From the NCBI RefSeq assembly GCF_000002075.1, contig NW_004797287.1, forward strand, positions 907,900 to 971,899: a DNA stretch of 64,000 nucleotides, read 5' to 3'. Under the pieces are notes generated by a model that searched no databases, was not told where the DNA came from, and saw nothing but the letters and a program-made list of their open reading frames with translations. Both the position numbers and the translations under genes were made by a program. Position 1 is the stretch's first letter. Each line of letters begins with the position of its first letter. The stretch is from Aplysia californica. Lineage: Eukaryota. Shown one piece after another: positions 1 to 64,000 of this stretch.

Positions 1-94
1 GATGCTATGGCTCTTTCACTTTTCGAATTGACCGAACTACGCGGGTCGAGCCATTTTGTTTTGCCCGAAAGTTCTCGCAAGATCTACTCCTCCC

Positions 95-131
<37 letters not shown>

Positions 132-439
132 CAATTTATTAAATCTGCAACCTGCAATTAGATTACAACTAGATCTAGATTCGAGACTTTAGTAAAGGCA
201 GAGTCCAGGGAAAAACATCAATTAAATTCGTGTGGTGCAGATGAGTAAAGAGAGACCAAAACAATCTCTCTATTGCGACTATCATTGCACATCACTTCGC
301 CTAATACATGTTCCGGTAGATTTAACTACCTATAAACAGATGGAAGTTTGACCCGTGTCAAAGGTTGGGGGTGGCTGACGATTCGGGAGGTGGCTGCGGG
401 TTGACGAAAGGGAAAAGCGCGGCGGAGTGGCCTGGGTAG

Positions 440-922
440 GGGGCTCTCGTGGTCTTGAAGTTAAGGTTTCCGCCTCTCATTCAATAGGTCACGGGTTCGA
501 ACAGGGATAGCGACGAAAAATTTTCTTCTCGAAGATTGTGACTTGTCTCCTTTCATCACTTTTGTTAATTGCTCTCAAACAATGTTCTGTCGTCTGCCTT
601 CGTCTCCACTTTCTGCCCCCGCCCCGTCACCTCCTTTGCTCCCCTCCTCTAAGCTCCTGACTCTTTCTGCAGCCTTTCTATTGCTACTCCTTGCCTCCTT
701 CTTACTTCTGTCTTTCAGCAACACCCCTGATGTTATGGTAGGTAAAATCTAACACCTAGCCTTCTCGGACGAGGGCAAAAAATTCAGGAGGTCCCGTGTG
801 CAAGTTGCGCACGTTTAAGATCCCTTGGTAATCCAAAATCTATGAGAGTAGGCTTCGGCCGCCACCCGGGCGAGCGCGCTCATATGACTTTATGCAGTTT
901 GGGAGCGCTGTAAAACAACACT
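440..922 (+). mobile_element. tRNA-derived SINE (family A), near full length
   Basis: Pol III A-box-like GTGGTCTTGAAGTTAAGG and B-box GGGTTCGAAC; central AGGTCCCGTGTGC..GCACGTTTAAGATCCCT resembling the Meta/MESC SINE domain; 3' stem-loop plus TGTAAAACAAC tail; homologous copies at 36495-36740 and 51837-52208. Confidence 0.8.
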
Positions 923-2228
923 TGCCCCCCCAAAAAAAACATGTAAAAAATATTTATTTATTTATTTTGTGGAGGGAGATTGAGAGATCTTTCATGTATA
1001 TTCTGTTCCTGCATTATTGTTACCATTCTTATTAAACAACAGCATCGACGACGACGACGACAACAACAACAACAGCAACGACAACAGCAACGACACCAAC
1101 ACCAAACCAACAATCAAGAAAAACTCTTTAAATTTCGGTAGTTTTCCCTCGAAACGTTCGGCTTCAGAAGGTTAATTAAATTGAGGACGTTTCCATATTA
1201 TACTTGTATCTCGGTGCTCTGCCGGAATATTTAATGTTTTAATCTTCTACATTAACCCGTCGGTGTTTTGACGTCTGGGTTTGATTTGTCGTGTAATGTT
1301 TTCAACGGATAGCTCAGTACTCGTGCGGGTGGTTGGAGGACGCTACTGGTATGTCCTACTTCTTTATTTTTATTTTTTTTAGCTCCGTTGTTTCTGTCTG
1401 TCTTACTTTTTTCCCAGTACCAACTGACCATTATTAATTTTTTGTGATTCTCGCTGCTTAAATTAATTCAATATTCGTGTTAAACAAACCCGTTTTCCAA
1501 TGAATCTTCAATGTTCTATGCAAGAGTTGACATCATTTGGATCATTCTAGAGGCGGGCTGCGGATGATTTTTGTGCGTGCGTGGGGGGNNNNNNNNNNNN
1601 NNNNNNNNNNNNNNNNNNNNNNNNNNNNNNNNNNNNNNNNNNNNNNNNNNNNNNNNNNNNNNNNNNNNNNNNNNNNNNNNNNNNNNNNCACACACACACA
1701 CACACACACATGCACAAACATGTACACACGCACACACACATACACTCAAGCAGTCTAAATCTACTTTTTAAAACACGCGGATGAACTTTCTTCGAATCCA
1801 ACCTTTTGAGGGTTTTTAAAAATAGGTTTGTTCATGGATTTTTTGTGTGACTATCCACATAGCTATTAAGAATTACGTACCTAGACCATAATGTACCATA
1901 TCACTTCAATAAGATTTACAACCGTCTTGTGATAACAATGCTGAATACGGAATTATTTGTTCAGACGAATCGTTGTACAACGTCCTTGTAATCAATGCTC
2001 ACCATATCCGTTCAAGCATCATTCATAAGACTACACTTTTTTCAGGTTAATAGGGGCCATGTGTTGATGTCTGTGGCTGTGTCTCGGTGCCCGCGCGCCG
2101 TGCGCTCGCGCGTATGTCTGTGTGACCTTTTTCTTTTTTTTTTCGTTCCCCTTATTGTGTACCAGTATGGTTTACGTTTCCTCGTTACTAAATAGCCAGT
2201 ATTGTGTTGACGGTTGTCTCAATACACT

Positions 2229-2680
2229 GGTGGGTCCCCAGGTATGGTTTACTCCTTTCCCCCTATCAAACATCTATCGTTCTATCGGTCCTCTTTCTAT
2301 TTGTTACTCTCATGTAACATCTCTAATCTTCGGCACTTATATGACCGAATTGTGTTGCAAGTGCCGAAAGACACTAGAACGAAAAAATCAAAAAAGTTGC
2401 ACGCCAAGGAACGGGGTCAGAATCATTACAGTTTCACGCAAAAGATGTGAGTTTGACTCCGTCATTATCTACGTCTCTGTCCTGAGATTCTGTGTGAGTG
2501 ATTGGCGGGTGCTCTGGTGTTATTTGATCCGCCTTATCCATCAAGATGTATGTCGTCTTCCTTATCTCTCCTCCTTCTTTTCTTTGTGTGTAACACTCTA
2601 TCTTGGTTCTTATATTATTATTATTATGACCACTTTGTGTTGCAAGCGCCGTAAAAATCGTACTTAAACTAAACTAAAAC
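2229..2680 (+). mobile_element. Two tandem copies of a short retroposon (family B) ending in a CGGCACTT...AAGTGCCG stem-loop and an AAAACT-type tail
   Basis: Same body (CCTATCAAACATCTATCGT..TGTAACA..CTAATCTTCGGCACTT..TGTGTTGCAAGTGCCG) recurs at 35919-36045, 49079-49262 and, inverted, at 43240-43430 and 49890-50093. Confidence 0.65.
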
Positions 2681-3109
2681 GCAAAAAAATCATTCACAAA
2701 GAGACCATCTAAAGCTCCAAGCCTGAGTCATCAGGTATCGCGCAACATCAAAATTACAAAGTTCTGTCTGACATTTTTGGCAGTTTTGAGTAAATAAGGT
2801 CATGAGATCAAAAACTAAGAGGGTGGTTGGAGAGCGCCACTTCTTTTCTTTCCCTCTGTTGTTTCTGCCCCTTTGTCTCCCCCCCCCCCAACACTAATTG
2901 AGCGTTATTGTGTCGATGTGCTTCTCTCTACTCAAGCAAACAAAATTCAAATGAAAATAATTAAATGTTCTGTCTGCTCTGTCAAAACCGTAAGATAATC
3001 CAGAGTCATTATCAAAATATTCAAATAACTGCATTTGAAAAAGCTTGATATGATGTGAAACTCAAAATCTTGGATGTCTAATTTCTGGAAAACTAGGCAC
3101 TGAGCAGAT

Positions 3110-3514
3110 GCGCTCCATGGCGGTGCTACGGACTGTAGTGTCTTTAGGCCATTCTCAAAGGGGAGACATTACCATGTTCTGTTGCACAGTAGAATTGCAA
3201 TTGTAAATGGGCTGATTCATCAATGTCATGCTCAAAACTGTGCTTGGGCTACCAACAGGGAACTGCTGCTTTTCCTTTCCTCATCCTTACTATCGTCATT
3301 TTTCTCAAATTCTTTTGTATGTTTGTCACTCTCTTGTGACCCGTTATTTCCGGGGTGCCTTGATAGTCGAATCAGATTTTGTGCTGTTGAGGCTAGAGAG
3401 GCGAACAGAGTAAGCCAGGTTCTCTGTAAGGACTTCTCTGTTGACATCCACCCCTTGGCGCTCATATGACCTTATGCAGTTGCGGGCTCCGTAAAACCTC
3501 TACTAAAACTAAAA
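3110..3514 (+). mobile_element. Short retroposon insertion (SINE or 5'-truncated LINE 3' end) with 11-bp TSD
   Basis: Flanked by the direct repeat ACTGAGCAGAT (3099-3109 and 3515-3525); ends CCGTAAAACCTCTACTAAAACTAAAA; second copy inverted at 34915-35267. Confidence 0.75.
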
Positions 3515-5887
3515 ACTGAGCAGATAGAACTAAACTGTGTAATTCTGATCTTCTCTTTCACTCAGCACAGCACTATAAGTAGGTGGTTATAGTGCTCTAC
3601 TGGTAGGTCCTGTTCTTTTCCTTTTCTACGTGTACTACCTTTGTGTTTTTTAAAAAAGTGTGTGTTTATCTATCTTGCTTTTTCAAGCACTGCTTGACCC
3701 CCTTTGTGTCAATGTGTTTCTCTTTTCTCAAACTCAAAGTTCCCAAACCTGTTTACTTCTATCTACATGTATTCGTATTTGGCCTGATTTTATTATTAAA
3801 AAAAAAAAAATCCTTCTTGCTTTTTCCAGCACCACATGACCACCGTTGTGTCAATGTGTTTCTTTTTTCTCTAATTCAAAGTCTCAAAAATCGGTTAACC
3901 ATTATCTATTCGTATTTGGCCTGATTTTTTTTCTTCCTTTTTTAACACTATTCTGTCTATACATTATATAGGTGACCGCAGAAGTGTTAAGGCTTGACGA
4001 GATAGGTTTTTTTGGAGGGGGANNNNNNNNNNNNNNNNNNNNNNNNNNNNNNNNNNNNNNNNNNNNNNNNNNNNNNNNNNNNNNNNNNNNNNNNNNNNNN
4101 NNNNNNNNNNNNNNNNNNNNNNCCCCACCAAACACTTTAGTATACGGACCCCCTTTTTCGCTCATAAGGAAAACATCGAGATATGCTGCCTGGCAAATAT
4201 TGAAGGGGCGGATTTCCTGACTGAGCCGAGATGGCCTTTGATGTCTTGGCACCAGACCGACACATCTGATGGCCACGGGAGCTAGGTGGCGTCAAAGCTG
4301 TGTGGACTGCCATTTAGACCAGCCGATACCTGCCACAGGCCTCCTCATGCCCAACTTCCTTCCTCCGCATTTGGTCCCATTAGAGGAGGCGGCGAAACTT
4401 CAAATAGCACGTTCTAGAAGCAGGCCGGTTATAATATTTTTAGAAATATCAGAAGATTCGGGTCAAATCACAAGAGAAAGAAAAACAAACTGTGGACACG
4501 TTCCTCAGAATTACAAAGTGTGAGTTTTCCGTTGGTATGTTTGTTTTTCTACAGCCCCTTAAGGCATGTGTTGGTAAAAAAGAAATCAATAAAAATCATT
4601 TTGGTGGAAATTTTCAATTTTCTTGTATCACGTTTGAGTAAAAACAATCCACTTATATCTTTCTTGTTTGTTTTCATTTTAATATCATAGACATATTGTT
4701 TTTTTTATTTTGCATTGCTTTATTTGTTTCTTATTGATCAATTTGTGCTTTTTTCTATTTTCTTAATTTAAAAAATACTAAGATTAATACTTTATCTTAT
4801 CTTGCCTTATTTCATTTTTATTCCACATTGTTATTCTTACTATCATTTTCATTATTCTCAGTATTATCTTAATTATCACTACTATTTTCATTAATTTGCT
4901 CAGTTATATTGATTTATTTATTCATTCATTGATAAGTATTTCATTCATTCATTTGTTGTTTTTTGCTTTCTTTTCTTGTTTTTTTTGTTTTCCGTTGTTA
5001 GGATGGTTTGTTAGTTTGTTGTTGTGGGTTTTTTGGGTTTTTTTTTGGGGGGGAGCATGTAGTTTCATTAACGAGTTGCAAGTTCCTTCTCACAGCTTTG
5101 TCGCTTGATGTGCACCTCACGGGGAGGTGGGGTTTGTTGGGGAGGGGGAGGGGGGGAATAGAAGTGTCTTGGGGAAGTATTGGTACATATAGTCAAATTG
5201 TCACATTTTGAACGTCTTATACCTTTTACGGTGTGGCTTGTGTACCTCAAAGTACGTGACCAAAATCAAAACGTATTAAGAGTTTGATTTAGAGAAGCCG
5301 TGGATTCTTAACAGATTTAGTGTGACCTGTATGCATCACTAATATAAATTTGTTTTCCCAGTCAGTGGTACGCTAAAACAGACGATTTCACGACAGCCTT
5401 AACTCGTATAATATCTAAATTGTGTCAAGGATAGATAGATGGACAGACACGCAGACAAGAGAACAGACAGACAAACAGACAGACAAACAGACATATGAAA
5501 TTAAACAAAAATGCAGAATGGAACGAAGGATAAATGGATTGATTAATTGATAGACAAAGAAGGATAGAGAGATAGCTATCTCTACGTTGCAGAAATACCC
5601 GCTGTTTTAACTTGATTAAATAGACAATGGGCTTCTCTTTGACCTTTTGGAAACTTCCCCTTTTTCCTGTCCGCCTGTTTTCCAATCTCTTAACAACGGA
5701 TATAAAAAAATATCTCGCAGGAAGCATTTTTAACTCTAAGAACATATACAGCACATAGTGTCCCATCAGCGGCAGATTAAAGGCAAAGTTGCTGCACTTT
5801 TGAACCATTATATTATACAAATCTGAAACATGGATTTTCATCTGCCACAGTAATCAATTCTTATGCTGTCTTTTTTTTTTAGTTTAA

Positions 5888-6120
5888 AGTGCCTAATACC
5901 AGTGTCTGTCGCACACACGAGACCCAAGTCCGATTGACGCGTGGGGGAAAAATTTCATCGAATATCTTGGTTTTTCAGTTTCCCTCTCAGCATGGATTGG
6001 CCCTGAGAGACAGGGTAGGAAGCTTGCCTCCTAAAAATTCTAAATTATATTAATTTCGGTGTAAAAACACCGACATTGAGAAGTACCCCAACACTGCGTG
6101 TCTTCAGGCGTTGTAAAATA
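5888..6120 (+). mobile_element. Degenerate SINE (family C) with CCCTGnCAGnCAGGG core
   Basis: GGGGAAAAATTTCATC...GCCCTGAGAGACAGGG..AAGCTTGCCTCCTAAA matches copies at ~10690-10860, ~10920-11075 and the copy split by the Gypsy element. Confidence 0.5.
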
Positions 6121-6221
6121 AAAAATTGTGACTTAAGTGAGTTAAAGTTACCTTACAGATTAGTTATTAGATTTGTCTACGCCAACGGAAGCTACCAACA
6201 GATCAGATAATAGAGACCACC

Positions 6222-6295
6222 AGTGTACCTAGCGTAATGGTAAGGCTCTTTGCTATTACACACGAAAGACATGAGTTCGATTCTCGTGTTGGAGA
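6222..6295 (+). pseudogene. tRNA-like sequence (Val-like pseudo-tRNA or SINE head)
   Basis: A-box TAGCGTAATGGTAAGG, TTACAC loop, B-box GAGTTCGATTCTC; stems imperfect, so not called a functional tRNA. Confidence 0.45.
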
Positions 6296-9200
6296 ATTCT
6301 GTCTGTCTGTCCATCTATCTGCTCTGTTCTTATATCTTATTTTGCTTGGGTTTGCTCTGATGGGCAGGGTCGAAGAAATCCAAATCGTAAAGAATTTGGA
6401 CTGCAATCGTACCTACTCTTTAATAGCCGAAAGAAAAGTACTCGTAAAAGTAAAAATAATCTATAAAACACTTTCGGTGAGCAAAATTGGAGAAGTAGAA
6501 ATCTACAACAAAACAAAGCTGGCGTTAACTCGTGAAACAAATAGTTTTTCCAAAGTCTTTTTTATAGCTTTTTAAGGGTCTAGGAAGGGGAAGGGGAGGG
6601 AAAGGAGAAGGAAAATTGGAAGTAAGATTTCTCATCGCCCTTCCTTAATAAGGTTGAACTAAAACAAAACAAACGCCCCCCGCCCCCCTATCCTAAACTG
6701 CCTCCAAAAAGCTTTTGTTTTGTTTTTCCTGAGCAGACACAATGCAAATGAACGTCTATGTCCACCTCTAACTTCTCCTTAGAACAAATCGATTCGAACA
6801 AGAGTCCACGATCCAGCTACCTAAATTTCTGCAACTGCTCCTAACAGTTCGTAATTCTGAAACCAAACCAAATCTAGAAACAGCTAAAATAGACGTGTAG
6901 TCTACGTCAGTGTTGTAGATCTATGTCGACAGAACACGGGAAAAAGAACCCACGATTTTCTCACAGCACAAAAAAGACAGGAGACCAGGTGGGAAAATAT
7001 GGACTCCAAAACTTCGTTGGGCTATTTGTTTTTGTTTCAAACTGTACGAGTACCGCGCTCGCACTGCGGATTAGAGGAAAAAACCCAGTTCGGATTTTAC
7101 CAGAGGCGGAAACAAAGAAAATAGAGTTTATGCCGAGAATACCTTTCTTGGGATAGTATCTTTCTTGGGTCGACAGACGAGGATTCGGAAGAAACAGAAA
7201 ACTAGAAACTTTTAGAATAACAGAAGGCTTCACTCTTTTGCCCGCAAAAGGCCTGTTCGTCTGTAACTTTCCTATGTAAAAATCTGAATTTCTCACGCAC
7301 GCGCACAGATACACAGAATGATCCTATCTGGGTTAAACAGAAAAAAAGAAAAACAATCATTGAGGCAGCTCGTCTCTTTGAGCAGCGGAAGAAGAAATAA
7401 CATAATATTTCGGTCGGATCAAAAGAAGGGTAAAAGGAATCTTACGCTATCCGTTCGAAACTTGCTTGACCCACGACGCACTTCCGGGTCTCCATTCTAA
7501 GAGATGATATATCTGGGTCGCCGTGAAATCTTTTACGGACGAATCTTTAGCTTGTTTTAAGAATGGGTGGAAAGGACCGGGGGGGGGGGGGGCAAAAATG
7601 AAGACTATACGTGGTATTGTATTGGAGCAGTCTGTCTACGGAAAAATTGCTTGATAAAAATAGTAAGTGCCTCTGCCTCTATGAATAGATTTTGATTAAT
7701 GTTTCAAGTCTGCAAGTCCATTCAATTTTTTCTCCATTGCAGATCTCAGGGGATATCCGAGTTACACCCTGAAAGGACGCACCACTAGATCTATATTCAC
7801 ATATTCCGTTTCTACCATTCCAAGGTACTCTTTTGCACTTGGGTGTGTTATGAAAAAAAGAATAGAGTATGAAATATGTTTGTCCCATAGGAATCGCGTT
7901 TGGTTGGGAATAGATGTTTGTGTGTGTGTGGGGGGGGGGGGGGGGGAGGGGGGTGTCATTTTGTTATTGTATCTTTTTTTTAACTTGTTTTTTGTGGGGG
8001 TAGGGGGGGTGCTCAATGCCTTTGCACTATGACAATGAAATGAGGATGTAGTACTTCTTAAAAAAATTGCACTGTTTTCACGTTAGTACTTGAAGACTAT
8101 GCATCCAAGAAGCAGGCAATTGTCAAAGTTGGAAGCTCTTTTCTAAACGTAGATTACAGTCGATTAGCTATCCTCTGAACAATGTGATTGTATTTATCTG
8201 TTTTGTCTTTTTTTCTCGCAAAGAGTGAGCTAATTGTGTGCCTGCGGGCTTCTTCCTCGAATAGATCATGTTATTAACAAAGCATTTTTCTTGAGCCACA
8301 AGCACATAAAATTTAACGCATCACATTCTTCATATTCTTGGCAAAAATGTGTAGTCTGAAAAAACTCGAGGGTCCCTGAAGAAAATGAGTACAAAAACAA
8401 TGTTTCACACTATCGGCGTGAGCTAGTCTTTTCCAAATTTGGAAGCCCGTAAAAATTTTTAACTGAAACTAAAGTAAAAATTGGAGCATTTTTTTGACGG
8501 TCTAAAAAAAAATATCTTCCATAATCCACAATCTCTTAATAGATGACATCTTCCCTTTTACCGTCTTTGCTTTACCCACACTTGCCACTGTGGCGCTGTA
8601 CAAGATGTCCAGAAATTTGTTTCCTGGAAGCAATGATTCAGTACAGAAAATATATTTGCAAATCGAGGTTCACCAGATAGGCTTACCGCTGGCTTATAAG
8701 TTCGTTAGTTTACCGATACAAAAATAAATTTAAAAATTAACAACCATATATATTATTATATACGACTCCTTTTCAATAAGTAACAACACGAAGATGCAAC
8801 AGACAGCAATCAGAGTAACACTAACTTCTACTAAGAAAAAGAAAGCAAAAGAAACAAACGTACCCCCCGTCCAAAAANNNNNNNNNNNNNNNNNNNNNNN
8901 NNNNNNNNNNNNNNNNNNNNNNNNNNNNNNNNNNNNNNNNNNNNNNNNNNNNNNNNNNNNNNNNNNNNNNNNNNNNNNNNNNNNNNNNNNNNNNNNNNNN
9001 NNNNNNNNNNNNNNNNNNNNNNNNNNNNNNNNNNNNNNNNNNNNNNNNNNNNNNNNNNNNNNNNNNNNNNNNNNNNCCGAACACTCTCAGACAAAACATG
9101 ATGATATAGAGTTGGACATGTAAATCAGAGGAAATGCGATCTGCGACTAACGTGTCCCGCACCTCACAAACCCTGTGGGACAAGCGTTTCGTTCGGGCTG

Positions 9201-11264
9201 CGTTGTCAAGAATGCGAAAATAGTGCTCCCATCTCTGGCGGAAATAAGATTAAAAGGAAAGCGCTTGGAGCAGATTACTGCAGAGATGTGGTTGATTCAG
9301 GAGACGCGTCCTTGCAAAGGCAGACACTTTTCTGTGGGACAGGAGGAAGGAAAACAAATAAGATGAGACGAAACGCCAGACACATTTCCGAAAATCGATG
9401 TGCTTCTTTTGCCAGCAGGGCGGGAAAGGAAACATCTTGCTGTGCAGAATTTATTACTGTGCACCTAAAGATTTTCTTTTACTGTAAGACAGGAAACTCC
9501 TTTTTTTTTAGATACCAAAAGAAACACAGTCATTCCAAACATTGTTATCTCAGTTTGCTTCGATGCGGATGCCCGTTGTTCGAATCCAAGAAGAAGCTTC
9601 TTGAACGTGTGTTGTCTGGGGAGCTTTTGCGACTTTCCGCCTCTTTGACTCTGGGTCATATTGCTGGGCTCGTCCGTTGGGATACCCTTTATTTAAGTGA
9701 TTTTTAACAGATCTAGACCAACTGCGGTGAAAATGTAACATTAAAGTGAGAACCTAGGGTCTTAGAGTAATTATTATAAGCTGCACAAAACAGCACGTAG
9801 GTAGGCCTTATTATAATATAGATCTATAGCCTATATAAATGTGCAAAGTGTTTTGGTGGAATACAGAAAAGAGTAGCATTGTCCGAATTTGGAAGTAAAC
9901 AAGTGTGATGGGGCTGTATACCATTTCGTGAGAGGAAGCATGCCATTTTTGGGTTGATTGTTTTTNNNNNNNNNNNNNNNNNNNNNNNNNNNNNNNNNNN
10001 NNNNNNNNNNNNNNNNNNNNNNNNNNNNNNNNNNNNNNNNNNNNNNNNNNNNNNNNNNNNNNNNNNNNNNNNNNNNNNNNNNNNNNNNNNNNNNNNNNNN
10101 NNNNNNNNNNNNNNNNNNNNNNNNNNNNNNNNNNNNNNNNNNNNNNNNNNNNNNNNNNNNNNNNNNNNNNNNNNNNNNNNNNNNNNNNNNNNNNNNNNNN
10201 NNNNNNNNNNNNNNNNNNNNNNNNNNNNNNNNNNNNNNNNNNNNNNNNNNNNNNNNNNNNNNNNNNNNNNNNNNNNNNNNNNNNNNNNNNNNNNNNNNNN
10301 NNNNNNNNNNNNNNNNNNNNNNNNNNNNNNNNNNNNNNNNNNNNNNNNNNNNNNNNNNNNNNNNNNNNNNNNNNNNNNNNNNNNNNNNNNNNNNNNNNNN
10401 NNNNNNNNNNNNNNNNNNNNNNNNNNNNNNNNNNNNNNNNNNNNNNNNNNNNNNNNNNNNNNNNNNNNNNNNNNNNNAAGAACGACGTGGCTAAATTCAG
10501 GGTATTCACATTTTTTTTTTTTTGCAACGATAAGACAACGAAGATGTATGCATCTGGGGTGTATTGGAAAGGCTCCGTGTCGTTGCATGCAAATGACGTA
10601 ATATTATGATTTCGATTCGTGCTCGGGGATTTTTTTTTTTTAATCGAGTAACTCCGTCCTACTGCTACGAGACTGTTCCCCCCCCCCCCCTGGTTGGCCC
10701 TGACAGATAGGGTTGAAGCCGGTTTCCTCGATTGTCTCGGTTTTTTTTTTTTCTTCTGCTGGAATGTTGTATATTATCCCCCCCAAACATAGTTAGCCTT
10801 GACAAACAGGGTCGAGGTAGCCCTAAATTGTGTTGGTAGGGGCGTGAAACACCTACATTTCTTTAAAATCCAAGACAAATATCCCCGAAAATATCGATGT
10901 TATAGGCGTAATAATGGGGCTCTGCACCTTTGCACTCACAAAACATTGCGAGTTCGAGTCCAGTGGAGAGAGGCTTTAAAAAAATGAATTATCTCCATCT
11001 TTCAGCGGGAGGGGGGGGTTCTCCTCAACAGAGAGTGGTCCTGACAGGCAGGGTACAAGAAGCCCGCCTCCTAAATGAGCTCAATTGAGCCAATGGCCGC
11101 GTGTGAACAGTTACGATAAGTCATATAGCATAATTTAAATTTTATTTGTTTATCTCTGTAGAAGTGACACGTCTTATGTAGATAGATATCTCTGTTCCCT
11201 TGTAGAAATAATATTGCCTCTTTTTTTCGTTCCAATAATATAACAACTTGGTGGGTTGGTAGCC

Positions 11265-11476
11265 TGTGGTTTTTGTACTGGACCCTTAATAGTGATAGTG
11301 AGATTGTAGATTCAGGGGTTTCACCATAAGCTCGGGCCGACGTCGTGTCTTTGAGAAAGGCACTTTACACGTGTTTCCTATTTTGAGTGTTCCTTTCGGC
11401 GATGGACGTTTAACTCGGAAGTTCTGCCTCTTAAATAACTCAAAAATATTGATAGGGTGTTTAAACCTATCCATTT
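11265..11476 (+). mobile_element. tRNA-derived SINE (family D), degenerate
   Basis: GTGTCTTTGAGAAAGGCACTTTACAC (CORE-like) plus GATGGACGTTTAACTCGGAAG; aligns with the 41180-41400 copy. Confidence 0.65.
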
Positions 11477-13102
11477 TATATCCTTCTCTTCATTGCACCT
11501 TCGAAGTGAGTCGGAGATTTTAAGAGGTCCGTTGTTCCTTCTGCATAAGGAGCAGTTGACTCCTCTTTTAGTAAGGTCTAGGGTTTTACGCTAAACGCTC
11601 TCTGATGTTGAAGATGTCGTTTATTATTGTTTCCCGGTCAGCCTCAGTGCTCATTTTGCATAATTTAACTATCGACTTGTGTTATTAAAAACGTTTTCGA
11701 ATAAATAAAATCTTATTTCAAATTTCACTTCAGTTTTAGACAGCGCCATGTCCCTGCATGAACTATGAATTAAATTTTGACATCCGTTTTAGTCAGTATT
11801 ATGTCATTATCGCAGCTCACTGGCATTATGTCCCTTTACTCTGATTTCTGCTCCGCTCTCATTTAATTTTGTGCCGACCTGTCAAACAAAAAAACTCGTC
11901 CTAACAAATCCGAAAAACACGACGGTGGGGCGTCTAGCTTAGAAAGAACCTAGCCAACTTGCCGGAATATCTTGAAGTCCAAAGGCGTCAAAGCAATTTT
12001 TAAAAAAAATGAAAACAGTGAGACGTGCGGACAAAATGTGTTACTTTTTGGAATTTAGTCCCATGGACTTAGATACGTCACATTTATGCTTAATTATTTT
12101 AGCATTAAATGATTAAAGACATGTTAAACTTAAACAAAATTGTAGCAGTTCAAAATGTACAACTTTGACCTCGGTGTCGATTTGCAGCCGAATATTTCCA
12201 TTTGTGAATTTCAGAAAGTAACTCATTTTTCGAGCGCGTCTCACTCATTGTTTTCATTACACTTTTACCGGAGCGTCGACATGATGCTTTCATCAGCACC
12301 TTCTTGGTGTATCACTCCTGTCGCCCCTTTTCTCTTCAGAGACAGAGTCTGGGACCACCATGAGGGGGCATCCTCGACATTTAGTCGATGCCTTCAGGCG
12401 GAGAGAAAACGGTTGTTGACAACCCATGATTATACTCTCGCAGTGTGTCTAGACACCAACCAAACCAAGAAAAACACAAACAAAAACAAAAAAACAAAAA
12501 CAAAACAAACGATGTTTCTGATTCAGAACAGCACACTTTAGGTCCTGGGAGCCCATGGTTTAGGTACTATTTTTACTTTCTTGTCGCCAAAGGCTGAGAA
12601 CGCAAGGGTTGGTCATTGGTGGTCACTGCAGGCTTGAATTCGATTGAGGAAAGTCATTTCCCGTGTTTACTAAGGGGCACATGGACGTGGGCGACAGCTG
12701 TCTAGTCTGGCGGCAAACTATGTGGAACTTGACAACAGGGAGAAGTTGGAGGTGTTCTCGCATCCGTGTTGATAAGTAATCGGCATTCCCCCAACCCTCT
12801 TTTACGTCAGTAAATCATTATCTAAACTTTTTCTTTTCTTTAGGTACAATAATAATATTCTTTTTAAAAAAATGTATTTAAATTCTAATTTTTTAAATCC
12901 ATATTTCAACTTTGCATATTTTTAACTTGGTAATCTGTGTGTGTGTGGAGCAGTTTGGAGTAGGGTTCATGGTATGTGAAAAGGGCCTCCAAACACAAAG
13001 AAAGTCAAATTCCAACAAAAATCTCCTTATCTCCTTCATAAAGTTTTCTTTTTTACTGTTGGTGCTTTTACACACCTAAACGACATAATTAATTAGATGA
13101 TT

Positions 13103-13425
13103 TTTGTTTTAGTAGAGGTTTTACGGCGCTATCAGTTTGCCATTCATCGATTTGACCCTGATTCCTTTGTTCATTATTAAGGAGAGCGCCCTATTGCGCA
13201 CACGCTTTGTTTACACATTAAATTTGACCATTGGAAGGATTTGACGAAGAGTTGTTTTGACTAAGCATGATTATCCCTTCCAACTTGGACTAAAATTGAT
13301 GCTTTTTTCTATTGGCGTTTTGCCCCCGCCCCCCCCCCCCCCCCCAATCAACCCAGTTTAAATTATTTGAGAGGCGGGCTTTGTCCCTGTCTGCCAGGGC
13401 AGACTCGGTTTGAAAGGGATACGAT
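13103..13425 (-). mobile_element. 3' part of a family-C SINE interrupted by the Gypsy element (5' part at 18365-18480)
   Basis: Joining 18365-18412 to 13362-13425 restores the family-C sequence seen at 5943-6035; tail GCGCCGTAAAACCTCTACTAAAAC at 13106-13129 on the minus strand; B-box-like GAGTTTGATTCC at ~18416-18427. Confidence 0.55.
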
Positions 13426-13547
13426 TGTTGTGTTTACCTCAAGTCCAGATCCGGAACCGGAAGTCTCGCTCACCTTCTTCCTTGGGTCCCCTCGGGTTGC
13501 CAAATTGTCCGTTTGACGTTAGGTGCCAAAGTACACATAATACTATA
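13426..13547 (-). repeat. 3' LTR (122 bp)
   Basis: Matches 18267-18364 with 8 mismatches over 98 bp; immediately preceded (minus strand) by the PPT. Confidence 0.9.
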
Positions 13548-13558
13548 TCTCCCTCCCT
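13548..13558 (-). promoter_or_regulatory. Polypurine tract AGGGAGGGAGA
   Basis: All-purine run directly abutting the 3' LTR on the minus strand. Confidence 0.85.
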
Positions 13559-13772
13559 AAAGTAGTGGTGTCCCTTCATTAAAACTCTCAATATTTGTCT
13601 AGTACCAATGAAATGTAAATCTGGATCTAGATCTATACACTTTGCAAACTGTCTTGTTTGCGCAATAACTCAAAGGCGAAGAGGAAATAAAAGTAGAACG
13701 AAAATGAAAATAAATGTTCAAAGACAAGACTCAACTGCTGTGAGTTGTCCTTATATCTCTCCCTGAGATGTT

Positions 13773-15304
<1,532 letters not shown>

Positions 15305-15503
15305 ATATGTCGGCCATCCAATGTCACAGTATTTGCAAACTTCAGCAATTTCCGCATCGACCTTTTGGTGGAGGATTATTTCTGCAATTCTGCTTGAGGT
15401 TGCTGGAAGTGAGTTAAAGACTTGCTCCTCCGTGGCTTGAACTTCTTCATGAAAATAAATGTTTGCTAAATTGGAGTCACTTGACGGAGCTCTTGAAAGA
15501 GTG

Positions 15504-16672
15504 TCAGCTGTGATCTGGCTTTTTCCAGAGACGAATAACTTCTGGGTTGAATCGGGTAAGTCGAAGGCGGAATCTCAGAATGCGCGGTGGGAGCTTGGAG
15601 GGATCTTTAGACATAAGAAGGGCAACGAGGGGCTTGTGGTCCGTTTCAATAGTATACTTCATACCTTGTATATATTCACTGAATCTTTCGGAAGACCCGG
15701 TGGCTGCCAATGCTTCTTTTTCGATCACTGCGTACCGCTTCTCAGCCTCCGTCATAGTGCGAGATATGTAACTCACAGGCTTTCTGGAACCATCAGTTTG
15801 GAATTGAACAAGGACAGCTCCTAATCCTCCTTTCGGTGCGTCGGCTGCAATTATGGTTTCCAGTTTTGGGGAGTAGTGTGCTAGCACCGGGGTGGTTGTG
15901 AGGTGTTCTTTAATAGTTTTGAAGGCATTTACCTGTGGTTGTTCCCATATCCATTCATTTTCCTTGTTGAGGAGCGAGCGTAGAGGGTCTGTTATTGGTG
16001 CTATTCCTGAAGTGAATTTCGTCATCTGATTGACCATGACAAGGAACCTTTGCAGGCCTAGAACATCTTGTGGTTGCGGAAACTCAATGATGGCTTTGAC
16101 TTTATCTGGGTCGGCATTGATGCCGGAAGCGTCAATGATGTGTCCGAGAAATTTTAGTGAGGACTTGGAAAAAGAAAACTTTTCATTCAAAGAGAGGCCT
16201 GCGTCTTGGAGACATATCATCACCTCTCATACTCGTTTGTCGTGAGTGTCTTTGTCTGGGGCATGTATGGTAATGTCGTCGATTTGACATACTGTGCCAT
16301 CTTGCTCACGAAGAATCTCTGCCATTGTGCGCTGGGAGACCTCTGATGCTGATGAAATCCCAAAGGGTAGCCTATTCATGTAGAATCGGCCAAATGGAGT
16401 CAGAAGGTAGTGTACTTTCGCAATTCCTCTGATAGCGGAATTTGCCAGAAACCCGATTGTGCATCCAGTTTTGTGAAAAATTTACTGCCTGCGAACTGTG
16501 CAAGGTCTTCCTCTACGGACCTCAAAGGATGGACTTCTCGTTTGACAGCTTTGTTGAGAGCTGTTAAGTCGACACATATGCGAATCGAACCGTCTTGTTT
16601 AGGGACGACTACCATTCCTGCACACCAGTCTGTGGGGTCTGTTACCTTTGAAATTACACCTTGATCCAACAT
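15504..16672 (-). pseudogene. Gypsy reverse transcriptase and RNase H (frameshifted)
   Basis: RICVDLTALNKAV, KLDAQSGFWQIPL, LPFGI, QIDDI catalytic motif (~16272-16286), KFLGHII, ADA..GLGAVL, YAVIEKEALA, ETDHKPL. Confidence 0.93.
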
Positions 16673-16860
16673 CTATTCTAGCTGGGTTTTTTACCTTAGG
16701 CAAGAGGGGGTGGGCTATTTTCTTAGGTGTGTAAATGTGCGATGGCTCTATGTTTTCATGCAGTTTGATGGTGTAAGGTTTTTTCAACTTGCCCAGACCT
16801 GAGAAAAGTTTGGGGAATTGTAGCTTGAAATCTGGCTTCGGTTCTTCAAGTACTTGTACT

Positions 16861-18099
16861 CTAGTGACTAATCCCAACTTGACACATGCATCGCAGCCCA
16901 GGAGCGAGTGCTGTTGTTCTTTCACAACATACATTTTCTCTCTTGTCTTTGTGACTCAAGGTCTTTGTTGTGTAGCCTAGAACAGTCAAGTTTTGTCCTC
17001 CCGCAACACGGAGTAGTTTGTCTGGTCGTTTAAGTTCATTGGGGGCAACATTGATGTCTTTTTCACCCCTAACTGTAACTGAAGCACCAGTGTCCAACTT
17101 GAAAGGGTGTAGACGTCCGTCTACCTGGATCCCAACTGTCCAGTCGCTATCGTCTGTGAGTTGGTACACTTGTCCAAGAAACGCATAAGGAGGTTTATCT
17201 TCTGAGCCAAGATGCAAATCCAAGTTGAACTGCACCTCAGCCACCTGTTTGGACTTGGGCTCTAATCTCTCTGAGGCATGTTCAGTCCCTGAGCGACAAA
17301 CCTTTTGGTAATGTCCGAGTTTGTTGCAGGTGTTGCAACGTGCTGTACGAGCTGGACATTGAGTCCGTGGGTGGTTGGAATAGCCACAAAATCGGAAGGA
17401 TGAAGTGAGCTTACTAGGTACGTGTTGGTGTTGAGATTGCGTTTGTGCACTGGGATAGGGGTGCTGAGGGTTACGATTCGTAAAATGTCTTTGGTTTTGG
17501 TTCCATTTCACTGCCTCTACGTCTGCTGTCATGGAGTCTTGAAGGACTTTGCCCTGGGTTGCGGCGTCCTCTGTAGAACGGTAGATATCTATACACTTTT
17601 CCAGTGTGAGTTGCCTTTCCTTTAGTAAGTCTGTGTGAGCCTGTTGGGCTTCAATGCCCGTGACAATTTTGTCTCGTATCAATGAGTCTCTGCAATCATT
17701 GCAGCTTTTAGCAAGTCGTCTAAGATCTGCCAGGAATGTGTCGAAGGTTTTTCCGTGCGTTTGGTTTCTCTTATTGAATTTGAAACGTTCGTAATTTTCA
17801 TTTTGTTCGCCTATGACTAACTCATCGAATTTTTGTATAATTTCTTGAAGTGAGCGGTCGTTTTCACCTGTAGTGAATTTGAACCCATTGTGGATTCGGA
17901 GTGCTTCGTCGTCCAAGCTATGGAGAAAGAGTGCAACTTGGAACCTTTGATCTAAGTTTTCTAGACGTGAGAGGAGGACATATGTATTCCATCTCTGCTT
18001 GAATAACTTCCAGTTTACTACTGGATTAGACCCCAGGACCAGTTTGTCCGGTGGTTTGATACCTGCAATGATCGGTTTCGTGGTCTCCGCTTCGGCCAT
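16861..18099 (-). pseudogene. Gypsy gag plus aspartic protease
   Basis: 412-aa ORF with NWKLFKQRW, ERFKFNKRNQ, IRDKIVTGI, CCHC knuckles (FCGYSNHPRTQC, CNTCNKLGHYQKVC) and protease FKLDTGASV. Confidence 0.92.
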
Positions 18100-18251
18100 C
18101 TCAGGGCTAGATCTAGATCACAGTTTACACACAAATTACCTGACTTATTAAACAATAAATGTTCCGTCCTTCAAAATATCCATAGATCTTTATTTTGTCC
18201 AGATGTTGCTCGATATGTATAGATTGACATTGATTGTGGGTTCTTAGAGTA

Positions 18252-18264
18252 ACCGCTGCCGCCA
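18252..18264 (-). promoter_or_regulatory. Primer-binding site, tRNA-Leu type (TGGCGGCAGCGGT)
   Basis: Directly follows the 5' LTR terminal CA; one mismatch to TGGTGGCAGCGGT, the complement of the tRNA-Leu 3' end. Confidence 0.8.
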
Positions 18265-18364
18265 TGTCCGGAACCGGAAGTCTCGCTCGCCTACTTCCGT
18301 GGGTCCCCTCGAGTTGCCAAGTTGTCTGTTCGACGTTAGGTGCCAAAGTACACATAATACTACA
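18265..18364 (-). repeat. 5' LTR (100 bp)
   Basis: TGTAGT...GGACA; homologous to the 3' LTR but 22 bp shorter at the U5 end. Confidence 0.9.
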
Positions 18365-19132
18365 ACGATGTCCTAGCAGAAAGACCGAGAAACGGGATGA
18401 AAATTCTCCCCCTTTTGGAATCAAACTCAAGTCCTCTGGTTGCAACGGCAAAGAGACTGACTTATACACCTCAAACTCTAGTAATCTTATTTAGCATGAG
18501 AGCATGAGTAAAGAAAGCACAAGATGAAGATGAACCCATAAACATGACATCTAAGTACAACATGCACAAACAAATGGACAATTAGCCGTGAAATAGAGAA
18601 AAAGAGATAGTTGAAAAAAGAAAACACCAAGTAGTAAATACTGATGATGATAATGGAAAAATGACTTTCCCTTTGAGGTAAGAGAAGCATGAAGCACTTT
18701 GAAAAACAATGGCCATAATAGAGCAGATGAAAAGTAAGACAGGTAGCAGACAGAAATTGCAGTGGGAAGAAAAGAAGGACCCTCAAGAGGCGCCCAACAA
18801 ACACCCACGATGAAAAGAATAAAAACGAATACCTTACCAATAAAACGTACAACGAAAATGACCAGTAAGATGGATTCCACACTATAAATTTATTAAATCT
18901 AATATGCATATTATATTATTTCAGCTTGATGCACAAAAGGAGATTGAGTCGTTTCAATATTGTACAAAAAATAATGGAAGCTCCCATGCAGTTCAAAGAA
19001 AAGGCACATAAAAAAGATTAAGATAGTCCAAATATTACAGAAATTCAGTTTTTCTAACTCTTGAAATGTTATTTAAACGGACAGAAACGCATTGGCAGTT
19101 CAATCTGTGTATACATATATTTAATACGAGTT

Positions 19133-20768
19133 CCAAAGGGTCAACAGCGTGGGGTTGGAGCAAAGTCAAGATACAAGTTCGAATAGGTCAACAGCGTGGG
19201 ATTGGAACTGAGTGAAGATGGGGTTAGAGCTAATTCAAGATATGATTTCTACAGAGTCACCAACGTGGGGTTGGATCTAAGTCAAAATACAGGTTCTTAA
19301 GGGTCAATAACGTGGGGTTGGAACTAAGTCAAGATACAAGTCCTAAAACGTCAGCAATGTGGGGTTGGAGCTAAGTCAGAATAATAATAGATAATAATAA
19401 TGTAGATCATTTCTATGGTGCCCACTCCCGTGTGAACAAAGCTCTGGGTGCTTTACATAAATGCAAGTACGAACAATAGTCATGCACGCGCACGCGCACG
19501 CGCACACACATACACACACACACGCTAAACACACACGCGCGCGCACGCACACGCACGCATTCACACGCGCACACACGTATGCCAAACACACACACATACA
19601 CACACACACACACACATACACACACACACACACACATACACACACACACACACTTACTTGCTTATCTCACGCGCACGCCTTCACATCGTTACGAAATGAA
19701 AGTATACAAATACATAAAATAATATCCACATCGCAGTTCGGAAAATACATTAAAGGATACGTAGTGATTTACATAACATTGTACTGAACATGAAACTACT
19801 GACATAAAAATGATATGTCTTTAAATATGTTTAAAGTTAAGACTCGGATGTTGTATGTCTAATTGTTGTAAACCTTTTCGATGAACTCTTTAAAGATGCT
19901 GATCACCTAATCTTAGTGATCTACGTGGGATATAAATCGGGATGAGATCACTAAGATATGAGACAGGGAGCTTTGTTATTGGCACATTCATGAAATAATA
20001 TTGGAATTTATTACGTGTTCTAAAAGGTGAATAAAGTAGGGTTGGGATGAAGTCTATCCATGAATTCTAAAGGATCAACAATGTGGGTTTGAACTAAATC
20101 AAGATACAAATTCTAAAGGGTCAACAATGTGGGGTTGGAGCTAAGGGCTTATAACTTTGGGTTGGAACTAAGTCAAAATATATGGGTTCTAAAGGGTCAA
20201 TAACATGGGTTTGGAGCTACGTCAATACATGGGTTCTAAGGCGTCAACAATGTGGGGTTGGGGCTAAGTCAAAATGCAACTTATAAAGGGCTAATTACGT
20301 GGGGTTGGAGCTAAGTCCAAATATTTCGATTCTATAGGGTGAATAACGTGGGTTTGTAGCCAAGTCAATATACATGTGGTTCTAAAGGGTCAACAATGTG
20401 GGGTTGGAGCTAAGTCAAAATATATGGGTTCCAAAGGGTGAAAAACGTGGGTTTGGAGCTAAGTCAATACTTGGGTTCTAATGGGTCAACAACGTGGGGT
20501 TGGAGCTAAGTCAGAATAATAATAATGTAGAGCATTTCTATAGTGCCCACTCCTTTGTGAACAAAGCTCTAGGCGCTTTACATAAATGCATGTACGAACA
20601 ATATAGTCATGCACGCGCACACACATACACACACATACATACACACACACACACATAAACGCTAAACACACACGCTAAACACACACGCTAAACACACACG
20701 CTAAACACACACGCTGAACACACACGCTGAACACACACGTGCACGTACACGCACTCACACACGCACGC

Positions 20769-20859
<91 letters not shown>

Positions 20860-21942
20860 TTACTTGCATATCTCACGCGCATGCCTTCACATCGCTACGA
20901 AATGAGCGTATACAAATGCATAAAATAATATACACATCTCAATTCGCAAAATACATTAAAGGATACATAGTGATTTAGATAAAATTGTACTGAACATGAA
21001 ACTACTGACATGAAAATGATATGTCTTTAAATATATTTTAAGTTAAGACTCGGATGTTGTATGTCTAATTTGTTTTAAACCTTTTGGATGAACTCTTTAA
21101 AGATACTGATCGCTTAATCTTAGTGATCTACGTGGGACATAAATCTGAATGAGATCACTAAGATATGAGACAGGGAGCTTTGTTATTGGCACATTTATAA
21201 CATAATAATTGCTATTTTATATGTGTTCTAAAGGGTGAATAAAGTGGGGTTGGGATGAAGTCTATCAATGGATTCTAAACGATCAACAACCTGAGTTTGA
21301 ACTAAGTCAAGATACAAGTTCTAAAGGGTCAACAATTATGGGGTGGGAGCTAAGGGCTTATAACGTTGGGTTGGAACTAATTCAAAATATACGGGTTCTA
21401 AAGAGTCAATAACATGGGTTTGGAGCTACGTCAATACATGGGTTCTAAGGGGTCAACAATGTGGGGATGGGGCTAAGTCAAAATACAACTTTTAAAGGGC
21501 TAATTACGTGGGATTGGAACTAAAACAAGATACAAGTTCTAAAGGGTCAACAATGTGGGGTTGGAGCTAAGTCAAAATATATGGGTTCTAAAGGGTGAAA
21601 AACGTGGGTTTGGAGCTAAGTCAATACATGGGTTCTAAGACGTCAACAATGTGGGGTTGGGGCTAAGTCAAAATACAACTTTTAAAGGGCTAATTACGTG
21701 GGATTGGAACTAAGTCAAAATATATGGGTTCTAAAGGGTGAATAACGTGGGTTTGGAGCTAAGTCAATATTTGGGTTCTAATGGGTCAACAACGTGGGGT
21801 TGGAGCTAAGTCAGAATAATAATAAATAATAATAATGTAGATCATTTCTATAGTGCCCACTCCTGTGTGAACAAAGCTCTAGGCGCTTTACATAAATGCA
21901 TGTACGAACAATAGTCATGCACACGCACACACACACACGCAC

Positions 21943-22003
<61 letters not shown>

Positions 22004-23758
22004 ACACACGTTAAACACACACGCTGAACACACGTGCGCACGCCCACGCACTCACATGCACTCACACACGCATGCCATACACACACGCACACTCAAACCT
22101 TTACTTGCTTATCTCAAGCGCACGCCTTCACATCGCTACGAAATGAGCGTATACAAATGCATAAAATAATATACACATCCCAATTCGCAAAACATATTAA
22201 ATGATACATAGTGATTTAGATAACATTGTACTGAACATGATACTGACATGAATATTATATGTCTTTAAATATATTATTTAAAAGTTATGACTCGGATGTT
22301 GTATGTCTAATTTGTTTTAAACCTTTTGGATGAGCTCTTTAAAGATACTGATCGCTTAATCGTAGTAATCTACGTAGGACATACATCTGGATGAGATCAC
22401 TAAGATGGAGCTTTGTTATTGGCACATTTATGACATATTGCAATTTTATACGTGTTCTAAAGGGTGAATAAAGTGGGGTTGGGATGAAGTCTATCCATGG
22501 ATTCTAAAGGATCAACAATGTGGGTTTGAACTAAGTCAAGATACAAGTTCTAAAGGGTCAACAATGGGGGGTGGGAGCTAAGGGCTTATAACGTTGTGTT
22601 GGAACTAAGTCAAAATATATGGGTTATAAAGAGTCAATAACATGGGTTTGGAGCTACGTCAATACATGGGTTCTAAGGGGTCAACAATGTGGGGTTGGGG
22701 CTAAGTCAAAATACAACTTTTAAAGGACTAATTACGTGGGGTTGGTGCTAAGTCAAAATATGGGTTCTAAAGGGTGAATAACGTGGGTTTGGAGCTAAGT
22801 CAATACATGTGGTTCTAAAGGGTCAACAACGTGGGGTTGGAACTAAGTCAATATACACGTTATAAAGGATCAACAATGTAGGATTGGAGCTAAGGGCTAA
22901 TAGCGTTGGGTTGAAACTAAGTCAAAATATATGGGTTCTAAAGGGTGAAAAACGTGGGTTTGGAGCTAGGTCAATACATGTGGTTCTAAAGGGTCAACAA
23001 TGTGTGGTGGGAGCTAAGTCAGAATAATAATTAATAATAAAAATGTAGATCATTTCTATAGTGCCCACTCCTGTGTGAACAAAACTCTAAGTACTTAACA
23101 TAAATGCATGTACGAACAATAGTCATGCACGGGCACACAAATACACACACGCATAAACGCTAAACACACACGCTAAACGCTAAGGGCTTATAACGTTGGG
23201 TTGGAACTAAGTCAAAATATACGGGTTCTAAAGAATCAATAACATGGGTTTGGAGCTACGTCAATACATGGGTTCTAAGGGGTCAACAACGTGGGGTTTG
23301 GGCTAAGTCAAAATACAACTTTTAAAGGGCTTATTACGTGGGGTTGAAGCTAAGTCAAAATATATGGGTTCTAAAAGGGTGAATAACGTGGGTTTGGAGC
23401 TAAGTCAATACATATGTTATAATGGGCCAACAACGTTGGGTTGGAGCTAAGTCAGAATAATAATAGTAATAATTTAGATCATTTCTATAGTGCCCACTCC
23501 TGTGTGAACAAAACTCTAAGTACTTAACATAAATGCATGTACGAACAATAGTCATGCACGCGCACACAAATACACACGCATAAACGCTAAACACACACGC
23601 TAAACACACACGCTAAACACGCACGCTAAACACGCACGCTAAACACGCACGCTAAACACGCACGCTAAACACGCACACGCACGCACACGCACGCACTCAC
23701 ACGCACTCACACGCTCACACACGCTCTCACACGCGCACACACGCGCACACACTCATGC

Positions 23759-23803
<45 letters not shown>

Positions 23804-24549
23804 ACTTGCTTATCTCACGCGCACGCCTTCACATCGATACAAAATAAGCGTATACAAATACATAAAATAATATACACATCGCAGTTCCCAAAATACATCA
23901 AAGTATACGTAGTGATTTACATAACATTGTACTGAACATGAAACTACTGACATAGGAATGATATTATGTCTTTAAATGTATTTAAAGTTAAGACTCCGAT
24001 GGTGTTTGTCTAAATTGTTTTAAACCTTTTCGATGAACTCAAGATGCTGATCGCCTAATCTTAGTGATGTACGTGGGATGAGATCACAAAGATATGAGAC
24101 AGGGAGCTTTGTTATTTGCACATTTATGACATAATATTGCAATTTTATGTGTGTTCTAAAGGGTGAATAAAGTGGGGTTGGGATGAAGTCTATCCATGGA
24201 TTCTAAAGGATCAACAACGTGAGTTTGGAACTAAGTCAAGATACAAGTTCTAAAGGGTCAACAATGTGGGGTGGGAGCTAAGGGCTTATAACGTTGTGTT
24301 GGAACTAAGTCAAAATATATGGGTTATAAAGGGTCAAATAAAGTGGGTATGGAGCTAAGTTAAGATACAAGTTCTAAATCGTCAACAATGTGGGGTAGCA
24401 GCTGAGTCAGAACAATAATAATATAGACCATTCATTTCTACGGTGCCCACTCCCGTGTGAAAACAGATCAAGGTTCTTTACATTGCATGTACGAACAATA
24501 TTCGCGCACGTGCACGCACGCACATGCACACACACACGCACACACACGC

Positions 24550-24585
<36 letters not shown>

Positions 24586-25175
24586 ACATACACATACACA
24601 ACACACAACACGCAAATGCCAAACATTTACTTTCTTATCGCACGCGCACGCCTACAAATCGTTACAAAATAAGCACATACAAATATATAAAATGATATAC
24701 ACAATGAAATTCGCAAAATACATTAATGGATACATAGTCATTCACACAACATTGTACTGAACTTGAATCTACTGACATAAAAATGATATGTCTTTGAAGA
24801 TATTTTAAATTTAGACTCAGATGTATGTCTCAAGTGTTGGGGAAGAGAGTTCTAAACTAATGGAGCATGGTGAGCAAACGATCTTTCAGGTTATTTTTTT
24901 ACCTCCTTTTCTAGGAACTCTTTAAAGAAATTGATCACCTAATCTTAGTGATCTCGGTGAACATAAATCTGGATGAAGTAACTAAGATATAAGGGAGGTT
25001 TGTTATTGACACATTTATGACGTAATATTGATGTGTATAAGGGTAAACAATTTGGGGTTGCAGCTAAGGTAATATACAACTTTTAAAGGGCTAATAACGT
25101 GAGGTTTGAAGTAAGTCAACATATAATTTCTAAAGGGCCAACAACAGGAGGTTGGATCGAAGTCAAGATATAAGT
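19133..25175. repeat. Hierarchical tandem repeat: 47-49 bp minisatellite blocks within ~1.0-1.3 kb higher-order units
   Basis: Monomer ~AAGGGTCAACAATGTGGGGTTGGAGCTAAGTCAAAATATATGGGTTCTA; the non-monomer part of each unit starts TCAGAA at 19376, 20511, 21811, 23019 (truncated), 23452, 24407. Confidence 0.92.
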
Positions 25176-25849
25176 GTTAATGCGTTAAGAAAGTATATTT
25201 GAAAAATTAGCCTTGAACGTGGCGCTCTGCTCCTGCAGATGGTCCTCCAGTCCTGCCGGCATTTCTAGGTCTTGGTACCGGTCCTCTGGTCCTCCAATCC
25301 TACAGGGTTTGTATGAGGTCCTAGTAATGAAAACGTGTCAAAGAAAATCCTCTGATAAACTTACAGTTCAATATAAAAGTATTCATTATGTAGGTAGTAC
25401 AGCGAAATTTAAGGTTGGTTACTAATACTAATACTATGACGAGTAAAGGTATTTTAGAGAAGTCTAAATGCTAAAATATTTAAAGCCAGACCCATCAGTG
25501 CAAATGTTCAAAATGTTCTTTAACATAAGATAACGAAACTGTAGATAGCAATGTTATGTACCGTTTTGATTTGAACCACATTAATCATAACAAATGTAAA
25601 TTCTTAAGTATCTTTCAGGACTTATAAATGGCAAGGGGCAGTTTTTGAGAAACACTTAAATGCAAAAACGAAATTTTCGGGCCCATCAAATTATTACTCT
25701 TTTACTTCAACTATACAAATCATTAGATACATAATGTCTTCTGTCAGTAAGACACATTTCAAAATCAATTACCTTCTCAAGCTATCCATCTTTCAATACT
25801 TCGGTTTTGCGGTTTTCCAGTCACGGTGATCCTACAGGCTATCCTGTCC

Positions 25850-26535
25850 CACTGGTAGTATCAGAACACCTACCACAGGATGGTCAAAAGCAAAAGAAAC
25901 AACTGGCAGTGTTTGTTTGATCCACTGTGATTACATTTTGCAACACCACTGATACATTTATGACAGGGCAACATCAACACGCTGCAAAGAACAATCCAGA
26001 ATACAAAAGTCACTTCAACATTCAAGGTGAAAATCAGCCAGAAGCTCTTCCCAGCCTATTCTACTCCTGCCATCCTATCCCCCTGAAAAGACTCAACCTA
26101 CCCCTGCTGCCCACTCACTATCCCCCCCCCCAAAAATAATTTTAAAAAAAAATTCTACACTGTTTCCCTCATATCCCTCCCGCCATGGCCATGGCAATAC
26201 TGTCTAACCTATCCTACTCTGAACCTAGTCTGTCCATCTAGGTCTCTATCAACCTATCTCTATAGGGCCACAGCAGTGTAGGTAGGAGTCTTTTAAAGGG
26301 GGAAGAGGGGGACAGAAGTAGAATTGGGTGGGAAGAGCTGCCTAATGATTTTGAGCTTGAGTGTTGGAAGGGAATTTTGCATGCTAGCTTGTTCTTTTCA
26401 GCTTGTTGGTGCTGCATTGCCATTACTGTTTCAATGATGCTGTAAAACGCATACTCAAAAATAGATCAAACAAACACTACTAGCTGTTTATTTGACCATC
26501 TACCTTCTGTGGTAGACTTACTGATAACACCAGTG
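25850..26535 (-). ncRNA. Long imperfect inverted repeat / hairpin copy 1 (arms ~25850-26112 and ~26265-26535)
   Basis: The reverse complement of the right arm aligns end-to-end with the left arm (e.g. AGTGTTTGTTTGATC / GATCAAACAAACACT; AGCTCTTCCCA / TGGGAAGAGCT; AAAAGACTC / GAGTCTTTT). The inverted repeat is certain; RNA function is inferred. Confidence 0.75.
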
Positions 26536-27692
26536 CCTTCTTGCCGAAAAGTACGATGAGCGACAGTAATCTGAGAAAGTAAATTCAAAATGAAATCAGT
26601 TTGAATTATTACATTTTGAGTTTAAGCACATTCATATTGGAGCATCTAAATTATTTGATACGTGATTATTTAAATGCAGCAGCACATTCTATTTACATAA
26701 TCTAAGTAGTAAAAAATGGTAGTATGTGACACGGGAAGGAATGTTTGCTGTTCAAGGAAAGGTATACACCCTACATTGTGTCCTTTTAATCATTTAAAAA
26801 TTGTGTTTCCAGTATTCCTATACTGATGTGAAAAGAAAGACATGACCATAAGAGGCTGAAAAATAAGTACAACCTTCAAATGACACTGAAGCAAACATCA
26901 ATTGTTTCCATTAGAATTACGACGATTACGAGCAACATTCGTTGGTTTATTTTCAGGAGCGATTANNNNNNNNNNNNNNNNNNNNNNNNNNNNNNNNNNN
27001 NNNNNNNNNNNNNNNNNNNNNNNNNNNNNNNNNNNNNNNNNNNNNNNNNNNNNNNNNNNNNNNNNNNNNNNNNNNNNNNNNNNNNNNNNNNNNNNNNNNN
27101 NNNNNNNNNNNNNNNNNNNNNNNNNNNNNNNNNNNNNNNNNNNNNNNNNNNNNNNNNNNNNNNNNNNNNNNNNNNNNNNNNNNNNNNNNNNNNNNNNNNN
27201 NNNNNNNNNNNNNNNNNNNNNNNNNNNNNNNNNNNNNNNNNNNNNNNNNNNNNNNNNNNNNNNNNNNNNNNNNNNNNNNNNNNNNNNNNNNNNNNNNNNN
27301 NNNNNNNNNNNNNNNNNNNNNNNNNNNNNNNNNNNNNNNNNNNNNNNNNNNNNNNNNNNNNNNNNNNNNNNNNNNNNNNNNNNNNNNNNNNNNNNNNNNN
27401 NNNNNNNNNNNNNNNNNNNNNNNNNNNNNNNNNNNNNNNNNNNNNNNNNNNNNNNNNNNNNNNNNNNNNNNNNNNNNNNNNNNNNNNNNNNNNNNNNNNN
27501 NNNNNNNNNNNNNNNNNNNNNNNNNNNNNNNNNNNNNNNNNNNNNNNNNNNNNNNNNNNNNNNNNNNNNNNNNNNNNNNNNNNNNNNNNNNNNNNNNNNN
27601 NNNNNNNNNNNNNNNNNNNNNNNNNNNNNNNNNNNNNNNNNNNNNNNNATTCGTATTTGCGGTAGTCCAGTCCAATAGGTGGTCATCTGTCC

Positions 27693-28394
27693 CACTGGTA
27701 GTATCAAAACACCTACCACAGGATGGTCAAAAGCCAAAGAAGCAGCCGGCAGTGTTCGTTTGATCCACTGAGTATACATTTTGTAAAACCACTAATACAA
27801 TTCTGACAGTGCAACACCAACACGCCGCAGAGAACAATCCAGTATACAAAAGTCACTTCAACACTCAAGTTGAAAATCAGCAAGCAGCTCTCCCCAGCAT
27901 ATTCTATTCCTGCCACCCCATTCCCCCTGAAAAGACTCAACCTACCCCTGCTGCCCACTCACTACCCCCCCCCCTACCCCCAAAAAATGAACAAAAGAAA
28001 AAAAATCGTACACTGCCCCCCTCATATCCCTCTCGCCATGGCCATGGCAAAACTGTCTACAAAATCCTACTCTGAACCTACCCTGTCCATCTAGCTCCCT
28101 ATCAACCTATCTCTACCTCTACAGGGCCACAGCAGAGTAGGTGGGAGTCTTTTAAAGGGGGAAGAGGGTGACAGAAGTAGAATTGGGTGGGAAGAGCTAC
28201 CTAATGATTTTGAGCTAGAGTGTTGGAAAGGAATTTTGCAAGCTAGCTTGTTCTTTGCAGCTTGTTGGTGCTTCACTGCCATTACTGTTTCAATGATGCT
28301 GTAAAACGTATACTCAAAAATGGATCAAACAAACACTACTAGCTGTTTATTTGACATTCTACCTTCCGTGGTAGACTTACTGATAACACCAGTG
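27693..28394 (-). ncRNA. Long inverted repeat / hairpin copy 2
   Basis: Same arms and loop as copy 1, CACTGG...CCAGTG ends. Confidence 0.75.
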
Positions 28395-29685
28395 CCTTCT
28401 TGCCGAAAAGTACGATGAGCGACAGTAATCTGAGAAAGTAAATTCAAAGTGAAATCAGATTGAATAATTAAATTTTGAGTTTAAGCACATTCATAATGGA
28501 GCATCTAAATTATTTGTTACTTGATTATTTAAATGCAGCAGCACATTCTATTTACATAATCTAAGTAGTAAAAAATGGTAGTATGTGACACGGGAAGGAA
28601 TGTTTGCTGTTCAAGGAAAGGTATACACCCTACATTGTGTCCTTTTAATCATTTAAAAATTGTGTTTCCAGTATTCCTATACTGATGTGAAAAGAAAGAC
28701 ATGACCATAAGAGGCTGAAAAATAAGTACAACCTTCAAATGACACTGAAGCAAACATCAATTGTTTCCATTAGAATTACGACGATTACGAGCAACATTCG
28801 TTGGTTTATTTTCAGGAGCGATTAGACGGGCCCAGTGGCAGTTTTGAGAGAAACCTATAGGTAAAAATTAAGCTTTCAGCTGACCTGGTATTGAGGTATT
28901 CTAATGTTTTTTTAAACGTCTAAATAGACCAAGACATCTGTCAAAGACAAATACCTTCCAGGGATGATCATCAGACAACATTTCTTGTTTTTTGATACAG
29001 TGGATATGGACAATCTTCTGGTCCTGAAGGCGATCAACCGGTGATGAAGGCAGTCTTGGTGATGAAAACAATGACGTGTCAAAGATTGATTGAGTATAAT
29101 GTGTAAAAGATTGATTGAGTGATTGAGTATGTGTTTTACGGCACTGTCAAAGAAAATCCAACATCTCGTTTTTTTATTTAGTATTATAGGATAAAACAAT
29201 TCTCTATACTGGTATCGATAAAGAAAAGAGAGGGAGTTTTTTTTACACTTTCATTAACACAATTTAGATCACTTAGGGTGTAGATTTCCGTCATTTTAAG
29301 TGGAACCCTATCTCATCGATGGATATTCTAATTTTATAGTCATTGTGAGTTAAATTATGTCCTAATAATTTTGGAACTAATGCTGATCATTATTCATCAC
29401 TTCTCGTTTCTTGACAGTCTCGATAGTAACAGTCCATTGTCGTTGGTCTATCGGTCCTCCAGTTCCACAGGCGGTCCCTCCAGAATCGTTTTGATGAAAG
29501 AAAAAATGAAATTCTCACGCACCAATGAATATTTTTTTCGTTAGTACAAAAATAAAATGTTATATAATTTCTTAATAAATCAGAGAGTAGAATTGCAAGA
29601 AATATTTCAAATTACCTACATAGGCTGCCCATCATTCATCAATTCGTATTTGCGGTAGTCCAGTTCAGTAGGTGGTCATCTGTCC

Positions 29686-55924: not shown

Positions 55925-58900
55925 CTCTCTCTCTCTCTCTCTCTTGCCCTTTTTAACTCCCAGTGGAGCACAGGCCATCAACAGCATTACTCCAGCGAAG
56001 CCTGTCCTGAGCATCCTTTTCTACCTGTTTCCATGATGTCCACGCTTTTTCAATTCTCGCTAGTACAGCTCGCCTCCATGTCTTCTTTGGTCTTCCCTTC
56101 TTACGTTTTCCATGTGGGTTCCACGTTAAAGCCTGCCTGATGATGCTTGTCGGGGGTCTCCTCAGGGTGTGTCCAATCCATTTCCATTTCTTCACCTGTA
56201 TGTCTTCCTTTACTGGCCTTTGACTTGTTGTTTCCCACAGTTGAGCATTACTGACTCGATTGTACCACTTAGATCTCCACTATCCTTCGTAGGCATCCAT
56301 TTACGAAGCTCCGCAGTTTCTTTGCTGATGATGCTGTGAGCCTCCATGTCTCTGAACCATACAGTAGAACAGTCTTCACGTTTGTTTTGAAGATCCTCTG
56401 CTTGGTGTTCATTCCCAGTTCCTTAGACATCAATATATTCCTGAGAATGATGAATGCTGCTCTTGCCTTTTGGATTCTGGCCTTGATGGCTTCGTCTCTT
56501 CCCCCTGCCTTGTTGATGACACTTCCTAGGTAGGTGAAGGATTCAACATCCGCCAATGGTGCCAGTGTGATAGGAACGTCGGATGCATTTGTTAGTTGAA
56601 CTTTCGTTTTATCCTCGTGAATATGGAGTCCAACACTATGGGAGGTCCTGGGGCGATCTGTTTTCTGTGGCATCAGGGCTCGACGGTGAGAAAGAAGTGC
56701 CAAGTCGTCGGCAAAGTCCAAGTCTTCCAACTGACTGGAAAGGGTCCATTGTATGCAACCGCGTTGTACCGATGTTGTCCGTCTCATTATCCAATCCACT
56801 GCTAATAAAAAGAGAAAAGGCGATAGCAGGCATCCCTGTCTCACTCCTAACTTCAAACGAGTCTATCCGCTGCCCTTCAAGTAAGACACTCAACTCATTC
56901 CCTCACACATCTTCTTGATCAATCTCACGAACTTGTCAGGTATTCCGTAGTGGGGCATGAGCTTCCATATTGAGTCCCTATCTAGGCTGTCAAAAGCTGT
57001 CTCGTAGTCAACAAAGTTAACGTAAAGAGAAGATTTCCACTTTGTGGACTGCTTCACTATTATCCTCAAAGTTGCAATCTGATCTGTACATGATCTCTTT
57101 TTACGAAATCCTGCCTGCTCCTCTCTTAGTTTTGCATCTACGGCTTCCTTCAGTCTTTCCGGTATGGTACGACTTAAAATCTTCCCAGGAAGGGACAGGA
57201 GCATGATTCCTCTGCAGTTTTTACACTCATGCAGGTCTCCTTTCTTGGGTAGTTTCACGAGCAATCCCTCTTTCCAACACTGTGGAAATTCTTCGCTGTC
57301 CCATACCTTGTCAACAATTCCATGAAAAATCCCTGCCGCAGTGTCGATATCCGCCTTGAGAACTTCTGGGGAAATTCCATCTGAGCCGGCTGCCTTGCCT
57401 GCTTTCTGGTGTCTTATCGCCTCCTTGATCTCCTCTAAACTAGGCTTTTCAGACTTTTCTTCACTCACCTCCAGATCAATCTCTGCAGGTGGGATGTCAA
57501 ACTGTTTTTCTGGCCTTGGTCTATTCAGTAGCTCTTTGAAATGCTCCTTCCAGCGTTCTGTCTGTTCGTCTGGATTTGTGAGAAGCTTTCCCTCTTTATC
57601 CTTAACTGGCACATCTGCGTTTTTGTATCTGCCTTCAAGTTTTTTGGTGGTTTCATACAGTCCTCTCATGGTTCCTGCCCCTGCTGCTTCCTCTGCCTCG
57701 CGCGCTATGTCATCTACATAGTTTCTTTAGTCTTTCCGTACGCTGACTTTTACCTTCTTCATTGCTTTGGTGTATTCTTCTTGGGCCTTTGCTTTGGCTG
57801 CTCTTGTCTTGTTCCTGTTTACCTGATCCTTTTTCTTTTTCCAGTCTTCTATCTTCCTCAGAGTGGTGGCCGATATCCATGGCTTGTGCTCACGTTTCCG
57901 TTTCCCCAGTACCTCTGGACACACAGTGGTCCAGCTTTCTTTTATTGCCTCCCATATTTCGTCCACGCTGCTATCCTCGCCTAGTATTTCCAACACTTGG
58001 AACCTGTTCTTGACCGCTACATTAAACTCCTCTCTTGACGATGGCTTTCTCAGAAATTCAACGTTGTACCGGTACCTATGATTATTGACAATTCACGGTC
58101 TTCGCTTTAGTTTTAGTCGGATTGTTGAAATGAGCAGATGATGGCCCGAAGCTACGTCTGCACCCCTGTAAGCTCTAACATCCCTTATTGGTCTCCTGAA
58201 TTTCTTGTTGACACATATGTGGTCAATCTGGTTTTCAGTTTGTTGGTCTGGCGACACCCATGTTGATTTGTGTATCTGTTTATGTGGGAAAAGAGTCCTT
58301 CCTATTATGAGCTCATTCGTTGCACATATTTCTGCAAATAGTTCTCCATTCTCGTTTCTGACTCCAAGTCCGTGTTTCCCCATGATTTCCTCAAAGCCTG
58401 CATTGTCACTGCCTACCTTAGCGTTGAAGTCTCCCATTAAATTCTAGATGTCCTTCCTTCTAACCTGATCAATAGTATTTTGTTGCATTTTGTAGAAAGT
58501 CTCTTTTACATCCTGGTCCTTATCATTGGTGGGGACATATCCCTGGATTACACAAAGGTTGATGTCTTTCTTTTGAGAATGGAATTCAGCTGATATTAGT
58601 CATGGGCCCTCTGCTTTCCATCCTATCAAAGCCCGCTTGGCGTGTGTTGATAACATAATACCTACTCCTTCTGTATGCTGCGAGTTTTTCTCCAGACGTC
58701 CAGACTAGAGAACTGTTTCCCCAGAAGCAAGTTGGCACTCCCCTGCATTCGTCCATCTCGTCTCACAGAGACCCAATATGTCCAATTGGTAGGCCTCCAT
58801 CTCTCTTGCAACCTGCAGTGCCTTCCCTGTCTCGTACATTGTACGAATATTCCAGGTGCCAAGTCTGGTGGTTCTTCTGGTCGACAGGAGGTTTCTCAGC

Positions 58901-59176
58901 TTGGTGGCTTCCTTTCGGCTTTCACCACCCTGCGTCATTCTACACTCTATATTCTCTCCTCTCCTCGGTGATGAACGTCCTCCATCTTCCAGAACTGGCG
59001 GTCGTGTGGTTTTTACTGTGGATGTTTTTGTAGCTGCTTTTCGTTTTACTGGAAAGGACTGCTAACCCTTTGCCCGACCGACCTTAGTCGCCTTCTACGA
59101 CATGCGCGGTGCGGATACAGTGATCCAATTCTTTGCTCCCCTGTCTCTTGGACAGGGCCCCGAGAACCACACGGGT
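55925..59176 (-). mobile_element. Apparently full-length (~3.25 kb) RTE-clade LINE, ORF broken by frameshifts/stops
   Basis: APE endonuclease (GTWNIRT, GLCETRW, MGDFNAKVG, NQIDHI), RT (QAGFRK.RSCTDQI, GVRQGCLLSP, DFADD, FTYLGS), WKWIGHTLR..GRPK; (GA)n tail; candidate TSD CTGTGAG(C/T)CTCT at 55913-55924 and 59177-59188. Confidence 0.95.
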
Positions 59177-59645
59177 CTGTGAGTCTCTGCAGGTTATATA
59201 AAACACTAAAAAAAAGATTAGACGAAGTATTACACAAAGAAAATGAGAGCAAAGATGACTCAAGCTGGTATCATGATAGACTTCTGTGCAGCTGACCATA
59301 GTTCTAACCCTTACAGGGGCATTCCTGATTTTGGGGTGCTTCTGGGGATTTCTAGGCTCTCCACCACTCGGATCAATTATGTACGCGATGAAAAGGGAAG
59401 GTTGTAGGAAGACCCCTTTATAGTGCAGCAGAGTTAGGAATACCCAAGTAGTGAGATTTGTGGTCACTTTTGGGGGTGAAAAATTTTCCTCCTCTCAACA
59501 CTAAAAGAGCAGCTTAAGCCATTACTAGAGACCTTGTAGCAATAATAGTGTATAAATAAAAAGACCATGCCGCTCCCACTACTAACAGATGAACTGCTGG
59601 CAAGTTTCCTTAAAAACAAAACAATTCAGTTGGTATCACAGTGGA

Positions 59646-62600
59646 CTACAATGGGGATGACCTTGGGTCCATTCCTGAAAAGTCAATCTTGGTCAGTTTA
59701 GGAACTTTTTAAGGGCTTCAACCCACTTACAATATATCACGCTTATAGCAAAACACTCACATAGCAGATAGACATATTTTAAAGTACTGAACTTTTTCTT
59801 ATACATGTTCCTTTGTGTTTAAAAAACTTACAAAGCAAAATTAGTACAAAATGGAAAAAAATTCCGCGCCTCCTCGATCTTGCTATGTGCGAGGTAAACT
59901 GTAAACTGAAAGTTCCGTAATACAGCAATGGTACTGAATGTGGAAAAAAAACATACGATACATTGAAAATCCTACCTAATCTTCCTCCAGAAGGTGGTGT
60001 TCTGACCAGAAGTCTTCCAGGCTGATTGAGAATGTTATAACCACCAGAGCACTAGAGGATAACAGCAAGCAACATTCAGAGAAAAAAAGAAAATAAAAGG
60101 ATAAAAGTGGTTATTTGGGAAATCTGAACACACTTATGTTACTCAACTGCACTGGCATAAAAGCAAAAACAAAAACTTTTTAACTCTTTCAAAGTGCAAA
60201 GGATACCACAATTTGACGCACCCACTTTGAGGGTATTTCCTTAAAACCAATATAATTCAAATATCGGCAATGGATTCCTTTGTGCGAGCACTCAAACTAT
60301 TCATAATTGGACAGAAAATCAGAATATCAAATAATAGGCAATAAATGTTGCACAGGACCTGGATGTAGGTCTTGGGGATGACGAAATCGGTACTGCTAAA
60401 ACGCCACATAAGTTGCAATCCGATTCAAAGACTTTATCTGACAAAAGCAACTCTGTTCAAAGTGTATTTATTTCAAGAGTCATTTGAGCACACTTTGTAC
60501 ATACCCAATCTGCTGTTCTATATCACCAAAAGAAAAAGAGTTAAAAAAAGGTATATGAAAACACAGCTTGAGGGAACAACATCTTATCTGACGGATTTGA
60601 CTGATTAGAATAAATTTAAACTTTTTAGAGACATTAATAAACAAGCTGCTGGTCCCTGCACCTGGAAGGCACCACTGTTAGGTTCTAATTCTTATCTTTC
60701 TCTGTCATTTCCATACATCTAATTTTTTCCCTGCACTAAATATAATCAAAACTACGTACTATGTTAATATTTCATGAGATTTTTCATCATTCTTCATTAA
60801 GTGTACACTAAAAATCAGAATAGACTGAGCACTCCCAAATACATGCCTTTGATGAAAACTAAAACTTAGATATAAACAATAACTTTTCCAAAGCCAAGAT
60901 GTTAAAACTGGTCTTTCACATTCAGGAAACAGATTTAGCTCTTTTGGAACAAAATGCAAATTTGAAAATCCTCACCAGTGAACTTATCTTCGTGCCAAGA
61001 GACTGCCTGTCACTCGATGTCAAGGAGACCTATATTACTGAAGAGTAATTCTAACTAAGAGACATAATAATATCAAATTAAATAGCTATGCTTACTGAAT
61101 AGTAAGATAAAAACCAAGTCAAATGCAAACTTTCTAGTGTAAGAGACAAACGTATAACTATATGTATTGTATAGTATAGTGATTCCCAGTGCAACTCTAT
61201 TGAAGCACACAACAGTCAATGAACCAAATTGTTTATTGTGTATATGATTAAGAAAAAAAGAAAATTAAAAGACTACCAAAACATTAGCTCAAACTACATT
61301 CACTTACACCAGGTGGTTGCACAGAGCGTTGACCCCTGAAAATGACCAAAATGAAAGAGAATAGAAGCATAAAGTAAAGGTTCAAATGACATGGATGGTA
61401 AATAAAATCTGAGTATTTAACAAACATGCACAAAAGCAATATCCAAACGGTGCTAACAAGTTACTGCCATCAAATTATTTTATACCAGATATCAAACAAA
61501 TTTCTGGCTATAATTGTTTCTTTTGTTTGCAAAATCACATAGCACCTTCAAGAGTTTCTTAATGCTTTCCACCTTTCACAAACATAGATAATGCGAATAC
61601 TAAGGAAATCCAAACTTCTTTCACAAGAATAACAAATCATAAAACTTTGCATACCGTTTATCAAGGCACAAATGTAACAGTGTTGACAGAATACTTACTG
61701 GTTTCTTAGAAATGGAGAAAAGGGAGATGGAGACACTGGGGATTTAATAGTGAAATATAGTTATTTCTTGATCTTACACTCCATCTCAACAGTGTTACAA
61801 ATATTTTAACATAGCAACAAAAGAACAGAATTATGGTTCTGAAACAAAAGATAAATGGACAGAACACATTACAAAAGTATTTCTTATAGCTTTTTAAATG
61901 TATATGTCACATTGAAATACATATTATAACAATAAGAACTTTCCTCTGACAGGCATTTTTGCACACTTTCACCACCAAATAGAACAGAAAATTCAATTCA
62001 AGCAAACTGATGAGAAAAACTTGGAGAGTATTACACATGACTTGAAATAAAAAGAGGAAAATCACAATGCATTAATTCATTACCTGAATAAGGACCAGGA
62101 GAAGCTCTAGACCTTGAGTTGATCCTAAAAATAATTGAAATAAAGTCACAGCATAGGAAAAGGACAAATTGTGTGACTTTGTGGTGAAATCATACACACA
62201 TCAATCAAATTAACGAAATCTAAGAAACCACTATTTTTTCCGCACCTTGGGCGATTAAAAAAAAAATCATCCTTTTTTGGCCCAACACCTTTTATGTTCA
62301 TTTACCTCCTTCAAATGCAGATATCTCAACTTGTATTGAAGATAATTGAATATTTTTTTCCATCAATAGCAGAAAAAAATTAACACGCTTTCAAGATGAC
62401 AATAACTCCATTTATATATGCTCATAAACTGACAAACGCCTAATTCCACAGTGGCATGACACAATAAGTAACCAATTATAATTTTATTACATTTATAAGT
62501 ATCTCCTACAACCCTCCCCCCCCCCTTCTCCCGCTTCTAAAAAAAAGAAGTAAAAAGAAGAAGAAAAACTATTATTTCGAGAATAAGCTACTCATATAAA

Positions 62601-63315
62601 AATGCAACAAAATGTGAAAGGAGTCAACAGGCTGTTTTTGAAAAAGAAAATCTAAAGGGAAAATAGAGAGCAAGCACAAAAGCACATCCTGACATGTGAA
62701 TAATGCATCCAACAATTTGGTGTGTCAGGCCTTCGATAGTATTGAACCTGAGATCTTGATGAAAGTAAGGTCTAAGAAATGTGCACATTTTAAATTAGAA
62801 AGAGTGCTTGCTGGGCAAACTATTATGAAGTGAGTGGGGATTTCAATTTATGAGCCTGGAAATATGAGGGGTTCTGCTGAAATTATATTTTTTTAGCACC
62901 GAAAACAGGGACTTCTGCTTTCACCAACACCAGTTTTCATTGACTGTGACTAACATTCATTGTATAACACTGGTTAAGAGGACATAAAGCAAAAAAGGAG
63001 CTAAACATAAATCTGAGAAGTCAGCGACAATAAACATACTGGCACTCTGTGTTTTACTGGAAAAAACTAAAACCAATAACCAATCATACTCAAAATTCAT
63101 CGAAACCTTTTCTTACATAAATACATTTTTCAAAACCAATACAAAATTGGATTTTAAAAACCCAAACCATACCAGGGATAAATAAACAAATGAAACAGCA
63201 AAGCTTCTTTAACTGTTCGAACAGGGAGGTTCTTGTCAATGAAATGATGAACTTGCAACACAAAGCATGCTTTCATATCAAAACAATTTTCAAGTACTCA
63301 CCTTTGATGACCATC
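59646..63315 (-). CDS. RNF212: 3' micro-exons of a probable RNF212 (Zip3-family meiotic E3 ligase)-like gene: 63302-63315, 62084-62124, 61699-61735, 61308-61335, 60976-61029, 59976-60051, 59646-59674
   Basis: Each exon has an AG acceptor and (except the last) a GT donor; phases chain 0-2-1-2-0-0-1 into DGHQRINSRSRASPGPYSVSPSPFSPFLRNQGQRSVQPPGVSLTSSDRQSLGTKISSLCSGGYNILNQPGRLLVRTPPSGGRLGMDPRSSPL*. PGRLLVRTPPSGGRLG resembles the RNF212 C-terminal motif (human PARISMISPPQDGRMG, recalled from memory). The RING domain would lie beyond the window. Confidence 0.55.
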
Positions 63316-64000
63316 CTTGAATAATTAAAAACATATATTGAGATAAACAATGTATGGGTAATTTCCTTTTGTTTTAGCGATTGGAATTCTTGCGAATATA
63401 ACGGCTCATTTTTCTTGCACAGACTCTACTTATGACAACCAAATCTCGTATTTATATGGAACTGAATTGTGCGGAACTGCTAGTTTTCTTTGCTCAAATA
63501 CTGATGGTTTAAAAACAGGAGCATTAATTGTGGCCAATCAACAGTTTTTTGAAAAAGAAAAGATAAAAAAATAGCGTTCTTTTGGTTCACCACCGCTACC
63601 AGATTAACCTTGTTTGGACTAAGCAGACTCCACTGTACATCATCAAACCTCAGTTTTAAATCATGCCATCAAGATGACCCCGGTCTTAAAACGGGTGTTC
63701 ATGAACTTTGGTCTCTTTTTTTTTTCTTTCAAAGGATCTTCCTCTCTCACTTTCAGAGATCCTGTCTCTCCAGTAATCATACAGTGTCTATCGGGACAAT
63801 AAGCCTGCGTCAACTCATGATGTTGTGGTTACTGTTGCTGGTGAAAAGTCGATGTAGCTCTTATTTGTGTCAGATACTTTTCTCACTTTTTATTTCAATT
63901 TCAGATGAGTTAAATGAATGTTGGAGTAAGGATTAAAAGTCTGTACCAATATTTGCTCCTAAACATAACAATATTATCATGATGAATGGAGATACTGTTG

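Follow-up and report, generated by a model that had tools for sequence, protein, structure and literature searches.

The arms of a fold-back sequence of about 690 bases, dozens of copies of which are found across the genome of Aplysia californica, carry an excess of mismatches that form G:U pairs on one strand. This one-strand wobble bias is real and family-wide, and it is older and weaker than the count in a single copy had suggested. It favours the minus strand, on which splice-like GT/AG motifs are located, as stated in the sequence-only reading of this DNA. We consider weak selection on an RNA duplex, within a mostly non-coding, spliced and amplified unit of about 16 kb, to have about an even chance of being the cause. 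The amplified hairpin family is apparently undescribed so far: we found no published description of it, and published sea-hare small-RNA data may already include its reads.

The window, by which we refer to the entire stretch of 64,000 nucleotides analysed here (contig NW_004797287.1, positions 907,900 to 971,899), contains several members of this family on its minus strand. In copy 1, the 5' arm (26271..26535) is an inverted duplicate of the 3' arm (25850..26109), both are 74% complementary and they enclose a G-rich loop (26110..26270). The 3' arm has a 73% identical homolog in a second subfamily, termed B, where it is found without a long partner arm. Copy 2 extends over 27693..28394 and copy 3, whose loop is partly unreadable, over 29686..30500. 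Copy 4 (32598..32830) is the 3' arm of a first-cassette lineage, termed A0, with a partner arm that is unreadable in the window. A short segment within the 3' arm of copy 1 (25905-25950) resembles the tail of a SINE.

In a global alignment of the arms of copy 1, repeated under four scoring schemes, we find 20-23 G:U pairs on the minus strand compared to 6-7 of the A:C type (binomial p 0.004-0.009). In the same alignments, 197-198 positions form Watson-Crick pairs and 28-32 are mismatched by a transversion. The formal alignment thus upholds the excess of about 21 over about 6 that had previously been counted by hand. A similar preference is observed in copy 2, with 29-30 G:U pairs on the minus strand and 8 on the plus strand, and in copy 3, with 29-30 and 6-8 pairs, respectively. 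The copies in the window are not independent, because most of the G:U pairs of copy 1 are consensus pairs: 18 out of 24 are already contained in the family consensus, and the changes that are private to this copy are divided into 6 G:U and 6 A:C. The proposal that the arms have drifted mainly through wobble-tolerated changes goes too far, since G:U accounts for only 19 of the 39 mismatches in the consensus and transversions account for 15.

The folding energy of copy 1 is –315.9 kcal/mol for the minus strand and –267.4 kcal/mol for the plus strand. The comparison of both strands, which had been suggested as a check, hence favours the minus strand by 48 kcal/mol; because the z-scores obtained from shuffled sequences are equal (–13.65 and –13.63), the gap restates the G/U skew, contributes no extra evidence and was rejected as independent support. 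The minus strand folds better in 23 of 23 copies with RNA energies and in 12 of 12 copies with DNA energies. The assumption that an inverted repeat acting only as DNA would show no polarity therefore does not hold, as a single exposed DNA strand would also favour G:T.

To place copy 1 in the context of its family, we aligned 69 hairpins from 34 contigs, excluding eight copies with N in the hairpin core. The resulting consensus of 243 pairs contains 204 Watson-Crick, 19 G:U, 5 A:C and 15 other pairs (p=0.0066), where the 19:5 excess retains p=0.013 when compared to a 55:45 null. With 204 + 19 of its 243 consensus pairs, the sequence is a long inverted repeat that is able to form an extended duplex. 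G:U outnumbers A:C in 65 of 69 copies, and the wobble bias of copy 1 is mostly inherited from the family ancestor. With subfamily B as outgroup, 10 wobble-making changes are assigned to the 5' arm and 8 to the 3' arm. Ancestral changes were polarised on five consensus arms from four arm lineages, with each change counted once. Among these fixed changes, C>U strongly exceeds G>A (20 vs 4, p=0.0015), with A>G and U>C at 7 and 6. When independent fixed mismatches are pooled over three stems, G:U outnumbers A:C by 33 to 13-14 (p=0.005-0.008).

The partner arm of lineage A0 was recovered in 10 of 15 paralogs, with the window copy included in the count and the upstream sequence being unreadable in the remaining five. 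Copy 4 was rejected as an unpaired control, as A0 forms a hairpin in its paralogs. The suggestion that the copy-4 arm keeps pairing states is correct insofar as it exhibits the 5'-arm state at 7 of 19 G:U and 5 of 5 A:C positions, but it belongs to a sister lineage instead of representing the ancestral state. The A0 consensus shows a G:U to A:C relation of 14:9 if left untrimmed (p=0.40) and of 13:5 after removal of its ragged inner end, with 22-24 fixed transversion mismatches in A0 and 15 in A1. In a comparison of A0 with A1, both members of a pair differ in a single case only, and compensatory pairs are almost absent.

While subfamily A is defined by the long hairpin, subfamily B shares the loop core and the 3' side and contains a short stem only, with arms of A and B being 73% identical. 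In the 18-bp stem of subfamily B, 177 G:U cells face 6 A:C cells in 42 copies, numbers that trace back to about four inherited pairs. Units of subfamily B are younger, being about 84-96% identical over long stretches, and carry three core modules each. They display nine or more exon-intron-like repeats, and their short G:U-rich stem is located between words resembling C and D boxes. The assignment of these words, which was made by eye, found no support in Rfam. In the third cassette of subfamily B, an antisense LINE-like fragment is located just upstream.

Changes that postdate the family ancestor were counted as tree-parsimony events, whose numbers may be inflated by recombination among copies, and p-values are nominal and refer to single tests. 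The comparison with flanking sequence is based on the 48 of 69 copies with a homologous upstream flank, leaving out at least 12 copies where this flank is non-homologous. In this set, the upstream flank is symmetric with respect to A>G (111 events at 108 sites) and T>C (133/123) and to C>T (147/55) and G>A (121/52). A like asymmetry in the flanking duplicated sequence, which had been named as evidence for a mutational instead of a structural origin, was thus looked for in the upstream flank and is not found there. At paired sites of the stem, A>G events in A:U pairs (130/117) exceed U>C events (81/116) with p=0.0009 (paired test p=0.011), and the ratio of A>G to U>C in the stem relative to the flank is elevated by a factor of 1.67 (CI 1.09-2.59, 48 copies). 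The excess of A>G recurs in later changes of lineage A0 (34/114 vs 22/134 for U>C, p=0.031). Conversely, recent C>U events in the stem (162/87) are not preferred over G>A (145/87, p=0.36), which counts against the RNA-duplex reading because selection for pairing predicts C>U to exceed G>A. Five further sets of duplicated sequence without a pairing partner were compared: in four of them, G:U-making changes are not significantly in excess, and in the fifth C>T exceeds G>A by a factor of 1.36 in cells that are non-independent. Subfamily B, employed as unpaired control at low power, displays no asymmetry (A>G 22/58 vs T>C 28/90).

The divergence amounts to 0.114 in the arms, 0.176 in the flank and 0.106 in the loop. 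Taking the flank as reference, rates are lowered to about 0.65-0.72 for U>C, C>U, G>A and transversions, and A>G remains at about 1.08. Reversions to Watson-Crick pairs occur at 2.1 times the expected value for A:C and 1.5 times for G:U pairs. Double changes of stem pairs on the same branch number 31 vs 20.6 expected (P=0.019), and those ending in a Watson-Crick pair 14 vs 8.8 and 13 vs 9.8 expected (P=0.056 and 0.16). We found no tracts of arm-to-arm correction by conversion (9 vs 6.0 expected, P=0.12) and no hyper-edited copies among 53 (heterogeneity p=0.28). In the sequence context informative of editing, A>G is not depleted after a 5' G (1.72 events per site vs 1.06-1.80 for other neighbours).

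The loop, whose conservation is on par with the arms, shares the excess of A>G over U>C with the stem (site-level p=0.012). It contains a core of about 95 nt (about 26168-26258) with six UAGG words, which is nearly the same in subfamilies A and B, with a few bases of difference. A perfect 14-nt palindrome (26182..26195) is located on the axis of the inverted repeat, inside the best-conserved 20-nt window of the hairpin. In the genome, we count 239 exact matches of the central 21-mer and 260 matches of a loop 22-mer with at most one mismatch, compared to 71 for a 20-mer of the 5' arm and 52 for a promoter-like 25-mer. The core, of which the genome contains at least 260 copies, may be the actual functional element, and it includes putative GATA-, YY1- and RFX-like words. 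We found no consensus fold for the loop and no match of the core motif in metagenome contigs. Of the matches listed for Rfam 15, none of 8 and none of 4 attained the gathering score of the respective family.

Nearly the whole hairpin of copy 1 coincides with a predicted intron of 652 nt on the minus strand (25870..26521), delimited by the donor GTAAGT at 26521 and by an AG acceptor with its last base at 25870, which are located opposite to each other at the base of the stem. The predicted intron is preceded by an exon-like piece of 49 nt (26522..26570), whose acceptor AG is kept in 64 of 68 copies, and followed by a second piece (25773..25869), which is 97 nt long in this copy and usually 100 or 104 nt, and in which stop codons interrupt every frame in 46 of 64 copies. 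The splice dinucleotides, four in total, are retained in 64/68, 62/68, 67/69 and 63/69 copies (91-97%), whereas background AG and GT show medians of 0.84-0.87, in a comparison that was chosen post hoc after the sites had been looked at. Their retention supports the notion that minus-strand splicing would have taken place at some time. Relative to subfamily B, both splice sites have improved by changes in one internal loop, which are largely common to A0 and A1. An alternative donor at 26503 was discarded, as it is kept in 58 of 68 copies and hence at background level only.

Of 64 copies, 16 are open across both exon-like pieces, so that an open frame is not kept through the exons, and no protein match was found for another exon-like piece. 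In the downstream piece, the second codon position is least variable in one frame (p=0.085), and the piece is open in 18 of 64 copies; it may be the remnant of an exon that encoded a repetitive protein. Three poly(A) libraries, whose tissue is not specified, yielded 3, 1 and 0 partial reads, none of them 95% alike, in a search that did not include a control stretch and hence does not argue for silence of the locus. Further upstream, a putative promoter-like region on the minus strand (33894..33985), which is common to subfamilies A and B, combines what we take to be a CCAAT word (33975-33985) and an initiator-like word (33894-33907).

The hairpins reside in a host unit of about 16 kb on the minus strand (18365..34195) that is common to other loci. 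Its homology extends upstream to at least 37182 in two loci and resumes beyond an inserted LTR element near 13270-13449. In aligned loci, hairpins are arranged in tandem within the unit, which extends from near a CCAAT- and initiator-like motif to terminal minisatellite arrays. In the window, units of about 1.2 kb that include a 47-nt minisatellite as well as (TG)n tracts form an array at the 3' side of the host unit (19123..25162, minus strand). Gaps, microsatellites and inserted repeats adjoin the ragged ends of the host unit. Inspection of the aligned loci by eye revealed no clean ends, no terminal repeats and no target duplication, and six loci scanned for an element-encoded ORF contain none apart from inserted LINE frames. 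Among the best 40 of 401 candidates scored in a genome search with the hairpin, nearly all are full length, and the best 40 of 459 candidates scored with the arm as query, a search that also covered potential targets, are all members of the family, with subfamily B carrying the arm at 73% identity.

The host unit is a mosaic of repeat pieces, an organization that is often found in sources of piRNAs. A Ty3/Gypsy-like LTR element with broken gag-pol frames on the minus strand, recognized by eye at 13450-18362, is inserted in the 3' end of the unit, and its LTRs (13450-13545 and 18267-18362) are 93% identical. Its integrase region contains, in antisense orientation, an intronless fragment of a PKC-delta kinase (14363-14827, plus strand) that is 97% identical to the Aplysia californica protein and likely a captured retrocopy. 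Broken reverse-transcriptase and endonuclease frames of LINEs are found on the minus strand at 40112-41034 and 55953-59061, and another A-type unit hosts a near-intact LINE with frames of 503 and 1008 residues and a triplicated 3' end.

We regard weak selection on an RNA duplex as the best reading of our data. It is supported by the same one-strand preference in three stems, symmetric flanks, the kept splice dinucleotides, the lower divergence of the arms compared to the flank and the more frequent reversion of A:C than of G:U pairs. It is opposed, as an account by pairing selection alone, by a recent bias that is confined to A>G, the bias of the loop and the scarcity of compensatory pairs. 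The fixed transversion mismatches, the non-significant A0 consensus before trimming, the one unpaired set with more C>T than G>A and the missing 20-nt conservation peak likewise count against it. In the proposed sequence of events, an old inverted duplication would have occurred within an amplified and mostly non-coding repeat unit, whose minus-strand transcription would be driven by the promoter-like motif near 33900. The arms of this transcript would pair as an RNA duplex of about 245 bp, and weak selection would spare G:U-compatible changes more than those that break pairs. Splicing at 26521 and 25870 would then free the hairpin as an intron with a 5' tail of 6 nt. The most likely use of the freed duplex, although rather improbable by itself, would be its processing into small RNAs by which transcripts of the same family, sharing the arm sequence, are reduced. 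A virus survey of a gastropod, the dog-whelk, found no canonical viral small RNAs of the Dicer type (PMC6085071), which weighs against this proposal.

The main rival, which we regard as possible, if on balance unlikely, is strand-biased mutation or repair without selection, where a G-rich non-template strand that is exposed in the course of transcription would fold or deaminate and G:T would escape correction more often than A:C. One uniform factor (0.65-0.72 of the flank) combined with the A>G excess (about 1.08) fits the observed rates, and this process explains the biased loop and the uniform fall better than selection does. In yeast, the correction of inverted repeats with imperfect arms has been linked to transcription (PMC3820800). 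The same process is challenged by the symmetric flanks of the same predicted transcript and the absence of arm-to-arm correction tracts (9 vs 6.0 expected, P=0.12), and a single process would not obviously yield an old bias in C>U and a recent one in A>G. The restriction of the recent asymmetry to A>G and to the hairpin region would also be expected if A-to-I editing of an RNA duplex were written into DNA via reverse transcription. We find this scarcely probable, given that A>G is not depleted after a 5' G, no copies are hyper-edited (p=0.28, 53 copies) and fixed wobbles are mostly C>U.

Pairing might also take place in single-stranded DNA, for instance in a rolling-circle or strand-displacement intermediate of the mobile unit that tolerates G:T and employs the palindromic core as recognition site. 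The better fold of the minus strand with DNA energies (12 of 12 copies), the dispersal of the unit with introns and upstream sequence intact and a core that is near-invariant across subfamilies would agree with such an intermediate. This explanation appears very unlikely in view of aligned loci without terminal repeats, target duplication or clean ends, the lack of an element-encoded ORF in six loci and the presence of several hairpins per unit that are all internal. Finally, the bias could have arisen by chance in a few ancestral lineages and been amplified by copying, as it is mostly inherited and the A0 consensus by itself is non-significant. The pooled mismatches of three stems (33 vs 13-14, p=0.005-0.008) and later independent changes in the same direction in both A1 and A0 render chance very improbable.

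Non-autonomous DNA elements of the MITE, foldback or Helentron/DINE-1 type are dispersed and non-coding and contain minisatellites, microsatellites and palindromes. The sea-hare unit resembles them in each of these properties and differs in that its inverted repeats are internal and multiple, that no terminal repeats or target duplication were seen and that it keeps promoter-like and splice-like motifs. The hairpin also differs from mirtrons, with a stem of about 245 bp and a loop of 160 nt, compared to which pre-miRNAs are far shorter, and without a single conserved 22-nt product. The predicted intron of 652 nt is not a hairpin of pre-miRNA size, and a 20-nt peak of conservation was sought along the arms and is absent. 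Like in mirtrons and 5'-tailed mirtrons (PMC4556696), splice sites set the ends of the hairpin, which is here a prediction; as in the tailed type, the stem ends at the acceptor on its 3' side and would retain a short 5' tail.

A further resemblance concerns hpRNA loci of Drosophila that give rise to endo-siRNAs, such as hp-tHMG of D. simulans with a solo locus and a cluster of 13 copies (PMC10317233, PMC12553114). Such loci consist of inverted repeats of a few hundred bp that originated from local duplication, with unpaired paralogs of the arm nearby, and of units that are spliced (predicted in our case), tandemly amplified and dispersed. Unlike these loci, the sea-hare family, which is known from sequence alone and resides in a mollusc, comprises about 70 or more long hairpins on at least 34 contigs, no protein-coding target was found for it and its hairpin coincides with a predicted intron. 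On the basis of folding statistics, expressed and structurally stable inverted duplicates of mammals have likewise been interpreted as functional hairpins of the non-coding type; in the accessible portion of that study, folding energy was used instead of a strand test of G:U vs A:C, and large hairpins were argued to be disfavoured (PMC5398296).

Molluscs are said to have no miRNA hairpins of very great length and to answer double-stranded RNA with apoptosis (PMC12553114). The family is of interest for the question of whether long endogenous hairpins are processed into small RNAs in molluscs. We consider it unlikely that spliced non-coding genes with giant-hairpin introns feed a small-RNA pathway against the hairpin-less sister subfamily; if true, this would constitute a mirtron-like route to hairpin siRNAs and an instance of genomic conflict outside insects. 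If instead biased mutation or repair accounts for the pattern, the family would clearly exemplify a strand bias in mutation that is limited to a hairpin. In this family, one long duplex is naturally replicated dozens of times, and its strand was assigned from sequence alone.
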